NCBI GenBank assembly: GCA_001914535.1
Contig: MNCR01000094.1
Span: forward strand, 8,447 to 63,635
Length of the DNA stretch: 55,189 nt
Direction of reading: 5' to 3'
Source of the DNA: Candidatus Rokubacteria bacterium 13_2_20CM_69_15_1
GTDB lineage: Bacteria; Methylomirabilota; Methylomirabilia; Rokubacteriales; CSP1-6
Shown here: one piece after another, positions 1 to 55,189 of the stretch
Position numbering within the stretch: the stretch's first letter is position 1
Layout of the letters: the number at the start of each line of letters is the position of its first letter
The notes under the pieces: generated by a model
What the model was told of the DNA's origin: nothing
The model's database searches: none
Seen by the model: the letters and a program-made list of their open reading frames with translations, nothing else
Program-made: the position numbers and the translations under genes

Positions 1-1
1 T

Positions 2-175
2 CTCTCGTTCTGGCTCGGTGCGGTCGTGATCGGCATCCTGGTGCCGTTGGCGCTCCAGTTCGGAGGGATCATCCGCAAGGCGGCGCCGGCCATGACGGCG
101 CTCGTCTGCGTCCTGATCCTGATCGGGGGATTCGTCGTCAAGTACGTGATCATCGCCGCGGGTCAGGCGACCTGA
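2..175 (+). CDS. C-terminal fragment of an NrfD/PsrC-type integral membrane subunit (5' end outside window)
   Basis: The frame is open from the window edge to TGA 173-175. The hydrophobic tail ...LILIGGFVVKYVIIAAGQAT resembles NrfD-family C termini. It is followed by fdhE, so it may be the membrane subunit of a formate dehydrogenase-like complex. Confidence 0.4.
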   Translation, partial: LSFWLGAVVIGILVPLALQFGGIIRKAAPAMTALVCVLILIGGFVVKYVIIAAGQAT

Positions 176-236
176 CGCGGAGTTCCGTGACGGCTCGCCG
201 GGACGCTGGGCTCCGGCCTCCGAGGCCGAGCTCCCG

Positions 237-1100
237 TTGAGCTACGCCAAGCTGCTCGAGGAGTGGGGCGATCTGCTCGGGCGCCGGCCGACCTTCCGCG
301 AGCCGCTTGCGCCGTATCGCCCGGTGCTGGAGGCATGGGCGCGGTGGCCCGCGGAGCGTGTGACACCGCTCGCCTGGACGGCCTCAGACTGTGAGGAGCG
401 GTGGCGGCGCGGGCTTCCACTTATTTCTGAAGCCCAGGTTCCTATCATACCTGAAGATATAGAGGATCTGATCGGCGCAGCCCTCGATTTCCTGGCGGCA
501 ATGGGTGAGCCCAAGGAGGCTCTCGAGAAATTCGCTTCCGCGTGGGATCGGGCCGAGGTCGGCCCCGCCGCATTCTTTCCGTCCAGGGGCCGTGTCGGGC
601 TCGAGTCGCTGACGGCAGACCTTGGCCTCCGCGCCGAGTCCGTGAGCTTCCTCGCCTGCGGCGCGCTGCGTCCGGCGCTCGATCGGTACTTCGCCGGATG
701 CCGGGTCCATCTCACGGAGGGAAGCTGGGAGCTCGGCGTCTGTCCTTACTGCGGCGCGCCGCCCGGCTTCGGCGACCTCGTCGAGACGGGCCAGCGTCGG
801 CTCGCGTGCCACGTGTGCGGCGGCGGCTGGGTCTTCCCGCGACTCCGCTGTCCGTTCTGCGGCACGCAGTCTTCCACAGACCTCGCTCGCTTCGAGGCCG
901 AGGAGCGAGAGGAAGGCTACTTCATCTCCGCCTGCAGGCAATGCAAGGCGTACGTCAAGGAACTCGACCGGCGACTGCGCTGGAACGCCGGCTCGGCGCT
1001 CGTCGAGGACTGGGGCTCACCCCACTTCGACCTGGTCGCCGTTCGCGACGGATACTGGCGCCCCATCGCCTCGCTGATCCATCTGGCCCGTCGCGCCTGA
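237..1100 (+). CDS. fdhE: formate dehydrogenase accessory protein FdhE
   Basis: 287 aa with a TTG start. It has four CxxC pairs in FdhE spacing (CPYCG...CHVCG...CPFCG...CRQCK) and the conserved C-terminal DDLAS-like region (VEDWGSPHFDLVA). Confidence 0.8.
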   Translation: MSYAKLLEEWGDLLGRRPTFREPLAPYRPVLEAWARWPAERVTPLAWTASDCEERWRRGLPLISEAQVPIIPEDIEDLIGAALDFLAAMGEPKEALEKFASAWDRAEVGPAAFFPSRGRVGLESLTADLGLRAESVSFLACGALRPALDRYFAGCRVHLTEGSWELGVCPYCGAPPGFGDLVETGQRRLACHVCGGGWVFPRLRCPFCGTQSSTDLARFEAEEREEGYFISACRQCKAYVKELDRRLRWNAGSALVEDWGSPHFDLVAVRDGYWRPIASLIHLARRA

Positions 1101-1109
1101 GGCGCGGTG

Positions 1110-1139
1110 TGCAAATCAGCATCGGGAATGTGGTAAACT
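1110..1139 (+). promoter_or_regulatory. candidate sigma70-type promoter upstream of the ccsA/hemX-hemA operon
   Basis: TGCAAA, then 18 nt, then TAAACT, preceded by a TGg extended -10-like motif. It lies in the 67 bp gap before the ATG at 1168. Confidence 0.3.
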
Positions 1140-1167
1140 CACGTTACGCTTCACTTTTTTTGACGCC

Positions 1168-1980
1168 ATGTACCCGACTGTGCTCGATCTCGCGATTTTC
1201 GGCTACATCGCCGCGACAGGACTGTCGCTCGCCTATTTGGTCCAGCGGGAAGAGTGGCTGCACCGGGTCGCGTCCGTCGCGACGATCGCGGGCTGGGTCC
1301 TCCACGCTGTCGCGCTTCTCGCCCTGGCGTTCCGGCTCGGCCGGCCTCCGCTCGGCAGCCTGAGCGAGGCCGTGTCCGTGGCGGTGTGGGTCGCGGTGCT
1401 GTTGGCACTCTGGGTGGAGCGTCAGTACGGCGTCAAAGTCCTCGGCGCATTTGTCCTGCCGGTCGTGCTCGTGCTCAGCATCAACTCGGCGACGACACGG
1501 CCGCTCGGCATCCCCGGGATCGAGCGGGCGCTCGGGGGCGCGTGGATCTGGGTGCACATCGGGCTGGTCCTCATCGGGATCGCGGCGTTCGTCCTGAACT
1601 TCGCCGGTGCGCTGATGTACGTCCTGCAGGAGCGCCAGCTGAAGGCGAAACGCCCCGGCACGCTCTACTACCGCCTGCCCGACCTCGAGACGCTGGACCG
1701 TCTGACGTATCGCACCCTGGCGCTGGGATTTCCCTTCCTCACGACGGGCCTGATCCTTGGCGTCCTCTGGGCCGGCCGGGCGTGGGGGAGCGTCTTCGCC
1801 TATGATCCGCTCGCGCTCCTGTCTTTCGTCGCCTGGGCGATCTACGCAGGGACACTCGCGGGCCGTGCGGCGGCGGGCTGGCGCGGGCGGCGCGCGGCGT
1901 ACTTCGCGATCATCGGCTTCGCCACGCTGGTACTCACGCTGGGCGCGGGGCTCTTCTTGCCCGGAAGGCATGGCTCCTAG
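1168..1980 (+). CDS. cytochrome c assembly protein, CcsA family (HemX-like, linked to hemA)
   Basis: 270 aa polytopic membrane protein. It has a CcsA-like W-rich region (GVLWAGRAWGSVFAYDP) and sits immediately upstream of hemA, as Bacillus hemX does. Confidence 0.75.
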   Translation: MYPTVLDLAIFGYIAATGLSLAYLVQREEWLHRVASVATIAGWVLHAVALLALAFRLGRPPLGSLSEAVSVAVWVAVLLALWVERQYGVKVLGAFVLPVVLVLSINSATTRPLGIPGIERALGGAWIWVHIGLVLIGIAAFVLNFAGALMYVLQERQLKAKRPGTLYYRLPDLETLDRLTYRTLALGFPFLTTGLILGVLWAGRAWGSVFAYDPLALLSFVAWAIYAGTLAGRAAAGWRGRRAAYFAIIGFATLVLTLGAGLFLPGRHGS

Positions 1981-1995
1981 ATGGCACGGGCGTAG

Positions 1996-3264
1996 ATGAC
2001 GCTGTTCGTCGCGGGGCTCTCGCACAAGAACGCGCCCGTCGAGCTGCGCGAGCAGCTCGCCGTGGAGGAGGACAAGCTGCGGGAGCTCCTGAGCGATGTC
2101 TCGGCCACGGGCGCGGTGCGGGAGACGTTGATCCTCTCCACGTGCAACCGGGTCGAGGTGTACGGGGTCGCCGAGGCGCCCGGCGAGGCGCGCGCCGTCG
2201 TGTTCCGCCACCTCTGCCGCTACCGGGGCGTCGCCTATGGCTCGGTGGAGCCCCTCCTGTACACGCACCTGGACGGCGACGCCGTGCACCACGCCTTCCG
2301 GGTCGCTGCGAGCCTCGACTCGATGATGATCGGCGAGCCGCAGATCCTGGGCCAGGTGAAGGACGCCTTCGGCCTCGCCCAGGCATGCGCGACGGTCGGG
2401 CCGGCGCTGCACACGCTCTTCACCGCGGCCTTCGCCGTCGCCAAGAAGGTCCGGACCGAGACGGAGATAGCCCGCCACGCGGTGTCGGTCTCGTTTGCGG
2501 CCGTCGAGCTCGCGCGGAAGATCTTCGCGGGGCTCGGTGGCAAGGCTGTCCTCCTCGTGGGTGCGGGCAAGATGGGCGAGCTGGCGGCGCGTCACCTGGT
2601 CGAGCATGGTGCGTTCCCGGTCTACGTCGCCAACCGGACGTGGCCGCGCGCCCAGGAGATGGCGCGGGCCCTCTCAGGGGCGGCGGTGCCGTTCGCCGAG
2701 CTCGAGACGGCGCTCGCGGGGGTGGACATCGTGATCACCTCGACGGGCGCCACCGAGCCGATCGTCACGCTCGCGATGGTCCAGCGGGTCATGCACGGGC
2801 GCCGCGCGCGGCCGCTCTTCTTCATCGACATCGCGGTGCCGCGCGACGTCGAGGGGAGCGTGAACACGCTCGCGGACGTGTACTGCTATAACGTCGACGA
2901 CCTGAAGCAGGTCGTCGAGGCGAACATCCGCGAGCGGCTCCGCGAGGCGCAACGCGGTGAGGCGCTGGTGATGCGCGAGGTGGCGAAGTTCCTCACCCGC
3001 CAGAGCGACGTCGAGGTCATCCCGACGATCGTCTCGCTGCGCGAGCGGCTCGAGGAGATCCGGGTGGGCGAGGTGCGGAAGGCGCTGGCGCGGCTGCCGG
3101 GCGCAACGGCCGAGACGCGCGAGGCGATCGAGGCGCTCTCGGCGGCCATCGTGAACAAGATCTTGCACGCGCCGATCACGAAGCTGCGCGAATCGTCGCG
3201 CGCGGGCTCGAGCCGCTCGTGGCTCCCGCTCATTCACGAGCTCTTCGGCCTGGGACGAAAATGA
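1996..3264 (+). CDS. hemA: glutamyl-tRNA reductase
   Basis: 422 aa. Motifs: LSTCNRVEVY, the active-site Cys region, and the NADPH-binding GAGKMGELAARHL. Confidence 0.95.
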   Translation: MTLFVAGLSHKNAPVELREQLAVEEDKLRELLSDVSATGAVRETLILSTCNRVEVYGVAEAPGEARAVVFRHLCRYRGVAYGSVEPLLYTHLDGDAVHHAFRVAASLDSMMIGEPQILGQVKDAFGLAQACATVGPALHTLFTAAFAVAKKVRTETEIARHAVSVSFAAVELARKIFAGLGGKAVLLVGAGKMGELAARHLVEHGAFPVYVANRTWPRAQEMARALSGAAVPFAELETALAGVDIVITSTGATEPIVTLAMVQRVMHGRRARPLFFIDIAVPRDVEGSVNTLADVYCYNVDDLKQVVEANIRERLREAQRGEALVMREVAKFLTRQSDVEVIPTIVSLRERLEEIRVGEVRKALARLPGATAETREAIEALSAAIVNKILHAPITKLRESSRAGSSRSWLPLIHELFGLGRK

Positions 3265-3355
3265 CGGCGCCGACCTCGGTCCAATGAAGCCCCGGGCTCC
3301 TCTCTCAGGCCACGTCCGGTCCGAGCCGGGCAGGCGGACCTCGGTCCAATGAAGC
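3261..3355 (+). repeat. 65 bp-period junction repeat (family A, about 1.4 units) carrying ATGA-linked mini-ORFs
   Basis: gacctcggtccaatgaagc occurs at 3272-3290 and again at 3337-3355. The core tcaggccacgtccgg is related to the repeats at 6078 and 13581. Confidence 0.85.
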
Positions 3356-4251
3356 TGGGAACGCGGGGCAGCGCGCTCGCGCTGGCGCAGGCACGCGCCG
3401 TGGCCGCGCGTCTGCGCGCGCTCGGAGCCGACGTCGAGATCGTCCCGATGCGGACCGAGGGCGACCGGCTGCTCGAGGCGCGACTGGCCACGGTCGGGGG
3501 CAAGGGCCTGTTCGTGCGGGAGATCGAGGAGGCGCTGCTCGAGGGCGCCCTCGACCTCGCGGTCCACAGCCTCAAGGACCTCCCGGCCGAGCTCCCGGCG
3601 GGGCTCACGCTCACGGCGTACGCCGAACGCGAGGACCCGCGTGACGTCCTCGTCGCCCGGTCGGCGGTGGACTTCGAGGGTCTGCGGGCGGGAGCGGTGA
3701 TCGGCACGTCCAGCCCGCGCCGGCGGGCCCTCGCGCTCGCACTCCGGCCCGACCTCGTCGTCGAGCCGATCCGCGGCAACGTGGACACGCGCGTGAGAAA
3801 GCTCGCGAGCGGACCCTGGGACGCGGTGATCCTCGCCGCCGCTGGGTTGAGCCGCCTCGGGCTCAAGCCCGGGCACGCGCGGCCGCTGGACCCGGCGGTC
3901 TTCGTTCCCGCCGTCGGGCAGGGGATTCTCGCGGTCGAGGTGCGCGCTGCCGACCGGGCCACGCGCGCCTGGGTCGACCGAATCGACCACGCCCCCACGC
4001 GGGTCTGCGCGCTCGCCGAGCGGGCGTACCTGGGCCGGCTCGGCGCCTCGTGCCACACGCCGATGGCCGCCCACGCGGTGCTCGAGCGGGGACGCCTCCA
4101 GATGACGGCGTTCGTGGCCAGCGAGGACGGTCGGCAGGTGCTCCGCGGTGCGGACAGCGGGACACCGGACGAGTGCCTGGCGCTGGGGCGGCGTCTGGCC
4201 GAAGCGTTGCTCGCCCAGGGCGCGGCCGCCGTGGCCGCGCTGCGGGTGTAA
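3349..4251 (+). CDS. hemC: hydroxymethylbilane synthase (porphobilinogen deaminase)
   Basis: 300 aa. Motifs: MKLGTRGSALALAQA, TEGDR, GKGLFVREIE and SLKDLP. Confidence 0.95.
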   Translation: MKLGTRGSALALAQARAVAARLRALGADVEIVPMRTEGDRLLEARLATVGGKGLFVREIEEALLEGALDLAVHSLKDLPAELPAGLTLTAYAEREDPRDVLVARSAVDFEGLRAGAVIGTSSPRRRALALALRPDLVVEPIRGNVDTRVRKLASGPWDAVILAAAGLSRLGLKPGHARPLDPAVFVPAVGQGILAVEVRAADRATRAWVDRIDHAPTRVCALAERAYLGRLGASCHTPMAAHAVLERGRLQMTAFVASEDGRQVLRGADSGTPDECLALGRRLAEALLAQGAAAVAALRV

Positions 4252-4252
4252 C

Positions 4253-5095
4253 GTGGCGAGGGTGACGCGGGTCGGTGGAACGCGCCCGCTCGAGCGGCGG
4301 ACGATCGTCGTGACACGGGCGGCCCCGCAGGCGCAGCGCTTCGTGCAGCTCCTCGAGGAGGCCGGCGCGCGGGTGCTGCAGGCGCCGACGATCGCGATCG
4401 AGCCCCCCCAGTCCTGGGAGCCGCTCGACGGAGCGCTCGCCGCGCTGGACACGTTCACGTGGGTGATCTTCACGAGCGTGAACGGTGTCGTCATGGTGGA
4501 CCGACGACTCTCCGCGCGCGGGCTCGGCTGGGCCGCCGTCGCCAGGAAGCGCATCGCCGCGATCGGCCCGGCGACGGCGGAAGCGCTCGCCGAGCACGGG
4601 GTGCGCGTGGAGGCGGTCCCGGACGAGTACCGCGCCGAGGCGCTCGTGGAGCGGCTCCGGCCGGCGATCGCGCCGGGTGACCGAGTGCTGCTGCCGCGCG
4701 CGAAGGAGACGCGCGACGTGCTCGTGGTCGAGCTGCGGCGGCTCGGGGCGTCGGTGTCGGAGGTGCCGGTCTATCAGACCCGACGCGTCGAGAACGGCGC
4801 GGGCCGCCTGCGCGAAGCCCTCGCCGCGGGCACGATCGACGCCGTGACGTTCACCAGCTCGTCCACGGCGCGCAACTTCGCCGAAGTCTTCACCGAGGAG
4901 GAGCGGCGCGCATGGCGCGGTCGGGTCACCATCGCCTCGATCGGCCCGATCACGGCGGCTACCGCGGCCGAATACGGGCTGACCACCGATGTCATGCCGA
5001 GTGAGTACACGATTCCGGCGCTCGCTCGGGCGCTCGTCGACTACTTTTCCCGGGTCCCGACACGCTCGGGGCGCCGGGGCAAAAGGAGCGCGTGA
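4253..5095 (+). CDS. hemD: uroporphyrinogen-III synthase
   Basis: The GTG at 4253 lies just after the hemC stop; the tracked ORF start at 4148 would overlap hemC. HemD-like motifs are RTIVVTR, FTSVNGV and [10 protein letters not shown]. The exact start is uncertain (4253 or 4262). Confidence 0.85.
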
Positions 5096-6081
5096 TGGCG
5101 CATGCGATGTTCCGTCCGAGGCGTCTCCGAGAGAAACCGCTGCTGCGCGCGCTGATCCGTGAGACGGCGCTGGCGGTCGACGACTTGATCTACCCGCTCT
5201 TCGCAGTCCACGGGCGCGGCGTCCGCGAACCGATCACGTCGATGCCGGGGCAGTTCCGGCTGTCCATCGACGAGCTGGTGAAGGAGGTCAAGGACGCGGC
5301 GGGGATGGGGATCCCTGCGGTGCTCCTCTTCGGGGTGCCGGCGGAGAAGGACCCCCGTGGCTCCGAGGCCTACGCCGAGGACGGCATCGTCCAGCAGGCA
5401 ATCCGCGCCGTGAAGGACGTCGTGCCCGATCTCCTGGTCGTGAGCGACGTGTGCCTCTGCGAGTACACGAGCCACGGTCACTGCGGGATCGTCGAGGGCG
5501 GCAGCGTCCGCAACGATCCGACGCTCGAGCTGCTCGCACGCGTCGCAGTCTCGCAGGCCGAGGCGGGGGCCGACATGGTGGCGCCGTCGGACATGATGGA
5601 CGGCCGCGTCGCCGCGATCCGCGAAGCCCTGGACGAGGCGACCTTCACCGACACGCCGATCATGGCCTACTCGGCGAAGTACGCCTCGAGCTTCTACGAG
5701 CCGTTCCGGGAGGCCGCCGACTCCGCGCCGCAGTTCGGCGACCGGCGCCAGTACCAGATGGACCCCGCCAACGCGCTCGAGGCCATGCGCGAGATCGCGC
5801 TCGATCTCGACGAGGGCGCGGACATCGTGATGGTCAAGCCCGCGCTGCCGTACCTCGACATCATCTCGCGCGCGAAGGCGGAGTTTGGAGTGCCGCTGGC
5901 CGCGTACTCGGTCTCCGGCGAGTACTCGATGATCCGCGCGGCGGGCCGGCTGGGCTGGCTCGACGAGGAGCGCGCCATGATGGAGGCCCTCGTGGGAATC
6001 CGGCGGGCGGGTGCGGACGTGGTGATCACCTACTTCGCGCGCGAGGCGGCGCGCCTCCTGGAGCGAGGCCGCTCGAGATGA
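5095..6081 (+). CDS. hemB: porphobilinogen synthase (delta-aminolevulinate dehydratase)
   Basis: The ATG at 5095 overlaps the hemD TGA (TGATG), with an AAAAGGAG RBS at 5081-5088; GTG 5092 is an alternative start. ALAD motifs: [25 protein letters not shown] and VKPALPYLD. Confidence 0.95.
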
Positions 6082-6260
6082 CGCCACGGGTGCCTTTGTC
6101 AGGCCACCCCCGGTGGGAGCCGGCCTCGCGGACCCCGCTACAAATGACGCCACGGGTGCCTTTATCAGGTCACCCCCGGTGGGGGCCGGCCTCGCGGACC
6201 CCGCTACAAATGACGCCCGCCGTCGACCGGCGCCGGCGGGGCATGACGCGCGCGCGCTGA
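6078..6260 (+). repeat. 66 bp tandem repeat (family A, 2 full units plus a partial) forming one in-frame 60-codon ORF
   Basis: Units begin at 6078, 6144 and 6210, each with atgacgcc. Units 1 and 2 are near-identical, with a few mismatches. Confidence 0.9.
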
Positions 6261-6263
6261 GCG

Positions 6264-6707
6264 ATGCGAATCTCGGCGAAGGGCGAGTATGCGATCAAGG
6301 CGGTGCTGGATCTGGCGATCCGCGGCGGGGAGGGGCTCGTGCCGATCCAGGACATCGCCGGGCGGCAGGCGATCCCGCAACGCTACCTGGAGCACGTCCT
6401 CTTGGCGCTGAAGGGCGCCGGGGTCCTCGGCTCGAAGCGCGGCGCCTCGGGCGGCTATCACCTGACGCGCCGGCCCGAGGAGATCAGCGTCGGTGACGTC
6501 TTGCGGGCCGTGGAGGGGTCCGCGGCGCCGCTCGAGACGCGCCGACGGACGGGCCGGCGGAACGGCGACGAGACGTACGAGCTCGGTGAGCTCTGGGAGG
6601 AGATCGGGAAGGCAGTCTCCGAGGTCGTCGACCGCGTCACCTTCGGCGACCTCGCGACCCGCGCACTCGCGCGCCGCAGCGCGGTGCGCGCGATGTACCA
6701 CATATGA
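6264..6707 (+). CDS. Rrf2 family transcriptional regulator, cysteine-free (CymR-like)
   Basis: 147 aa. The N-terminal wHTH is MRISAKGEYAIKAVLDLA...IPQRYLEHVLLALKGAGVL..RGASGGY. There are no Cys residues at all, so no Fe-S ligands. Its stop overlaps the cysK start (ATGA). Confidence 0.85.
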   Translation: MRISAKGEYAIKAVLDLAIRGGEGLVPIQDIAGRQAIPQRYLEHVLLALKGAGVLGSKRGASGGYHLTRRPEEISVGDVLRAVEGSAAPLETRRRTGRRNGDETYELGELWEEIGKAVSEVVDRVTFGDLATRALARRSAVRAMYHI

Positions 6708-7624
6708 CGCCGCGGCCGAAGATCGCGTCGTCGGTGCTCGAGCTGATCGGGCACACCCCGATGGTCCGCCTGAACCGGCTCCCGAGACCGGGGGGCGCGA
6801 GCGTCGTCGCCAAGCTCGAGTCGCTGAACCCCGGGGGAAGCGTCAAGGACCGGATCGCGCTCGCGATGCTCGAGGCCGCGGAGCAGCAGGGCCGCGTCAA
6901 GCCCGGCTCGACGATCGTGGAGCCGACCAGCGGCAACACGGGCATCGGGCTGGCGATGGCCGCCGCGGTGAAGGGCTACCGGCTCATTCTCACGATGCCC
7001 GACGACATGACCGTAGAGCGCCAGCGACTGCTGGCGCGGTTCGGCGCTGAGATCCACCTGACGCCCGCGATCGAGGGCATGACTGGCGCGGTGTACGCGG
7101 CCCAGGAGCTTTGCCGCGAGCACCCGGACTACTTCATGCCCCAGCAGTTCGAGAACCCGGCGAACCCCGAGGCGCACCGCCGCACCACGGCCCTGGAGAT
7201 TCTGGACGCCGTCGCCGGCCGCCTCGACGCGTTCGTCGCGGGCGTCGGCACCGGTGGCACGGTGACCGGGGTGGGTGAGGTGCTCAAGCAGAAGCTCCCC
7301 GGCGTGCGCGTGATCGCCGTCGAGCCGGCGAAGTCGCCGGTCCTCTCGGGCGGCCGGGCGCGGCCCCACGCGATCCAGGGGATCGGTGCGTCTTTCGTGC
7401 CTGGCGTCCTGAACCGGAGCATCATCGACCGGATCGTTCTGGTCCGCGACGAGGACGCGATCGGGTGGTCGCGGCGGCTCGCGCGCGAGGAGGGCCTGCT
7501 GGTGGGGGTCTCCGGCGGTGCCGCGGCGTTCGCCGCGTGCGCCGTCGCGGCGGAGCTCGGCCCCGAGCAGCTCGTCGTGACCGTGCTTCCCGATACCGGC
7601 GAGCGGTACTTGAGTCAGGGGTAG
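6704..7624 (+). CDS. cysK: cysteine synthase (O-acetylserine or O-phosphoserine sulfhydrylase; CysK/CysM type)
   Basis: 306 aa. It has the PLP-lysine region (NPGGSVKDR), TSGNTGIGLA, and a GTGGT loop (GVGTGGTVTG). Confidence 0.9.
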   Translation: MTPRPKIASSVLELIGHTPMVRLNRLPRPGGASVVAKLESLNPGGSVKDRIALAMLEAAEQQGRVKPGSTIVEPTSGNTGIGLAMAAAVKGYRLILTMPDDMTVERQRLLARFGAEIHLTPAIEGMTGAVYAAQELCREHPDYFMPQQFENPANPEAHRRTTALEILDAVAGRLDAFVAGVGTGGTVTGVGEVLKQKLPGVRVIAVEPAKSPVLSGGRARPHAIQGIGASFVPGVLNRSIIDRIVLVRDEDAIGWSRRLAREEGLLVGVSGGAAAFAACAVAAELGPEQLVVTVLPDTGERYLSQG

Positions 7625-7730
7625 TGCGAGCCGAGCGGCGGCCGCGGAGGCTCGGCGACGCGCGCCGCGAGGCGAGGCTGCAGACGGGGTAGTGCGAGCC
7701 GAGCGGCGGCCGCGGAGGCTCGGCGACGCG
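7618..7730 (+). repeat. 45 bp direct repeat (2 copies, 68 bp period) that includes the cysK stop codon
   Basis: ggggtagtgcgagccgagcggcggccgcggaggctcggcgacgcg occurs at 7618-7662 and 7686-7730. It contains an internal GCCGAG...CTCGGC stem around a GCGGCCGC palindrome. Confidence 0.85.
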
Positions 7731-7741
7731 GGTGACCGTTC

Positions 7742-7830
7742 GGGTTCGAGCGCCGGCTTTGCCGGCGCAACCGATTCCTGGGGGGAGGTTTCGGAAGGGG
7801 GGCAAAGCCCCCCTCCGAGGTTTCAGGAGG
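7742..7830 (+). repeat. structured two-hairpin intergenic element (family D, copy 1)
   Basis: Hairpin 1 is GCGCCGGC-ttt-GCCGGCGC (7750-7768). Hairpin 2 is GGAAGGGGGGC-aaa-GCCCCCCTCC (about 7793-7816). Related copies lie at 17192-17288 (inverted) and 32672-32786. Confidence 0.8.
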
Positions 7831-7835
7831 CCAGT

Positions 7836-8117
7836 ATGGCGGTCACCGTGTACATCCCGACGCCGTTCCGACGGGCGACGAACAACCGCGATCGCCTCCA
7901 GGCGTCGGCGAAGACGGTCGGCGGGCTCCTCGACGAGCTCGAGGAGGCCTTCGCTGGTCTCAAGGGGCTCGTGCGCAACGAGGGCGGCGAGGTGCACCAC
8001 CACGTCAATATCTACGTAAACAGCGACGCGATCGAGTCGCTCGACGGACTCTCCACACCGCTCAAGGACGGCGACGAGGTGGCGATCATTCCCGCCCTGG
8101 CGGGCGGTGGCAGGTGA
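7836..8117 (+). CDS. cysO: MoaD/ThiS-family sulfur carrier protein (CysO-like), C terminus ...AGGGR
   Basis: 93 aa from ATG 7836, with a CAGGAGG RBS at 7824-7830. It is beta-grasp-like, with a [16 protein letters not shown] tail. It lies between cysK and a JAMM peptidase, as in the mycobacterial mec-cysO-cysM set. Confidence 0.75.
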
Positions 8118-8593
8118 TCGTCACGCCGGAGGAGCTGCGAGCGATCCGAGAGCAGGCGATCGCGGAGTATCCGCACGAGGCGTGCGGCGTGGTCGTCACG
8201 CGTGGCGCCGAGCGGCGTCTCGTGCGTTGCCGCAACGCGCAGAACGACCTCCACGCCAAGGACCCGGCGCGCAACCCGCGCGACGCGCGGACGGCGTACT
8301 CCATCGATCCCGCCGACCTCCTGCGCATCGGGCGCCTGGAGGGCGAGGGATTCGCGGTCGCGGTCATCTACCACTCGCACGTCGACGCCGGCGCCTACTT
8401 CTCCGACACGGACAAGCGCCAGGCGCTCATCGGCGGCGAGCCCGCGTATCCCGGCGCCGCGTATCTGGTGACGTCGGTCGTCGGCGGGCGGGCGGAGTCG
8501 GTGACCGCCTTTCGCTGGGACGCCACGCGGCGCGACTTCCTGCCGGTCGACCTCGAGGCTTCGGAGCCAAGCTCCGGGAGACGCGCGACATGA
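8114..8593 (+). CDS. mec: JAMM/MPN+ metallopeptidase (Mec-like)
   Basis: 159 aa. It has the E...[18 protein letters not shown] motif and the EACG region. Its GTG start overlaps the carrier's TGA (GTGA). Confidence 0.85.
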
Positions 8594-9891
8594 GTGATTC
8601 GAAGCGGCTGTTCGAGACCGCGACGCGGCTCATTCCCGGCGGCGTGAACAGCCCCGTGCGCGCCTTCCGGGCCGTGGGCGGCGAGCCGTTCTTCGTCGCG
8701 CGCGGCGAGGGCCCGCGCATCTGGGACGTGGACGGGCGCTCGTACCTGGACTTCTTGGGCTCGTGGGGGCCGCTCATCCTGGGACACGCGCCGAAGGTGG
8801 TGGTCGAGGCCATCACCGAGGCCGCGCGACGCGGCACGAGCTACGGGGCGCCGACGGCGCTCGAGGTCGAGATGGCGGAGACGATCACCGCCGCCTATCC
8901 GTCGATCGAGCTGGTCCGCCTGGTCAGCTCGGGGACGGAGGCCGCGATGAGCGCGATCCGCGTGGCCCGCGGCGCGACGGGCCGCCCGCTCCTGGTCAAG
9001 TTCGACGGCTGCTACCACGGTCACGCCGACAGCCTCCTGGTGAAGGCCGGCTCGGGCGGCGCGACCTTCTCGATCCCGGACTCGGGCGGCGTACCGGCGC
9101 CGCTCGCCGCGCTCACCCTGAGCGTGCCGTTCAACGACCTCGACGCCGTCCAGGCGCTCTTCCGCGCGCGCGGCGACACGATCGCCGCGGTGATCGTCGA
9201 GCCGGTCGCGGGCAACATGGGCGTCGTGCCGCCGCGGCCAGGCTTCCTCGAAGGGCTCCGCGAGATCACGCGCGCCCACGGCGCCGTCCTGATCTTCGAC
9301 GAGGTCATCACGGGCTTCCGCGTCGCATACGGGGGAGCGCAAGCGCTCTACGGCGTCCGCCCCGACCTCACGTGCCTCGGCAAGATCATCGGCGGCGGGT
9401 TGCCGGTCGGCGCGTACGGCGGCGCCCGAGCGCTCATGAGCCAGGTGGCGCCGCTCGGCCCGATCTACCAGGCGGGCACGCTGTCGGGAAACCCGCTCGC
9501 CGTCGCCGCCGGCCTGGCCACCCTCCGCGCGCTCACCGGGCGCGAGGTCTACGCGACGCTCGAGGCGCGCGGCGCGATGCTCGAGCGCGGGCTCACGGAC
9601 GGCGCCCGGAAGGCGTCCGTCGCGCTCACGGTGAACCGGGTCGGCTCGATGCTCACCGCCTTCTTCTGCGACGGCCCCGTCACCGACTACGCGGCGGCGA
9701 AGCGGGCCGACACCGCACGCTATGCCGGCTTCTTTCACGCGATGCGGGAGCGCGGCGTCTTCCTGGCGCCCTCGCAGTTCGAGGCGGCGTTCGTCTCGCT
9801 CGCCCACGCCGAGGCGGACATCGAGTACGCGGCCCGGGCGGCCGCGGAGGCGCTGGCGTCGCTCGCGCGCTCCGCGCGGGGAGGGCATTGA
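8590..9891 (+). CDS. hemL: glutamate-1-semialdehyde 2,1-aminomutase
   Basis: The ATG at 8590 overlaps the mec TGA (ATGA). Motifs: [26 protein letters not shown] and [15 protein letters not shown]. Confidence 0.95.
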
Positions 9892-9959
9892 CGCGGTCGC
9901 GGGGCGAGTGATAGGCTTCACAAGCATCACACAATCCCGCGGAGGGCGATCGACTGCCG

Positions 9960-10550
9960 ATGGGCGCAAAGGCGGGCGTGGGAGCGCTGGCGCTCGTGCT
10001 CCTCGCCGTTCTGGTCTTTCTGGCGGTCTCGTCGTGGAGTCGCCAGCCGGCAGTCGCGAAGCCCTCGAGTCAGCCGATCAACTTCCCGCACAGCGTGCAC
10101 GTGCAGACGTACCGGATCGACTGCCAATATTGTCACAGCGACGCGCGGCGCTCGGAGTACGCGGGCCTGCCGTCGGTCGAGCGCTGCATGGGCTGTCACA
10201 AGATCGCCGGTGCGGCGTTGCCGGAAGTGAAGAAGGTCGCGGACTACTACGCGCGGAGCGAACCGATCCCGTGGGTCCGCGTGAACAAGCTGCCGGAGTT
10301 CACGTACTTCCCGCACAAGGCGCACATCCGGGCGAACGTGAAGTGCCAGACGTGCCACGGCCCCGTCGAGACGATGACGACGTTCGGCGCCGAGACGGGT
10401 CCGCGCCTGACGAACGACCTGCTGAACCTCGTCGGGCTCCGGCCCGCGCCGCCGCCGCTCACGATGGGCTGGTGCGTCGACTGCCACCGGCGGCAGAACG
10501 CGACGGCGGGCATGCACGCGCCGCTCGACTGCGTCACGTGCCACCATTGA
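9960..10550 (+). CDS. actA: Alternative Complex III subunit ActA, pentaheme cytochrome c
   Basis: 196 aa with an N-terminal TM anchor and five CxxCH motifs (CQYCH, CMGCH, CQTCH, CVDCH, CVTCH). It is the first gene of an actABCDEF-ordered operon. Confidence 0.85.
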   Translation: MGAKAGVGALALVLLAVLVFLAVSSWSRQPAVAKPSSQPINFPHSVHVQTYRIDCQYCHSDARRSEYAGLPSVERCMGCHKIAGAALPEVKKVADYYARSEPIPWVRVNKLPEFTYFPHKAHIRANVKCQTCHGPVETMTTFGAETGPRLTNDLLNLVGLRPAPPPLTMGWCVDCHRRQNATAGMHAPLDCVTCHH

Positions 10551-10555
10551 CCGGA

Positions 10556-10679
10556 CGGAGCCGGACGTGCCTGTGATTCGTCACCTTCGCCCTGACCCGA
10601 GCTGGAGCTCCGATAAACGGAGCCGCACGTGCCTGTGACTCGCCACCCTCGCCCGGATGCGAGCTGGAGCTCCGATACA
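10556..10679 (+). repeat. 62 bp tandem repeat, 2 units (family B, related to the family A core)
   Basis: Units are 10556-10617 and 10618-10679. The core gtgcctgtgactcgccaccc resembles gttcctgtgtcaggccaccc of family A, with 16 of 20 identical by hand count. Confidence 0.85.
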
Positions 10680-13579
10680 TGATGAACCGACGGGACTTCT
10701 TTCGGGTCGTCGCGGCGAGCGGCGCCACCGCCGCCGTCACGGGCTGTCAGCGGACGGCGGAGAACATTCTGCCGCTCGTGGTGCCGAACGAGCACATCGT
10801 GCCGGGCGTCGCCGCATGGTTTGCGACGGTGTGTCGCGAGTGCCCGGCCGGCTGCGGCGTCATCGCGAGGAACCGCGAGGGCCGCGTCGTGAAGCTCGAG
10901 GGGAACCCCGACCACCCGGTCAACCAGGGCGCGCTGTGCGCGCGCGGTCAGGCGGCACTCCAGGGCCTCTACCATCCCGACCGATTCGCGGGCCCGCGCC
11001 TTCGCGACGGGGCCGCGCTGAAGCCCGTGAACTGGGACGCGGCCCAGAAGGTCGTCGCCGACAAGATCGCGGCGCTGCGGAGCGCGGGCAAGGGATCGGC
11101 GATCGCGCTCGTGACCCAACTCGAGACGGGAAGCCTGGGCGCGTTCCTCGACACGTGGACGCGGGCCCTCGGCACGCGCCCGCGCCTGAGCTTCGAGCCG
11201 TTCGGCTACGAGGCGAACCGCGCGGCGAACCGGATCACGTTCGGCCGCGACGCGATCCCGTACTACGCCTTCGAGGACGCACGGGTCGTGGTCTCCTTCG
11301 GCGCCGACTTCCTCGAGACGTGGCTGTCGAACGTGAACTACGCGCGGGCCTTCGCGCACATGCACACGTTCCGCGACGGCCGCGCGGGCACATACCTTCA
11401 CATCGAGCCACGGCAGTCGCTGACCGCGTCGAACGCCGACGAGTGGGTACGTAACGCTCCCGGCAGCGAAGGGCCGCTGGCGCTCGCGATCCTCAAGGTG
11501 ATGGTCGACGAAGGGCTCGCCGACCGGCGCTTCGGCGAGGCCGTCGCCCGGATCGACGTCAAGAAGGTCGCGGCCGACAGCGGCGTTCCCGTCGAGACGA
11601 TCACGCGCGTCGCCCGGGCCTTCGCCGACGGCAAGCCCAGTCTCGCGATCGGCGGCGGGATGGCCGTGACGGGCTCGAACGCGACGCAGACCCTGGTCGC
11701 CGTCAACCTGTTGAATGCGGCGGCGGGCAACGTCGGCAAGACCGTCCGCTTCGGCCCCGACTCGGCGTTCGGCAGGGTGACGCCGTACGCGGAGACGGCC
11801 CGGCTCGTGCAGGCCATGGCCCGGGGCGAGGTGGAGGTGCTGGTGCTCGGCAGCGGCGTAAACCCCGCCTATACGCTCCCGGGTGGCCTCAAGTTCGCCG
11901 ACGCCGCGAAGAGGGTGGGGCTCGTCGTCAGCTTCGCGAACCAGCCGGACGAGACGACGGCGCTCGCCCACGTCGTGCTGCCCGACACACACTGGCTCGA
12001 GTCGTGGGGAGACTACTCGCCGCGGGAGGGCGTCGCCGGCCTCATGCAGCCCACCATGGCGCCCGCGCGCGACGCGCGACCGATGGGAGACACGCTCCTC
12101 GCGCTGGGCCGTGCAGTGCTCGGGAGCGAGGCGGGGAAGGGGCCGCTACCCTGGGCGACCTTCGAGCAATACCTGAAAGCGGCGTGGGAGCCCAGCGTCA
12201 AGGGTGCGTGGGCGTCGGCGCTCCGCCTGGGCGGTGTCTGGAAGGAGACGGCGCCGGTCGCGGTGACCGCGCGCGTGGCGCCCGTCGACCCGGCGCCCCC
12301 GACGTTCGAGGGCACCGCCGATGGGCTCGCCCTTCTCGCGTATCCATCCTTCAGGTTCTACGACGGGCGGGGCGCGAGCCGCGCGTGGCTCCAGGAAGCG
12401 CCGGACACGATGACCCAGGCCGTGTGGGATCCGTGGGTGGAGATCGCGGCGGAGACGGCGGCGAAGCTCGGCATCGCCCGGGGCGACGTGGTCAGGGTGA
12501 CGTCGCCCCACGGTGCGATCGAGCTTCCCGCGTACGTCTCGCCGACGCTCCATCCGCAGGCGGTCGCCGTCCCCATCGGCCATCGCTACGCGCCCTATCA
12601 CATTCCACGCTACGTGACGGCGCCCCTCGGCCCACGCAACCCGGTCGCGCTGCTCGGGCCGGCCGCCGAGGGCGCGTCCGGCGGCCCCGCGTACCTCGGC
12701 GTCCGCGTGACGCTCGCCAAGACGGGCGCCCGGCACCCGCTCGCCATCCTCCAGGCGACGCACGATCAGGAGGGTCGAGAGCTCGCGCAGCACGTGGACC
12801 TCCGCGCGGCGCGCGAGCAGGCGCTCCGTGGCCGCCAGGACCACGAGGCGCACACCAGCATGTACCCCGACCCGCGGTACCCCGGGTACCGCTGGGGCAT
12901 GGCGATCGACGTGGACGCGTGCATCGGCTGCCAGGCGTGCGTGGTCGCCTGCCAGGCGGAGAACAACGTGCCCGTCGTCGGGCGCGCCCAGGCGGCCTAC
13001 GGGCGACAGCTCCAGTGGATCCGCATCGAGCGCTGGGCGGAAGGGAAGCCGGATCGGCCCACGAACCTCTTCCTGCCGATGCTCTGCCAGCATTGTGAGG
13101 TCGCCCCGTGCGAGCCCGTCTGTCCCGTGTTTGCGGCGTATCGTACGGAAGAAGGTCTCAACGGTCAGGTGTACAACCGTTGTGTCGGGACTCGATACTG
13201 CGGCAACAACTGCCCCTACCACGTGCGCCGCTTCAACTGGTTCCAGTACGAGTTTCCCGCGCCGCTCGACGTGCAGCTGAACCCCGACGTGACGGTTCGC
13301 CAGCTCGGGGTCATGGAGAAGTGCACGATGTGTCTGCAGCGCATCATCGCGGGCAAGGACCACGCCCGTGACGAGAGGCGTGCGGTGAAGGACGGCGACA
13401 TCCTGACCGCCTGCCAGCAGACGTGCCCCACCCGGGCGATCACCTTCGGCAACCTGAAGGACGAGCAGAGCGCCGTGGTCAAGTTCGCGCACTCGCCGCG
13501 CGCCTATCACGTCCTGGAGGAGATCGGGACGCGGCCGTCCATCACCTACCTCCAGAAAGTCGTTCGTGAGCACGCGTAA
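10679..13579 (+). CDS. actB: Alternative Complex III subunit ActB (molybdopterin-oxidoreductase-like domain fused to a 4Fe-4S domain)
   Basis: 966 aa. It has a twin-arginine signal with a lipobox (MMNRRDFFRVVAASGATAAVTGC), an N-terminal Cys cluster (CRECPAGCG), and C-terminal ferredoxin-type CxxCxxC motifs. Confidence 0.9.
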   Translation: MMNRRDFFRVVAASGATAAVTGCQRTAENILPLVVPNEHIVPGVAAWFATVCRECPAGCGVIARNREGRVVKLEGNPDHPVNQGALCARGQAALQGLYHPDRFAGPRLRDGAALKPVNWDAAQKVVADKIAALRSAGKGSAIALVTQLETGSLGAFLDTWTRALGTRPRLSFEPFGYEANRAANRITFGRDAIPYYAFEDARVVVSFGADFLETWLSNVNYARAFAHMHTFRDGRAGTYLHIEPRQSLTASNADEWVRNAPGSEGPLALAILKVMVDEGLADRRFGEAVARIDVKKVAADSGVPVETITRVARAFADGKPSLAIGGGMAVTGSNATQTLVAVNLLNAAAGNVGKTVRFGPDSAFGRVTPYAETARLVQAMARGEVEVLVLGSGVNPAYTLPGGLKFADAAKRVGLVVSFANQPDETTALAHVVLPDTHWLESWGDYSPREGVAGLMQPTMAPARDARPMGDTLLALGRAVLGSEAGKGPLPWATFEQYLKAAWEPSVKGAWASALRLGGVWKETAPVAVTARVAPVDPAPPTFEGTADGLALLAYPSFRFYDGRGASRAWLQEAPDTMTQAVWDPWVEIAAETAAKLGIARGDVVRVTSPHGAIELPAYVSPTLHPQAVAVPIGHRYAPYHIPRYVTAPLGPRNPVALLGPAAEGASGGPAYLGVRVTLAKTGARHPLAILQATHDQEGRELAQHVDLRAAREQALRGRQDHEAHTSMYPDPRYPGYRWGMAIDVDACIGCQACVVACQAENNVPVVGRAQAAYGRQLQWIRIERWAEGKPDRPTNLFLPMLCQHCEVAPCEPVCPVFAAYRTEEGLNGQVYNRCVGTRYCGNNCPYHVRRFNWFQYEFPAPLDVQLNPDVTVRQLGVMEKCTMCLQRIIAGKDHARDERRAVKDGDILTACQQTCPTRAITFGNLKDEQSAVVKFAHSPRAYHVLEEIGTRPSITYLQKVVREHA

Positions 13580-13580
13580 G

Positions 13581-13740
13581 CCAATGCAGCCCCGCGTTCC
13601 TGTGTCAGGCCACCCACGGTGCACGCCGGCCTCGCGGATCTCGGTGCAATGAAGCCCCGCGTTCCTGTGTCAGGCCACCCACGGTGCACGCCGGCCTCGC
13701 GGATCTCGGTGCAATGAATCCCCGCGTTCCTCGCCCGTGA
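13581..13740 (+). repeat. 65 bp tandem repeat (family A, 2 units plus a partial) with ATGA/GTGA-linked mini-ORFs
   Basis: Unit ATGs lie at 13584, 13649 and 13714. Units 1 and 2 are near-identical apart from cag/aag in codon 2. Confidence 0.9.
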
Positions 13741-15083
13741 GCGACACCCGCGCCGCGTCCCCCACGTTCGCCGACGTCACTCGCGACGTCGTCCGCACGC
13801 TCGAGCCGCCGGGCAACCTCTACTTCGCGTGGATGTGCGTCGTCGCCCTGATGCTCGCCGGCGGGATCGGCGCCTGGACCGGCCAGATCTGGTGGGGCAT
13901 GGGAATGGCCGGCAAGCGCGTGCCCCAGATGTGGGCGATGTATATCACAAGCTTTGTGTTCTGGATCGGCATCGGTCACGCGGGCACGCTGATTTCGGCG
14001 ATCCTCTATCTCTTCCGGGCGCGGTGGCGGACGTCGATCTACCGCGCGGCGGAGGCGATGACGATCTTCGCCGTGATGACCGCGGGCCTCTTCCCGCTTA
14101 TCCACGCCGGGCGGATGTGGTTCGCCTACTATCTTCTCCCGTATCCGAATCAGCGGCTCCTCTGGCCGAATTTCCGGTCGCCGCTGGTCTGGGACGTGTT
14201 CGCGATCTCGACCTACCTGACGATCAGCACGGTCTTCTTCATCGTCGGGCTCGTCCCCGACATCGCGGCGCTCCGAGACGTGTCCACGGGCTGGCGGCGG
14301 CGCATCTACGCGATGCTGGCGCTCGGTTGGGAGGGCTCCGACTCGCAGTGGCGCCACTACCGGCGCGCGTACGGGCTGCTCGCATCGCTCGCCACTCCGC
14401 TCGTCCTGTCGGTCCACAGCGTGGTGTCGTGGGACTTCGCGATGGCTCTCGTCCCGGGCTGGCACTCTACGCTGTTCGCGCCGTTCTTCGTGGACGGCGC
14501 CATCTTCTCGGGCTTCGCGATGGTGCTCATCCTCGTCCTCCCGATGCGCCACTTCTTCAGGCTCCACGCCTACATCCAGGAGAAGCACCTGGACGCGATG
14601 GGCAAGCTCATCCTGGTGACGGGTCTGGTGCTGACCTACTTCTACGTGTGCGAGGTCTTCACCTCGCTCTACAGCGGCGACGAGATCGAGAAGGCCTCGC
14701 TCTTCTGGAAGGTGACCAAGAACTACGCGTGGGCGCTCTGGCTGATGTACTTCTGCAACTGCGTCTCGCCGCTGATCCTTTTCTGGGGGAAGGCTCGCAC
14801 GAGCCCGGTCGTGCTCTACGTCGTGTCCATCCTCGTCCTGATCGGCATGTGGTTCGAGCGCTTCAACATCATCGTCCCGTCGCTCGGCCACGACTTCTAC
14901 CCTTACACGTGGGGGATCTACTACCCGAGTCCGACCGACACGATGATCGTCATCGGCAGCTTCGCGTGGTTCTTCCTGCTGTTCCTCGGCTTCATCAAGG
15001 TGATGCCGTCGCTGTCGGTCGTCGAGGTCAAGGAGACCCTTCCGCCGCCGATCAAGGACCGGTCGCATGGCGGCCACCGCTGA
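13737..15083 (+). CDS. actC: Alternative Complex III subunit ActC (NrfD/PsrC-like quinol-interacting membrane subunit)
   Basis: 448 aa polytopic protein of NrfD-family character, with a GTG start. Its position after actB supports the call. Confidence 0.85.
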   Translation: MSDTRAASPTFADVTRDVVRTLEPPGNLYFAWMCVVALMLAGGIGAWTGQIWWGMGMAGKRVPQMWAMYITSFVFWIGIGHAGTLISAILYLFRARWRTSIYRAAEAMTIFAVMTAGLFPLIHAGRMWFAYYLLPYPNQRLLWPNFRSPLVWDVFAISTYLTISTVFFIVGLVPDIAALRDVSTGWRRRIYAMLALGWEGSDSQWRHYRRAYGLLASLATPLVLSVHSVVSWDFAMALVPGWHSTLFAPFFVDGAIFSGFAMVLILVLPMRHFFRLHAYIQEKHLDAMGKLILVTGLVLTYFYVCEVFTSLYSGDEIEKASLFWKVTKNYAWALWLMYFCNCVSPLILFWGKARTSPVVLYVVSILVLIGMWFERFNIIVPSLGHDFYPYTWGIYYPSPTDTMIVIGSFAWFFLLFLGFIKVMPSLSVVEVKETLPPPIKDRSHGGHR

Positions 15084-15579
15084 CACGGTGGTGGGCGTCT
15101 TCGCCCACGTCGACACGACGGTCCGTGCGCTCGAGGAGCTCCGGTCGAAGGGCTACCACGACCTGGCCGTGTACACCCCGGTGCCGGTGCACGAGATCGA
15201 GGAGGTGCTCGAGCGTGACCGCCCGGTGAGCCGGGTTCGCCTCTTCACGCTGATCGGCGGCCTCACGGGAACGGCGTCTGGGTTCCTGCTGACGATCTGG
15301 TCGGCGATGCAGTGGGGGCTCACGACCGGAGGCAAGCCCGTCGTCTCGATCCCGCCCTTCGTCGTGATCGCGTTCGAGCTGACGATTCTGTTCGGCGGCC
15401 TGGCGACCGTGATCGGAATGGCCGTGCTCGGCCGGCTGCCGCGGCTCCGGCCGAGCCCGAGCTTCGACCCGCGCTTCACGAACGACCGCTTCGGCATCGC
15501 CGTCCACTGCGCCCCGGGGCGTAGCGACTCGGTGCGCGAGATCTTGCGCACGGCGGGCGCCGAGGAAGTGCGCGCATGA
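15067..15579 (+). CDS. actD: Alternative Complex III subunit ActD (DUF3341-like)
   Basis: 170 aa with a soluble N-terminal domain and two TM helices. It overlaps the end of actC by 17 nt and is in the operon position of ActD. Confidence 0.75.
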   Translation: MAATADTVVGVFAHVDTTVRALEELRSKGYHDLAVYTPVPVHEIEEVLERDRPVSRVRLFTLIGGLTGTASGFLLTIWSAMQWGLTTGGKPVVSIPPFVVIAFELTILFGGLATVIGMAVLGRLPRLRPSPSFDPRFTNDRFGIAVHCAPGRSDSVREILRTAGAEEVRA

Positions 15580-16082
15580 AGTACGTCTTCATCCTCACGC
15601 TCCTGGTCGTCGCCGCCGCCGGCGGAATGATGGGCACGGCCGTGGTCATCCGCTGGAACGACAACATGACCGAGACCCCCAAGATCGTGCCCGGCGAGCG
15701 CGTGTTCAAGATGCCGCAGGGAGTGGTGCCGCGCGGGGGCGACCTCGTCATCCGTAAGGAGCAGCGCGAGATCGCCGCCAAGCAGCCGAACCCGATCAAG
15801 GCCTCCGAGGCGTCCGTCACCATCGGCCGGGAGCGCTTTCAGATCTTCTGCGTGCCCTGCCACGGCCCCGAAGCCAAGGGCGGCACGACCGGCCCGGTGG
15901 CGACGAAGTTCATCCCCACGCCAGACCTGACCAACGCCGACCTTCAGAAGCAGCGGACCGACGGGTACTGGCACAGCTACATCGTCGCCGGCGGCGCGGT
16001 GATGCCCGCTTACGCGGAGGCGCTGTCCTCCGAAGAGGCGTGGCACCTGGTGAACTTCCTGCGGAGCGTCGCGCGGAAATGA
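15576..16082 (+). CDS. actE: Alternative Complex III subunit ActE, monoheme cytochrome c
   Basis: 168 aa with an N-terminal anchor and a single CVPCH motif with a distal Met region. It has an ATGA-type overlap with actD. Confidence 0.8.
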   Translation: MKYVFILTLLVVAAAGGMMGTAVVIRWNDNMTETPKIVPGERVFKMPQGVVPRGGDLVIRKEQREIAAKQPNPIKASEASVTIGRERFQIFCVPCHGPEAKGGTTGPVATKFIPTPDLTNADLQKQRTDGYWHSYIVAGGAVMPAYAEALSSEEAWHLVNFLRSVARK

Positions 16083-17188
16083 CGATCGTCTGGGGTCTCG
16101 TCGTGGCGGTGGGTGCCATCGCGTTCCTCACCGGCGTGGGCTCGGCCGACGCGTCTCGGGTCTGGTCGGTCTATCTCGTGAACCTGGTCTTCTGGGCCGG
16201 ACTCGGCGTCACCGGCCCCGCCATCGCCGCGATGATGCAGCTGACCGAGGCGCGGTGGTCGCCGAGCGTTCGACGGATCGCGCTGACGACGGCGGGCTTC
16301 CTGCCGGTTGCCTTCGTGCTGTTCCTCGTGCTCTTCGCGGGCCAGGCGACGCTCTATCCTTGGGTGACGACGCCCCTGCCCGCGAAGCAGGCGTGGCTGA
16401 ACGTGCCCTTCTTCTGGCTGCGGACGCTCGTGGGCGCGGCGGCGCTCTTCGTGGCGGCGCTGGCCCTCGTGAGGGCGCTGGTGCGCGATGCGGTGCCGCC
16501 CGACGACGCACGCGAGCGCGCCCGGCGCAACCGCCTCGCGGTCGTCCTCCTCTTCCTCTGGGTGATCGGCGTCTCGCTGTGGGGCTTCGACCTCGTGATG
16601 TCGCTCGACCCCACGTGGTACAGCGGGCTCTTCGGCGGGTATTTCGTCGTCAGCACCCTCTATATCGGGTTCTGCCTCCTGTCCCTGCTCACGATTCGGG
16701 CGAACGCGCGCGGGCAGGCCTCGATCCCGCCCGCCGCCGTGCAGGACGTCGCGAAGCTCCAGTTCGCGATCTCGATCATGTGGATGTACTTCTTCTGGTC
16801 CCAGTACCTCGTGATCTGGTACGGCAACGTCCCCGTCGAGACCCGCTTCGTCGTCATGCGCTTCTTCGTCCAGCCGTGGCTCACGCTCGCGTGGATCGTG
16901 CTCGTCGTCGGCTGGCTGATCCCGTTCGCGTACCTGCTCAAGCGTCTCACGGGCCGGCCGCCCCAGCGCCACACGCCGCTCGTCGTGGTCTCTGTGTTCG
17001 GCCTCGTCGCGATCTTCCTCGAGCGCGTCCTGGTCGTGTTCCCGTCCGTGTCCCCGAGTGCCAAGCTCCCGTTCGGCGCCCGCGACCTCGCGATCACGGC
17101 CGGATTCCTCGCCCTCTTCGTGTTGTGCCGGCGCTGGTTCTTCAGCCAATTCAAGCCCGTCATCAACCTGCCGCACACGGGTCACTAG
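16079..17188 (+). CDS. actF: Alternative Complex III subunit ActF (second NrfD-like membrane subunit)
   Basis: The ATG at 16079 overlaps the actE TGA (ATGA); the tracked start at 16040 is probably an extension. It is a polytopic protein. Confidence 0.8.
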   Translation: MTIVWGLVVAVGAIAFLTGVGSADASRVWSVYLVNLVFWAGLGVTGPAIAAMMQLTEARWSPSVRRIALTTAGFLPVAFVLFLVLFAGQATLYPWVTTPLPAKQAWLNVPFFWLRTLVGAAALFVAALALVRALVRDAVPPDDARERARRNRLAVVLLFLWVIGVSLWGFDLVMSLDPTWYSGLFGGYFVVSTLYIGFCLLSLLTIRANARGQASIPPAAVQDVAKLQFAISIMWMYFFWSQYLVIWYGNVPVETRFVVMRFFVQPWLTLAWIVLVVGWLIPFAYLLKRLTGRPPQRHTPLVVVSVFGLVAIFLERVLVVFPSVSPSAKLPFGARDLAITAGFLALFVLCRRWFFSQFKPVINLPHTGH

Positions 17189-17191
17189 AGC

Positions 17192-17288
17192 ATCGAAGGG
17201 GGCCTCTGACCGACGGGCTCCGCCCTCTGGGGCCCCCTCCGAGCCTCCCCCAGGATTCGATTGCGCCGGCGGAGCCGGCGCTCGAACC
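17192..17288 (-). repeat. structured two-hairpin intergenic element (family D, copy 2, inverted orientation)
   Basis: It contains GCGCCGGC-gga-GCCGGCGC (17263-17281) and AGGGGGCC...GGCCCCCT (17197-17238). Its reverse complement aligns with 7742-7830. Confidence 0.75.
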
Positions 17289-17347
17289 ACGCGAAGCACG
17301 GCCACCCGCGGCTCGTCGCGGCACCTGCGTGTAGTAGAGTAACCACT

Positions 17348-18565
17348 GTGCTGAGCGTAGAAGAGGCGCTTGACCAGATTCTTTCACGCATACGGCCACT
17401 CGGGACGGAGCTCGTCGAGCTCACCGCGGCCCTGGGGCGCGTGCTCGCGGAGCCGGTCGTCTCGCGCCGCGAGCTCCCGCCGTGGCCCAACTCGTCGATG
17501 GACGGCTACGCGATCCGCGCAGACGACACGCGCGCGGGCGGCGCGGAGCTGGTGGTGGTGGGCCGGATCATCGCCGGGTCCATGCCCGCGCGGGCGCTGC
17601 GGTCGGGTGAGGCGATGCGGATCTTCACGGGCGCGCCGCTACCCGACGGGGCGGACGCCGTCGTGCCGCAGGAGGACGTCACCGGTGACGACGCGCGTGT
17701 CACGATCCCCGAGCGCGTCGAGGCCGGCGCGTTCGTGCGGCGCGCGGGCGAGGACGTCCGCGCCGGTGACGTCGTCGTGGAGGCGGGGCAGACGATCTCC
17801 GCGGCGGAGGTCGGCCTGCTGGCGGCCCTCGGCGACGCGCGCGTGCGTGTCTACCGCCGGCCACGCGTCGCCGTGCTCTCGACCGGCAACGAGCTCGCCG
17901 AGCTCGGCACCGAGCCCGAACCGGGCCAGATCCCGAACACGAACACCTACGCGCTCATGGCGCAGGCGGTCGAGGCGGGCGCTCTACCGGTGAGCCTCGG
18001 CGTGGCGCCGGACCGGCTCGAGGCGATCGTGGAGCGGATCCGCTGGGCGGCATCGGCCGACATGCTCGTGTCCTCGGCTGGCGTGTCGGTGGGCGAGCTC
18101 GACCTCGTGCGGGAGGCGCTCGTTCGGTGCGGGGCCGAGCTCCACCTGTGGAAGGTGGCGATGCGTCCCGGCAAGCCGATCACGTTCGGCTCGCTGGCGG
18201 ACCGGCCCGTCTTCGGGCTGCCCGGGAACCCCGTGTCGGCGATGGTGACTTTCGAGCTCTTCGTGCGTCCCGCGCTTCGGAAGATGGCGGGGTGGAGCGC
18301 GGTCGACCGGCCCCGCATCTGGGCGCGGGTGTTGGAGCCGATCCGGAACCCCGGCGGCCGGCGCGGCTACCTCCGGGTGACGCTCGCGCGGGACGGCAGG
18401 GAGTACGGCGCGCGGCTCACCGGCGATCAGGGCTCCGGGATCCTCCGCTCCATGGTGCGTGCCGATGGCCTCGCAGTAGTGGCACCGGATACGATCGTGC
18501 CGGTGGGCGAGCGCGTGGAGGTCATCCTGCTCCGAGCGCTCGAGCCTCGCGCGCCCGGCCGTTGA
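17348..18565 (+). CDS. moeA: molybdopterin molybdenumtransferase MoeA
   Basis: The GTG at 17348 gives VLSVEEALDQIL..., a typical MoeA N terminus. Motifs: SSMDGYA, TGAPLPDGADAVV, STGNEL, and GLPGNPVSA. Confidence 0.9.
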   Translation: MLSVEEALDQILSRIRPLGTELVELTAALGRVLAEPVVSRRELPPWPNSSMDGYAIRADDTRAGGAELVVVGRIIAGSMPARALRSGEAMRIFTGAPLPDGADAVVPQEDVTGDDARVTIPERVEAGAFVRRAGEDVRAGDVVVEAGQTISAAEVGLLAALGDARVRVYRRPRVAVLSTGNELAELGTEPEPGQIPNTNTYALMAQAVEAGALPVSLGVAPDRLEAIVERIRWAASADMLVSSAGVSVGELDLVREALVRCGAELHLWKVAMRPGKPITFGSLADRPVFGLPGNPVSAMVTFELFVRPALRKMAGWSAVDRPRIWARVLEPIRNPGGRRGYLRVTLARDGREYGARLTGDQGSGILRSMVRADGLAVVAPDTIVPVGERVEVILLRALEPRAPGR

Positions 18566-18599
18566 CTTCGTTTTCGTACGCGTGCTACGGTCGCCGCGA

Positions 18600-19454
18600 A
18601 TGAATCGCGCCCTTGCCGTGCTGGCCGTCAGCGCTGTCGTCGCGACCGGCTGCGCAACCCAGGGCGCGGTGAACCAGCTCCGCTTCGACGTCACCCAGGT
18701 CCGCTCCGAGCTTGCCGACATGCGATCCACGCAAGCGAGCGCGGGCCAGAACGCCGGCCGCGCCACCGCTGACGTGCAGGTGCTCGACGCGCGCACGCGG
18801 GAGCTCACCGGCACGGTGCGCGAGACCACCGACGAGGTCGCGCGACTCGGCGCGCGCGTCGCAGTGACCGAGGAGGCGATGCGTACGATTCGGGCGCGGG
18901 TCGAGGCGCTCGCGATGCCGCCGCCGGCACCACCGCCGGCTTCGCCCGTCGCGCCACCGCCGGCGCCCGCCGTCACGCCGCCACCGGCGCCGCCGCCGGC
19001 GAGGCCGGCGACGCCACGGCCAGCGCCGGTGGTCGCCCCGCAGGTCGAGCGGCGCGCACGCGAGCCCGGGCCGGGGGCCGCGGAGCGGGGGTACGCCGCG
19101 GCGATGGCAACCTTCCGCGCGCGTGAGCACGGCCAGGCAGTACTCGATCTCCTCGATTTTCTCGCCCGGTACCCACGACACCCACTCGCCGGAAACGCGC
19201 AGTACTGGATCGGCGAGGCGTATTACCTGCAGCACGACTACCGCCAGGCGCTGGTGGAGTTCCAGAAGGTGCTCGACCTCGGTCTGGGGAAGATGCCAGA
19301 GGCGCTCGTGAAGATCGGCCTGTGCCACCTGAGCCTGCGTGATGCGAACCGCGCGCGGCAGACGTGGCAGCGGATCGTGCGCGAGTATCCTCAATCGGAG
19401 TCCGCTGTGGCCGCGAGGACGCTTCTCCGCAACCACGCCGCCGCCCGGCGCTAG
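18600..19454 (+). CDS. cpoB: Tol-Pal system protein CpoB/YbgF-like lipoprotein with a Pro/Ala-rich linker
   Basis: It has a signal peptide plus lipobox (AVVATGC), a coiled-coil region, a PAPPP-rich linker, and C-terminal TPR repeats with NAQYWIGEAYY. Confidence 0.7.
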   Translation: MNRALAVLAVSAVVATGCATQGAVNQLRFDVTQVRSELADMRSTQASAGQNAGRATADVQVLDARTRELTGTVRETTDEVARLGARVAVTEEAMRTIRARVEALAMPPPAPPPASPVAPPPAPAVTPPPAPPPARPATPRPAPVVAPQVERRAREPGPGAAERGYAAAMATFRAREHGQAVLDLLDFLARYPRHPLAGNAQYWIGEAYYLQHDYRQALVEFQKVLDLGLGKMPEALVKIGLCHLSLRDANRARQTWQRIVREYPQSESAVAARTLLRNHAAARR

Positions 19455-19485
19455 CGCGCCGGGCGGCTGTATCCGTCCGGATTCG

Positions 19486-19513
19486 TTGACCGGGCGGGTC
19501 CGTCCGATATACT
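19486..19513 (+). promoter_or_regulatory. candidate sigma70-type promoter for dprA-topA-xerC-hslVU
   Basis: TTGACC, then 16 nt, then TATACT, 25 nt upstream of the ATG at 19538. Confidence 0.4.
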
Positions 19514-19537
19514 GAGCATCCGCCACACCGCTGATCC

Positions 19538-20431
19538 ATGGACCGGCTCCATCCAGGTCATCCGGACTATCCCGACCTGCTCGGCGCGATCTCGTCGCCG
19601 CCGACGCTCCACGTGCGTGGCGCGCTCACCGAAGACGACGCGCTCGCGCTCGCGATCGTCGGCGCGCGCGCCGCCACGCCGTACGGCATTGAGGTGACCG
19701 AGCGGCTGGCCGGCGAACTCGCGGCGCGCGGTGTGACGATCGTGAGCGGCCTCGCGCGCGGCATCGACGCGGCGGCGCACCGGGGCGCGCTCGGCGCGGG
19801 CGGACGCACGGTCGCCGTCCTCCCGTGCGGCATCGATATCGTGTACCCGCCAGAGCACCGTGCACTCGCGCGCTCGATCGAGGCGCGGGGGGCGCTCCTG
19901 TCGCAGTTCGCGCCCGGCGTGCCGGCGCTTCCCGGCCACTTCCCGGCGCGAAACCGCACGCTCGCCGGGCTCAGCCTCGGCGTCGTCGTCGTGGAAGCGG
20001 CCGAGCGGAGCGGCGCCCTGATCAGCGCGGGGTTCGCGGCCGATCTCGGCCGCGAAGTGTTCGCCGTTCCAGGCAGAATCACATCCGCGACCAGCGCCGG
20101 AACGAACCGGCTCATCCAGGACGGTGCTAAACTGATTACTTGCTGGCAGGACGTCGTGTCAGAATTACCCGAGCCGTGGCGTCGGATGGTTCGCGCGTCG
20201 TCGCCGACGACGCAGGACCCGGCGCGGCCCGATGGCGAGAGTGACGAGGGCCGGATCCTGGCGATGTTGACGCCGGACGAACCGCAGCACATCGAGCGAC
20301 TGATCGCGCGCGGCGGGCTCGAGCCCGCGCGCGTGGCGGCGACGCTCGTGGCCCTCGAGCTGGGCGGATGGGCCCGGCAGCTTACGGGACAGCGATGGGT
20401 CTCGGTCGGCGAACGCGCAAGGAGAACGTAG
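19538..20431 (+). CDS. dprA: DNA processing protein DprA (Smf)
   Basis: 297 aa with the Rossmann-like core: AIVGARAATPYG, SGLARGIDAAAHRGAL, NRTLAGLS, VVVEAAERSGALI. Confidence 0.85.
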   Translation: MDRLHPGHPDYPDLLGAISSPPTLHVRGALTEDDALALAIVGARAATPYGIEVTERLAGELAARGVTIVSGLARGIDAAAHRGALGAGGRTVAVLPCGIDIVYPPEHRALARSIEARGALLSQFAPGVPALPGHFPARNRTLAGLSLGVVVVEAAERSGALISAGFAADLGREVFAVPGRITSATSAGTNRLIQDGAKLITCWQDVVSELPEPWRRMVRASSPTTQDPARPDGESDEGRILAMLTPDEPQHIERLIARGGLEPARVAATLVALELGGWARQLTGQRWVSVGERARRT

Positions 20432-22680
20432 TGGCAAAGCGATCGCTGGTGGTGGTGGAATCACCCACGAAGGTGAAGACGATCCAGAAGTATCTGGACT
20501 CGAGCTTCGTCGTCAAAGCGTCGATGGGCCATGTGCGCGATCTGCCGAAGTCGCAGCTCGGTGTCGATCCCAAGAAGGGCTTCAAGCCGAAGTACGTCGT
20601 CTCGCCGAGCAAGAAGAAGGTCCTCGACGAGCTGAAGAAGGCGGCGCTGAAGGCGGACGTGCTCTACGTCGCCACGGACCCCGACCGCGAGGGCGAGGCG
20701 ATCGGATGGCACCTGGCCCAGGAGCTCGACGTCGACAAGAAGAACGTCTATCGCATCACGTTCAACGAGATCACCGAACGGGCCGTGCGGGGAGCGTTCG
20801 CCAAGCCTGGGAAGATCGACCTCAAGAAGGTCGACGCGCAGCAGGCGCGCCGCGTGCTCGATCGTCTCGTCGGCTACAAGCTCTCGCCGCTCCTCTGGGA
20901 TAAGGTTCAGCGTGGGCTCTCGGCGGGACGCGTCCAGTCGGTCGCCGTCCGTCTGATCGTCGATCGCGAGCGCGCGATCCTGGCGTTCGTGCCGGTCGAG
21001 TACTGGTCGTTGCACGCGCGGCTCGCCGCCAAGCTCCCGCCCGAGTTCGTCGCGACGCTGAAGGAGGTCGGCGGCGAGAAGGCGTCGCTGTCGGACGAGA
21101 GCGCCACGCGCGCGCTCATGGCGTCGCTCGAGGGCGTCCCCTTCGTCGTCAAGTCGGTCACGCGTGGTGAGCGTCGCCGGAATCCGGTGCCGCCGTTCAT
21201 CACGTCGACCCTGCAGCAGGAGGCGGGTCGGAAGCACGGCTTCAGCGCCAGGAAAACGATGTCGGTTGCCCAGCAGCTCTACGAAGGAATCGACCTCGGA
21301 CCCGACGGTGCCACCGGCCTCATCACCTACATGCGGACCGACTCCGTCCGCGTGGCGCGCGAGGCGCAGGAGGAGGCACGGGGGTGGATCACGGCACGGC
21401 TGGGACGCGAGTACGTGCCCGACACGCCGCCCACGTATCGCTCGCGCGGGAGCGCCCAGGAGGCGCACGAAGCGGTTCGACCCTCCGAGGTCCGCTTCGA
21501 GCCCCGGAGTGTGGAGCGGTTCCTCACGAGGGACCAGCAGGTCCTCTACCGGCTCATCTGGGAACGCTTCATGGCGAGCCAGATGATGCCGGCGGTCTAC
21601 GATACCGTGTCGGCGGACATCTCGGCGGGCCGGTGCCTCTTCCGGGCTCAGGGCGCGACGCTCCGGTTCAAGGGCTTCACGGCCGTGTACGAGGAGAGCC
21701 GCGAGGACGACGCGCGGCCTGCCGAGGACGACGCCGAGAGCGCCGTCCCGCAGCTCGAGGAGGGCGAGGTGCTGCGGCTCCTGCTCCTCGATCCACGACA
21801 GCACTTCACGCAGCCGCCACCGCGCTTCACGGAGGCCTCGCTGATCAAGACCCTCGAGGAGCTCGGTATCGGCCGACCGTCCACGTACGCCTCCATCCTC
21901 GGCACGATCATCAACGACCGCGGCTACGTGCGTCGCGAGCGGAAGGCGCTCATTCCCACGGAGCTCGGCATCGAGGTGACCGACTTCCTGAAGCCCTTCT
22001 TCCCCGAGATCTTAGACGTCGAGTTCACCGCGCAGATGGAGGACTCGCTCGACAAGATCGAAGAGGGTGACCGGAAGTGGGTCGACACGGTCGCGGAGTT
22101 TTACCGGCAGTTCGAAAAGGACCTCAAGAAGGCGGCCAAGGAAGGGCGCAACGTCAAGGTCGGCGCGCCGACCGGGGAGAAGTGCCCCGACTGCGGCGAG
22201 GGGCTGGTCGAGCGCTGGAGCAGGTACGGGAAATTCATCGCCTGCTCGGCCTATCCCGACTGCAAATACAAACGGAACTTGCCCGGGAACGAGCGCGCCG
22301 AGGACCAGCCCACCGACGAGCTGTGCCCGACGTGCGGCAGGCCGATGGTCATCAAAGACGGCAAGTTCGGCAAGTTCATCGCGTGCTCGGGCTACCCGGA
22401 GTGCAAGACCACGAAACCCGTGACGCTCGGCATCGGGTGCCCCGAGCCGGGCTGCACCGGGCAGCTCGTCGAGCGCCGCTCTCGGCGCGGGCGCACCTTC
22501 TTCGGCTGCTCGGCGTACCCGAACTGTAAGTTCGTCGTCGGGCAGCGACCCATCCCGGAGCCGTGTCCCAAGTGTGGCGCCCCGTTCACGACCGAGCGTG
22601 CCACGCGCGGCCGCGTGGTCCGCCGATGCGCGCGCAAGGAGTGCGACTTCGAGCGGGAGGCCGAGACCTCGGTCGCATGA
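20431..22680 (+). CDS. topA: DNA topoisomerase I
   Basis: The GTG at 20431 follows an AAGGAG RBS and overlaps the dprA stop. It has the Toprim region LVVVESPTKVKTI, the active-site region YMRTDS, and four C-terminal Cys4 zinc ribbons. Confidence 0.95.
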   Translation: MAKRSLVVVESPTKVKTIQKYLDSSFVVKASMGHVRDLPKSQLGVDPKKGFKPKYVVSPSKKKVLDELKKAALKADVLYVATDPDREGEAIGWHLAQELDVDKKNVYRITFNEITERAVRGAFAKPGKIDLKKVDAQQARRVLDRLVGYKLSPLLWDKVQRGLSAGRVQSVAVRLIVDRERAILAFVPVEYWSLHARLAAKLPPEFVATLKEVGGEKASLSDESATRALMASLEGVPFVVKSVTRGERRRNPVPPFITSTLQQEAGRKHGFSARKTMSVAQQLYEGIDLGPDGATGLITYMRTDSVRVAREAQEEARGWITARLGREYVPDTPPTYRSRGSAQEAHEAVRPSEVRFEPRSVERFLTRDQQVLYRLIWERFMASQMMPAVYDTVSADISAGRCLFRAQGATLRFKGFTAVYEESREDDARPAEDDAESAVPQLEEGEVLRLLLLDPRQHFTQPPPRFTEASLIKTLEELGIGRPSTYASILGTIINDRGYVRRERKALIPTELGIEVTDFLKPFFPEILDVEFTAQMEDSLDKIEEGDRKWVDTVAEFYRQFEKDLKKAAKEGRNVKVGAPTGEKCPDCGEGLVERWSRYGKFIACSAYPDCKYKRNLPGNERAEDQPTDELCPTCGRPMVIKDGKFGKFIACSGYPECKTTKPVTLGIGCPEPGCTGQLVERRSRRGRTFFGCSAYPNCKFVVGQRPIPEPCPKCGAPFTTERATRGRVVRRCARKECDFEREAETSVA

Positions 22681-23552
22681 GCGACCCGCTGTCGGCGTTC
22701 CTGCGATACCTGTCGCTGGAGAAGGACGCGTCGCCTCACACGCTCCGGAGCTACCGCACTGATCTGGATCAGTTCCGTGTGTTCATCGGATCTGGGACGC
22801 CGCTCACCCAGGTCGACGGGCGCACGGTGCGCGCGTATCTGGCGCACCTGCACTCGCGTGGCCTCGACGCGTCGTCCGTCGCCCGGAAGCTCGCCGCGCT
22901 GCGGAGCTGGTTCCGCTTCCTCGTCCGGCGGGGGATGCTCACCCGCAACGTGGCCCGCGAGATTCGCGGGCCGCGCCTCGGGCGGAAGCTCGTGGGGTTC
23001 CTGCCGATCGACGAGGCGCTCATGCTGGTGGACGGGAAGGCGGTCGGCGGCGCCGCGCGCGAGCGGGACGTGGCGATCCTGGAGCTCCTGTACGCGACGG
23101 GGCTGCGCGTGTCCGAGCTGGCGGGCCTGGACGTGGACGACGTGGACCGGGCCGGGCTGACGGTGCGCGTGCTGGGCAAGGGGCGGAAGGAGCGGATCGT
23201 TCCCTTCGGCAGCCAGGCGGCGCGCGCGCTGGACGCCTACCTCGGACGGCGCGCCACGCGGTGCCCCACGCTCTTCACGAATGCGCGTGGGGGGCGGCTT
23301 TCTGCGCGCGCGATCCACGCGATCGTCCGCAAGAGCGCCGCGGCGTCGGGCATCGTGCGTCGGGTGAGCCCGCACACGCTCCGGCACACGTTTGCGACGC
23401 ATCTGCTCGACGCGGGCGCCGACCTGCGGGTCATCCAGGAGCTTCTCGGCCACAGCCGGCTCAGCACGACGCAGCGCTACACCCACGTCGGCGCCGACCA
23501 GCTCATGCGTGTCTACGACGCCGCCCACCCGCGCGCGCACACCACGTCATGA
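22677..23552 (+). CDS. xerC: tyrosine recombinase XerC/XerD
   Basis: The ATG at 22677 overlaps the topA TGA. The N-terminal SAM-like domain starts [22 protein letters not shown]. Catalytic R..HxxR..Y region: [13 protein letters not shown]...[15 protein letters not shown]. Confidence 0.9.
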
Positions 23553-23614
23553 GCGGAGGTCGGGAGCCCCGCCGCACCCATGGCAGGCCCCCCGTGGTCC
23601 AATGGGGGCTCGAG

Positions 23615-24154
23615 GTGCCCGCGACAACATTCCACGCGACGACGGTGCTCGCGGTCCGCCATCGCGCCCAGGTGGCCCTCGCCGGTGACGGCCAGGTCTC
23701 CATCGGGAACGCCATCGTGAAGGCGGGCGCCAAGAAGGTGCGGAAGCTCTACCACGACCGCGTGCTGGCCGGCTTCGCCGGCACCGCGGCCGACGCCTTC
23801 ACGCTCTTCGCGCGCTTCGAGAGCCGGCTCGAGGAGCACCGGGGCAACCTCCCGCGCGCCGCGGTGGAGGTCGCCAAGGACTGGCGCACCGACCGCGTCC
23901 TCCGGCGGCTCGAGGCGTTGCTCGCGGTCGCCGACCGCGAGAGCTCGTTCATCATCTCGGGCAACGGCGACGTGATCGAGCCCGACGACGGCCTCGTCGG
24001 CATCGGCTCGGGCGGCCCGTACGCGCTCGCGGCGGCCCGCGCGCTGGTCGCGCACTCGGACCTCGACGCCAAGGGGATCGTGACCGAGGCGATGCGCATC
24101 GCCGCCTCGATCTGCGTCTTCACCAACGACCACATCAGCGTGGAAGTCCTGTGA
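23615..24154 (+). CDS. hslV: ATP-dependent protease subunit HslV (CodW-like N terminus)
   Basis: The core is [22 protein letters not shown], close to Bacillus CodW SSFHATTIFAV. The start is uncertain: GTG 23615, or ATG 23549 which overlaps the xerC stop. Confidence 0.85.
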
Positions 24155-25512
24155 GTCAGCAGCTGACGCTCACCCCGACGCAGATCGTCGGCGAGCTCGA
24201 CCGCTACATCGTTGGTCAGGAGAAGGCCAAGCGCGCCGTGGCGATCGCGCTGCGCAACCGCTGGCGGCGGCAGAACCTGCCGCCCGAGCTGCGAGACGAG
24301 GTCGCGCCGAAGAACATCATCATGATCGGCCCGACCGGCGTCGGGAAGACGGAAGTCGCCCGGCGGCTCGCGAAGCTCGCCCAGGCGCCCTTCCTGAAGG
24401 TCGAGGCCTCCAAGTATACCGAGGTCGGCTACGTGGGCCGCGACGTGGAGTCGATGGTCCGCGATCTCACCGAGCTGTCGGTGAACATGGTCAAGGCCGA
24501 GATGATGACACGCGTGCGGGAGAGGGCGGAGCAGCTCGCCGAGGACCGGCTTCTCGACCTCCTGCTGCCGAAGCGGACGCACGAGGCCTTCTCGTCGGGC
24601 TCGCTCGAGGAGGTCACGCCGGATGCCTCGCGCGAGACCACGAAGGACAAGCTCCGGGCCCAGCTCCGGGCGGGCCGGCTCGACGACCGGATCGTCGAGC
24701 TCGAGACGCAGCAGCAGGCGCTGCCGATGATCGAGGTACTCTCCGGTCAGGGCATGGAGGAGATGGGGATCCACCTGAAGGACATGCTGTCGAACCTCAT
24801 GCCGACACGAACCAAGCAGCGGCGCGTGAGGATCGCCGAGGCGCGGCGGCTCCTCCTCCAGGAGGAGGCGCAGAAGCTCGTCGACATGGAAGAGGTCGTC
24901 GCCCAGGCGATCCGGCGGGCCGAGAACTCGGGGATCGTCTTCCTCGACGAGCTCGACAAGATCGCCGGGCGCGAGGGGGGCCACGGCCCCGACGTCTCCC
25001 GCGAGGGCGTCCAGCGGGACCTGCTCCCGATCGTGGAGGGCTCGGCCGTCACGACCAAGTACGGGATCGTGCACACCGACCACGTCCTTTTCATCGCGGC
25101 CGGCGCCTTCCACATCGCGAAGCCCTCGGATCTCATCCCCGAGCTCCAGGGGCGCTTCCCGATCCGCGTCGAGCTCGACCCCTTGACGCGGGAGGATTTC
25201 GTCCGCATCCTGACGGAACCTCAGAACGCGCTGCTCAAGCAGTACACGGAGCTGCTCCGGACGGAGCAGGTGACGCTCCGGTTTGCGCCGGACGCGGTGG
25301 AGGCGATCGCGGAGATCGCGATGAGGGTGAACGCGAGCACGGAGAACATCGGGGCGCGGCGCCTCTACACGATCATGGAGCGGCTCCTGGAGGAGATCTC
25401 CTTCAACGCCCCGGAGATGCCTGGCAAGGAGTTGACCATCGACGCCGGCTACGTGTGGGGACGCCTCAGCGACATCACCCGTGACCAGGACCTGTCGAGG
25501 TACATCCTGTGA
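24151..25512 (+). CDS. hslU: ATP-dependent protease ATPase subunit HslU
   Basis: 453 aa. Walker A is GPTGVGKTE; also present are [11 protein letters not shown], the sensor regions, and the I-domain insertion. Confidence 0.95.
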
Positions 25513-26375
25513 CGACGGACCCGAGGCGGGTCGAGGTACTCCTGGAGGCGCTCCCGTACATCCGGGAGTTCCGCGGCAAGACGGTGGTCATCAAGTACGG
25601 GGGGGCCGCCATGGAGCGCGCGGACCTCAAGGAGCCCTTCGCGCTCGACGTGATCCTGCTGCGCTTCGTGGGCATCCGGCCGGTCATCGTCCACGGCGGG
25701 GGCCCGCAGATCGGCGCCCTCATGAAGCGGCTCGGCAAGGAGCCTCGCTTCGTGGGTGGCATGCGGGTGACCGACGAGGAGACCGTCGAGATCGTCGAGA
25801 TGGTCCTGGTCGGCAAGATCAACAAGGCCATCGTCGGTCTGATCAACCACCTCGGCGGCAAGGCGGTGGGGCTCTCCGGAAAGGACGCGGGGCTGCTCCG
25901 CGCGCGCCGGCGGCCGCACCGGCTCCCGACCGGCGAAGAAGTGGACATCGGTCTCGTGGGCGAGATCGAGGCGGTGAACACCGAGCCGATCCGGTTGCTG
26001 GAGGACGCCGGGTTCGTCCCGGTCATCGCGCCGGTGGGTGTCGGCGCGGGCGGCGAGACGTACAACATCAACGCCGATCTGGTCGCCGGCGAGATCGCCG
26101 CGGCGCTGGGCGCCGAGAAGCTCATCCACCTCACGGACGTCCAGGGCATTCTCGACAGCGAAGCGCGCCTGATCAGCACGCTGAACCGGAAAGAGGCGGA
26201 GCGGCTCATGTCGGCGGCGGTGATCGAGGGCGGGATGCTTCCCAAGATCGAGTCGTCGCTGCGGGCGCTCGAGAGCGGAACCTCGAAGGCCCACATCATC
26301 GACGGCCGAGTCCCGCATGCGATCCTGCTCGAGTTGTTCACGCGCGAGGGCATCGGCACCGAGATCGTCCTCTAG
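25509..26375 (+). CDS. argB: acetylglutamate kinase
   Basis: 288 aa with [17 protein letters not shown] and [12 protein letters not shown]. Confidence 0.95.
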
Positions 26376-26389
26376 GAAAGGCGCGCGCC

Positions 26390-27583
26390 ATGGACACCAG
26401 AGAGCTCCTGGAGTGGGCGGCGAAGTACCACACCCCGAACTACGCGCGGGCGCCGATCTGCCTCGTCCGCGGCGACGGCGCCCGCGTGTGGGACTCCGAC
26501 GGCAAAGAGTACCTCGACTTCGGCGCCGGGATCGCGGTCGCCTCGCTCGGCCACTGCCACCCGCGCGTGACCGGCGCCATCCGTGAGGCGGCGGCGACGC
26601 TGCTTCACGTGTCCAACCTCTACCACACGGCGCCCCAGATCCACCTGGCGAAGCTCCTCTGCGAGCACTCCTTCGCCGACCGGGCCTTCTTCTGCAACTC
26701 GGGCGCCGAGGCGAACGAGGCCGCGCTCAAGCTGGCGCGCAAGTACGCCAAGGAGCGGCACGCGTCGGACCGCTACGAGGTGATCGCCACGCACAACTCC
26801 TTCCACGGCCGGACCTTCGCCACCGTGACGGCCACCGGCCAGGAGAAGTACCACCACGGTTTCGAGCCGCTCGTGCCCGGCTTCAAGCACGTGCCGTACA
26901 ACGACCTCCGCGCGATGGAGCGCGCGCTCGACAACCGCACGGCGGCGATCCTCGTCGAGCCGATCCAGGGGGAGGGGGGCGTCCACGTCCCCGACGACGA
27001 CTACCTGCCCGGTCTCCGGAAGCTCTGCGACGAGTCGGGGGCGCTCCTGATCTTGGACGAGATCCAGACCGGGGTCGCCCGCACCGGCACGCTCTGGGCG
27101 TACGAGCACTCGGGGATCGAGCCCGACATCATGACCCTCGCGAAGGCGCTCGCCAATGGGGTGCCCATCGGTGCCATGCTCGCGCGCGAGGAGGTCGCGC
27201 GGGCGCTTGGGCCGGGCACGCACGGCTCGACGTTCGGCGGGACGCCGTTCGTCACCTCCGTCGCGCTCGCGACGCTCCAGACGGTGATCGAGGAGAAGAT
27301 TCCGGAGCGCGCGGCGAAGATGGGGCGGCGCCTCGTGGGCGGACTGCGCGAACTGGCGCGTGGAGGGACGGGGATTCGCGAGGTGCGGGGGCGGGGCCTG
27401 CTCATCGGCGTCGAGCTCGACCGCCCGGTGAGCCCCATCGTCGACGCCTGTCGCGGGGCCGGACTGCTCGTCTTGTCGGCGGGCGAGAAGGTGCTGCGCC
27501 TCGCGCCGCCCCTGATCGTCGAGGAATCCCACTGCGACCGGGCGCTCGAGATCATCGGCGCGGCGCTCCGGTCCAAGGCCTGA
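26390..27583 (+). CDS. argD: acetylornithine aminotransferase
   Basis: The ATG at 26390 gives MDTRELLEWAAKYHTPNY. Motifs: SGAEANEAALKLARKY, DEIQTGVARTG, and the TLAKALANG PLP-Lys region. The tracked 700 aa ORF is an upstream extension over argB. Confidence 0.9.
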   Translation: MDTRELLEWAAKYHTPNYARAPICLVRGDGARVWDSDGKEYLDFGAGIAVASLGHCHPRVTGAIREAAATLLHVSNLYHTAPQIHLAKLLCEHSFADRAFFCNSGAEANEAALKLARKYAKERHASDRYEVIATHNSFHGRTFATVTATGQEKYHHGFEPLVPGFKHVPYNDLRAMERALDNRTAAILVEPIQGEGGVHVPDDDYLPGLRKLCDESGALLILDEIQTGVARTGTLWAYEHSGIEPDIMTLAKALANGVPIGAMLAREEVARALGPGTHGSTFGGTPFVTSVALATLQTVIEEKIPERAAKMGRRLVGGLRELARGGTGIREVRGRGLLIGVELDRPVSPIVDACRGAGLLVLSAGEKVLRLAPPLIVEESHCDRALEIIGAALRSKA

Positions 27584-28506
27584 TGCGCCACTTCCTCTCG
27601 TCGGCGGACCTGACGCGCGACACCGCGCTCTCGATGTTCCAGCTCGCCGCCGACCTCAAGCAGCGCTGGAAGGCGGGGCGGCGCGGCGCGCCGCTCGCCG
27701 GGCGCACCATGGTGCTGATCTTCGAGAAGCCTTCGCTCCGGACGCGCGTCACCTTCGAGGTGGGCATCGTGCAGCTGGGCGGGCGCGCCGTCCACCTCTC
27801 GGGTGGAGAGATCGGCATGGGCACGCGCGAGTCGGCTCCGGACGTGGCGCGGAACCTCTCGCGCTGGGTGGACGGTATCGCCGCACGCGTCTACGCGCAC
27901 GCAACCGTCGATGCGCTGGCGCGCCACGCCACCGTGCCCGTGATCAACGGGCTCTCCGACTTCGAGCACCCGTGTCAGGCGCTCGCCGATTTCTTCACGC
28001 TCTGGGAGCGCGGCCTCGACTTCGGCGCGATGCGGCTCGCGTGGATCGGCGACGGCAACAACGTCTGCCATTCCGTGATCCAGCTGGGTGCGCTGCTCGG
28101 CGCCTCGATCGTCGTCGCGTGCCCGCCTGGCTTCGAGCCCGACCCCCGCGTCGTGGACACGGCACGCCGGCGCGGTGGCCGGATCGAGATCACCGAGGAC
28201 GCTCGCCGTGCGGCGACGGGCGCCGACGTGATCTACACCGACGTGTGGACGAGCATGGGGCAGGAGGCGGAGCGGGCGCGGCGGCAGGAAGCGTTCGGCC
28301 GCTATCAGGTCAACGAAACGATCGTCGGATTCGCCAAGCCCGCGGTGCTCGTGATGCACTGCCTGCCGGCCCACCGGGGCGAGGAGATCACCGACGCGAT
28401 CCTCGACGGCCCGCACTCGATCGCGCTCGACCAGGCGGAGAATCGGCTTCACGCGCAGAAGGCGGTCATCCTGACGCTGCTGGGAGGCTCGATCGACGAT
28501 GTCTAG
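27583..28506 (+). CDS. argF: ornithine carbamoyltransferase
   Basis: 307 aa with [17 protein letters not shown] and [10 protein letters not shown]. Confidence 0.9.
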
Positions 28507-29707
28507 CCCCAAGCGCGTCGTGCTCGCGTACTCGGGCGGGCTCGACACCTCGGTCATCCTGCGCTGGCTGATCGAGCGCTACCACTGCGAGGTCGTCGCC
28601 TTTTGCGCCGACCTCGGGCAGGGCGAGGAGCTCGTCCCGATCCGCGAGAAGGCGCTCCGGACCGGCGCCTCGGCGGTGCACATCGTGGATCTCCGCGAGC
28701 GGTTCGTCCGCGACTTCATCTTCCCGATGCTACGGGCCAACGCCGTGTACGAGGGCGCCTACCTGCTCGGGACCTCGATCGCGCGCCCGCTCATCGCGCA
28801 CGCGCAGGTGGAGATCGCGGCGAAGGAGGGCGCGGACGCGGTGGCCCACGGCGCGACGGGGAAGGGGAACGACCAGGTCCGCTTCGAGCTGACGTATGCC
28901 GCCCTCGCGCCGCACCTCCGCGTGATCGCGCCCTGGCGCGAGTGGGAGCTCGGCTCCCGCAGCGCGCTGATGGAGTTCGCGAGGCGTCACGACATCGCGG
29001 TGCCCGTGACGGCCGAGCGCCCGTACAGCACCGATCGCAACCTCTTCCACATCTCGTACGAGGGCGGCGTCCTCGAAGACCCATGGGCCGAGCCGCCGGC
29101 GAAGATGTTCCAGCTCACGCAGGATCTCGAGGCGGCGCCCGACGCGGCCGTGCCCGTCGAGATCGACTTCGAGCGGGGCGACCCGGTGGCGGTGGACGGC
29201 GAGCCGCTCGCCCCTGTCGAGCTGCTGACCCGACTCAATCGCCTGGGGGGTGAGCACGGGATCGGCCGAGTCGACCTCGTCGAGAACCGGTTCGTCGGGA
29301 TGAAGTCGCGGGGCGTGTACGAGACGCCCGGCGGCACGATCCTCCACGCCGCGCGCCGGGCCGTCGAGTCGCTCACGCTCGACCGCGAGGTGCTCCATCT
29401 GCGCGACTCGCTCGTGCAGCGCTACGCCGAGATGATCTACTACGGCTTCTGGTTCTCGCCCGAGCGCCAGGCGCTCCAGGCCCTGATGGATGAGTGCGCG
29501 CGCGACGTCATCGGGACGGTGCGGCTGAAACTGTACAAGGGCAACGTCACCGTCGTCGGCCGCCGCTCGCCGCGGTCGCTCTACCGGACCGAGTTCGCCA
29601 CGTTCGAGGCCGATACCGTCTTCCGTCAGCGGGACGCCGAGGGGTTCATTAACCTGAACGCGCTCCGGTTGAAGATCCGCGCCCTCCGGGACCGCGCCGG
29701 CTCCTAG
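28499..29707 (+). CDS. argG: argininosuccinate synthase
   Basis: 402 aa with [22 protein letters not shown] and [16 protein letters not shown]. Confidence 0.95.
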
Positions 29708-29709
29708 GG

Positions 29710-30441
29710 GTGCGCATCGACGTCGTGCTGGCCGCCGACGCGGTGGCCCCCGGACAGCTCGACGGCGCCACCGCGCTCGTCGTCGACGTGCTGCGCGCCT
29801 CCACGACGATGATCACCGCGTTCGCTCACGGTTGCGCCTCGATCACGCCGGTCGCCGACCCCGCCGAGGCCCGGCGCCTGGCCGCGGCGCAGGGGGCCGA
29901 CGTCGCGCTCGCGGCGGGTGAGCGTCGTGGCGAGCCGGTCCCCGGGCTCGACCTCGGCAATTCGCCGGTCGAGTTCGCGATCGAGCGGGTCCGCGGCCGG
30001 GCCGTCTACTTCACGACCAGCAACGGTACGCGGGCGCTGCTCGCCGCGCGCGAGGCCCGCGCGGTCGGCGTGGCGGCCTTCGTGAACGTGAGCGCCGCGG
30101 CGCGCTGGGCGGCCGGGCACGGGCTGGACGTCGTCGTCGTGTGCGCGGGCGAGCGGGGCGGACGCTCGCTCGAGGATCACGCGTGCGCCGGGCTCCTCGT
30201 CGAGCGCGTCCGCGCGGCCGCGCCGACCGTGGCTCCGACCCCGGCGGCGCTCGCGGCGCTCGCCGTGGGCCGGCGCTACGCCGGGGACGTCACGCGCCTC
30301 CGTTCCGATTCGCCCTGGGCGCGACGGCTCGTCGCCGCGGGGCGCGGCGCCGACGTCACGGCGTGCCTTCGCCTGGACACGACCTCGCTCGTCCCGGTCT
30401 ACCTTCCGAGCGTTGACAAGGTCGTTCCGGGGTGCGGATAA
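29710..30441 (+). CDS. 2-phosphosulfolactate phosphatase (ComB) family protein
   Basis: 243 aa with a GTG start. ComB-family hallmarks: VVDVLRASTTMITA and GERRGEPVPGLDLGNSP. Confidence 0.7.
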   Translation: MRIDVVLAADAVAPGQLDGATALVVDVLRASTTMITAFAHGCASITPVADPAEARRLAAAQGADVALAAGERRGEPVPGLDLGNSPVEFAIERVRGRAVYFTTSNGTRALLAAREARAVGVAAFVNVSAAARWAAGHGLDVVVVCAGERGGRSLEDHACAGLLVERVRAAAPTVAPTPAALAALAVGRRYAGDVTRLRSDSPWARRLVAAGRGADVTACLRLDTTSLVPVYLPSVDKVVPGCG

Positions 30442-30474
30442 TACGGGCATTCGACTCTTGAACGGAGTCGCCGC

Positions 30475-31044
30475 GTGAACCTACCCATCGGCCTCACACT
30501 CACGCGCATCGTCGCGGTGCCGCTGCTCATCGTGTTCCTGATCTCGTCGTCGCGCGTCCACGCGCTGATCGCCGCGGCGATCTTCACCCTGGCGGCGATG
30601 ACCGACTGGGCCGACGGGGCGGTGGCGCGTCGGCGCAATCAGGTCACGACGCTCGGCACGCTCCTCGACCCGATCGCCGACAAGCTGCTCGTCGCGGCGG
30701 CGCTCGTCTCGCTGCTGGCGATCGACAAGATCGACGCGTGGATCGTCGTCGTGATCGTGGGCCGCGAGCTCGCGGTGACGGGACTCCGCGCGGTCGCGGC
30801 CTCTGTCGGGGTCATCGTGCCGGCCTCGCGCCTCGCGAAGTGGAAGACGGTGAGCCAGTACGTGGCCATCACGATGCTGATCGTCGAGAAAGGGTTCGAT
30901 CCACCCGGCTTCCACATCGCCGCGGGCACCGTCCTGTGGGTGGCCCTCGTCCTGACCATCGGCTCCGCCGTGGACTATTTCTACCGGTTCTTTCGAAAGG
31001 CCGACTACCGCGCGATCGTGCCGGGCGAAGACCGCTGGTCGTGA
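30475..31044 (+). CDS. pgsA: CDP-diacylglycerol--glycerol-3-phosphate 3-phosphatidyltransferase
   Basis: 189 aa. It has the CDP-alcohol phosphatidyltransferase motif DWADGAVARR...G..LDPIADKL. Confidence 0.85.
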   Translation: MNLPIGLTLTRIVAVPLLIVFLISSSRVHALIAAAIFTLAAMTDWADGAVARRRNQVTTLGTLLDPIADKLLVAAALVSLLAIDKIDAWIVVVIVGRELAVTGLRAVAASVGVIVPASRLAKWKTVSQYVAITMLIVEKGFDPPGFHIAAGTVLWVALVLTIGSAVDYFYRFFRKADYRAIVPGEDRWS

Positions 31045-31643
31045 GCGGCGTCCTCGCGATCGTCACCGCCTACGTGGTCGGAGCGGTGCCGGTCGGCTTC
31101 CTCGTGGCGCGGGCGTTCGGCGTGGGTGACATCCGTCGCCACGGCAGCGGTACCATCGGCGCGACCAACGTCCTGCGCACGGCGGGCCGGGTCGCGGCGC
31201 TCGGCACGCTCGCCGGCGACATCGCCAAGGGCTACGGCGCGGTGTGGACGGGCGCGTGGCTCGCGGGGGGCGAGCCGGCGCCGACGGCGTTCTGCGTGGT
31301 CGCCGCGGTCGTCGGCAACTGCTGGTCGGTCTTTCTCGGCTTCCGCGGCGGCAAGGGCGTCGCGACCGGCCTCGGCGCGCTCCTCCGGCTCGCCCCCTGG
31401 GCGGTGCTTCCCGCGATCCCGGTGTGGCTCGCGGTTGCCCTCACGACGCGGTACGTGTCGCTCGGGTCCATCCTCGGTGCCACGTGCGTCCCCCTCGGCG
31501 CGCTGCTGCTCGGGTACCCGCGTCCGTTCGTCGTCGCGGCGCTCATGGTCGCGGGCCTCATCATCGTGCGCCACCACGCGAACATCGCACGCCTCGTCGC
31601 GGGGACCGAGCGCCGGCTCGGCGAGAAACGGACCCTCGCGTGA
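31041..31643 (+). CDS. plsY: glycerol-3-phosphate acyltransferase PlsY
   Basis: The GTG at 31041 overlaps the pgsA TGA. Motifs: GSGTIGATNVLR and FRGGKGVATG. Confidence 0.9.
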   Translation: MSGVLAIVTAYVVGAVPVGFLVARAFGVGDIRRHGSGTIGATNVLRTAGRVAALGTLAGDIAKGYGAVWTGAWLAGGEPAPTAFCVVAAVVGNCWSVFLGFRGGKGVATGLGALLRLAPWAVLPAIPVWLAVALTTRYVSLGSILGATCVPLGALLLGYPRPFVVAALMVAGLIIVRHHANIARLVAGTERRLGEKRTLA

Positions 31644-31663
31644 GTCACGCAGACCCCGCGTCC

Positions 31664-32653
31664 ATGGTCTCGATCATTGGGGGGGGGAGCTGGGGTACGG
31701 CGCTCGCGATCCACGTCGCGAAGAACGCGGGCGCGGTGCGTCTCTGGGCGCGCGAGCCCGAGGTCGTGGCGGGGATCCGGACGCGGCATCGGAGCCCCTG
31801 GTATCTGCCCGACGTCGAGATCCCCCCACGCGTCGACGCGACGACGGACATCGCCGAGGCGGTGCAGGGGGCGTCGCTCGTCGTCGTCGCCGTGCCGAGC
31901 GAATTCTTTGCCGCGACGCTCAAGAGCGCGGGCCCGATCCCTGACGCGGTGCCGATCGTCACGGCCACCAAAGGCTTCGACCCCGTGCGTCACCTACGCA
32001 TGAGCGAGGTCGTCGGCGAGCAGTTCCCACGCGCCCGCGTGGCGGCGCTGTCGGGGCCGACCTTTGCGCGCGAGGTCGCGCTCGGCCGGCCCACGGCGGC
32101 GGTGATCGCCTCGCGCGACGACGCGCTTGCCGCCACGCTCCAGACGCGGCTCGGCTCGCGAGAGTTTCGGCTCTACGCGAACCGCGACGTCGTGGGTGTC
32201 GAGACGGGCGGGGCGCTGAAGAACGTGATGGCGATCGCGACGGGCCTCGTCGACGGGCTCGGCCTCGGTGAGAACGCGCGCGCCGCGCTGATCACACGGG
32301 GGCTCGCCGAGATGACGCGACTCGCCGTCGCGCTCGGCGCGGCGCCCGCGACCCTCGCGGGACTCGCGGGGCTGGGCGACCTCGTGCTCACGTGCACCGG
32401 GAGTCTCTCGCGCAACCGCCAGCTCGGTATGGCGCTCACGCGCGGTGAGACGGTCGCCGCGGTCGAGCGCGAGACCCGGATGGTCGCCGAGGGCGTGCGG
32501 ACGGCCACCTCGGCGCTCGCGCTCGCGCGCCGCCACGGCGTGAGCATGCCGATCTGCGAGGCGGTCGGCGCGGTGCTCTTCGAGGGCAAGGCGCCGACGG
32601 ACGCCCTGGCTTCGCTCCTCGAGCGGCCGCCGCGACGCGAAGAGGAGCGGTAG
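31664..32653 (+). CDS. gpsA: NAD(P)H-dependent glycerol-3-phosphate dehydrogenase
   Basis: The ATG at 31664 gives MVSIIGGGSWGTALA; an alternative GTG at 31640 overlaps the plsY stop. Motifs: GALKNVMAIATG and LSRNRQLG. Confidence 0.9.
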   Translation: MVSIIGGGSWGTALAIHVAKNAGAVRLWAREPEVVAGIRTRHRSPWYLPDVEIPPRVDATTDIAEAVQGASLVVVAVPSEFFAATLKSAGPIPDAVPIVTATKGFDPVRHLRMSEVVGEQFPRARVAALSGPTFAREVALGRPTAAVIASRDDALAATLQTRLGSREFRLYANRDVVGVETGGALKNVMAIATGLVDGLGLGENARAALITRGLAEMTRLAVALGAAPATLAGLAGLGDLVLTCTGSLSRNRQLGMALTRGETVAAVERETRMVAEGVRTATSALALARRHGVSMPICEAVGAVLFEGKAPTDALASLLERPPRREEER

Positions 32654-32671
32654 TGCCAGCGGAGTCACCAC

Positions 32672-32786
32672 GTTTCGAGCGCGGGCTTTTGCCCGCGCAA
32701 TCCCATCTGGGGGTTCGCTCCCTCACCGGAGCGCTTCCCCCGGATTCGGAGGGGGCCGTAACGTCCGCCCCCTCCGACTGAGGTAA
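32672..32786 (+). repeat. structured two-hairpin intergenic element (family D, copy 3)
   Basis: It has GCGCGGGC-tttt-GCCCGCGC (32679-32698), an extra CGCTCC...GGAGCG stem, and CGGAGGGGGC-N10-GCCCCCTCCG (32747-32776). It ends 2 nt before the ATG at 32789. Confidence 0.8.
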
Positions 32787-32788
32787 CG

Positions 32789-33787
32789 ATGCCCGAGCTC
32801 CGGAAAGACCCGGTCGTCGGCCGGTGGGTGATCATCGCGACCGACCGGGCGCGCCGACCCTCTGATTTCGTCGCGGAGCCGGTGCGACCGGTGGGCACCG
32901 AGTGCGTCTTCTGCGAGGGCAACGAGGACAAGACCCCGCCCGAGCTCCTCGCCGGCCGGAGCCCCGAGAGCCGTCCGAACGGGCCGGGGTGGTCGTACCG
33001 CGTCGTGGCGAACAAGTTCCCCGCCCTCCGGATCGAGGGGGAGCTCGAGCCGACGGGCGAAGGGCTCTTCGACCGGATGAACGGCGTCGGCGCCCACGAG
33101 GTCGTGATCGAGACGCCGACGCACGCGGCCTCGCTCGCCACGCTCCCGGTCGAAGCCGTCGCGGACGTGCTCCTCGCGTTCCGCGAACGCATGGTCGACC
33201 TCAAGAAGGACCCACGCTTCGAGTACGTCCTGGTGTTCAAGAACCACGGCGCGGCCGCGGGCGCCTCGCTCGAGCACCCCCACTCGCAGCTCATCGCGAC
33301 CCCGATCATCCCCATCATGGTCGCCGAGGAGATGGCGGGCGCGGCCCGCTACTACGCGATGAAGGAACGCTGCGTGTGGTGTGACATCCAACGCCAGGAG
33401 CGGCGCGGCGGGCGCCGGACGATCGTCGAAGCGAGCGGCTTCCTCGCGCTGGCGCCGTTCGCCCCACGCTTCCCGTTCGAGACGTGGATCCTGCCGACGG
33501 TCCACCGGGCCGCCTTCGAGGAATCCGGCGTGGACGAGCTGCGGAACCTCGCCGCGCTCTTGAGCGGCTTTCTGCGGCGAATGAACCGCGTGCTGGGCGA
33601 CCCGCCGTTCAACTTCATGCTCCACACCGCGCCCCTCCGCGGCAGCGAGCTCGAGTCCTTTCACTGGCACCTGGAGGTCATTCCGAAGCTCACGCGCGTG
33701 GCGGGGTTCGAGTGGGGCAGCGGGTTCTTCATCAATCCGCTGCCGCCCGAGGACGCGGCCGCGGCCCTGCGGGCGGAGTCGAGCTGA
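32789..33787 (+). CDS. galT: galactose-1-phosphate uridylyltransferase family (GalT-like HIT) protein
   Basis: 332 aa. It has a Zn-site CxxC (CVFCEGNE) and the active-site HPHSQ motif. The true substrate (UDP-hexose or ADP-glucose) cannot be told from sequence. Confidence 0.75.
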   Translation: MPELRKDPVVGRWVIIATDRARRPSDFVAEPVRPVGTECVFCEGNEDKTPPELLAGRSPESRPNGPGWSYRVVANKFPALRIEGELEPTGEGLFDRMNGVGAHEVVIETPTHAASLATLPVEAVADVLLAFRERMVDLKKDPRFEYVLVFKNHGAAAGASLEHPHSQLIATPIIPIMVAEEMAGAARYYAMKERCVWCDIQRQERRGGRRTIVEASGFLALAPFAPRFPFETWILPTVHRAAFEESGVDELRNLAALLSGFLRRMNRVLGDPPFNFMLHTAPLRGSELESFHWHLEVIPKLTRVAGFEWGSGFFINPLPPEDAAAALRAESS

Positions 33788-33814
33788 ATCCGTGATACCA
33801 TCTGGCGCTGTGGC

Positions 33815-33889
<75 letters not shown>

Positions 33890-33925
33890 CCACTTCTCCC
33901 CGTCCTTTCCGCGGTCTCGCGTCGG

Positions 33926-34001
33926 GGCGGCGTAGCCAAGTGGCCAAGGCGGAGGTCTGCAAAACCTCTATTCAGCGGTTCGAATCCGCTCGCCGCCTCC
34001 A
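33926..34001 (+). tRNA. tRNA-Cys (anticodon GCA), CCA encoded
   Basis: Acceptor GGCGGCG/CGCCGCC, anticodon loop CTGCAAA, T loop TTCGAAT. Length 76 nt. Confidence 0.9.
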
Positions 34002-34095
34002 CTTCCAACGCGACCGAGTCATCCCAAGCGCCTCGGGCTGATGGACTCGGCGCTCGTCTAGTGTGTTCCCCATTTCTCTGCCAACGAAGACCAGG

Positions 34096-34169
34096 GGCTG
34101 CGTAGCCAAGCGGCCGGGAGGCGTGCGCGGCAAGACCTCCATTCAGCAATTTGAATCCGCGCGCCGTCG
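34096..34169 (+). pseudogene. decayed duplicate of tRNA-Cys
   Basis: It aligns along the whole tRNA-Cys (GGCTGCGTAGCCAAGCGGCC...GCAAGACCTCCATTCAGCAATTTGAATCCGCGCGCCGTCGCC). The 5' anticodon-stem strand and the T stem no longer pair, and there is no CCA. Confidence 0.6.
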
Positions 34170-34268
34170 CCGTGTACCCTCTGTACGCAATGCTGCTGGC
34201 GACGTGTCCACGTTTTTGCGCATTGCGCCCAGACACGGCTAGCGCAGAGAATAATGGAGGATGCTCGT

Positions 34269-34358
34269 GGGGGCGTGACGGAACTTGGTGAGACGTGGAG
34301 GGCTTAAACCCCTCTGTCCGTAAAGGACATGCAGGTTCGAATCCTGCCGCCCCTACCA
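34269..34358 (+). tRNA. tRNA-Leu (anticodon TAA), type II with long variable arm, CCA encoded
   Basis: Acceptor GGGGGCG/CGCCCCT (G1-U72 wobble), anticodon stem GAGGG/CCCTC with loop CTTAAAC, variable arm TGTCCGTAAAGGACAT, and T arm GCAGG-TTCGAAT-CCTGC. Confidence 0.75.
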
Positions 34359-35114
34359 ATCTCCCTTCCTGGGTCTTCGGGGAACCCGTCGCTGGCGGCG
34401 TCCGAGGACCATCGCGCCTACAGCTATCTGCTCGGCGCGTATCTCGGTGACGGCTACCTCTGCCGGATGCCGCGCACATGGCGACTTGAGGTCTACCTGC
34501 ATCGCGACGACACGCCCACAATCGACCGGGTCAGAACAGCGATCAGCGCCCTCCTGCCTGGGCGGCGAGTGGGGCTGCGAGCTCACGGCGCCGCGTTGGT
34601 CGTGACCTCTTATTTCAAGGGTTGGCCCGCGCTGTTCCCGCAGCACGGGGCGGGCCTGAAGCACACGCGGCCGATCGTACTCCAGCCGTGGCAGCGAGAC
34701 ATGGTCGAACGCCACCCCGAGGACTTTATCCGGGGTTGCATTGATTCCGACGGCTGCCGCCATCGTCGGATAGTCAAAGGACGCAACTATCCCGCCTACT
34801 CGTTCAAGAACCACTCCGCGGATATCCTCGCCCGGTTCGCCGAAGCCTGCAGTCTGGCCGGGATTCGTTGGCGAAAGGCCAGTCGGGTGACCATCTCCAT
34901 TGCTCGACGCGCGGACGTCGGTCGGCTCGACGAGATCCTGGGGCGGACGCCGGAGCCTGGGCCGTTCTTGGTGGCGCGCGAGGTCGGGCGGCGTCTCTAC
35001 TCCTTCCGGTCGTACGTCGGGATCAGGCCACCGATCAGGAAGGTCGCAATGGCGAGCGCCACCATCGATCGAGGTCGAAGGTCTGGTATCGGGTGGGGTA
35101 TACCAGCGCCGTGA
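34329..35114 (+). CDS. free-standing LAGLIDADG-type (double-motif) homing-endonuclease-like protein; start unresolved
   Basis: Two dodecapeptide motifs are present: YLLGAYLGDGYL and DFIRGCIDSDGC. The only canonical start upstream of motif 1 is ATG 34329, inside the tRNA-Leu T arm. Confidence 0.55.
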   Translation: MQVRILPPLPISLPGSSGNPSLAASEDHRAYSYLLGAYLGDGYLCRMPRTWRLEVYLHRDDTPTIDRVRTAISALLPGRRVGLRAHGAALVVTSYFKGWPALFPQHGAGLKHTRPIVLQPWQRDMVERHPEDFIRGCIDSDGCRHRRIVKGRNYPAYSFKNHSADILARFAEACSLAGIRWRKASRVTISIARRADVGRLDEILGRTPEPGPFLVAREVGRRLYSFRSYVGIRPPIRKVAMASATIDRGRRSGIGWGIPAP

Positions 35115-35154
35115 TCTCGCCCTCATAGTGGGCGTTCCAGATCCGTCGCTGTCA

Positions 35155-35184
35155 TTGGACGAATGGCGTGGGCCGGGCTAATCT
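35155..35184 (+). promoter_or_regulatory. candidate promoter for lgt giving a very short or absent 5' leader
   Basis: TTGGAC, then 18 nt, then TAATCT. The -10 element ends 8 nt before the ATG at 35193. Confidence 0.3.
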
Positions 35185-35192
35185 AATCCCGA

Positions 35193-35984
35193 ATGTTCAG
35201 CTCTCCCGGCGCGATTGCGTTTGAGATCGGCCCCCTGGTGATCCGCTGGTACGGGATCCTGATGGCGACGTCGATCGTCGTCGGCCTCTGGCTCGCCTAC
35301 CGCCAGGCCAAGCGCGAAGGCCTGCCGGCCGACGACATCATCGCCTGCGGCCAGTGGGCGATCCTCGCTGGCCTCGTGGGCGCACGACTCTACGAGGTCG
35401 CCTTCAACTGGGATTACTACGGCCGGTATCCGTCGAAGATCATCGCGGTCTGGGAGGGCGGTCTCGCGATCCACGGCGGGCTGATCCTGGGCCCCCTCGT
35501 GGGGGCGTGGCTCGCGTACCGGTGGAAGCTGCCGGTCCTGCGCGGTCTCGACGTCGCGGCCCCGTCCATCGCGCTGGGCCAGGCGATCGGGCGCTGGGGG
35601 AACTTCTTCAACGAGGAGGCGTTCGGGCGGCCCACCGACTTGCCGTGGAAGCTTTACATCTCGCCCCTGCACCGGCCCCTCGGCCTCGGCCAGTACGAGT
35701 ACTTCCACCCGACGTTTCTTTACGAGTCGATCTGGAACCTGGTGGTGTTCGGGCTGCTCGTCGGCTGGCTCCGCCCACGGCTCGCCGGCCGCCCGGGCGC
35801 CCTCTTCTTCTGCTACGTCGGCCTCTACTCGGTCGGCCGCTTCGCGATCGAGGCGCTCCGGCTCGACAGCTTCTGGCTCGGCGCCTACCGCGTGCCCCAG
35901 CTCGCGAGCATGCTCGGCATGATCGTCGCGGTGGCGGGCGTGGCCTGGGCGAACCGTCGGGCGTCGTCGATCGCCACCAGCTAG
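35193..35984 (+). CDS. lgt: prolipoprotein diacylglyceryl transferase
   Basis: 263 aa with IRWYGILMA, GARLYEV, WEGGLAIHGG, GRWGNFFNEE and HPTFLYES. Confidence 0.9.
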   Translation: MFSSPGAIAFEIGPLVIRWYGILMATSIVVGLWLAYRQAKREGLPADDIIACGQWAILAGLVGARLYEVAFNWDYYGRYPSKIIAVWEGGLAIHGGLILGPLVGAWLAYRWKLPVLRGLDVAAPSIALGQAIGRWGNFFNEEAFGRPTDLPWKLYISPLHRPLGLGQYEYFHPTFLYESIWNLVVFGLLVGWLRPRLAGRPGALFFCYVGLYSVGRFAIEALRLDSFWLGAYRVPQLASMLGMIVAVAGVAWANRRASSIATS

Positions 35985-35991
35985 TCCGGTC

Positions 35992-37386
35992 GTGCAGCTC
36001 GAGCGGGTCGGTCCCTATCTCTGGCAGATTCCGCGCGACGAGCGGCGTGGGATGCGCGTGCCCGGTCTGATCGTCGCCGACGAACGGCTGATCGCGTCGA
36101 TCCGGACCGATGCGTCGCTCGAGCAGGTCGCCAACGGCGCCACCCTGCCCGGGATCGTCAGGGCCGCGCTCGCCATGCCGGACATCCACCAGGGCTACGG
36201 CCTGCCCGTCGGCGGCGTCGTGGCGACCGACGCCTCGCACGGCGCCATCAGCCCGGGCGCGATCGGGTTCGACATCAACTGCGGCGTGCGTCTCGTGAAG
36301 AGCCACTTCGACGCCGGCGACGTCGCGGCCCGGATGGAGGCGCTGGTGGACGCGCTCTACGCGACGATCCCCACCGGCGTCGGGTCGCGCGGCCCGCTGG
36401 CGCTCGACGCGCGGATGCTCGACGAGGTCATGGCGCGCGGGGCGGCCTGGGCGGTGGAGCGGGGGTATGGCGTGCCCGACGACCTCGAGCGAATCGAGTC
36501 CGGCGGCTGCCTCGACGGGGCCGACCCGGGCAAGGTCTCGGAGCGCGCGCGCGAGCGTGGCCGCCGCCAGCTCGGCACCCTCGGCTCGGGGAACCACTTC
36601 CTCGAGGTGCAGGTGGTGGAGACGATCGAGGACCCAGCGACCGCCGACGCCCTCGGTGTCCGCCAGGGGCAAGTGATGGTGATGATCCACACCGGGTCGC
36701 GCGGCCTGGGCCACCAGGTGTGCACGGACTTCCTCGACGTGGCGGGCAGGGCACTCCGGCGCTACGGCATCACCGTGCCCGACCGCCAGCTCGCCTGCGC
36801 CCCCGCCGACTCCCCAGAGGCGCGTGACTATCTGGGCGCCATGCGGGCGGCGGCGAACTTCGCGTTCGCCAACCGTCAGCTCCTGACCCACTGGACGCGC
36901 GACGTCTTCGCCCGCGTGCTCGGCGCCGACACCCGCGACCTGGCGGTCGTCTATGACGTGGCCCACAACATCGCGAAGGTCGAGGACCACGTCGTGGACG
37001 GCGTCGTCCGCCGTCTCACCGTGCATCGGAAGGGCGCGACGCGCGCGTTCCCCGGACAGCCGGTGATCGTGCCCGGCGACATGGGCCGCTATTCCTACCT
37101 CCTGGTCGGGACGGAGGCGGCGATGCGCGAGACCTTCGGGTCCACCTGCCATGGCGCGGGGCGGCTGCTCTCGCGGACGGCGGCGGTGAAGGCGGCGCGC
37201 GGCCGTCGTGTCGACCTCGAGCTGCGCGAGCGCGGCGTCGTCGCCCGCGCCACGGGCCGTGACGCGCTCGCCGAGGAGATGCCGGAGGCGTACAAGGACG
37301 TGAAGGACGTGGTGGACGTGGTTCACCGCTTCGGCATCTCGTTGCGAGTGGCGCGACTCAGGCCGCTCGGGGTCATCAAGGGCTGA
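35992..37386 (+). CDS. rtcB: RNA-splicing ligase RtcB
   Basis: 464 aa with a GTG start. Motifs: MPDIHQGYGLPVGGV, GFDINCGVR, GTLGSGNHFLE, HTGSRGLGHQ, HNI and CHGAGR. Confidence 0.9.
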   Translation: MQLERVGPYLWQIPRDERRGMRVPGLIVADERLIASIRTDASLEQVANGATLPGIVRAALAMPDIHQGYGLPVGGVVATDASHGAISPGAIGFDINCGVRLVKSHFDAGDVAARMEALVDALYATIPTGVGSRGPLALDARMLDEVMARGAAWAVERGYGVPDDLERIESGGCLDGADPGKVSERARERGRRQLGTLGSGNHFLEVQVVETIEDPATADALGVRQGQVMVMIHTGSRGLGHQVCTDFLDVAGRALRRYGITVPDRQLACAPADSPEARDYLGAMRAAANFAFANRQLLTHWTRDVFARVLGADTRDLAVVYDVAHNIAKVEDHVVDGVVRRLTVHRKGATRAFPGQPVIVPGDMGRYSYLLVGTEAAMRETFGSTCHGAGRLLSRTAAVKAARGRRVDLELRERGVVARATGRDALAEEMPEAYKDVKDVVDVVHRFGISLRVARLRPLGVIKG

Positions 37387-37409
37387 GTCGCGCATGGTAG
37401 ACTAGGCCG

Positions 37410-39113
37410 ATGTCCTGGCGATTCAAGAAGAAGCTCCAACGACTCCTCGCCGACGAGCAGGGCGCCGTGCGCAAGGACTGGGGTGGGAAGATCGCGGTCG
37501 CCCTCGTCTACCCGAACACCTACACCGTCGGGATGTCGAACCTCGGCTTCCAGACGATCTACCGCCATCTGAACGCGCTTCCCGACGTCGTGTGCGAGCG
37601 GCTCTTCCTCCCCGATCCCGAGGACATCGACGAGCTCGGACGGACAGGGAGCGTGCCGATCTCGCTCGAGTCGTTCCGGCCGCTCACCGACTTCCACATG
37701 GTGGGCTTTTCCGTCACCTACGAGGGCGACTACGTCAACACGCTGCGGCTCTTGACGCTCGCCGGCATCCCGCTCCGCGCCGACGACCGGCGCCCGCACG
37801 ACCCGCTCGTCCTGATGGGCGGCGTGTGCGCCTTCTCCAATCCAGAGCCCATGGCGCCATTCATGGACGCCATTGCCGTGGGTGAGGGCGAGGAGCTCGT
37901 GACCGAGCTGATCGCGGCCTACCGGACGGGCGCCGACGACCGCGAGCGGTTCCTCGACGCGCTCGCCGCGATCGAGGGCGTCTACGTCCCCTCGCGGTAT
38001 GTCGTCGTCTACGCTCCCGACGGTGGAGTCGGCGAGGTTCGGCCGCTCGGCGCGGCGCCGGCGATCGTTACGAAGCGCCGCCTGCGCAACGTCAACGCGT
38101 TCGAGACCGTCGACGCCGTGAAGACCCCGAACGCCGAGTATGGACACATGGCGCTCCTGGAAGTCGGCAAAGGGTGCGGCCGCGGCTGCCGCTTCTGCCT
38201 GGAGGGCCAGGTGTACCGGCCGGTGCGGCACCGGAGCGTGGACGCCCTTCGCGAGACGGTGGCCCGCATCGCCGCGAGCGGCGAGAAGCGCGTGGGGCTC
38301 GTCGGCGCGTGCGTCTCGGACTACCCGTGGATCGGCGAGCTGCTGAAGGTCGTGGAGGACAACGGGCTCGAGCTCTCGATCTCGTCCATCCGGGCCGACA
38401 GCCTCACGGACGATCTCGTCGCCGCGCTCGCCCGCGGCGGCCATCGCACGCTGACCATCGCGCCGGAGGCGGGCACGGAGCGCCTCCGCCGGGCCATCCG
38501 CAAGGCGATCACCGACGAGCAGGTCCTGGCCGCGTGCGACCTCGTCCGCGCCCACGGGATCCCGAACCTCAAGACGTACTTCATGATCGGCCAGCCGACG
38601 GAAACGCTCGAAGACGTGGAGGCGATCCCGCGGCTCGCCGAGCGGATGCTCGAGCGCCTCCGCGTGCCGGATCCCCGGGCGCGTCCGTTCGGCCGCTTGA
38701 CGCTTTCGATCTCGTCCTTTGTCCCGAAGCCGTGGACGCCCTTCCAGTGGGCGCCCTTCGACGGCGCCGCGTCGCTCCAGGCGAAGCTCGAGATCGTCAA
38801 GCACGGCGTGCGACGCTTCTCGAACGTGCGGGTGCTCCACGAGAACCCCCGCGAGGCGGCGCTCCAGGCGCTGCTCGCCCGCGGCGACCGGCGCGTCGCG
38901 GGGTTTCTCGAGCTCGCGGCGTCATTCGGCGGCGACTGGCGGCGCGCGCTTCGAGAGTGGGACGGCGACGCCGACGTGTGCACCTCGCGGGTCCGCTCGA
39001 CGGACGAGCGTCTCCCGTGGGATCACTTCGACGTCGGTGTGAAGAAGGCGGGGCTGATTCGAGAATGGGAACGCGCGCAGGCCGAGGTCCCCGTCGCCGC
39101 GGGAGCGGCGTGA
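37410..39113 (+). CDS. B12-binding-domain radical SAM protein (TIGR03960-like family, function unknown)
   Basis: 567 aa. The N terminus [27 protein letters not shown] is typical of that family. The radical SAM cluster is CGRGCRFC. Confidence 0.8.
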
Positions 39114-40135
39114 TGCGCGTCGACGACACCTACGGTCGTCCCCTCAGGAACCTTCGCGTCTCGGTCACCGATCGGTGCAACCTGCGCTGCCAGTACTGCA
39201 TGCCCGAGGAGGACTACGTCTGGCTCCCGCGCGAGGAGATCCTCCACTTCGAGGAGATCGGCGTGCTCGCCGACGTCTTCGTGGATCTCGGCGTGGACAA
39301 GATCCGTCTCACGGGGGGCGAGCCGCTGCTGCGGCGCGACCTGCCGCGCCTGATCCGCCTCCTCGCCGCCAAGGAGCGCCTGCGCGACCTCGCGATCACC
39401 ACCAACGGCGTCCTCCTCGGCGAGCAGGCGCGCGGGCTCAAGGACGCGGGGCTCCACCGCGTGACGGTGAGCCTCGACACCCTCCGCCCGGCCCGGTTCG
39501 CCGCGCTGACGCGTCGCCAGACCCACGCCCAGGTGCTGGAGGGGATCGCGGCGGTGGCGCGCGCCGGCTTCACGGAGACGAAGCTCGACACGGTCGTGAT
39601 CCGCGGGGTGAACGACGACGAGCTCGTGGACCTGATCGAGTTCGGCCGGCGCGTCGCTGCCGAGGTCCGCTTCATCGAGTACATGGATGTGGGGGGCGCG
39701 ACGCGCTGGTCCATGGACCAGGTGGTGAGCCGCGACGAGATGCTCGCGATCCTCGAGGCGCGCTACGGCCGGATCGAGCCCGTCGCCGAGGAGACGACGG
39801 CCCCCGCCGATCGCTACCGGCTCCCCGACGCCACCGTCTTCGGCATCATCTCGTCCACCACCGCTCCGTTCTGCGCGGAGTGCGATCGGAGCCGGCTCAC
39901 GGCGGACGGCGTGTGGTACCTCTGCCTCTACGCGCCCCGGGGGACCGATCTGCGGGGGCCGTTGCGCCGGGGCGCCGGTCGTGAGGAGCTCGCGGAGCTG
40001 ATCAGGGGTCGCTGGCTGGAGCGCGCGGACCGGGGCGCGGAGGAACGCCTGGTGCTCCGCGAGCGCGCACCGCTCGTCCAGATCGCGCGGCTCAAGGAGG
40101 ACCCGCACCTCGAGATGCACACCCGAGGCGGCTAG
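39113..40135 (+). CDS. moaA: GTP 3',8-cyclase MoaA
   Basis: The ATG at 39113 overlaps the upstream TGA (TGATG). The N-terminal cluster is [10 protein letters not shown], followed by LTGGEPLLR; the C-terminal cluster is [13 protein letters not shown]. Confidence 0.9.
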
Positions 40136-40152
40136 CAAGCGAGGAGGGGGCC

Positions 40153-40887
40153 GTGAGCTCGCCCGAACCCACGAAGGTCGACGTCCAGGAGCGTGGCGCC
40201 AACGCGCAGACCTCCGACCGGCGGCTCTACGTGCAGCTCCAGGCCTTCGGAGGCTGCCTCGACCCGAAGCCGCTCGTGCGCGCGCTCGAGTCGAGCCGGA
40301 TCGAGGCCGCGCTCTATCAGGACGTCAACGATCCGCGCGGAATCGGCGTGCTGGCGATGAGCGAGAATCCGGCCTTCTTCGTGCAGAGCCTGTGCGAGTT
40401 GCTCAACGCCGACCCGTTTGCCGCGCTCACGCACAAGCCCGAGTTCACGATGCTCGGCCGGACGTACGCCTCCGGCTTCGAGACCGACCTGGAGGACTGG
40501 CTCCTCCGCCGCCCCCGACGCGCGGTCCTGAACCCGGAGTGGCCGTGGGGGATCTGGTATCCGCTGCGCCGCACGGGCGCGTTCGCGCGACTCAGCCCAA
40601 AGGAGCAGGGCGAGGTCATCCGCGAGCACAGCATCCTCGGCCGCGCCTACGGCGACGCCGACCTCGCCCACGACATCCGCCTCGCGTGCCACGGGCTCGA
40701 CGTCCGCGACAACGACTTCGTCATCGGGCTCGTCGGCCGCGACCTCCACCCACTCTCGCACCTCGTCCAGGCCATGCGGAAGACGGTCCAGACCGCGCAG
40801 TACATCCAGACGCTGGGCCCGTTCTTCGTCGGCCACGCCCTTTGGCAGAGCCCGCGCGCGACGCCCGCCGCCCGCCCCCCGCGCTAG
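40153..40887 (+). CDS. chlorite dismutase family protein (HemQ/Cld-like)
   Basis: 244 aa with a GTG start. The architecture resembles actinobacterial HemQ: W.WYPLRR..., LSPKEQGEVIREHS (candidate proximal His), and LHPLSHLVQAMRKT...GPFFVG. Confidence 0.7.
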   Translation: MSSPEPTKVDVQERGANAQTSDRRLYVQLQAFGGCLDPKPLVRALESSRIEAALYQDVNDPRGIGVLAMSENPAFFVQSLCELLNADPFAALTHKPEFTMLGRTYASGFETDLEDWLLRRPRRAVLNPEWPWGIWYPLRRTGAFARLSPKEQGEVIREHSILGRAYGDADLAHDIRLACHGLDVRDNDFVIGLVGRDLHPLSHLVQAMRKTVQTAQYIQTLGPFFVGHALWQSPRATPAARPPR

Positions 40888-40986
40888 GGGGCGGCTCGAT
40901 GCGCGGGCCCGCATCACGCGGGTGCAGGTGACGGCGCGCCATCGCCGGTGCCGGCCACGGCGGAGAGGTTCCGGAGCCGAACGCTG

Positions 40987-41922
40987 ATGGCGCTGTCCCG
41001 CTATCAACGCTTCACGCGAGCCGAGTGGGCTCGCCTCCGCGCCGATACTCCGCTGACCTTGACCGAAGAGGACCTGATTCGCCTCCGCGGCCTCAACGAC
41101 CGGGTGTCTCTCGGGGAGGTCGTCGAGATCTATCTACCACTCTCGCGGCTGCTCAACCTCCATATCGACGCGAGCCAGGCGCTGCACGGGGCGGCCGCCA
41201 CCTTCCTGAACACGACGGTGGCCAAGGCGCCATTCATCATCGGCTTGGCCGGCAGCGTCGCGGTCGGGAAAAGCACGACGGCGCGCATCATGCGAGCCCT
41301 GCTGGCTCGCTGGCCCAATCACCCGAAGGTTGACTTGGTGGCGACCGACGGGTTTCTCCACCCCAGGCACGTTCTCGAGGCGCGCGGGATCATGAACCGC
41401 AAGGGCTTTCCCGAAAGCTACGATCTCCGGGCTCTGATCACGTTCCTTTCGGAGACCAAGTCCGGGCGTGCCGAGCTTGCCGTGCCCGTCTACTCCCATC
41501 TCACGTACGACATCGTGCCGGATGCCTTTCAGGTCATCGATCGGCCCAACGTGTTGGTCGTCGAAGGCCTGAACATTCTGCAAGCGGGAGACGGATCGGC
41601 TCGCCAGTCTGAGCACCTCTTCGCCTCGGACTTCTTCGATTTCACGATGTACGTCGATGCCGAAGTCGGCCACATCCGCCAGTGGTACATCGAGCGCTTC
41701 CTGGCGTTGCGGACGACGGCCTTTCAAGACCCGTCGTCGTACTTCCATCGCTATGCCGATCTCACCGACGCGGAGGCCCAGACGGTGGCCGCGCGAATCT
41801 GGCGAGAGACGAACGAGCCGAATCTTCGCGAGAACATCCTTCCCACGCGGGACCGGGCCCACCTCATTCTCGAGAAAGGGTCGGATCACTCGGTGCGGCA
41901 AGTCCAACTGCGGAAGCTCTAA
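40987..41922 (+). CDS. coaA: type I pantothenate kinase
   Basis: The ATG at 40987 gives [18 protein letters not shown]-loop [12 protein letters not shown], plus [15 protein letters not shown] and VEGLNILQ. Confidence 0.85.
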
Positions 41923-42028
41923 TGCTGAGCGTTCTCAGGATCGTCGCCGCCTTCTCCTTGGAAGGCCGTAGCCGGGTGCAACCCCCGAGACCGACATCAA
42001 ACTCGCCCTACACCCACAGATAACTTGC

Positions 42029-42058
42029 TTGACGGGCCGTCCGCCCCTGGCGTATCTA
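42029..42058 (+). promoter_or_regulatory. candidate sigma70-type promoter of the satD-like operon
   Basis: TTGACG, then 18 nt, then TATCTA. The palindromic site begins about 13 nt downstream of the -10. Confidence 0.4.
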
Positions 42059-42066
42059 TCACCCTG

Positions 42067-42112
42067 ATATGGGTGCATACAGCCTCTGCACCGTTATATG
42101 GGTGCAGAAGGT
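42067..42112 (+). promoter_or_regulatory. putative operator: imperfect palindrome GGGTGCAtA-N5-TcTGCACC plus a third GGGTGCAGA half-site
   Basis: atatgggtgca occurs at 42067 and again at 42097, 30 bp apart. The inverted arm is at 42085-42092. The site overlaps both candidate start codons (42098 and 42113). Confidence 0.45.
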
Positions 42113-42817
42113 ATGACACGCGCACGCGCCCCAATCGCGGTCCTTACGGCGGATGTTGTCGGTTCATCGCGCTACAGTTCGGCCGACCGCCGGAAACTCG
42201 ACGCGGTCATTCGTAAAGCGTTCACCGAGGTTGAGCATCGATTTCCTGACGCCATCCACACCCGGCTGGCGTTTCGGATCACCGCCGGGGACGAGTTTCA
42301 GTGCGTCATATCGGATGCGCCACGGGCGCTGGACATCCTCACGTATCTCCGCGCCGTCGTGGCCGCCAGCGGCTTGAGGCCGACGGTGCGCCTGCGGGCA
42401 TCCGTGGGGATCGGGGAGATCAGCACACCGAAGCGCCAGAATCCCTACGAGGAAGACGGCCCCGCATTCGTTCATGCGCGGAACGGACTCGAGGAAATCG
42501 CGAAGGCCCGTAGCCCGCTGCGGGCCACGAAACTCATTACGGCAGTCGCGGAAGTTGATACAGCGGCCGATGCTGTTCTCTGCCTGGCGGATTTCATCCA
42601 GCAATCGTGGACGGTCGCGCAATGGGAAGCCATTCGGTGGAGTCTGCTCGGACTGACTCGGGAGGCGATCGCTCGCAAGCTCAAAGTCGCTCATCAGAAC
42701 GTGACGAAGCGCCTGCTTGCCGCTGGGTGGCCTCACTTCGAAGTGGCGGCGGCTTTCCTGCGCCGACTGATCGAACGCACCCCGAAAAGGGTGCAGAAGG
42801 CCTCTGCACCCCAATGA
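42098..42817 (+). CDS. SatD-family-like protein: nucleotidyl-cyclase/GGDEF-like palm domain fused to a C-terminal HTH
   Basis: 239 aa (alternative start ATG 42113). Motifs: IAVLTADVVGSSRY, RITAGDEFQCVI, RASVGIGEI; the C-terminal HTH is LTREAIARKLKVAHQNVTKRL. The family name is from memory, not from a search. Confidence 0.65.
   Translation: MGAEGMTRARAPIAVLTADVVGSSRYSSADRRKLDAVIRKAFTEVEHRFPDAIHTRLAFRITAGDEFQCVISDAPRALDILTYLRAVVAASGLRPTVRLRASVGIGEISTPKRQNPYEEDGPAFVHARNGLEEIAKARSPLRATKLITAVAEVDTAADAVLCLADFIQQSWTVAQWEAIRWSLLGLTREAIARKLKVAHQNVTKRLLAAGWPHFEVAAAFLRRLIERTPKRVQKASAPQ
42789..42811 (+). promoter_or_regulatory. perfect 9 bp inverted repeat GGGTGCAGA-aggcc-TCTGCACCC (operator or hairpin) between the two genes
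   Basis: Read directly from the sequence. It lies in the last codons of the satD-like gene, 17 nt upstream of the ATG at 42828, and uses the same half-site as 42071-42108. Confidence 0.5.
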
Positions 42818-42827
42818 GGGTGTAACG

Positions 42828-43559
42828 ATGCTCCTCTTCTTTCAGCTTTACCTGGCACATCTCGTCGCCGACTTCCTGCTGCAGCCCGACTGGGTCGCCC
42901 GGCGGAAGAGCGAAATTCGGCCCCTCGCCGGCCACGCTGCGATCCATCTCGTGTGCGCGGCCGCCGCCGTGAATCTCGGGCTCGACCGTCGCGTCGCCGG
43001 GGCGATCGTGAGCGTCGCCCTCATCCACACCCTGCTCGACTATGCGAAAGCCCGGCTCTCGGGTGACGGCTGGATCGCGTTCACGGCGGATCAGGCGGCG
43101 CACCTCCTGGTCGTCGCTCTGGCCTCGATCTGGCTCAACGGCTCGTGGTCGGGGATGATCGACGTCATCCGCTCCATCGTCACCAACCCGCTTGTCTATC
43201 TGTACGCCTGTGCGTATGTCGCCGTGGTGTTCGGAGGGGGGTACCTAGTCCAGAAGGTCACGCAATCCTTTCTCGCCACGATGCAGAGCAGCTTGGCTCA
43301 GTTGAAGCCTGGTCTCCCGAACGCTGGAAAATACATCGGATGGGTGGAGCGCATTCTGATTCTGACGTTCATCGTCGGCGGCTACGAGACTGCCGTGGGA
43401 TTCCTGCTCGCGGCAAAGGCGCTCGTGCGATACCCCGAGATCAAGGAAGACACCGGGGGGCACTTCGCCGAATACTTCCTCGTAGGGACGTTGACGAGCG
43501 TCGGCCTCGCCCTCGTCGCCGGCATGGCGGTGAACAAGCTGAAAGATCTGCTGGGCTAA
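42828..43559 (+). CDS. DUF3307-like polytopic membrane protein
   Basis: 243 aa. The N terminus LYLAHLVADFLLQPDW matches the remembered H..(G/A)DF.LQ signature of DUF3307. Conserved His/Asp residues sit in the TM helices (HL..., IHTLLDY, DQAAH), and it is adjacent to the SatD-like gene. Confidence 0.6.
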   Translation: MLLFFQLYLAHLVADFLLQPDWVARRKSEIRPLAGHAAIHLVCAAAAVNLGLDRRVAGAIVSVALIHTLLDYAKARLSGDGWIAFTADQAAHLLVVALASIWLNGSWSGMIDVIRSIVTNPLVYLYACAYVAVVFGGGYLVQKVTQSFLATMQSSLAQLKPGLPNAGKYIGWVERILILTFIVGGYETAVGFLLAAKALVRYPEIKEDTGGHFAEYFLVGTLTSVGLALVAGMAVNKLKDLLG

Positions 43560-43763
43560 GGATGCGTCAGGCGTCCGCCTCAGCGGGCCGCAACGTCCTA
43601 CCGCAGGCAGAACCGGCAGGTTCTTGGGCCGGTGCCCCCGGAGGTCGAGGGCGTCGGACGGCCAGCCGCGCCGCCCGAGCGTCTGGCGCTGGAAAACCCA
43701 GACGCGCGCCATTCGCCGCGCCGTGGACGAGGAGGACGAGAGGACGGTTGGGCGAGGGCGTTG

Positions 43764-45149
43764 TCAGGGGAGCGGCGCGGGGAGGTCTGACTTGCCCATC
43801 AGATAGAGATCGACCCCGCGCGCGGCGGAGCGGCCCTCGGCGACGGCCCAGACGATCAGCGACTGGCCGCGCTGCATGTCGCCGCAGGTGAAGACGCCGG
43901 GAACGCTCGTCATCCAGCGGTCGTCGCGCCAGACGTTGCCGCGCTCGGTGAGCGTCGTGCCGAGCTCGGCCAGCATCCCGGCCCGCTCGGGTCCGAGGAA
44001 CCCCATCGCGAGGAGCACGAGGTCGCAGGCCAGCGTGAACTCGGTGCCGGGGATCGGTCTGAAGTCGACGCGGCCGCCCGCGCGGATCATCTCGACCTCG
44101 ACGGCGTCGAGAGCCCGCACGTGTCCCCGCTCGTCTCCGAGGAAGCGCTGGGTGGAGACCGCGTAGACTCGCTCGCCGCCCTCCTCATGAGCGCCAGACA
44201 CACGAAAGACGTTGGGCCACTGCGGCCACGGATTGTCGGGGTGGACGGTGCCGAGGCAGTCGGCGCCGGTGTCGCCGCCGCCGATGATGACCACGCGCTG
44301 GCCCGTCGCCGTGATGAACTGATCGTCGGGAATCGCGTCGCCCTCGCACCGCCTGTTCTGGAGCGTCAGGTACTCCATCGCGAAGTGGATGCCCGCGAGC
44401 TCGCGCCCCGGCACGGCGAGGTCGCGCGGGTGGCACGCGCCGCCCGCGAGCACGAGCGCGTCGAAGTCGCGTCGAAGCTCGGCGACGGCCACGTTGACGC
44501 CGACGTGGGCGTTGGTGACGAACGCCACCCCCTCTTTCTCCATGAGCTGGAGGCGCCGGTCGAGGAAGCGCTTCTCCATCTTGAACTCGGGGATCCCGTA
44601 GCGCAGGAGCCCACCGATCCGGTCGCCACGCTCGAAGACGGTCACGGCGTGACCGGCCCGGTTACACTGCTGGGCGGCGGCGAGCCCCGCGGGCCCGGAG
44701 CCGACGACGGCCACCTTCTTGCCGGTGCGAAGGGCCGGCGGGCGCGGGGCGATCCAGCCCTCGTCGAAGGCCCGCTCGACGATCGAAAGCTCGATCGCCT
44801 TGATCGTGACCGGGTCGTCGTTGATCTCGAGCACGCACGAGCCCTCGCACGGCGCGGGGCACAGCCGGCCCGTCCACTCGGGGAAGTTGTTCGTCGCGTG
44901 CAGGCGGTCGATCGCCTCGCGCCAGTGGTCCTTGTACACGAGGTCGTTCCAGTCGGGGATGATGTTGCCGAGCGGACAACCCTGGTGGCAGAACGGGATG
45001 CCGCAGTCCATGCACCGTGCGGCCTGCTTCTTCAGCTCGTCCCGGGGGAACGGGAGGTAGACCTCCTTCCAGTCACGGACCCGCTCCTCGACCGGGCGCG
45101 CCGGCCACTTCTTGCGCTTGATCTCGAGGAAGCCGGTGGCCTTACCCAC
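43764..45149 (-). CDS. gltD: glutamate synthase small (beta) subunit
   Basis: 461 aa with an N-terminal Fe-S Cys cluster (CMDCGIPFC...GCPLGN) and [20 protein letters not shown] folds. Confidence 0.95.
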
Positions 45150-48100
45150 TCGTCGCCCCGACGAGCTCGCCGAACGTCGGCTCGCGCCCCTCGGCCCGCG
45201 CGCGCGCCTCCGCGAGGAGGATGCGCCGGTAGTCCTTCGGCATCACCTTGACGAACCTCGGCTGCACCCCGACCCAGCCGTCGAGGATGCGCGTGGCGTA
45301 GGTCGAGCCGGTGACGGCGATGTGACGCCGGATCAGGTCGCGCACCAGCTCGATGTCCTCGGCCCGGTCGAGCGGCTCGAGATCCACCATGCCGAGGTTC
45401 GCGCGACGCTTGAAGTGGCCGTCCACGTCGAGCACGTACGCGATGCCGCCCGACATGCCCGCGGCGAAGTTGCGGCCGGTGTGCCCGAGCACGACGACGC
45501 GCCCGCCCGTCATGTACTCGCAGCCGTGGTCGCCGATGCCCTCGACGACGGCGTGGACGCCGCTGTTCCTCACGCAGAACCGCTCGCCGGCGACGCCACG
45601 CACGTAGGCCTCGCCGCTGGTGGCGCCGTAGAGGGCGACGTTGCCGATGATGATGTTCTCCTCGGGCGCGAACGTGGAGCGGCGCGGCGGGAAGACGATC
45701 AGTTTGCCGCCCGACAGCCCCTTGCCCCAGTAGTCGTTGGCGTCACCCTCGAGGGTGAAGGTGATCCCCCGGGGCACGAAGGCGCCGAAGCTCTGGCCGG
45801 CGGAGCCCGTGAAGTGGATCCGGATCGTGTCCTCCGGCAGGCCCTCGCCGCCCCAGCGCTTGGTGATGTGATAGCCCAGCATCGTGCCCACCGCGCGGTG
45901 GACGTTGCGGATGGGCAGGGACAGCGCCACCGGCTTCTTGTGCTCGACCGCGTCCAGGCAGGCCGGAATGATCGTCGTGTGGTCCAGCGACTTCTCCAGG
46001 GCGTGATCCTGCGCCACCACGCAGTGCCGCGCCACCTCGGGCGGCATGTCCGGCTGGTAGAGGATCGTCGAGAGGTCCAGCCCCCGCGCCTTCCAGTGAT
46101 CGAGGGCGGGCTTGAAGTCGAGCTTGTCCACCCGCCCGATCATCGCGGCCATGGTCCGAAAGCCGAGGCGCGCCATGTACTCCCGAACCTCCTGGGCCAC
46201 GAAGCGAAAGAAGTTCACGACGTACTCGGGCTTGCCGCTGAAGCGCTTCCTGAGCTCGGGGTCCTGGGTGGCGACGCCCACGGGGCAGGTGTTGAGGTGG
46301 CAGACCCGCATCATGATGCAGCCCAGCACCACGAGCGGCGCCGTCGAGAAGCCGTACTCCTCGGCGCCGAGCAGCGCCGCGATCACGACGTCACGCCCGG
46401 TCTTGAGCTGACCGTCCACCTGGACGACGATCCGGTCGCGCAGCTTGTTCAGCACGAGCACCTGCTGGGTCTCGGCCAGGCCGAGCTCCCACGGGATGCC
46501 GCCGTGCTTGATCGACGTGAGCGGGGAGGCGCCCGTGCCGCCGTCGTGGCCCGAGATCAGCACGACGTCGGAGAAGGCCTTGGCGACGCCGGCCGCCACG
46601 GTGCCCACGCCGATCTCGGCCACGAGCTTCACGTGCACCCGCGCCTCGGGGTTGGCATTTTTCAGATCGTGGATGAGCTGCTTGATGTCCTCGATCGAGT
46701 AGATGTCGTGGTGCGGGGGCGGCGAGATCAGCTGCACGCCCGGCGTCGCGAAGCGGACCTTCGCGATCCACGGGTAGACCTTGGTGCCGGGGAGCTGGCC
46801 GCCCTCGCCGGGCTTGGCGCCCTGGGCCATCTTGATCTGCAGATCGGTCGCGTTGACGAGATACTCGCTCGTCACCCCGAAGCGCCCGGAGGCGACCTGC
46901 TTGACGGCGCTCCGGCGCCAATCCCCGTTGGGGTCTCGGCGGTACCGGCCCGGGTCCTCGCCGCCCTCACCGGTGTTGGACCGGCCGCCGATCCGGTTCA
47001 TCGCGATCGCGAGCGTCTCGTGGGCCTCCTGGCTGATCGAGCCGTACGACATGGCGCCGGTGGCGAAGCGCTTGAGGATCGACTCGACGGGCTCGACCTC
47101 CTCGATCGGGATCGGGGTCGTGGTCTCCGCGAGCTCCATGAGCCCGCGCAGGGTCGCCAGCCGGCGGCCCTGGTCGTCGCAGAGCCGCGTGTACTCCTTG
47201 AAGAGTGGGTAGCTGCCCGAGCGGGTCGAGTGCTGGAGGCGCGCGATCATGTCGGGATTGACCATGTGGTGCTCGCCGTCGCGCCGCCACTGGTACTCGC
47301 CCCCCCAGTCGAGGTCGGCCGCGCCCACGGGCCGCTCGGGGAAGGCGCGCGCGTGCCGGCGCTGCGCCTCCTCCGCGATCAGGTCGATGCCGATGCCCGA
47401 CACGCGAGACGCGGTCCCCGTGAAGTAACGGTCCACGAGGTCGCGGTTCAGGCCGACGGCCTCGAAGATCTGGGCGCCGCAGTAGCTCTGCAGCGTCGAG
47501 ATCCCCATCTTCGCCATGACCTTCAGGATCCCCTTGTTGAGCGCCTTGATGTAATTCGTCACGGCCTTCCGGTGATCGATCCCGGTGAGGATCCCCTGGC
47601 GGATCATGTCGTCCAGGCTCTCGAAGGCCACCCACGGGTTCACGGCGCCCGCGCCATACCCGATGAGCAGGCACATGTGGTGGACCTCGCGCGCGTCGCC
47701 CGTCTCCACGACGAGCCCGCAGCGGGTCCGCTCGCCGCGCCGCACGAGGTGGTGGTGCACCGCGGCGGTGGCCAGGAGGCTCGGAATCGCGGCCCGCTCG
47801 CGGCTCTGTCCCCGATCGGACAAGATGATGACGTTGTCCCCGTCGGCGATCGCCCGGCTTGCTCGCTGCTGCAGGGCCTCAAGCGCCCGCTCGAGGCCGG
47901 CGGCGCTCTCGGCGACCGGCCAGAGCATCGGGAGCGTGACCGACTTGAAGCCACGCCCGGCGACGTGCGTGAGCTTGGCGAGCTCCGCGTTCGAGAGCAC
48001 CGGGTCCGGCAGAACGATTTGCCGACAGGACGCGGGCTCCGGGCTGAGGAGGTTCAGCTCCGGCCCGACCGTCGACTCCATGGCGGTGACCAGCTCCTCC

Positions 48101-49728
48101 CGGATCTGGTCGAGCGGCGGGTTCGTCACCTGGGCGAAGAGCTGCTTGAAATAGTCGTAGAGCGGCCGGGGGCGGTCCGACAGGACCGCCAGCGCCGTGT
48201 CGGTCCCCATCGAGCCCACCGGCTCCTCGCCGTTCTTCGCCATCGGCAACAAGAGAATGCGGAGGTCCTCGTGCGTGTAGCCGAACGCGATCTGACGCTG
48301 GAGCACGGTGTCGTGGTCGGCCGCGGGAACCGGCTGGTCCGGCAGGTCCGCGAGGCTCACCGCGTGCTCGCGGAGCCAGTCGGCGTACGGGTGCTCGGCA
48401 GCGAGCTGCGCCTTGATCTCCTCGTCGTCGATGATCCGCCCCTTCCCCGTGTCCACGAGGAAGATGCGCCCGGGGTGCAGCCGCTCCTTCATGAGCACGT
48501 TCGAAGGCGGCACGTCGAGCACGCCGACCTCGGAGGCCATGATCACCATGTCGTCCTTGGTGACGTAGTACCGGGAAGGGCGCAGGCCGTTCCGGTCCAG
48601 CACGGCGCCGATCACGGTGCCGTCGGTGAAGGCGATCGACGCCGGCCCGTCCCACGGCTCCATCAGCGAGGCGTGGTACTCGTAGAACGCCCGCCGCTCG
48701 GGGCTCATCGACTCGTGGTTCTGCCACGGCTCCGGGATCATCATGAGGATCGCGTGTGGCAGCGACCGGCCGTTCATGACGAGGAACTCGAGCACGTTGT
48801 CGAACGTGGCCGAGTCCGACAGCCCCTCGCGCGTCACGGGCAGGACCTTCTTGAGGTCGTCGCCGAGGACCCCTGAGCGGCAGAGCGCTTCGCGGGCGCG
48901 CATCCAGTTGATGTTGCCGCGGAGCGTGTTGATCTCGCCGTTGTGGGCGATGTAGCGGTACGGGTGGGCGAGCGGCCAGGACGGAAACGTGTTGGTGCTG
49001 AACCGCTGGTGCACGAGCGCCAGCGCGGACTCGACGTCGGGGTCGGCGAGGTCCGGATACATCGTCTCGATCTGGTCCGCGCTGAGCATCCCCTTGTAGA
49101 TGAGCGTGTTCGAGCTCAGGCTCGGGATGTAGGCGAACGTGTTCTCCGGGATGTCGAGCGCCACCACGGCCTTCTCGAAGAGCTTGCGGATCACGTAGAG
49201 CTTGCGCTCGAAGGCGGCGTGGTCGCGGACCCCCGCGCCGCGACCGATGAACACCTGGGTGATGTGGGGCTTGACCGAGAGCGCCGTGGAGCCGAGCAGG
49301 TGGTCGTCCGTCGGGACGTCGCGCCACCCGCAGAGCCGCTGGCCCTCCTCCTCGACGATCGAGTGCAGGAGGGCGCGCACCTTGTCGCGCTGCTCGGGGT
49401 CGCGCGGGAGGAACATGAGGCCGCAGCCGTACGCCTTCGGTGGGGGCAGGGGGATCCCGAGGCGGTCACACTCCCGGCGGAGGAACTTGTCCGGCATCTG
49501 CAGCAGGATGCCCGCGCCGTCGCCCGTGTTTGGCTCGCAGCCGCACGCGCCCCGGTGGAGCAGGTTGATGAGGACCGCGAGCGCCTGGCGGACGATCGTG
49601 TGCGACTTCTTGCCCTTGATGTTGACGACGAAGCCGACACCGCAGGCGTCGTGCTCCTGGCGCGGGTCGTAGAGGCCCTGGGCGCGCGGCCCCGCCGGCC
49701 CGAGCGGGTGATTCGGCTGCTTCGTCAT
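45142..49728 (-). CDS. gltB: glutamate synthase large (alpha) subunit
   Basis: 1528 aa. It has the Ntn amidotransferase start (HDACGVGF), FMN and 3Fe-4S domains, and a GXGXG beta-helix C terminus. It overlaps the gltD start by 8 nt. Confidence 0.95.
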
Positions 49729-49758
49729 CCTGCACCCCCTTTTGTGAACAGTTGCACG

Positions 49759-49804
49759 ATACTAACTGCGCCGGGACTATTAGTCATCCCCAAAAAGTCG
49801 GATG
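49759..49804 (-). promoter_or_regulatory. candidate gltB promoter with an overlapping LysR-type dyad
   Basis: On the - strand: ATGACT, then 17 nt, then TAGTAT (+ strand coordinates 49787-49759). The dyad CATCC-N10-GGATG at 49785-49804 overlaps the -35. The 111 bp gap is unusually AT-rich. Confidence 0.3.
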
Positions 49805-49839
49805 GCGGGTATGAGGAATTCTTATAGTATGATCGAGCC

Positions 49840-50781
49840 GTGCACGTCGAGACCCTCCGCCTCTATTGCGACGTGGCCCGGCTCCGCTCGTTCTCCCGAG
49901 GGGCCGAGCAGAACTTCGTCTCCCAATCGGCCGCGAGCCAGGGGGTGCAGCAGCTCGAGACCGAGCTCGGGGTGACCCTGATCGACCGCACCAAGCGCCC
50001 GTTCGTCGTCACGCCCGAGGGCGAGGCCTTCTACACGGCGTGCCGCGCCATCCTCGAGTCGTGGGAGAAGGCCAAGGCGGACGTGGCGATCGTCAAGGCG
50101 CGCGTCGATGGCACGGTGAGGGTCGCCGCGATCTACTCCGTCGGGCTCCACGACGTGAGCCGGCACATGCAGCGGTTCATGTCCCTCTACCCGGCGGCGC
50201 GGGTGCAGCTCGAGTGTCTGCACCCCCACAAGGTCGTCGAGGCGGTCCTCGAGGGCGAGGCGGACGTCGGGATCATGTCCTACCCGCCGACGAACCGCGC
50301 CCTCTCGACCGTCCCGCTGCGAGCCGAGCCGATGGCGTTCGTGTGTCACCCGAACCACCGGCTGGCGCGCCGCCGGCTCGTGCGGCCGACGGACCTCAAC
50401 GGCGAGACGTTCGTCGCCTTCGACCCCGGGCTCACGATCCGCAAGGCGATCGACCGCGCGCTCCGCGCGCACAACGTCAAGGTGAACACGGTCATGGAGT
50501 TCGACAACATCGAGACGATCAAGCAGGCGATCACCATCGCGGCCGGGGTATCGATCCTGCCCCGTCATACCGTCCAGAAGGAAGCGGGGATCCGGACGCT
50601 GACCGTCGTCCCGCTGGCGATCGCCGATCTGGTGCGACCCGTGGGCATCATCCACCGGCGGCAGAAGCCCCTCACGCCCACGGTGAGCCGGTTCATCGAG
50701 CTCCTCCGCGAGGCGAACGAAGAGCCCGCCCGCGCGGGCTCCCGCGCTCTCGGGCGGGATTCTCCGCGCGAAGGGGAGTAG
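49840..50781 (+). CDS. LysR family transcriptional regulator (GltC-like by divergent position to gltBD)
   Basis: 313 aa with a GTG start. The N-terminal HTH is FSRGAEQNFVSQSAASQGVQQLE; the C-terminal domain is substrate-binding. Confidence 0.85.
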   Translation: MHVETLRLYCDVARLRSFSRGAEQNFVSQSAASQGVQQLETELGVTLIDRTKRPFVVTPEGEAFYTACRAILESWEKAKADVAIVKARVDGTVRVAAIYSVGLHDVSRHMQRFMSLYPAARVQLECLHPHKVVEAVLEGEADVGIMSYPPTNRALSTVPLRAEPMAFVCHPNHRLARRRLVRPTDLNGETFVAFDPGLTIRKAIDRALRAHNVKVNTVMEFDNIETIKQAITIAAGVSILPRHTVQKEAGIRTLTVVPLAIADLVRPVGIIHRRQKPLTPTVSRFIELLREANEEPARAGSRALGRDSPREGE

Positions 50782-50820
50782 GATTGGAGCGAGACCGCTT
50801 CGGGACAAGGGGGTAGAGCC

Positions 50821-51345
50821 ATGGGTGAGTTCGAAGACGAGTACTCCGCGGCGCTCGAAGGCGAAGTCCGCGAGACCAGGGGCGCGCTGCTGAACGACAC
50901 GATCGCCGTGCTCGGGCCCGCCGATCCGATCTGCCTGCCAGAGACCGCGACCGTCCGCGAGGCGGTCGAGACCATGCTGGCGCGACGTCAGGCGGGGGTG
51001 TTGATCACCGACGCCGGGGGACGGCTCACGGGCATCTTCACGGAACGTGACGTGCTGACGCGGGTGGTCGGCAAGAACCTCGACGCCCGCAAAACCCCGC
51101 TCGGCCAGGTGATGACGCGCAACCCAGAGGCGCTCACCGCGCGGGACCGCGTCGCCTACGCCGTCCACTCGATGAGCGTGGCCGGGTACCGGACGGTGCC
51201 GCTCGTGGACGCGGAGCGGCGGCCGATCGGCGTGGTCACCGTGAGCGACGTGATCCGGTGGCTGGCGAACCTCTTTCCAGAAACCGTCCTGAACCTCCCG
51301 CCCGGTAACACGCTCAAGCGGCCGAGCGAGATCGACGCGGGGTAG
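50821..51345 (+). CDS. CBS domain pair protein
   Basis: 174 aa with two CBS motifs: ...AGVLITDAGGRLTGIFTERDV... and ...YRTVPLVDAERRPIGVVTVSDV... Confidence 0.8.
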   Translation: MGEFEDEYSAALEGEVRETRGALLNDTIAVLGPADPICLPETATVREAVETMLARRQAGVLITDAGGRLTGIFTERDVLTRVVGKNLDARKTPLGQVMTRNPEALTARDRVAYAVHSMSVAGYRTVPLVDAERRPIGVVTVSDVIRWLANLFPETVLNLPPGNTLKRPSEIDAG

Positions 51346-51356
51346 GAGCGCAAATC

Positions 51357-51385
51357 TTGCCCGTCCGGATGGCCTCCGATAAAAT
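51357..51385 (+). promoter_or_regulatory. candidate sigma70-type promoter for korAB
   Basis: TTGCCC, then 17 nt, then TAAAAT, about 125 nt upstream of the ATG at 51509. Confidence 0.4.
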
Positions 51386-51508
51386 GACAGTTGCTCGCTC
51401 GACTCGCAGCGCGCGCACCGCAGTCGGGCGGCCTCAGCATCGATTCCCGAAGCCCGGACAACCGTGGCCGGGGTGTGTGTCTGCAGCCGCGCGAGGAGAC
51501 GAGCGTCG

Positions 51509-53370
51509 ATGAGTGAAGCCGCGGCGACCACCAAGAGCAAGTCCCTGAAAGAGCTGGATCGCGCGGTCGTCCGGTTCGCCGGCGACTCCGGCGACGGCAT
51601 GCAGCTCACCGGCGAGCAATTCACGACCGAGTCGGCGTGGGCCGGCAACGACATCGCGACCCTGCCGAACTTCCCCGCCGAGATTCGCGCCCCCGCCGGC
51701 ACGCTCTTCGGCGTCTCGAGCTTCCAGCTCCAGTTCGGGAGCCAGCGCGTCTACACGCCGGGCGACCGACTGGACTGCCTGGTGGCGATGAATCCCGCAG
51801 CGCTCAAGGTGCACCTTCGCGACCTGAAGCCCGGCGGCCTGCTCGTCGTCAACACCGCGGCCTTCGACCAGCGCAACCTCGACAAGGCGGGCTACGCGGC
51901 GAGCCCCCTCGAGGAGCCGACGCTGGCCGAGCGCTACCGGCTCCACAAGGTGGACATGACGGGGCTCACGTACGAGGCGATCAAGGACCTGCCGCTGAAC
52001 ACGAAGGAGAAGGATCGTACCAAGAACTTCTTCGCGCTCGGCCTCGTCTCGTGGATCTACACGCGGCCGATCGAGCCCACCCTCGAGTGGATCACGAAGA
52101 AATTCTCGAAGAACCCGTCCATCGCCCTCGCCAACACGCGCGTGCTGAAGGCGGGCCACGCGTACGGCGAGACCGCCGAGATCTTCGCCGAGCACTACAC
52201 GATCGAGGCGGCGGAGATGGCGCCGGGGCTCTACCGGGCGATGACCGGCAACCGAGCGCTCGCGTGGGGAATCCTGGCCGCGGCCCAGCGCTCGAAGCTC
52301 CCCGTGGTGTACGGCGCGTACCCGATCACGCCCGCGAGCGACATCCTGCACGAGCTCGCGCTGCACAAGCGGTTCCGGGTGCGCACGATCCAGGCCGAGG
52401 ACGAGATCGCCGCGATCACCGCGGCCATCGGCGCCGCGTTCGGCGGGGCCGTCGGCGTCACCGGCTCGAGCGGCCCTGGGGTCGCGCTCAAGGGCGAGGC
52501 GATCGGGCTCGCGGTCACGGCCGAGCTGCCGCTCGTGATCTTCGACATCCAGCGGGGCGGTCCGTCGACGGGGCTCCCGACGAAGACCGAGCAGGCGGAT
52601 CTGATGCAGGCGCTGTACGGTCGCAACAGCGAATCGCCCGTCGTCGTCATCGCGCCCGCCACCCCGGGGGACTGCTTCTACGTGGCCTACGAGGCGGTGC
52701 GCATCGCGACGAAGTACATGCTGCCGGTCATGGTGCTGAGCGACGGCTTCCTGGCGAACGGGTCGGAGCCATGGCTCATCCCCGACCCCGCGACGCTGCC
52801 GCCCATCGAGGTCGGCTTCCGGACGGAGAGCGCCGGGTTCTTCCCGTACCTGCGCGACCCGGCAACGCTCGCGCGCCCCTGGGTGCGTCCCGGCACGCCC
52901 GGGCTCGAGCACCGCATCGGCGGGATCGAGAAGCAGGACGTCACGGGCAACATCTCCTACGACCCGGACAACCACGACCAGATGGTCAAGACCCGTGCGG
53001 AGAAGGTGCGGCGCGTGGCCCAGGAGATCCCGCCCACGACGATCAACGGCGCGGCGACGGGTGACCTGCTCGTGGTCGGCTGGGGCGGGACGTACGGGTC
53101 GATCACGGCGGCGGTGGAGCGCGCGCAGGTGGAGGGCAAGGCGGTCGCCTCGGTCCACCTCCGCTACCTGAACCCCCTCCCGCCAGACCTCGGCCACATC
53201 CTCCGCGAGTACCGCAAGGTGCTCGTGCCCGAGATCAACAGCGGCCAGCTCGTGCGCGTGCTTCGCGCCGAGTACCTGGTGGACGCCGTCGGCTTCAACC
53301 GGGTGCGCGGCCTGCCGCTGGCGAGCGAGGAAATCCTGGACGCGATCAACCAACTCGTGGAGAGCCAGGC

Positions 53371-53374
<4 letters not shown>
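51509..53374 (+). CDS. korA: 2-oxoglutarate:ferredoxin (acceptor) oxidoreductase subunit alpha
   Basis: The ATG at 51509 has a GAGGAG RBS about 10 nt upstream. The N terminus VRFAGDSGDGMQLTG...NFPAEIRAP is typical of KorA. Confidence 0.9.
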
Positions 53375-54399
<1,025 letters not shown>

Positions 54400-54425
54400 A
54401 CCGCCGGTCTGAGCTGCGACGACAC

Positions 54426-54464
54426 CTTGCCGGCGTCCCTTCGGGAGCCGGCAAGTTCGTTTTC
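54426..54464 (+). terminator. rho-independent terminator after korB
   Basis: Perfect 9 bp stem CTTGCCGGC / GCCGGCAAG with a 12 nt loop, followed by TTCGTTTTC. Confidence 0.65.
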
Positions 54465-54479
54465 GGGTAAGGTGGTGCC

Positions 54480-55189
54480 ATGCCCCTCGCTCCCGGCGTC
54501 CTGGACGAGCTCCGGCGCGCCCTCGGCCCCGATGGCCTCGTCGTGTCGCCGGAGGGCCGCCTCGTCTACGAGTGCGACATGCACACCTTCTACAAGGGGG
54601 CGCCTGACGCCGTCGCCCTGCCCGCGTCCACCGCCGAGGTCGCGGCGATCGTGACGCTGTGCCGCCGTGAGCGCGTGCCCATCGTCCCGCGCGGCTCGGG
54701 CACGGGCCTCATCGGCGGCGCCATGGCCCCTCTGGGCGGTGTGATGATCGGGCTCAACCGGATGACCCGGATCCTCGAGATCGACCTGGCGAACCGTTCG
54801 GCGACGGTCCAGCCGGGGCTGATCAACCTCTGGCTCACGCGCGCGGTGCAGGATCGGGGCTGGTTCTTCGCGCCCGACCCCTCGAGCCAGATGGTGTCGT
54901 CGATTGGCGGCAACGTGGCGACCAACGCCGGCGGGCCGCACTGCCTCAAGTACGGGATCACGGCCAACCACGTCGTGGGCCTCGAGCTGGTCACGGGCGC
55001 GGGCGAGGTCGTGCGCCTCGGCGGGAAGGTCGCCGACCGGGCCGGCTACGACCTCACCGGCGTCGCCGTCGGCTCCGAGGGGACGTTTGGCCTCGTGACC
55101 GCGGTGACGGTGCGGTTGCTCCACACGGCCGAGGCGGTCAAGACGATCCTCGCCTCGTTCCGATCGATCGAGGAGGCGTCCGAGGCGGT
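54480..55189 (+). CDS. glcD: FAD-linked oxidase, glycolate oxidase subunit GlcD-like (3' end outside window)
   Basis: It is not in the ORF track because it runs off the window. The ATG at 54480 follows AAGGTGG. Motifs: PRGSGTGLIGGA, VQPGLIN, APDPSSQ, SIGGNVATNAGGPHCLKYG. Confidence 0.85.
   Translation, partial: MPLAPGVLDELRRALGPDGLVVSPEGRLVYECDMHTFYKGAPDAVALPASTAEVAAIVTLCRRERVPIVPRGSGTGLIGGAMAPLGGVMIGLNRMTRILEIDLANRSATVQPGLINLWLTRAVQDRGWFFAPDPSSQMVSSIGGNVATNAGGPHCLKYGITANHVVGLELVTGAGEVVRLGGKVADRAGYDLTGVAVGSEGTFGLVTAVTVRLLHTAEAVKTILASFRSIEEASEA

Follow-up and report, generated by a model that had tools for sequence, protein, structure and literature searches.

Known since 1997, mycobacterial interspersed repetitive units (MIRUs) serve widely in tuberculosis strain typing and, to our knowledge, have so far been regarded as peculiar to mycobacteria. 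These elements (Supply et al. 1997) are 40-100 bp long and often tandem; they lie between the cistrons of operons, co-oriented with the genes, and carry small ORFs that at either end overlap the neighboring stop and start codons at -4; they insert at start codons, with tetranucleotide direct repeats at filled sites and empty sites in relatives, their copy number varies between strains, and reviews ascribe to them imperfect inverted repeats as well as internal GC-rich inverted repeats (PMC12548453; PMC3184786). Comparable junctions occur in the synthetic bicistronic design (BCD) and in natural leader ORFs, where the stop codon of a short ORF overlaps the gene start and terminating ribosomes are delivered to that start irrespective of its own ribosome-binding site; in the BCD, the leader ORF contains the Shine-Dalgarno sequence that serves the second cistron (PMC12548453).

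The DNA analyzed here, a 55,189-nt stretch of a Rokubacteria contig (hereafter the window), comprises four arrays of one repeat family, located at the hemA-hemC, hemB-rrf2, ActA-ActB and ActB-ActC junctions. Like MIRUs, all four are co-oriented with the genes, on the + strand, and lie within the heme and ACIII operons. The original prediction had described a relay of mini-ORFs between hemA (glutamyl-tRNA reductase; 1996-3264, + strand, from the ORF list, with the Pfam domains GlutR_N, Shikimate_DH and GlutR_dimer) and hemC (porphobilinogen deaminase; 3349-4251, + strand), and every one of its coordinates was reproduced from the sequence. Namely, the hemA stop codon (TGA, 3262-3264) is overlapped by an ATG at 3261 inside the first ATGA, which opens an 8-codon mini-ORF (3261-3287, translated as MTAPTSVQ and a stop); the TGA of this mini-ORF (3285-3287) is overlapped by an ATG at 3284, which opens a 22-codon mini-ORF (3284-3352, translated as MKPRAPLSGHVRSEPGRRTSVQ and a stop), whose TGA (3350-3352) is in turn overlapped by the ATG at 3349. 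The latter is the true hemC start, because the Pfam Porphobil_deam alignment pairs residues 2-206 with profile positions 2-206 and so begins at residue 2 of the protein.

The 19-mer GACCTCGGTCCAATGAAGC marks the unit ends (3272-3355, + strand) and occurs at 3272-3290 and 3337-3355, 65 bp apart, with 0 matches in 100 dinucleotide shuffles in the repeat search; by allowing one mismatch, it extends to 22 nt (3269-3290 and 3334-3355). As had been claimed, the hemC start codon is itself repeat sequence, with ATGAAGC lying within the repeat. As a refinement, what lies here is not a unique spacer between two copies of a short direct repeat; it is a truncated, internally deleted unit of 23 nt (ATGA plus the 3′ 19 nt of the unit; 3261-3283, + strand, from sequence and translation), a piece also found in locus L184, followed by a full 65-nt unit (3284-3348, + strand; nhmmer E = 1.3e-14, and translation). 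The hemA-hemC region therefore amounts to 1.35 tandem copies of the 65-nt unit and then the hemC ATGA; both 23 and 65 equal 2 mod 3, which keeps the relay. A short upstream ORF ending on a stop that overlaps the gene start is shared with the BCD; unlike the BCD, the Rokubacteria units form a natural, dispersed and repeated cassette with no Shine-Dalgarno sequence in the last 13 nt, as seen for hemC.

Further members within the window were located at 6099, 6165, 13605 and 13670, all on the + strand, by the core TCAGGCCACNNCCGG that the original prediction had suggested. The hemB-rrf2 array (6078-6260, + strand; TRF, sequence and translation, with Pfam ALAD and Rrf2 in the flanking genes) has 66-nt units in 2.1 copies (6078-6217) and is read as a single 60-codon bridging ORF, from the ATGA on the hemB stop (6078-6081) to a TGA (6258-6260) 3 nt upstream of the rrf2 ATG at 6264. 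The ActB-ActC array (13584-13740, + strand; TRF, sequence and translations), flanked by the ActB stop TAA (13577-13579) and the ActC start GTG (13737), consists of two 65-nt units and one 23-nt unit with mini-ORFs of 22, 22 and 8 codons, every TGA of which overlaps the next start, the final one as GTGA. The ActA-ActB array (10555-10678, + strand; TRF and sequence, nhmmer E about 1e-13) comprises two copies of a diverged 62-nt subfamily between the ActA stop (10548-10550) and the ActB ATG (10679). The relay analysis of the window arrays found no relay ORF in it; its 3′ end provides GGAG 9 nt ahead of the ActB ATG, and in place of a relay this array seems to supply a Shine-Dalgarno sequence. A simple local duplication of the hemC start was rejected, as the unit recurs at three more window junctions and at more than 100 loci elsewhere.

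Public genomes, scanned with the pattern regardless of strand, yielded 116 loci besides the window; these hold 164 units grouped into 131 arrays, or 135 arrays when the four of the window are counted. The gene calls of this census were made by a GC3 heuristic, and the loci came from MAGs chosen with a strict internal pattern. Nearly all of these loci are labeled as Rokubacteria/Methylomirabilota MAGs, and viral contigs scanned with the family pattern gave 0 matches. Two pattern matches, in Methanophagales (L053) and Rhodospirillales (L097), had no HMM match and were treated as chance. One locus labeled 'Actinobacteria' (L103) shares its array context with the Rokubacteria locus L051 and is probably mis-binned. 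Units of the family are 62-66 bp long; frequently tandem like MIRUs, they repeat every 62, 65 or 66 bp in the window and every 54-74 bp in related loci (66, 65, 54 and 74 nt), none of these periods being 1 mod 3. The family to which the hemA-hemC spacer belongs is dispersed, can expand in tandem and is specific to Rokubacteria/Methylomirabilota, and the literature searched gave no account of such elements in Rokubacteria, nor of 'MIRU-like' elements outside mycobacteria. The likeness to MIRUs is one of design, with no sequence relatedness expected, and the hosts are Rokubacteria/Methylomirabilota and not Actinobacteria; because of these host labels, the family is not filed in the mycobacterial MIRU classes I-III.

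When the census was tabulated by position, orientation and phase, as set out beforehand, the copies proved to be non-random, co-oriented with genes and at start codons. Arrays lay on the same strand as the downstream gene in 99 cases and on the opposite strand in 14 (p = 6e-17), the corresponding numbers for the upstream gene being 67 and 18. In 61 of the 99 co-oriented arrays the start codon lies exactly at the repeat 3′-end, and 59 of these 61 starts read NTGA, compared with a background of 38% for A at position +4 (p = 2e-22). The small ORFs overlap flanking stop and start codons as in MIRUs, both in the window and in the family, where 71 of 99 downstream starts are overlapped by a stop (NTGA) and 28 are without such an overlap. 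Among the 71, 48 have an upstream ORF starting in or at the array, mostly of 22-23 codons, half of which (24 of 48) begin on an NTGA overlapping an upstream stop, and 10 have no upstream ORF start at all. In at least 22 arrays whose units begin with ATGA, the upstream gene ends at the TGA of this 5′ ATGA. Several downstream proteins have a Pfam domain that begins within residues 2-10, supporting the junction ATG as a real start.

Empty and filled sites were found in the Rokubacteria family as in MIRUs, with the tetranucleotide ATGA at both sides: the empty orthologous site is a plain ATGA overlap, while the filled sites are flanked by ATGA on both sides, as at hemA-hemC and ActD-ActE. The hemA-hemC site is empty in L117 (aaATGAaac, reading aaATGAAACTCGGG) and is a GTGA overlap in distant orthologs, and the hemB-rrf2 site is empty in L114 and L119. 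A reciprocal pattern was seen in L112 and L017, where the ActB-ActC site filled in the window is empty (both read TGAgccgATGAGCGAC) and the ActD-ActE site, an unoccupied ATGA stop/start overlap in the window (15576-15579, + strand, reading gcgcgcATGAagtacgtc), is occupied by the same family, in L112 as ATGA, 117 nt and ATGAaatacgtc with the ATGA at its 3′ side. The ATGA at filled sites may either have arisen by target duplication or belong to the element itself. VNTR behavior, again MIRU-like, was observed at hemA-hemC, where L184, its flanks 99% identical to those of the window, carries 2.35 units against 1.35 in the window. Thus orientation, phase, empty and filled sites and copy number support the repeat-borne ATGA mini-ORF relay of MIRU-like design that had been predicted.

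A unit is open in all three sense frames and its length is 2 or 0 mod 3, so a ribosome could restart across the unit; the spacings that keep the relay are 23, 65 or 66 nt, and frame preservation rests on these few, non-independent spacing classes because DNA of 70% GC gives open frames by chance. Differing from MIRUs, the units are unstructured, one large subfamily lacks the 5′ ATG and has a purine-rich stretch and a GTG that opens the relay ORF, and some copies lie in frame within genes. Such copies were found in UvrA (L091 and L046), and in-frame read-throughs of the repeat in LivM-LivG and thiolase-DUF35. In this they resemble the Rickettsia palindromic elements (RPEs), which are palindromic, mostly intragenic and tolerated in frame in protein-coding genes, whereas the Rokubacteria family is unstructured and sits mostly at start codons.

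We favor, at a probability of roughly two-thirds, the explanation that a repeat of MIRU design has inserted in ATGA stop/start sites with translational coupling preserved. The element occupies the start-codon ATGA, mostly the 4-nt ATGA overlap of translationally coupled genes. A ribosome ending hemA at UGA would restart at the overlapping AUG and read the 8-codon frame, then restart again, read the 22-codon frame and stop at the UGA overlapping the hemC AUG; by such a relay, the insertion would leave the hemA stop, the hemC start and their coupling intact. Insertion presumably proceeded through a transposition-like process targeting ATGA by a mobile element, and arrays may then grow or shrink through slippage or unequal recombination. 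Translation of the mini-ORFs and the passing on of ribosomes are likewise inferred. A further-reaching version, which we hold only tentatively and consider rather doubtful, is that of a portable, phylum-wide coupling cassette that homes to the start-codon ATGA and has been co-opted as a routine translation-initiation region. One subfamily would take the ribosome over from the upstream gene, ATGA to ATGA, and the other would carry its own leader ORF with purine-rich stretch and GTG; the element would provide the downstream start and the upstream stop, in cases also N-terminal residues or in-frame linkers, and its units at orthologous sites would be kept as well as coding DNA over deep divergence.

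Conservation is also what speaks for the unit as a selected cis-acting 5′-leader site, read by a trans-acting protein or small RNA in the translation or mRNA processing of many genes, with the mini-ORFs incidental. The core is conserved across MAGs whose genes differ by 15-25%, in part by construction, since the strict selection pattern spanned unit positions 16-46 and the search-independent conservation is that of positions 47-66. At orthologous sites, conservation of the units equals that of the neighboring coding DNA (0.84 versus 0.84, against 0.77 for unrelated copies), which hints at a sequence-level function unexplained by the relay model; this conservation is not at the protein level, because the peptide frame differs between subfamilies. 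The downstream genes, on the other hand, are functionally unrelated by Pfam, presence, absence and copy number vary among close relatives at one junction, and copies also sit in frame within UvrA and next to tRNA genes. As for a structured cis-regulatory RNA, an Rfam scan of 3000-14000 with E up to 10 gave no match on any array, and RNAalifold on 165 distinct units gave no consensus structure on the sense strand (0.0 kcal). We therefore regard a cis-acting site as improbable. The lack of structure bears as well on a REP/BIME- or MITE-type palindromic element, acting as mRNA stabilizer or terminator and moved by a RAYT or IS transposase. The family does share with these elements and their kin (ERIC, Correia, RUP) that it is short, abundant, dispersed, intergenic, lineage-specific and GC-rich; CTAC, the reverse complement of GTAG, is present near the unit 3′-end, and some copies that adjoin tRNA genes lie directly past tRNA 3′-ends. 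But RNAalifold gave only a weak consensus structure on the antisense strand, single units from the window showed no folding advantage over shuffled sequence on either strand (z -1.07 to +1.03), and a consensus scan for promoters, including sigma-70, and terminators over 3000-14000 found no site in the arrays. No transposase, hairpin or terminal inverted repeat was found: by inspection of the unit ends, the 5′-end (ATGAGCGACGCG or CGGAGCCGGGTC) has no similarity to the 3′-end in reverse complement (TCATTGTAGCGGGG). Neither the imperfect palindrome with stable stem-loop of REP/BIME nor the terminal inverted repeats of MITEs are present in the Rokubacteria units. The strong orientation with transcription and the 3′-end fused to a start codon are not REP features either, and this reading is already largely refuted.

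Two further proposals give the unit a product or a transcript of its own. That the mini-ORFs encode functional peptides of about 22 aa as the selected product would fit the similar peptides of the window's three relay arrays (44 letters, and MKPRVPVSGHPRCTPASRISVQ), but in the large ATGAGCGAC subfamily this core is read in a different frame (MSDARLSQATHG...), and 8-codon truncated versions, in-frame fusions and copies without a start codon are common in the family. The variable columns show no 3-nt periodicity or third-position enrichment, indicating no peptide constraint, and such a product is hardly to be expected. A promoter within the unit, from which hemC and other downstream genes would be transcribed, was considered since TACAAT arises at the unit 3′-end (CTACAATG) and TTGAC(T/A) occurs in some 5′ variants. 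As TACAAT overlaps the start codon, its transcript would begin inside the gene, which rules it out as a -10 box; with the arrays lying within operons of overlapping genes and the sigma-70 scan of 3000-14000 without a promoter-like site, we find a promoter very unlikely.

Coming back to a coupling-preserving insertion of MIRU design, an independent family so designed, in a soil phylum that is uncultured and unrelated to mycobacteria, suggests that the solution is a general one, and it shows how a repeat can persist in tightly coupled operons without harm. It also offers a second system for comparison, with clear empty and filled sites, a defined ATGA junction and two kinds of 5′ module. In the annotation of Rokubacteria MAGs, gene callers will misplace starts and stops at the repeat junctions, where spurious small proteins or fused genes may be called. 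The arrays can be used as variable-number markers to tell strains apart in soil metagenomes; beyond the heme operon, a difference in copy number was observed at the mutL start, with 3 units in L006 versus 2 in L058.

At the hemA-hemC junction of the window, where the original prediction had proposed a relay of mini-ORFs (each stop overlapping the next start) resembling mycobacterial interspersed repetitive units (MIRUs, Supply et al. 1997), re-reading of 3255-3360 and translation confirmed each step. The TGA (3262-3264) of hemA, an ORF at 1996..3264 with the Pfam domains GlutR_N, Shikimate_DH and GlutR_dimer, is overlapped by the ATG at 3261, which opens the 8-codon ORF MTAPTSVQ*; the TGA of the latter is overlapped by the ATG at 3284, opening MKPRAPLSGHVRSEPGRRTSVQ*, whose TGA (3350-3352) is overlapped by the hemC ATG at 3349. 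Since Pfam Porphobil_deam pairs residue 2 with profile position 2, ATG 3349 is the true hemC start. The predicted 19-mer lies at 3272-3290 and 3337-3355, a match found in 0 of 100 shuffles, and the region is best described as one internally deleted unit of 23 nt (3261-3283) followed by one 65-nt unit (3284-3348).

Tandem Repeats Finder, together with a unit-based HMM, revealed three further arrays in the window; all lie on the + strand, which also encodes nearly all genes of the 55 kb. In the hemB-rrf2 array (6078-6217, 2.1 copies of 66 nt), the ATGs are in frame because of the 66-nt unit length, and a single 60-codon ORF, opened by the ATGA at the hemB stop, closes with a TGA separated from the rrf2 ATG by 3 nt. 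The ActB-ActC array (13582-13731, 2.3 copies of 65 nt) holds a relay in three steps of 22, 22 and 8 codons, ending in a GTGA at the ActC start GTG 13737, while the ActA-ActB array (10555-10677, 2 copies of 62 nt) is a diverged subfamily without a relay, its 3′ end placing GGAG 9 nt before the ActB ATG. The relay start-to-start spacings are 23 and 65 (hemA-hemC), 65, 65 and 23 (ActB-ActC), and 66 and 66 (hemB-rrf2); units inside one array are 88-97% identical versus about 77% between loci. The genes around the two Act arrays (9960-17188) resemble an alternative complex III operon: ActA, a multihaem cytochrome, comes first, then ActB (966 aa, a molybdopterin/FeS protein with a Tat signal), the NrfD-like ActC and another three ORFs; the Pfam check covered ActA, ActB and ActC.

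The repeat constitutes a new, phylum-specific family of the MIRU kind. A strand-blind scan of the GTDB collection (one genome per species) with the internal pattern CCTNTNTCAGGYCACNNNCGGTNNNNGCCGG matched at least 116 loci, all in metagenome assemblies, and among the matches listed nearly all were labelled Candidatus Rokubacteria, Rokuibacteriota or Methylomirabilota; viral contigs gave no match to the pattern. On the listed loci the HMM identified 164 units in 131 arrays (135 with the window's four), mostly single units and some of 2-3 units. The window DNA is 77-86% identical, with the same gene order, to several listed MAG loci, and contig WNFW01000058.1 matches it at 99% identity. The core CCTnTCTCAGGCCACCCnCGGTnnnnGCCGGCCTCnnGGnCCCCGCTACAA is common to two 5′ subfamilies: one starts ATGAGCGACGCGCGCC, or ATGAAGCC as in the window, and the other starts CGGAGCC preceded by a purine-rich stretch and GTG (typically GAGATCGGGCGTG, GGGAGGTTCGGGCGTG). 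Conservation at unit positions 16-46 is partly by construction, because retrieval of the loci relied on a strict pattern.

The census of position, orientation and phase that the original prediction had proposed was performed on the listed loci plus the window, with coding strand and frame called from third-position GC in the flanks, a crude, heuristic caller that suits 70% GC DNA; by this census the repeat and the downstream gene shared a strand in 99 arrays and were on opposite strands in 14, with 22 uncallable (p = 6e-17), in line with that prediction. The upstream gene lay on the repeat's strand by 67 to 18. In 61 of the 99 arrays the downstream gene's in-frame start codon (55 ATG) sits exactly at the repeat 3′ end, as ...CGCTACA/ATGA, and is followed by A in 59 of the 61 versus a 38% background at the same loci (p = 2e-22). 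The start is overlapped by a stop codon in 71 of 99 arrays; an ORF in that stop's frame begins in or at the array in 48 of these 71 (modal lengths 22 and 23 codons), 24 of the 48 starting on an NTGA that overlaps an upstream stop; in 13 of the 71 the frame stays open into the upstream gene, and in 10 it has no start codon. Where units begin with ATGA, its TGA is the upstream gene's stop in at least 22 cases, and the GTG that flanks CGGAGCC-type units shares the frame of the terminal TGA, with or without the variant-defining extra T. Core-to-core periods were 66, 65, 54 and 74 nt, none of them 1 mod 3, which fits frame preservation, though independent unit types are few. In several downstream proteins (hemC, an SDR, tetrapyrrole methylase, HslV) the Pfam domain begins within residues 2-10, supporting the junction ATG as a real start. 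The downstream genes are unrelated, including hemC, rrf2, ActB/C/E, mutL, a polA-like gene, hslU, hslV, ccmE, pmbA, an SDR, methyltransferases, ABC permeases and a glycosyltransferase.

Occupancy and copy number of the repeat differ among relatives. A protein-guided scan of metagenome contigs yielded 80 hemC loci (loci from public genomes and contigs are denoted L plus number), of which the closest repeat-free ortholog, L117 (87% hemC identity), reads ...ggaagaaaATGAAACTCGGG, a plain 4-nt stop/start overlap, and distant orthologs mostly carry an equivalent GTGA overlap. Taking the 23-nt and 65-nt units, with one ATGA each, out of the window recreates exactly the L117 overlap. L184, 99% identical to the window, has one extra 65-nt unit, and other variants occupy this junction in L118-L123 and L114. 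At ActB-ActC, L112 and L017 read TGAgccgATGAGCGAC, and the window's array is inserted directly ahead of [A/G]TGAGCGAC; at ActD-ActE the window is empty (gcgcgcATGAagtac, 15576-15579) and L112 has ATGA, 117 nt and ATGA; hemB-rrf2 is repeat-free in L114 and L119. From these four junctions, filled sites have ATGA on both sides and empty sites have one. Over 29 orthologous filled-site pairs from different MAGs, units were 84% identical, as were the downstream genes over their first 240 nt, versus 77% for unrelated copies; by this comparison of unit and gene identity, many insertions are old.

Some distant hemC loci have an empty hemA-hemC junction (GTGA overlap) and family units directly after hemC, at hemC-hemD (L132:4921-4972; L161:1841-1954; L175:1053-1170; L181:2682-2799); across lineages, the repeat has colonised different junctions of this operon. 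L119 and L120 carry a longer hemA-hemC insert about 130 nt before the hemC start, in which a decayed unit follows about 65 nt holding TTGACG, with GATGAT 18 nt later, a possible internal promoter.

Simple local duplication was ruled out by the three further window arrays and the at least 116 public loci. A conserved peptide was likewise rejected, as the core frame differs between subfamilies (the ATGAGCGAC subfamily reads ...CTG TCT CAG GCC ACC... versus ...CTC TCA GGC CAC in the window type) and variable columns show no 3-nt periodicity. For a structured RNA, Rfam gave no family match, RNAalifold on 165 distinct units gave a weak consensus structure for the antisense strand and none for the sense strand, and single units folded no better than shuffles on both strands (z from −1.07 to +1.03). 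The arrays scanned showed no promoter-like or terminator-like site, and the units no terminal inverted repeats.

MIRUs are described as 40-100 bp units that are transcribed polycistronically, have sites found both empty and filled, and show tetranucleotide direct repeats (PMC3184786); a 2025 translational-coupling review (PMC12548453) presents them as apparently mobile. Every reviewed MIRU feature open to a sequence test is found in the Rokubacteria repeat, supporting the MIRU-like design originally predicted. Unlike MIRUs, for which hairpins and imperfect inverted repeats are reported, the Rokubacteria units have neither; for this reason and because of the different host phylum, the repeat is filed as the same kind of element but outside the mycobacterial family, being likened by design and not by sequence homology. 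In the literature, incompletely covered, neither a description of these repeats in Rokubacteria nor any 'MIRU-like' element in other hosts was found. By generalising the design of MIRUs, the family provides a second setting in which to study the movement of such repeats and to test whether the relay functions.

The element is read as a MIRU-type repeat that resides at ATGA start-codon sites in sense orientation; the anatomy and statistics of the family are direct observations, whereas reinitiation at the relay and the origin of new copies are inferred. Ribosomes may come from the upstream gene or, in the second subfamily, from the element's own purine-rich stretch and GTG, and would be carried through the unit because its three sense frames are all open, its end is CAATGA and its length is 2 or 0 mod 3. 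Release at the UGA overlapping the downstream AUG would make reinitiation possible there; the final 13 nt ahead of the AUG, (A/C)CCCCGCTACA, lack a Shine-Dalgarno sequence. Once the repeat had inserted at hemA-hemC, the first mini-ORF would be served by the original context (GGGACGAAAATGA), and array length would then shift through slippage or unequal exchange.

A second, unrelated tandem repeat (unit about 64 nt, GGGTAGTGCGAGCCGCAGCACGTCGCGGGGCTGGGGCCCCGCCGTGCGAGGCGAGTCTATGAA, with a GC-rich palindrome and an ATGA end) was observed at hemB-rrf2 in the close relatives L121 (about 6770-7180), L122 and L123, in about 5, 2 and 3 copies, and related sequence lies upstream of hemC in L133, L140, L157 and L170; several such intercistronic families seem to exist in Rokubacteria. 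Half-units of 38-54 nt, made of the unit's 5′ part and a linker such as AGGAGGTTCGGGCGTG or GGGTTGACTGCGGAC, precede many CGGAGCC-type units (L044, L009, L017, L098, L114, L006/L058) and build their own arrays, the period being 54 nt in L006 and L058.

Six arrays adjoin a tRNA gene at its 3′ end, tail to tail and 0-3 nt apart (tRNA-Met four, tRNA-Gly one, tRNA-Tyr one; L012:4090-4228, L029:6313-6451, L035:663-801, L082:1245-1518, L026:379-783). They are antisense to the tRNA, join it as CAA/TGG or CAA/(C/T)AG, not ATGA, and are unexplained by the relay model. Some units lie in frame within or between coding sequences without any stop (L091:2794-2859, −; L046:7802-7849, +; L019:7091-7157; L105:2386-2452, −), such as an insert of roughly 25 residues at the same position of UvrA in two MAGs, and thiolase-DUF35 and LivM-LivG-like permease-ATPase read-throughs. 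An epimerase-like gene and one hslU ortholog have a CTCATGG unit variant (L005, L008, L068, L075, L104), and their first or only in-frame ATG lies 15 nt within the unit, so the repeat may encode the first five residues; an alternative start GTG lies at +12 in three of the five loci.

Follow-up and report, generated by a model that had tools for sequence, protein, structure and literature searches.

A dispersed repeat family of Rokubacteria that probably preserves translational coupling at gene junctions, in the manner of mycobacterial MIRUs

A tandem repeat occupies the junction between hemB and the gene of an Rrf2-family regulator in a 55,189-nucleotide stretch of Rokubacteria DNA (hereafter the window; Table 1). 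Tandem Repeats Finder delimits the array at 6078-6217, with a period of 66, 2.1 copies and 95% matches. An ATG at 6078-6080 overlaps the hemB TGA (6079-6081) and opens a single frame of 60 codons, which closes with a TGA at 6258-6260, 3 nt short of the Rrf2 ATG at 6264. The initial annotation had described both the overlap and the frame, and its translation is correct on re-translation. Its description of the array as 2.7 copies of a 66-bp unit holds for the period and for two full units; the copy number is too high, because about 42 nt of the tail (6219-6260) are GC-rich sequence non-homologous to the unit, leaving only 8-9 nt of a third copy. This tail carries an in-frame ATG at 6243 and the closing TGA, and it is seen in 10 of 10 strain contigs, as two linked haplotypes. 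The motif ATGACGC recurs as reported, at 6243 and 6704, with the variant ATGACGGC at 3261. Two figures needed revision: the unit at 13584 shares 51-52 of 66 nt with the hemB-Rrf2 unit instead of about 53, and the hairpin at 3319 has a loop of 11 nt (GGTCCG-N11-CGGACC), not 12.

No promoter-like or terminator-like site was found in a scan of 5900-6450, indirect evidence that the spacer may share one transcript with its neighbouring genes, and the 60-codon frame matches no Pfam family. The hexamer TACAAT at the 3' end was considered as a -10 box and rejected: it overlaps the ATG, the promoter scan is blank, and a transcript from there would miss the start codon.

Table 1. Positions of repeat units, short open reading frames (ORFs) and flanking genes in the window.
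Feature	Position	Strand	Remarks
8-codon mini-ORF (3' end of a unit)	3261..3287	+	ATG overlaps hemA TGA (3262-3264); TGA overlaps next ATG
65-bp unit as 22-codon mini-ORF	3284..3352	+	TGA (3350-3352) overlaps hemC ATG (3349)
hemB, porphobilinogen synthase (upstream gene)	5092..6081	+	PF00490 (ALAD)
66-bp unit 1, hemB-Rrf2 array	6078..6143	+	Tandem Repeats Finder; nhmmer E=1.6e-19
66-bp unit 2, hemB-Rrf2 array	6144..6209	+	63/66 identity to unit 1; Tandem Repeats Finder, nhmmer
3' tail, hemB-Rrf2 array	6210..6260	+	51 nt; opening 8-9 nt are the start of a third unit (ATGACGCC)
Spacer ORF, 60 codons	6078..6260	+	ATG overlaps hemB TGA (ATGA, -4); stop 3 nt upstream of Rrf2 ATG
Rrf2-family regulator (downstream gene)	6264..6707	+	Stop overlaps cysK ATG (6704) as ATGA
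Two 62-bp units, distant subfamily	10555..10682 (array 10555-10677)	+	Between actA-like multihaem cytochrome gene and actB-like gene
65-bp array, 2 units and a partial unit	13584..13740	+	Between actB-like gene (TAA 13577-13579) and NrfD/actC-like gene (GTG 13737)
Degenerate copy	23563..23628	+	Between XerC-like integrase gene (stop 23550-23552) and hslV; nhmmer E=1e-4

The window holds four arrays and one degenerate copy, with unit lengths of 62-66 bp. The repeat core has 4 matches, against 0.01 expected by chance, and the 65-bp relatives at 3284-3349 and 13584-13714 (2 units) are confirmed by nhmmer (E<1e-16). All four arrays lie on the plus strand between co-directional genes, and every junction is an ATGA or GTGA overlap or a gap of at most 15 nt. 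The gene upstream of the mini-ORF at 3261 is hemA (PF05201/PF00745). In the 13584 array, three ORFs (13584-13652, 13649-13717 and 13714-13740) follow one another through ATGA or GTGA overlaps. The 62-bp array, flanked by the actA-like gene (9960-10550) and the molybdopterin/4Fe-4S actB-like gene (10679-13579), aligns convincingly with the main family over its 5' half only. Each of its units has GGAG, 6 nt and then GTG, and its ORFs (10567-10638 and 10629-10682) end in a TGA that overlaps the actB ATG. A third frame is used at the degenerate copy, where the ORF opens with ATG 23549 in an ATGA overlap and continues into hslV.

These copies belong to a family that is almost entirely confined to one lineage. 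By scanning genomes with the core pattern, followed by nhmmer, we fetched 88 loci from metagenome-assembled genomes (MAGs) in addition to the window. We find at least 129 distinct units in at least 99 non-redundant arrays, nearly without exception in MAGs named Rokubacteria, Rokuibacteriota or Methylomirabilota. Individual MAGs carry many copies (at least 12 loci in AR19, QHSZ01, and at least 9 in AR34). The core unit of about 62-66 nt follows the pattern ...CCT.T.TCAGGCCACC.CGGT....GCCGGCCTC..GG.CCCGCTACAA. A second repeat family, genuinely palindromic, coexists in the same genomes. Our search of the literature on Rokubacteria repeats found nothing relevant.

The element is oriented in the sense direction and occupies gene starts as well as the junctions within operons. 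Among the 99 arrays listed, 53 run to within a few nucleotides of a start codon and form an NTGA overlap there; the gene that starts is in each case 50 codons or longer. A same-strand gene start is adjoined by 56 of those listed, and 42 have a linked same-strand upstream gene; a minority are otherwise placed. The adjoined starts include canonical N-termini, such as those of ndk (MTERTLAIIKPD), sucC (MKIHEYQAK), polA (MKRLFIVDGHSH) and purD. Coupling is not universal, because 46 of the 99 listed arrays have no adjoining gene start; in some of them a partial unit is all that intervenes, for example in the arrays at 6078 and 13584. About 10-12 of the non-adjoining arrays face a convergent gene and 6 lie in antisense beside a tRNA gene, at its 3' end. 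Some orthologous positions are filled in several species, namely polA in three loci (L016, L023 and L032) and two further pairs (L057/L106 and L017/L033); the array counts are thus not fully independent. Where the element adjoins a gene, it takes the place of that gene's Shine-Dalgarno region. No GGAG, GAGG or AGGA occurs within 20 nt upstream of 34 of the 53 adjoined genes, and in 16 of the 53 such a motif occurs only at 11-nt spacing; for comparison, hemB and thiS in the window have good ones.

A short ORF runs through the element. It starts on or next to the upstream stop codon, and its closing TGA overlaps the downstream start or comes very close to it. An unbroken chain from upstream gene through one or more spacer ORFs (8-114 codons) to downstream gene is present in 42 of 53 arrays, and in 39 of 53 if strict overlaps alone are counted. 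If 1 or 2 nt are artificially removed or added, the number of intact chains falls to 5-9 of 53 (2-5 of 53 when overlaps must be strict); with a 3-nt deletion it is 42 of 53. The claim that the 60-codon frame is coupled to the hemB stop and not accidental is therefore upheld across the family. Openness of the frame is by itself weak evidence, because stops are rare in all frames of DNA with 70% GC. Likewise, the variable TNN codon is a stop in 0 of 129 units, but column frequencies predict only about 1.7, too few for the comparison to be informative.

Repeat lengths also respect the reading frame. Of 39 tandem-repeat periods in or beside the arrays, 31 are multiples of 3, 7 are of the form 3n-1 and a single one is of the form 3n+1. 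This signal sits in the accessory repeats, where 22 of 24 periods (65 and 66 excluded) are multiples of 3; the main-unit periods alone are non-significant (10 distinct lengths at 0 or 2 mod 3 versus 2 at 1 mod 3, P~0.18). Unit lengths are consistent with the coupling model proposed below: units of 66 bp fuse in frame, as at hemB-Rrf2, and those of 65 or 62 bp (3n-1) form separate mini-ORFs joined by overlaps.

The encoded peptide itself does not appear to be conserved. It had been proposed that a 22-residue unit, M-x-P-R-[VA]-P-[LV]-S-G-H-..., is under constraint; a selected micropeptide of this kind would conserve the DNA repeat through its product. The ORF is indeed open in every strain allele and the segment S-G-H-P-R recurs among frame-0 copies, but we show that column variability is equal at the three codon positions (0.62, 0.63 and 0.63 bits at positions 1, 2 and 3; 129 units). 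Frame switching largely refutes a functional peptide: in about 11 arrays the core is translated in frame +1 (MSDARLSQATHG...), which yields an unrelated peptide, and the copy at 23563 uses frame +2. A conserved small protein should show codon-position-dependent conservation in one fixed frame, and here frames 0, +1 and +2 are all used. GC content by codon position is flat in repeat ORFs (0.69/0.71/0.74), unlike that of the flanking genes (0.73/0.50/0.93). Among strains, changes at third positions are in mild, non-significant excess (9 of 19), with 8 synonymous and 11 non-synonymous differences where 29% synonymous would be expected by chance (P=0.15). The observation that 4 of about 13 differences between two units are silent therefore matches the neutral prediction. 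Six spacer peptides tested against Pfam match no family, the 60-codon ORF was left uncalled by gene callers, and the peptides differ freely both in content and in length (8 to 114 codons). A functional micropeptide is thus highly improbable.

The initial annotation had named two features that together would make the ORF an accident of a structural repeat. The first is present, in that substitutions are spread evenly over codon positions; the second is not, in that internal stops and frameshifts are infrequent. Together these comparisons indicate that selection acts on translatability and register, not on the encoded peptide.

Nor do we find a conserved RNA structure. Dispersed, intergenic and GC-rich in its core, the repeat could be taken for a purely structural element of REP or MITE type (e.g., an mRNA stabilizer, a terminator or a transposase substrate) whose ORF is a side effect of high GC, and a truly palindromic second family does occur in the same genomes. 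We give this reading very little credence. Local hairpins occur in individual copies, but folding energies are unremarkable (z=-0.8 and -0.5 for the array, mean z -0.44 for single units), and single-sequence folding on both strands is no better than for shuffles. With RNAalifold, neither strand yields a consensus structure (-2.0 and -0.4 kcal/mol), and covariation is absent. Mutual information detected no long-range Watson-Crick covariation, and a test of terminal "panhandle" or inverted-repeat pairing likewise detected no conserved structure. In the major subfamily the two ends could pair imperfectly, with complementary bases at 9 of 11 positions, but their pairing frequencies equal the expectation from column make-up and other subfamilies lack this complementarity. 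Rfam returned only tRNAs and noise, both at the gathering threshold over the whole window and at a permissive threshold over 5900-6400, and thus no match to the repeat. Also against a structural element are the register with flanking genes, 5-8 times that of the frameshift controls, the repeat periods in multiples of 3, and the fact that copies are always direct repeats, with inverted pairs absent.

The same features separate the family from well-known extragenic repeats. The REP/BIME and REPIN elements of proteobacteria are imperfect palindromes, arranged in inverted pairs and tied to RAYT transposases. The Rokubacteria repeats resemble them in being short, GC-rich, extragenic and multi-copy, often within operons; however, they lack a conserved hairpin (the RNAalifold and z-score tests found no conserved imperfect palindrome or stable stem-loop) and inverted pairing, and they keep orientation and frame to flanking genes. 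Rickettsia palindromic elements are reportedly inserted in frame in protein genes. The likeness would be that of a selfish repeat tolerated because it keeps the frame: in 5 of our arrays the frame of the upstream gene continues through the repeat, and the frame of one window copy extends into hslV. Unlike these palindromic elements inside genes, the Rokubacteria family mainly forms separate mini-ORFs at stop/start junctions.

Copy number varies among near-identical strains at all four window arrays, in line with the VNTR-like behaviour that had been predicted. Comparing contigs that encode identical flanking proteins, we find 1 or 2 units at hemB-Rrf2, 1 or 2 at hemA-hemC, 1, 2 or 3 at actA-actB and 1 or 2 at actB-actC (the one-copy allele being in L211). 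The relay of linked ORFs is intact in every strain allele of all four arrays. Empty sites also occur. In eight relatives with 80-91% hemB identity the element is absent, and hemB is joined to Rrf2 through a GTGA overlap or across a spacer of 3-14 nt; the empty hemA-hemC junction in one relative (L131) is a direct ATGA overlap. At hemA-hemC, ATGA flanks the inserted blocks on both sides and may belong to the element itself or have arisen by target duplication, the relatives compared being highly diverged.

We propose that the hemB-Rrf2 repeat is one array of a dispersed, MIRU-like family, specific to Rokubacteria/Methylomirabilota, that preserves translational coupling. We consider this probably correct. 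Ribosomes that finish the upstream gene would restart on the spacer ORF and translate it as far as the NTGA, where termination would be followed by a new start on the downstream gene; the latter would therefore probably depend on this termination-reinitiation relay. The peptide would be a by-product; what is maintained would be translatability in the right register. Slippage or unequal recombination could change copy number without breaking the relay, giving VNTR-like variation among strains. At hemA-hemC and hemB-Rrf2 the element would have arrived recently, into junctions that were already tightly coupled; it may spread by transposition or by recombination. Counting against this coupling model, besides the arrays that adjoin no gene start, are the downstream junction at hemB-Rrf2, a 3-nt gap without overlap, and a degree of core conservation across species and loci beyond what mere translatability needs.

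The conserved core could instead mark a selected cis-acting translation module: by binding a protein, a small RNA or the ribosome, it would enhance or control re-initiation at the overlapping start codon and place its carrier genes under common control. The core is highly conserved in sequence and lies at a fixed distance from the start codon (the T of TCAGG is 44 nt upstream of the A of ATG), its variable positions fall in blocks, as in a recognition motif, it is kept upstream of the same genes across species (the polA loci and the two pairs above), and the adjoined genes lack Shine-Dalgarno sequences. But the junctions at which it was apparently gained recently were coupled already without it, strain copy number varies freely, some copies are antisense to tRNA genes or face convergent genes, and the partner molecule is putative. 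To our knowledge, the core has no convincing match to the 3' region of 16S rRNA, judged against the E. coli sequence and not the host's. On balance such a selected module seems unlikely. TURBS elements are re-initiation elements of caliciviruses, and by analogy the core might be a portable, Shine-Dalgarno-independent module that, at a fixed distance of about 44 nt upstream of the stop/start site, holds or recruits either a regulator or the terminating ribosome, a suggestion we regard as doubtful. Were it true, dozens of Rokubacteria genes (polA, ndk, sucC, purD, and those for haem biosynthesis and alternative complex III) would share one initiation mechanism, which tandem copy number would tune.

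The coupling model has its closest parallel in mycobacterial interspersed repetitive units (MIRUs; Supply et al. 1997, Mol Microbiol 26:991, as relayed in PMC12548453 and PMC3184786). In these accounts, MIRUs are units of 40-100 bp dispersed at tens of loci, lying between genes within operons in the same orientation, with small ORFs that overlap the flanking stop and start codons at -4 nt (PMC12548453, PMC3184786). Their tandem copy number is strain-variable (VNTR), related genomes have filled and empty sites, and they are interpreted as insertions that spare downstream expression through translational coupling (PMC12548453, PMC3184786). As far as these accounts describe MIRUs, the Rokubacteria family has the unit size, orientation, -4 ORF overlaps and VNTR behaviour in common with them, and empty sites occur among its relatives. 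The likeness proposed is one of architecture, and the element is not classed as a MIRU proper because its hosts belong to a different phylum (Rokubacteria/Methylomirabilota versus Actinobacteria). Relative to the MIRUs of these accounts, the Rokubacteria family differs further: it uses all three frames of one core, locus by locus; many copies are preceded by extra in-frame tandem repeats of 15-48 nt, which lengthen spacer ORFs to as many as 114 codons; some copies extend a real gene at its C-terminal or N-terminal end; and some arrays stand at orthologous positions across species.

Termination-reinitiation coupling is also described for overlapping gene pairs and for short "delivery" ORFs (PMC12548453; Huber et al. 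2019, cited there). The Rokubacteria junctions resemble the cases outlined there in their NTGA (-4) overlaps or very short gaps, where a short upstream ORF would bring the ribosome to the next start. They differ from them in that the delivery ORF rides on repeated, apparently mobile DNA, and tandem copies would make multi-step relays. Such natural relays of one, two or three steps would provide material for studies of coupling efficiency.

If correct, the coupling model would make this family a second independent case of the MIRU principle, in another phylum, in which a coupled mini-ORF lets a repeat survive in operon junctions. Here the support for that principle is statistical, from frameshift controls and periods in multiples of 3, and extends beyond a handful of loci. 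It also suggests caution in small-protein discovery: open frames in intergenic repeats could be selected for register alone. The variable arrays may serve as VNTR markers with which to type strains in this soil lineage, which is abundant and uncultured. Finally, the repeat would explain assembly breaks at array junctions.

The spacer between hemB (porphobilinogen synthase by Pfam) and an Rrf2-family gene has a 66-bp period at 6078-6217 (Tandem Repeats Finder; 2.1 copies, 95% matches). The initial annotation had counted 2.7 copies of this repeat; the tandem period holds, but full units number only two, the final 51 nt of the array having a unit-like beginning (ATGACGCC) and diverging thereafter. 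As it had described, the ATG at 6078 overlaps the hemB TGA (6079-6081) and opens 60 codons, in a window of 69.8% GC, up to a stop at 6258-6260, 3 nt ahead of the Rrf2 ATG at 6264. Searching the window with the unit alignment (nhmmer), we find further members at 3284-3349 and 13584-13714 (E<1e-16), plus a weak match at 10617-10677. All window arrays lie on the + strand with co-directional genes on both sides. Unit length determines their layout: the 66-bp unit (3n) fuses its copies into one ORF, whereas units of 65 or 62 bp (3n-1) give chained, overlapping mini-ORFs. With either length class, a ribosome could pass from gene to gene. Around the degenerate copy before hslV (23549-23640), the integrase TGA is overlapped by an ATG whose frame crosses the copy into hslV, in the third reading frame. 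HslV would thereby gain ~30 N-terminal residues ahead of the catalytic Thr-Thr; this does not apply if translation truly begins at the in-frame GTG 23614.

Element copies and their boundaries at other junctions of the window (actA, actB and actC, alternative complex III-like genes)
Junction	Feature	Position and boundaries	Strand	Detected with
hemA-hemC	mini-ORF 1, 8 codons	ATG 3261 overlaps hemA TGA 3262-3264	+	
hemA-hemC	mini-ORF 2, 22 codons (one 65-bp unit)	ATG 3284 overlaps mini-ORF 1 TGA	+	
hemA-hemC	mini-ORF 2 stop	TGA 3350-3352, overlapped by hemC ATG 3349	+	
actA-actB	two 62-bp units	each GGAG-6 nt-GTG	+	
actA-actB	second ORF stop	TGA overlaps actB ATG 10679	+	
actB-actC	actB stop	TAA 13577, then 4 nt before first mini-ORF	+	
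actB-actC	two 22-codon ORFs, one 8-codon ORF	ATGA overlaps between them	+	
actB-actC	final mini-ORF stop	overlaps NrfD-type gene GTG 13737	+	
integrase-hslV	degenerate copy	23563-23628, between XerC-like integrase gene and hslV		family-wide profile

The family extends well beyond the window. Scanning a single genome for each species, we obtained at least 120 loci that fit the core pattern TCAGGCCACNNNCGGTNNNNGCCGG. Among the matches listed, nhmmer confirmed 88 as family members, nearly all from MAGs that bear the names Rokubacteria, Rokuibacteriota or Methylomirabilota. Core matches in Actinoplanes, Pseudomonas and similar genomes are due to chance, the rest of the unit being absent. The resulting set holds at least 129 distinct units in at least 99 non-redundant arrays. 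For 53 of these 99 (among the matches listed), the element's 3' end (...CCCGCTACAA) runs directly into TGA or ATGA. The boundary A-TG then serves as start codon for a gene that spans at least 50 codons and bears the genomic coding signature; the TGA closes a frame traversing the element. Textbook N-termini among the abutted starts include those of ndk, sucC, polA, purD and cobA.

The peptide itself is not selected. The initial annotation had read the 66-bp repeat as an ORF and seen a hint of constraint beyond DNA or RNA structure; constraint on the 22-mer is unsupported in the face of even codon-position variability, frame switching and flat GC. In the proposed frame, alignment columns of the 129 units average 0.62 bits of entropy at codon position 1 and 0.63 bits at both position 2 and position 3, and variable positions form blocks with no three-base rhythm. 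In ~11 arrays (the AATGAGCGACGCG subfamily, ending ACAAATGA), the core is read one base over, giving MSDARLSQATHGxxRPRGPRYK, and is ATGA-coupled on both sides despite the shifted frame. GC by codon position is 0.69/0.71/0.74 in element ORFs versus 0.73/0.50/0.93 in adjacent genes. Nor do strains bear out coding-type substitution: among 21 units from 11 near-identical contigs, 19 distinct changes comprise 8 synonymous and 11 non-synonymous, no significant synonymous excess over the ~29% expected at random (P=0.15). Six spacer peptides had no Pfam match.

What is probably maintained is the register. Walking upstream from the 53 abutted start codons, we find an unbroken chain of upstream gene, spacer ORF(s) and downstream gene in 42 arrays (39 by true overlaps alone). 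Spacer ORFs in these chains span 8-114 codons; in five cases the upstream gene's own frame continues through the element. In a control, deletions or insertions of 1 or 2 nt placed in the last unit leave 5-9 of 53 chains (2-5 by strict overlaps), while a 3-nt deletion keeps all 42. The 39 tandem repeats that lie inside the arrays or no more than 60 nt away have periods of 3n in 31 cases, 3n-1 in seven and 3n+1 in one. Outside 65/66, 22 of 24 periods are multiples of three (15, 18, 21, 24, 30, 36, 39, 42, 45, 48, 54, 63 and 105), with a binomial probability for at least 22 of ~4e-9 at p=1/3, although these trials are not fully independent because some arrays are orthologous. GGAG, GAGG and AGGA are absent within 20 nt before the start in 34 of the 53 abutted genes; in 16, one of them occurs, but at no spacing other than 11 nt. 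Strong Shine-Dalgarno sequences precede hemB and thiS in the window. Both the core sequence and its spacing from the start codon are strongly conserved, which leaves room for the core to be an active re-initiation or regulatory module.

Upstream of many major-subfamily copies lie 15-48-nt tandem repeats, with GGGCGTG(T)CGGAGCC... modules and GGTTGTCCGCGGA as example motifs (L041:6192-6387, L028:3892-4218, L017:2823-2964, L044:2284-2390, L056:2201-2298, L104:1-186 and others; L-numbers denote loci from other genomes). Every one shares the frame of the element ORF, and each often supplies an in-frame GTG. For some copies, 0-3 nt separate the element from the 3' end of an opposite-strand tRNA gene (L058:~4150, L095:~6376, L096:~6338, L113:~738, L091:~499 and ~697), the tRNA being the same in four different MAGs. 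Copies antisense to tRNA 3' ends cannot serve as translational couplers. The element's conserved 3' end GCTACAATG (e.g., window 6131-6146) is identical to a universally conserved 16S rRNA stretch, GCUACAAUGG in the E. coli sequence. The match is in the sense orientation with no complementarity, and is probably a coincidence.

There is no evidence that the element acts through RNA or DNA structure. On neither strand does the array fold better than shuffled sequence (z=-0.8 and -0.5), and single units have a mean z-score of -0.44. RNAalifold on 129 units yields -2.0 kcal/mol for the sense strand and -0.4 kcal/mol for the antisense strand, with no covariation contribution; mutual information comes mostly from neighboring columns marking subfamilies, and Rfam returned no match. 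A candidate end-to-end pairing (9/11, major subfamily) has exactly the pair frequencies predicted by column make-up. The hairpins noted initially do differ between loci, and are locus-specific.

Copy number varies between strains at all four window arrays. Contigs encoding proteins identical to the window's belong to soil MAGs of Candidatus Rokubacteria/Rokuibacteriota. In ten with an identical Rrf2 protein, the hemB-Rrf2 junction has one unit in eight and two, as in the window, in two; hemA-hemC has one or two. The actA-actB junction has one unit in one contig, two in six and the window, and three in three; actB-actC has one in L211 versus two in the window. The relay is intact in every strain allele. 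Five contigs have ATA in place of the internal ATG where units meet, and their fused frame is still open. One scaffold has an N run exactly at the hemA-hemC array (L003:30-125). These repeats break or confuse short-read assemblies, so MAG copy numbers may be under-reported.

No element was found in the whole compared loci of metagenomic relatives at 80-91% hemB identity (L131-L138). In these relatives hemB meets the Rrf2 gene in a GTGA overlap (L137, L138) or across a spacer of 3-14 nt, and hemA-hemC in L131 is a direct ATGA overlap. This suggests that the element entered already translationally coupled junctions, recently in this lineage. Arrays also precede polA in several species (L016, L023 and L032), and thus some insertions are old.

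The closest known system is the MIRU family of mycobacteria. As two reviews recount (Supply et al. 1997 in PMC3184786, PMC12548453), MIRUs are units of 40-100 bp, ~40-50 per genome, sited in operon spacers and co-transcribed; their ORFs overlap the neighboring genes at the ends, a related species has empty sites, and there are tetranucleotide direct repeats. The reviews also describe apparent start-codon insertion, by which a repeat ORF becomes coupled at -4 nt, with minimal gene effect. Likened by description, the Rokubacteria element shares every feature compared here; a transposition signature and co-transcription are possible further ones. Sequence kinship across phyla is unlikely, and we therefore call the element MIRU-like and no MIRU proper. 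New relative to that description are the reading of one core in all three frames, in-frame accessory repeats building long spacer ORFs, and quantitative evidence for a maintained register.

The non-repeat tail of the hemB-Rrf2 spacer ORF (6219-6245, with L001-L010) occurs across the strains in two linked haplotypes, CCCGCCGTCGACCGGCGCC and CCCGGCGTCGACCGGTGCC, and has a possible 7-bp stem, CCCGCCG/CGGCGGG; it is missing from empty sites. The cysK start ATGACGCCGCGGCCG (MTPRP, 6704-6718) is closely similar to the beginning of the 66-bp unit, ATGACGCCACGGGTG (MTPRV, 6078-6092), and relatives' cysK have other N-termini (MDGPMTI.., VSRPPIA..). This likeness may be chance or an element remnant, or the unit may have taken its 5' end from here. 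A second repeat family, directly after stop codons, consists of GTGCGAGCCG, a GC palindrome and then GCGAGGCGAG (window 7625-7835 in the cysK-thiS spacer, L017:5689-5887, L078:1532-1659, L095:270-376). In contrast to the hemB-Rrf2 element, this palindromic family looks REP-like. Its cysK-thiS copy is duplicated in the window (~68 bp, cysK stop included), and the spacer measures 116, 156 or 210-211 nt in near-identical strains.

Follow-up and report, generated by a model that had tools for sequence, protein, structure and literature searches.

The closest described systems are the MIRUs, which are mobile, insert at start codons, and carry an internal ORF with -4 nt coupling to the gene that follows (PMC12548453). 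MIRU units are 40-100 bp in length and present in approximately 40-50 copies, with both filled and empty sites and with tetranucleotide direct repeats; their ORFs overlap the flanking genes, and imperfect terminal and internal G+C-rich inverted repeats are found in them (PMC3184786). These descriptions go back to Supply et al. (1997, Mol Microbiol 26:991) and are taken here from the summaries given by PMC12548453 and PMC3184786.

The window analysed here, which is the whole stretch of DNA of 55,189 nucleotides, contains a tandem repeat between actB and actC that belongs to a repeat family of Rokubacteria. The family resembles the MIRUs in several respects. Units of 40-100 bp (here 65/66 and approximately 86 nt) are located at tens of intergenic sites, often in tandem (75 arrays in the source genome), and the number of tandem units varies between relatives (approximately 2.3, 0.35, and 0 at actB-actC). 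The arrays tend to take the orientation of the flanking operon genes (52 versus 11 arrays), and an internal ORF is predicted to be coupled to the downstream gene at -4 nt (ATGA, ATGA, and GTGA at actB-actC). Furthermore, insertion is at start codons, with empty sites in relatives and tetranucleotide direct repeats (contig C127 of the source genome, and ATGA-19 nt-ATGA in the congener G001), and the peptide is without known function. In contrast to the MIRUs, the host belongs to Rokubacteria/Methylomirabilota and not to Actinomycetota, the sequence family is another one, and no inverted repeats were found in the Rokubacteria element. There are also two length classes, with bodies of 61 and approximately 82 nt, which follow the same 1-mod-3 rule, and a 66-nt version that reads through. 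Accordingly, the element is best read as being of the MIRU kind but not of the MIRU family. The likeness is one of architecture; homology to MIRU sequences is not expected, because, beyond a single Rokubacteria family, the profile matched no genome more than once, and then only weakly.

REP/BIME sequences are likewise short, abundant, lineage-specific intergenic repeats that are often clustered. REPs are G+C-rich palindromic hairpins mobilised by RAYTs. Unlike them, the Rokubacteria element contains no hairpin, and REPs are not phase-locked to start codons. PF01797 (Y1/RAYT transposase) gave no match in any of the copy-rich Rokubacteria genomes examined (G000-G003, G005, G010-G012, and G016). 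On these two grounds, the absent hairpin and the absent transposase family, a REP/RAYT system was rejected. MITEs (for example Correia/NEMIS, RUP, and ERIC) share with the element the character of non-autonomous small insertions with target-site duplication, and some MITEs are co-transcribed and affect neighbouring genes. The Rokubacteria element differs from them in its strict orientation bias and its phasing to the reading frame, and it was rejected as a MITE because terminal inverted repeats were absent; no inverted repeats of 8 nt or more were found in 13575-13745. Engineered bicistronic designs and natural leader uORFs deliver ribosomes by termination-reinitiation (PMC12548453). In both, as in the arrangement described below, the stop of a short ORF overlaps the downstream start, and translation of the gene relies on this ORF instead of a ribosome-binding site of its own. 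The difference is that in Rokubacteria a mobile repeat brings the leader ORF with it, and several such ORFs can follow one another in a chain.

The actB and actC genes lie within an ActA-B-C-D-E operon (Pfam). The features of their junction are given below; the mini-ORFs of the repeat are called relay ORFs.

10679..13579, + strand: actB; 966 aa, molybdopterin-like plus Fe-S subunit of alternative complex III (PF00384, PF04879, PF01568, 4Fe-4S)
13580..13583, + strand: ancestral 4-nt spacer GCCA, which separated the original actC start from the actB stop; empty-site relatives have GCG-TGA-GCCG-ATG-AGC-GAC
13584..13648, + strand: repeat unit 1; 65 nt, consisting of ATGc and a 61-nt body; nhmmer core match C92:22042-22091
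13584-13652, + strand: relay ORF 1; 22 codons and TGA, encoding MQPRVPVSGHPRCTPASRISVQ
13649..13713, + strand: repeat unit 2; 65 nt, consisting of ATGA and the same 61-nt body as unit 1
13649-13717, + strand: relay ORF 2, encoding MKPRVPVSGHPRCTPASRISVQ; its ATG overlaps the TGA of relay ORF 1
13714..13736, + strand: remnant unit; 23 nt, consisting of ATGA and 19 nt that include the unit head ATCCCCGCGTTCCT
13714-13740, + strand: relay ORF 3, encoding MNPRVPRP; the last TGA is at 13738-13740
13737..15083, + strand: actC; 448 aa, NrfD-type membrane subunit (PF03916); GTG start, with a GTGA overlap with relay ORF 3

Tandem Repeats Finder located the array at 13582-13731, with a period of 65, 2.3 copies, and 97% matches, in agreement with the tandem 65-bp repeat of 2.4 copies given by the first-pass annotation. 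The two full units were completely identical over 61 nt. The translations of the three mini-ORFs matched exactly those reported before, and the overlaps aATGA, aATGA, and cGTGA were confirmed to link mini-ORFs 1-3 to the actC GTG at 13737. The repeat is also intercistronic, co-oriented with its neighbours, and locked at its 3' end to the actC start, as had been described. The actB stop codon TAA occupies 13577-13579, and the first relay ATG at 13584 comes 4 nt later; relay ORF 1 therefore has no overlap with the actB stop, but a 4-nt gap instead. From GTG 13737, the ActC protein begins with VSDTRAASPTFADV. When ActC homologues of 14 relatives were aligned, they matched from residue 1, with their ATG-AGC-GAC opposite the GTG-AGC-GAC of this genome. 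This result indicates that GTG 13737 is the true start of ActC. Comparison with the relatives also identified the ATG of repeat unit 1 (13584) as the ancestral actC start codon. At this junction, the duplicated ATGA has decayed to ATGc on the left and GTGA on the right.

Subsequently, the actB-actC junction was compared across related genomes. The site was empty in G002, G003, G005, and G016 as well as in more distant relatives, which have ...GAGCACGCG-TGA-GCCG-ATG-AGC-GAC, with the actC start 4 nt after the actB stop. The source genome (G000) has GCCA-ATG, then 153 nt of repeat, and then GTG-AGC-GAC. An intermediate form was observed in the congener G001 (L013, C148), where the sequence is ATGA-AGCCTCGCGCCCCGCGATC-ATGA-GCGAC, a 23-nt step encoding MKPRAPRS and a stop. 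This remnant (ATGAAGCCTCGCGCCCCGCGATC-ATGA) equals the remnant of the source genome in length, and 15 of the 23 positions are identical by a hand count from the alignment. The comparison of unit number across related genomes, which had been put forward as a check, thus showed that the number differs: approximately 2.3 in G000, 0.35 in G001, and 0 in G002 and G003. Because the site is empty in most relatives, the array is regarded as a recent lineage-specific insertion and not as a conserved regulatory part of the act operon. As a separate observation, actB of G001 has lost its own stop; it is extended by two codons and ends at the first ATGA TGA of the 23-nt remnant, which is thus overlap-coupled at both ends.

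A second locus, which holds a single unit on contig C127, has the sequence GCGCG-ATGA-[61 nt]-ATGA-CGGAC in the source genome versus GCGCG-ATGA-CGGAC in six relatives. The 61-nt insert at this locus is flanked by a clean 4-nt target duplication, ATGA. ATGA occurs in the source genome at 641 gene starts, at 1,259 other intergenic sites, and at 11,552 genic sites. The observed share of arrays at starts was 24-29 of 75, and approximately one third would be expected from random ATGA insertion followed by loss of the genic hits. Since the observed share is close to the random expectation, no targeting beyond ATGA is needed, while extra targeting stays compatible with these numbers. Selection against genic insertions would suffice to produce the bias for start codons.

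The size and the distribution of the family were then determined. The source genome is a 2.8-Mb draft of 146 contigs with 69.6% G+C; no 16S gene was found in this draft. With BLAST and an iterated nhmmer profile, a 51-nt core was detected 112 times, distributed over 75 arrays; the copies form two main subfamilies with periods of 65/66 nt and approximately 86 nt. For the counts in relatives, we used a sequence-only covariance model (R1). Copies per genome ranged from at least 83 to at least 120 in three congeners and amounted to at least 40-117 in nine other genera of the same family, with few or none in its remaining genera; in other families of the order, R1 gave at most one weak match per genome. 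Among public genomes, the core pattern matched almost only MAGs of Candidatus Rokuibacteriota/Methylomirabilota from soil and groundwater, and a literature search for Rokubacteria intergenic repeats found no relevant paper. The mean identity was 83% between adjacent units within an array and 64% between loci, which suggests that arrays grow mainly by local duplication.

Some insertions are possibly shared across genera. One lies at a B12-binding mutase subunit in the source genome (the set on contigs C42 and C101) and in G003 (L004), and another at a CoxM-like gene in the source genome and in G016 (L007), orthology being judged for C42, C101, L004, and L007 from the N-terminal sequence only. 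Judged from these sequences, part of the family may be old and the actB-actC insertion young.

Orientation and phase were examined genome-wide with gene calls and gene starts from a simple codon-usage caller made for this analysis (2,706 genes, 91% coding). Co-directional genes flanked the array in its own orientation in 52 of the 75 cases versus 11 in the opposite orientation (binomial p = 1.7e-7), and 62 of 74 arrays had a co-oriented downstream gene. The distance from the end of the conserved core to the called start was exactly 3 nt in 24 arrays, in the form ..CG(A/C/G/T)T-NCA-ATGA. We also searched co-directional spacers of 55-320 nt for chains of ATG/GTG ORFs that lead from the stop of the upstream gene to the start of the downstream gene; at each junction, the start could lie at -4 to +13 nt relative to the first base of the stop before it. 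A complete chain of any kind was found in 25 of 35 element spacers versus 56 of 467 element-free spacers (Fisher p = 2.5e-14); when only overlapping junctions were admitted, the numbers were 17 of 35 versus 22 of 467 (Fisher p = 6e-12). Outside the canonical context were 23 of the 75 arrays, and 10 of the 35 mid-sized element spacers lacked a complete chain; the gene caller may account for some of these non-canonical arrays and chain-less spacers.

The same arrangement was recovered from a public replication set of 115 loci, which were fetched by the core pattern alone and were not used to define the family. A co-oriented long ORF was present within 120 nt in 95 of the 114 evaluable arrays, and in 41 of these 95 its start lay exactly 3 nt after the core; 39 of the 41 read NTGA. 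By hand reading, the same layout was found in four other genera before genes for transthyretin-like, B12-binding mutase, CoxM-like, and MtnA-like proteins. The start/stop overlap, on whose presence at homologous elements elsewhere the first-pass annotation had staked its claim, is therefore present there as a strong statistical tendency (25/35 versus 56/467, and the 39 public NTGA junctions). Taken together, the anatomy of the repeat, the genome-wide tendency, and the replication in public MAGs make translational coupling the natural reading.

Among all called genes, 37% had a Shine-Dalgarno motif at -18..-4, and the motif occurred in 16% of random 15-mers, but in none of 29 genes directly preceded by the element. 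Translation of these genes probably relies on termination-reinitiation, or else on the tail of the element, which is comparatively rich in A/T (..GATACA-ATGA). A different placement was seen at the public loci L136, L110, and L080, where the tail ..GCTACAA is followed by a canonical AGGAG and by a start 15-16 nt downstream. At these loci, the element sits just 5' of a normal ribosome-binding site and off the start codon.

We consider it probable that a small, non-autonomous mobile repeat, specific to one family-level clade of Rokubacteria (Methylomirabilota), recently inserted between actB and actC and was then duplicated locally to form the array. The element may move as DNA by means of a putative enzyme. 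It inserts at the tetranucleotide ATGA and duplicates this target, which typically consists of a start codon and the following A and often forms a stop/start overlap. The bodies of 61 nt and approximately 82 nt are both 1 mod 3. A 61-nt body and the 4-nt duplication give a step of 65 nt, or 2 mod 3, by which the left ATG is brought into frame with the TGA of the right ATGA. Provided that the body is open in this one frame, a short ORF begins at the left ATG, and its end and the displaced start share a 4-nt overlap. The same arithmetic is found in the 86-nt subfamily (82 + 4) and in the 23-nt remnants (19 + 4). Some 66-nt units read through in frame, and the relay rule is thus not the only design.

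Applied to the act operon, this mechanism predicts that ribosomes finishing actB would re-initiate 4 nt further on, at the old actC start at 13584. Relay ORFs 1, 2, and 3 would be translated in turn, and termination would take place on top of the actC GTG at 13737. Such a relay would deliver ribosomes to actC and preserve the termination-reinitiation coupling that the ancestral 4-nt spacer is presumed to have provided. Insertion at a start codon would thereby be nearly neutral, which would explain the survival of copies at these sites, and the relay peptide itself would be functionless. The strong conservation of the blocks GGCCACCCAC and CCGGCCTCGCGG, which show no RNA structure, is not accounted for by the relay model alone. 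A bolder version, which we hold to be rather improbable, would treat the elements as active 'translation-neutral' transposons: a candidate enzyme other than RAYT would act at ATGA in fixed orientation on a 1-mod-3 body, GGCCACCCAC...CCGGCCTCGCGG would be its recognition sites, and the arrays in act and hem would become evolvable dials of stoichiometry.

Several other explanations were weighed against an insertion of this kind. Conservation in the family is at the nucleotide level and not at the codon level: the column entropies at codon positions 1-3 of the relay frame were 0.84, 0.79, and 0.63, the third position being the least variable, and the blocks GGCCACC and CCGG.C.CGCGG are invariant or nearly so. 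Such a pattern speaks for a structured RNA or a protein-binding element, in which the frames would be incidental. The mRNA might be processed, stabilised, or attenuated there, or a nucleoid or regulatory protein might bind to the DNA. Structured RNA was ruled out, since the array folded more weakly than its shuffles (MFE, z = +1.22), single units gave a mean z of -0.07 (n=85), and RNAalifold of 60 units yielded -1.9 kcal/mol with no compensatory pair. An Rfam scan of 20 kb at E <= 1 returned nothing relevant, and the actB-actC spacer contained neither a promoter nor a terminator match. These results, together with the lack of inverted repeats, argue against the explanation in its RNA form, and a pure binding site would leave the exact 3-nt phase, the ATGA duplication, and the open frame unexplained. 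We judge it quite unlikely as a whole. The role in mRNA processing or stabilisation that had been suggested for the repeats is likewise disfavoured, with no hairpin, no covariation, and no terminator. The relay frame, which contains ..SGHP.., is open in 81 of 84 units (internal stops in 3, versus 26 and 7 in the other two frames) and is common to the 65-nt and 86-nt subfamilies; these properties could indicate a repeated micro-protein gene with a functional small peptide. However, a functional peptide was rejected on the ground that variation shows no excess at third positions. Moreover, the peptides vary freely in sequence and in length (8 to 85 codons), the 8-codon remnant units serve equally in chains, and the diverged actA-actB repeat encodes unrelated peptides, so that a peptide gene appears very improbable. 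The identity and proximity of the two units would also fit a chance local tandem duplication of an intergenic region without any family, but the 112 related copies genome-wide and the hundreds in relatives refute this idea, to which we give practically no credence.

An adaptive role deserves separate consideration. The unit number may have been selected to set the ActB:ActC and Hem-enzyme translation ratios, with a certain fraction of ribosomes passed on at each step. Consistent with such a rheostat, congeners differ in copy number at actB-actC, arrays are carried by four haem and alternative complex III operon junctions in a single window, and genes preceded by the element without a Shine-Dalgarno motif should have an output that depends on the relay. 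Yet the genes that follow the element at its 75 loci are unrelated and revealed no common functional theme; they include genes for methylmalonyl-CoA mutase and for CoxM-like, MtnA-like, and glycosyltransferase-like proteins. The special tie to respiratory or haem operons suggested by the first-pass annotation accordingly did not hold, as the 75 loci precede genes of all kinds. In addition, the actB-actC junction is empty in most relatives that have the operon, and the two identical units look like a very recent and possibly neutral duplication. The subunits of alternative complex III assemble into one complex, and a lower supply of ActC would therefore bring no obvious benefit. We thus regard selection of the unit number as unlikely, and favour the recent insertion of a mobile repeat.

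Complete relay chains were present at the three other loci of the window as well (4/4 loci), which are as follows.

3261..3352, + strand: hemA-hemC array; 23-nt tail fragment and one 65-nt unit
6078..6260, + strand: array after hemB; two 66-nt units and a tail, with a single in-frame ORF of 60 codons
10547..10682, + strand: actA-actB repeat; diverged 62-nt x 2 (Tandem Repeats Finder), with three relay ORFs

The hemA-hemC array has two relay ORFs, with ATGA overlaps at both ends. The ORF of the array after hemB begins with an ATG that overlaps the hemB TGA and stops 3 nt short of the next gene, whose ATG is at 6264. The relay ORFs of the actA-actB repeat start with TTG, GTG, and GTG, and NTGA overlaps are found at every junction, up to the actB ATG at 10679. 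This repeat gave no match to the family profile, and BLAST found no other copy in the genome. Its ACGGAGCC head and CCGATAC-ATGA tail are like those of the main family by eye only; it may be a relative of the family, a resemblance short of established homology. It had been claimed that every copy lies between co-directional cistrons, in their orientation, and with its 3' end phase-locked to the downstream start. Within the window this description stood, but genome-wide it did not extend to every copy, with 52 of 75 arrays canonical and 10 of 35 mid-sized spacers without a complete chain.

Units of 66 nt (0 mod 3), as found in the window at 6078-6260 and at the public loci L101, L098, and L130, end with ACAA-ATG-A, and their frame enters the next ATG in frame without stopping. 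With such a unit in the last position, the relay ORF would fuse in frame to the downstream gene, possibly as an N-terminal extension. The window contains two further repeats. A separate dispersed repeat of approximately 42 nt (GGTTCGAGCGCCGGCTTTGCCGGCGCAACCGATTCCTGGGGG) occurs at 7743-7784 and 17247-17288 on opposite strands; it holds a GCGCCGGC/GCCGGCGC hairpin and gave approximately 50 BLAST matches on both strands of about 40 contigs. This repeat looks REP-like; a RAYT gene was not found in the source genome. The spacer that precedes the gene at 7836 holds an identical pair of 45-nt direct repeats, at 7618-7662 and 7686-7730, with a distance of 68 nt between them; contigs C21 and C26 carry near-identical copies, and C6 carries a partial one.

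Until now, MIRUs have been viewed as peculiar to mycobacteria, and their main use has been as typing markers. The same design in an unrelated phylum suggests a convergent solution by which mobile DNA resides inside operons with translational coupling unbroken, and the Rokubacteria family offers a simple rule for it, a body of 1 mod 3 and a 4-nt ATGA duplication. If the doubtful reading as 'translation-neutral' transposons were true, the MIRU design would have arisen independently in two phyla and would represent a general means by which mobile DNA can persist within operons. In practice, hundreds of Rokubacteria junctions will lead gene callers to misplace starts or to predict spurious small genes, and strains in soil metagenomes could be told apart by their arrays. 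In the act operon, the array is a recent passenger rather than a conserved regulator.
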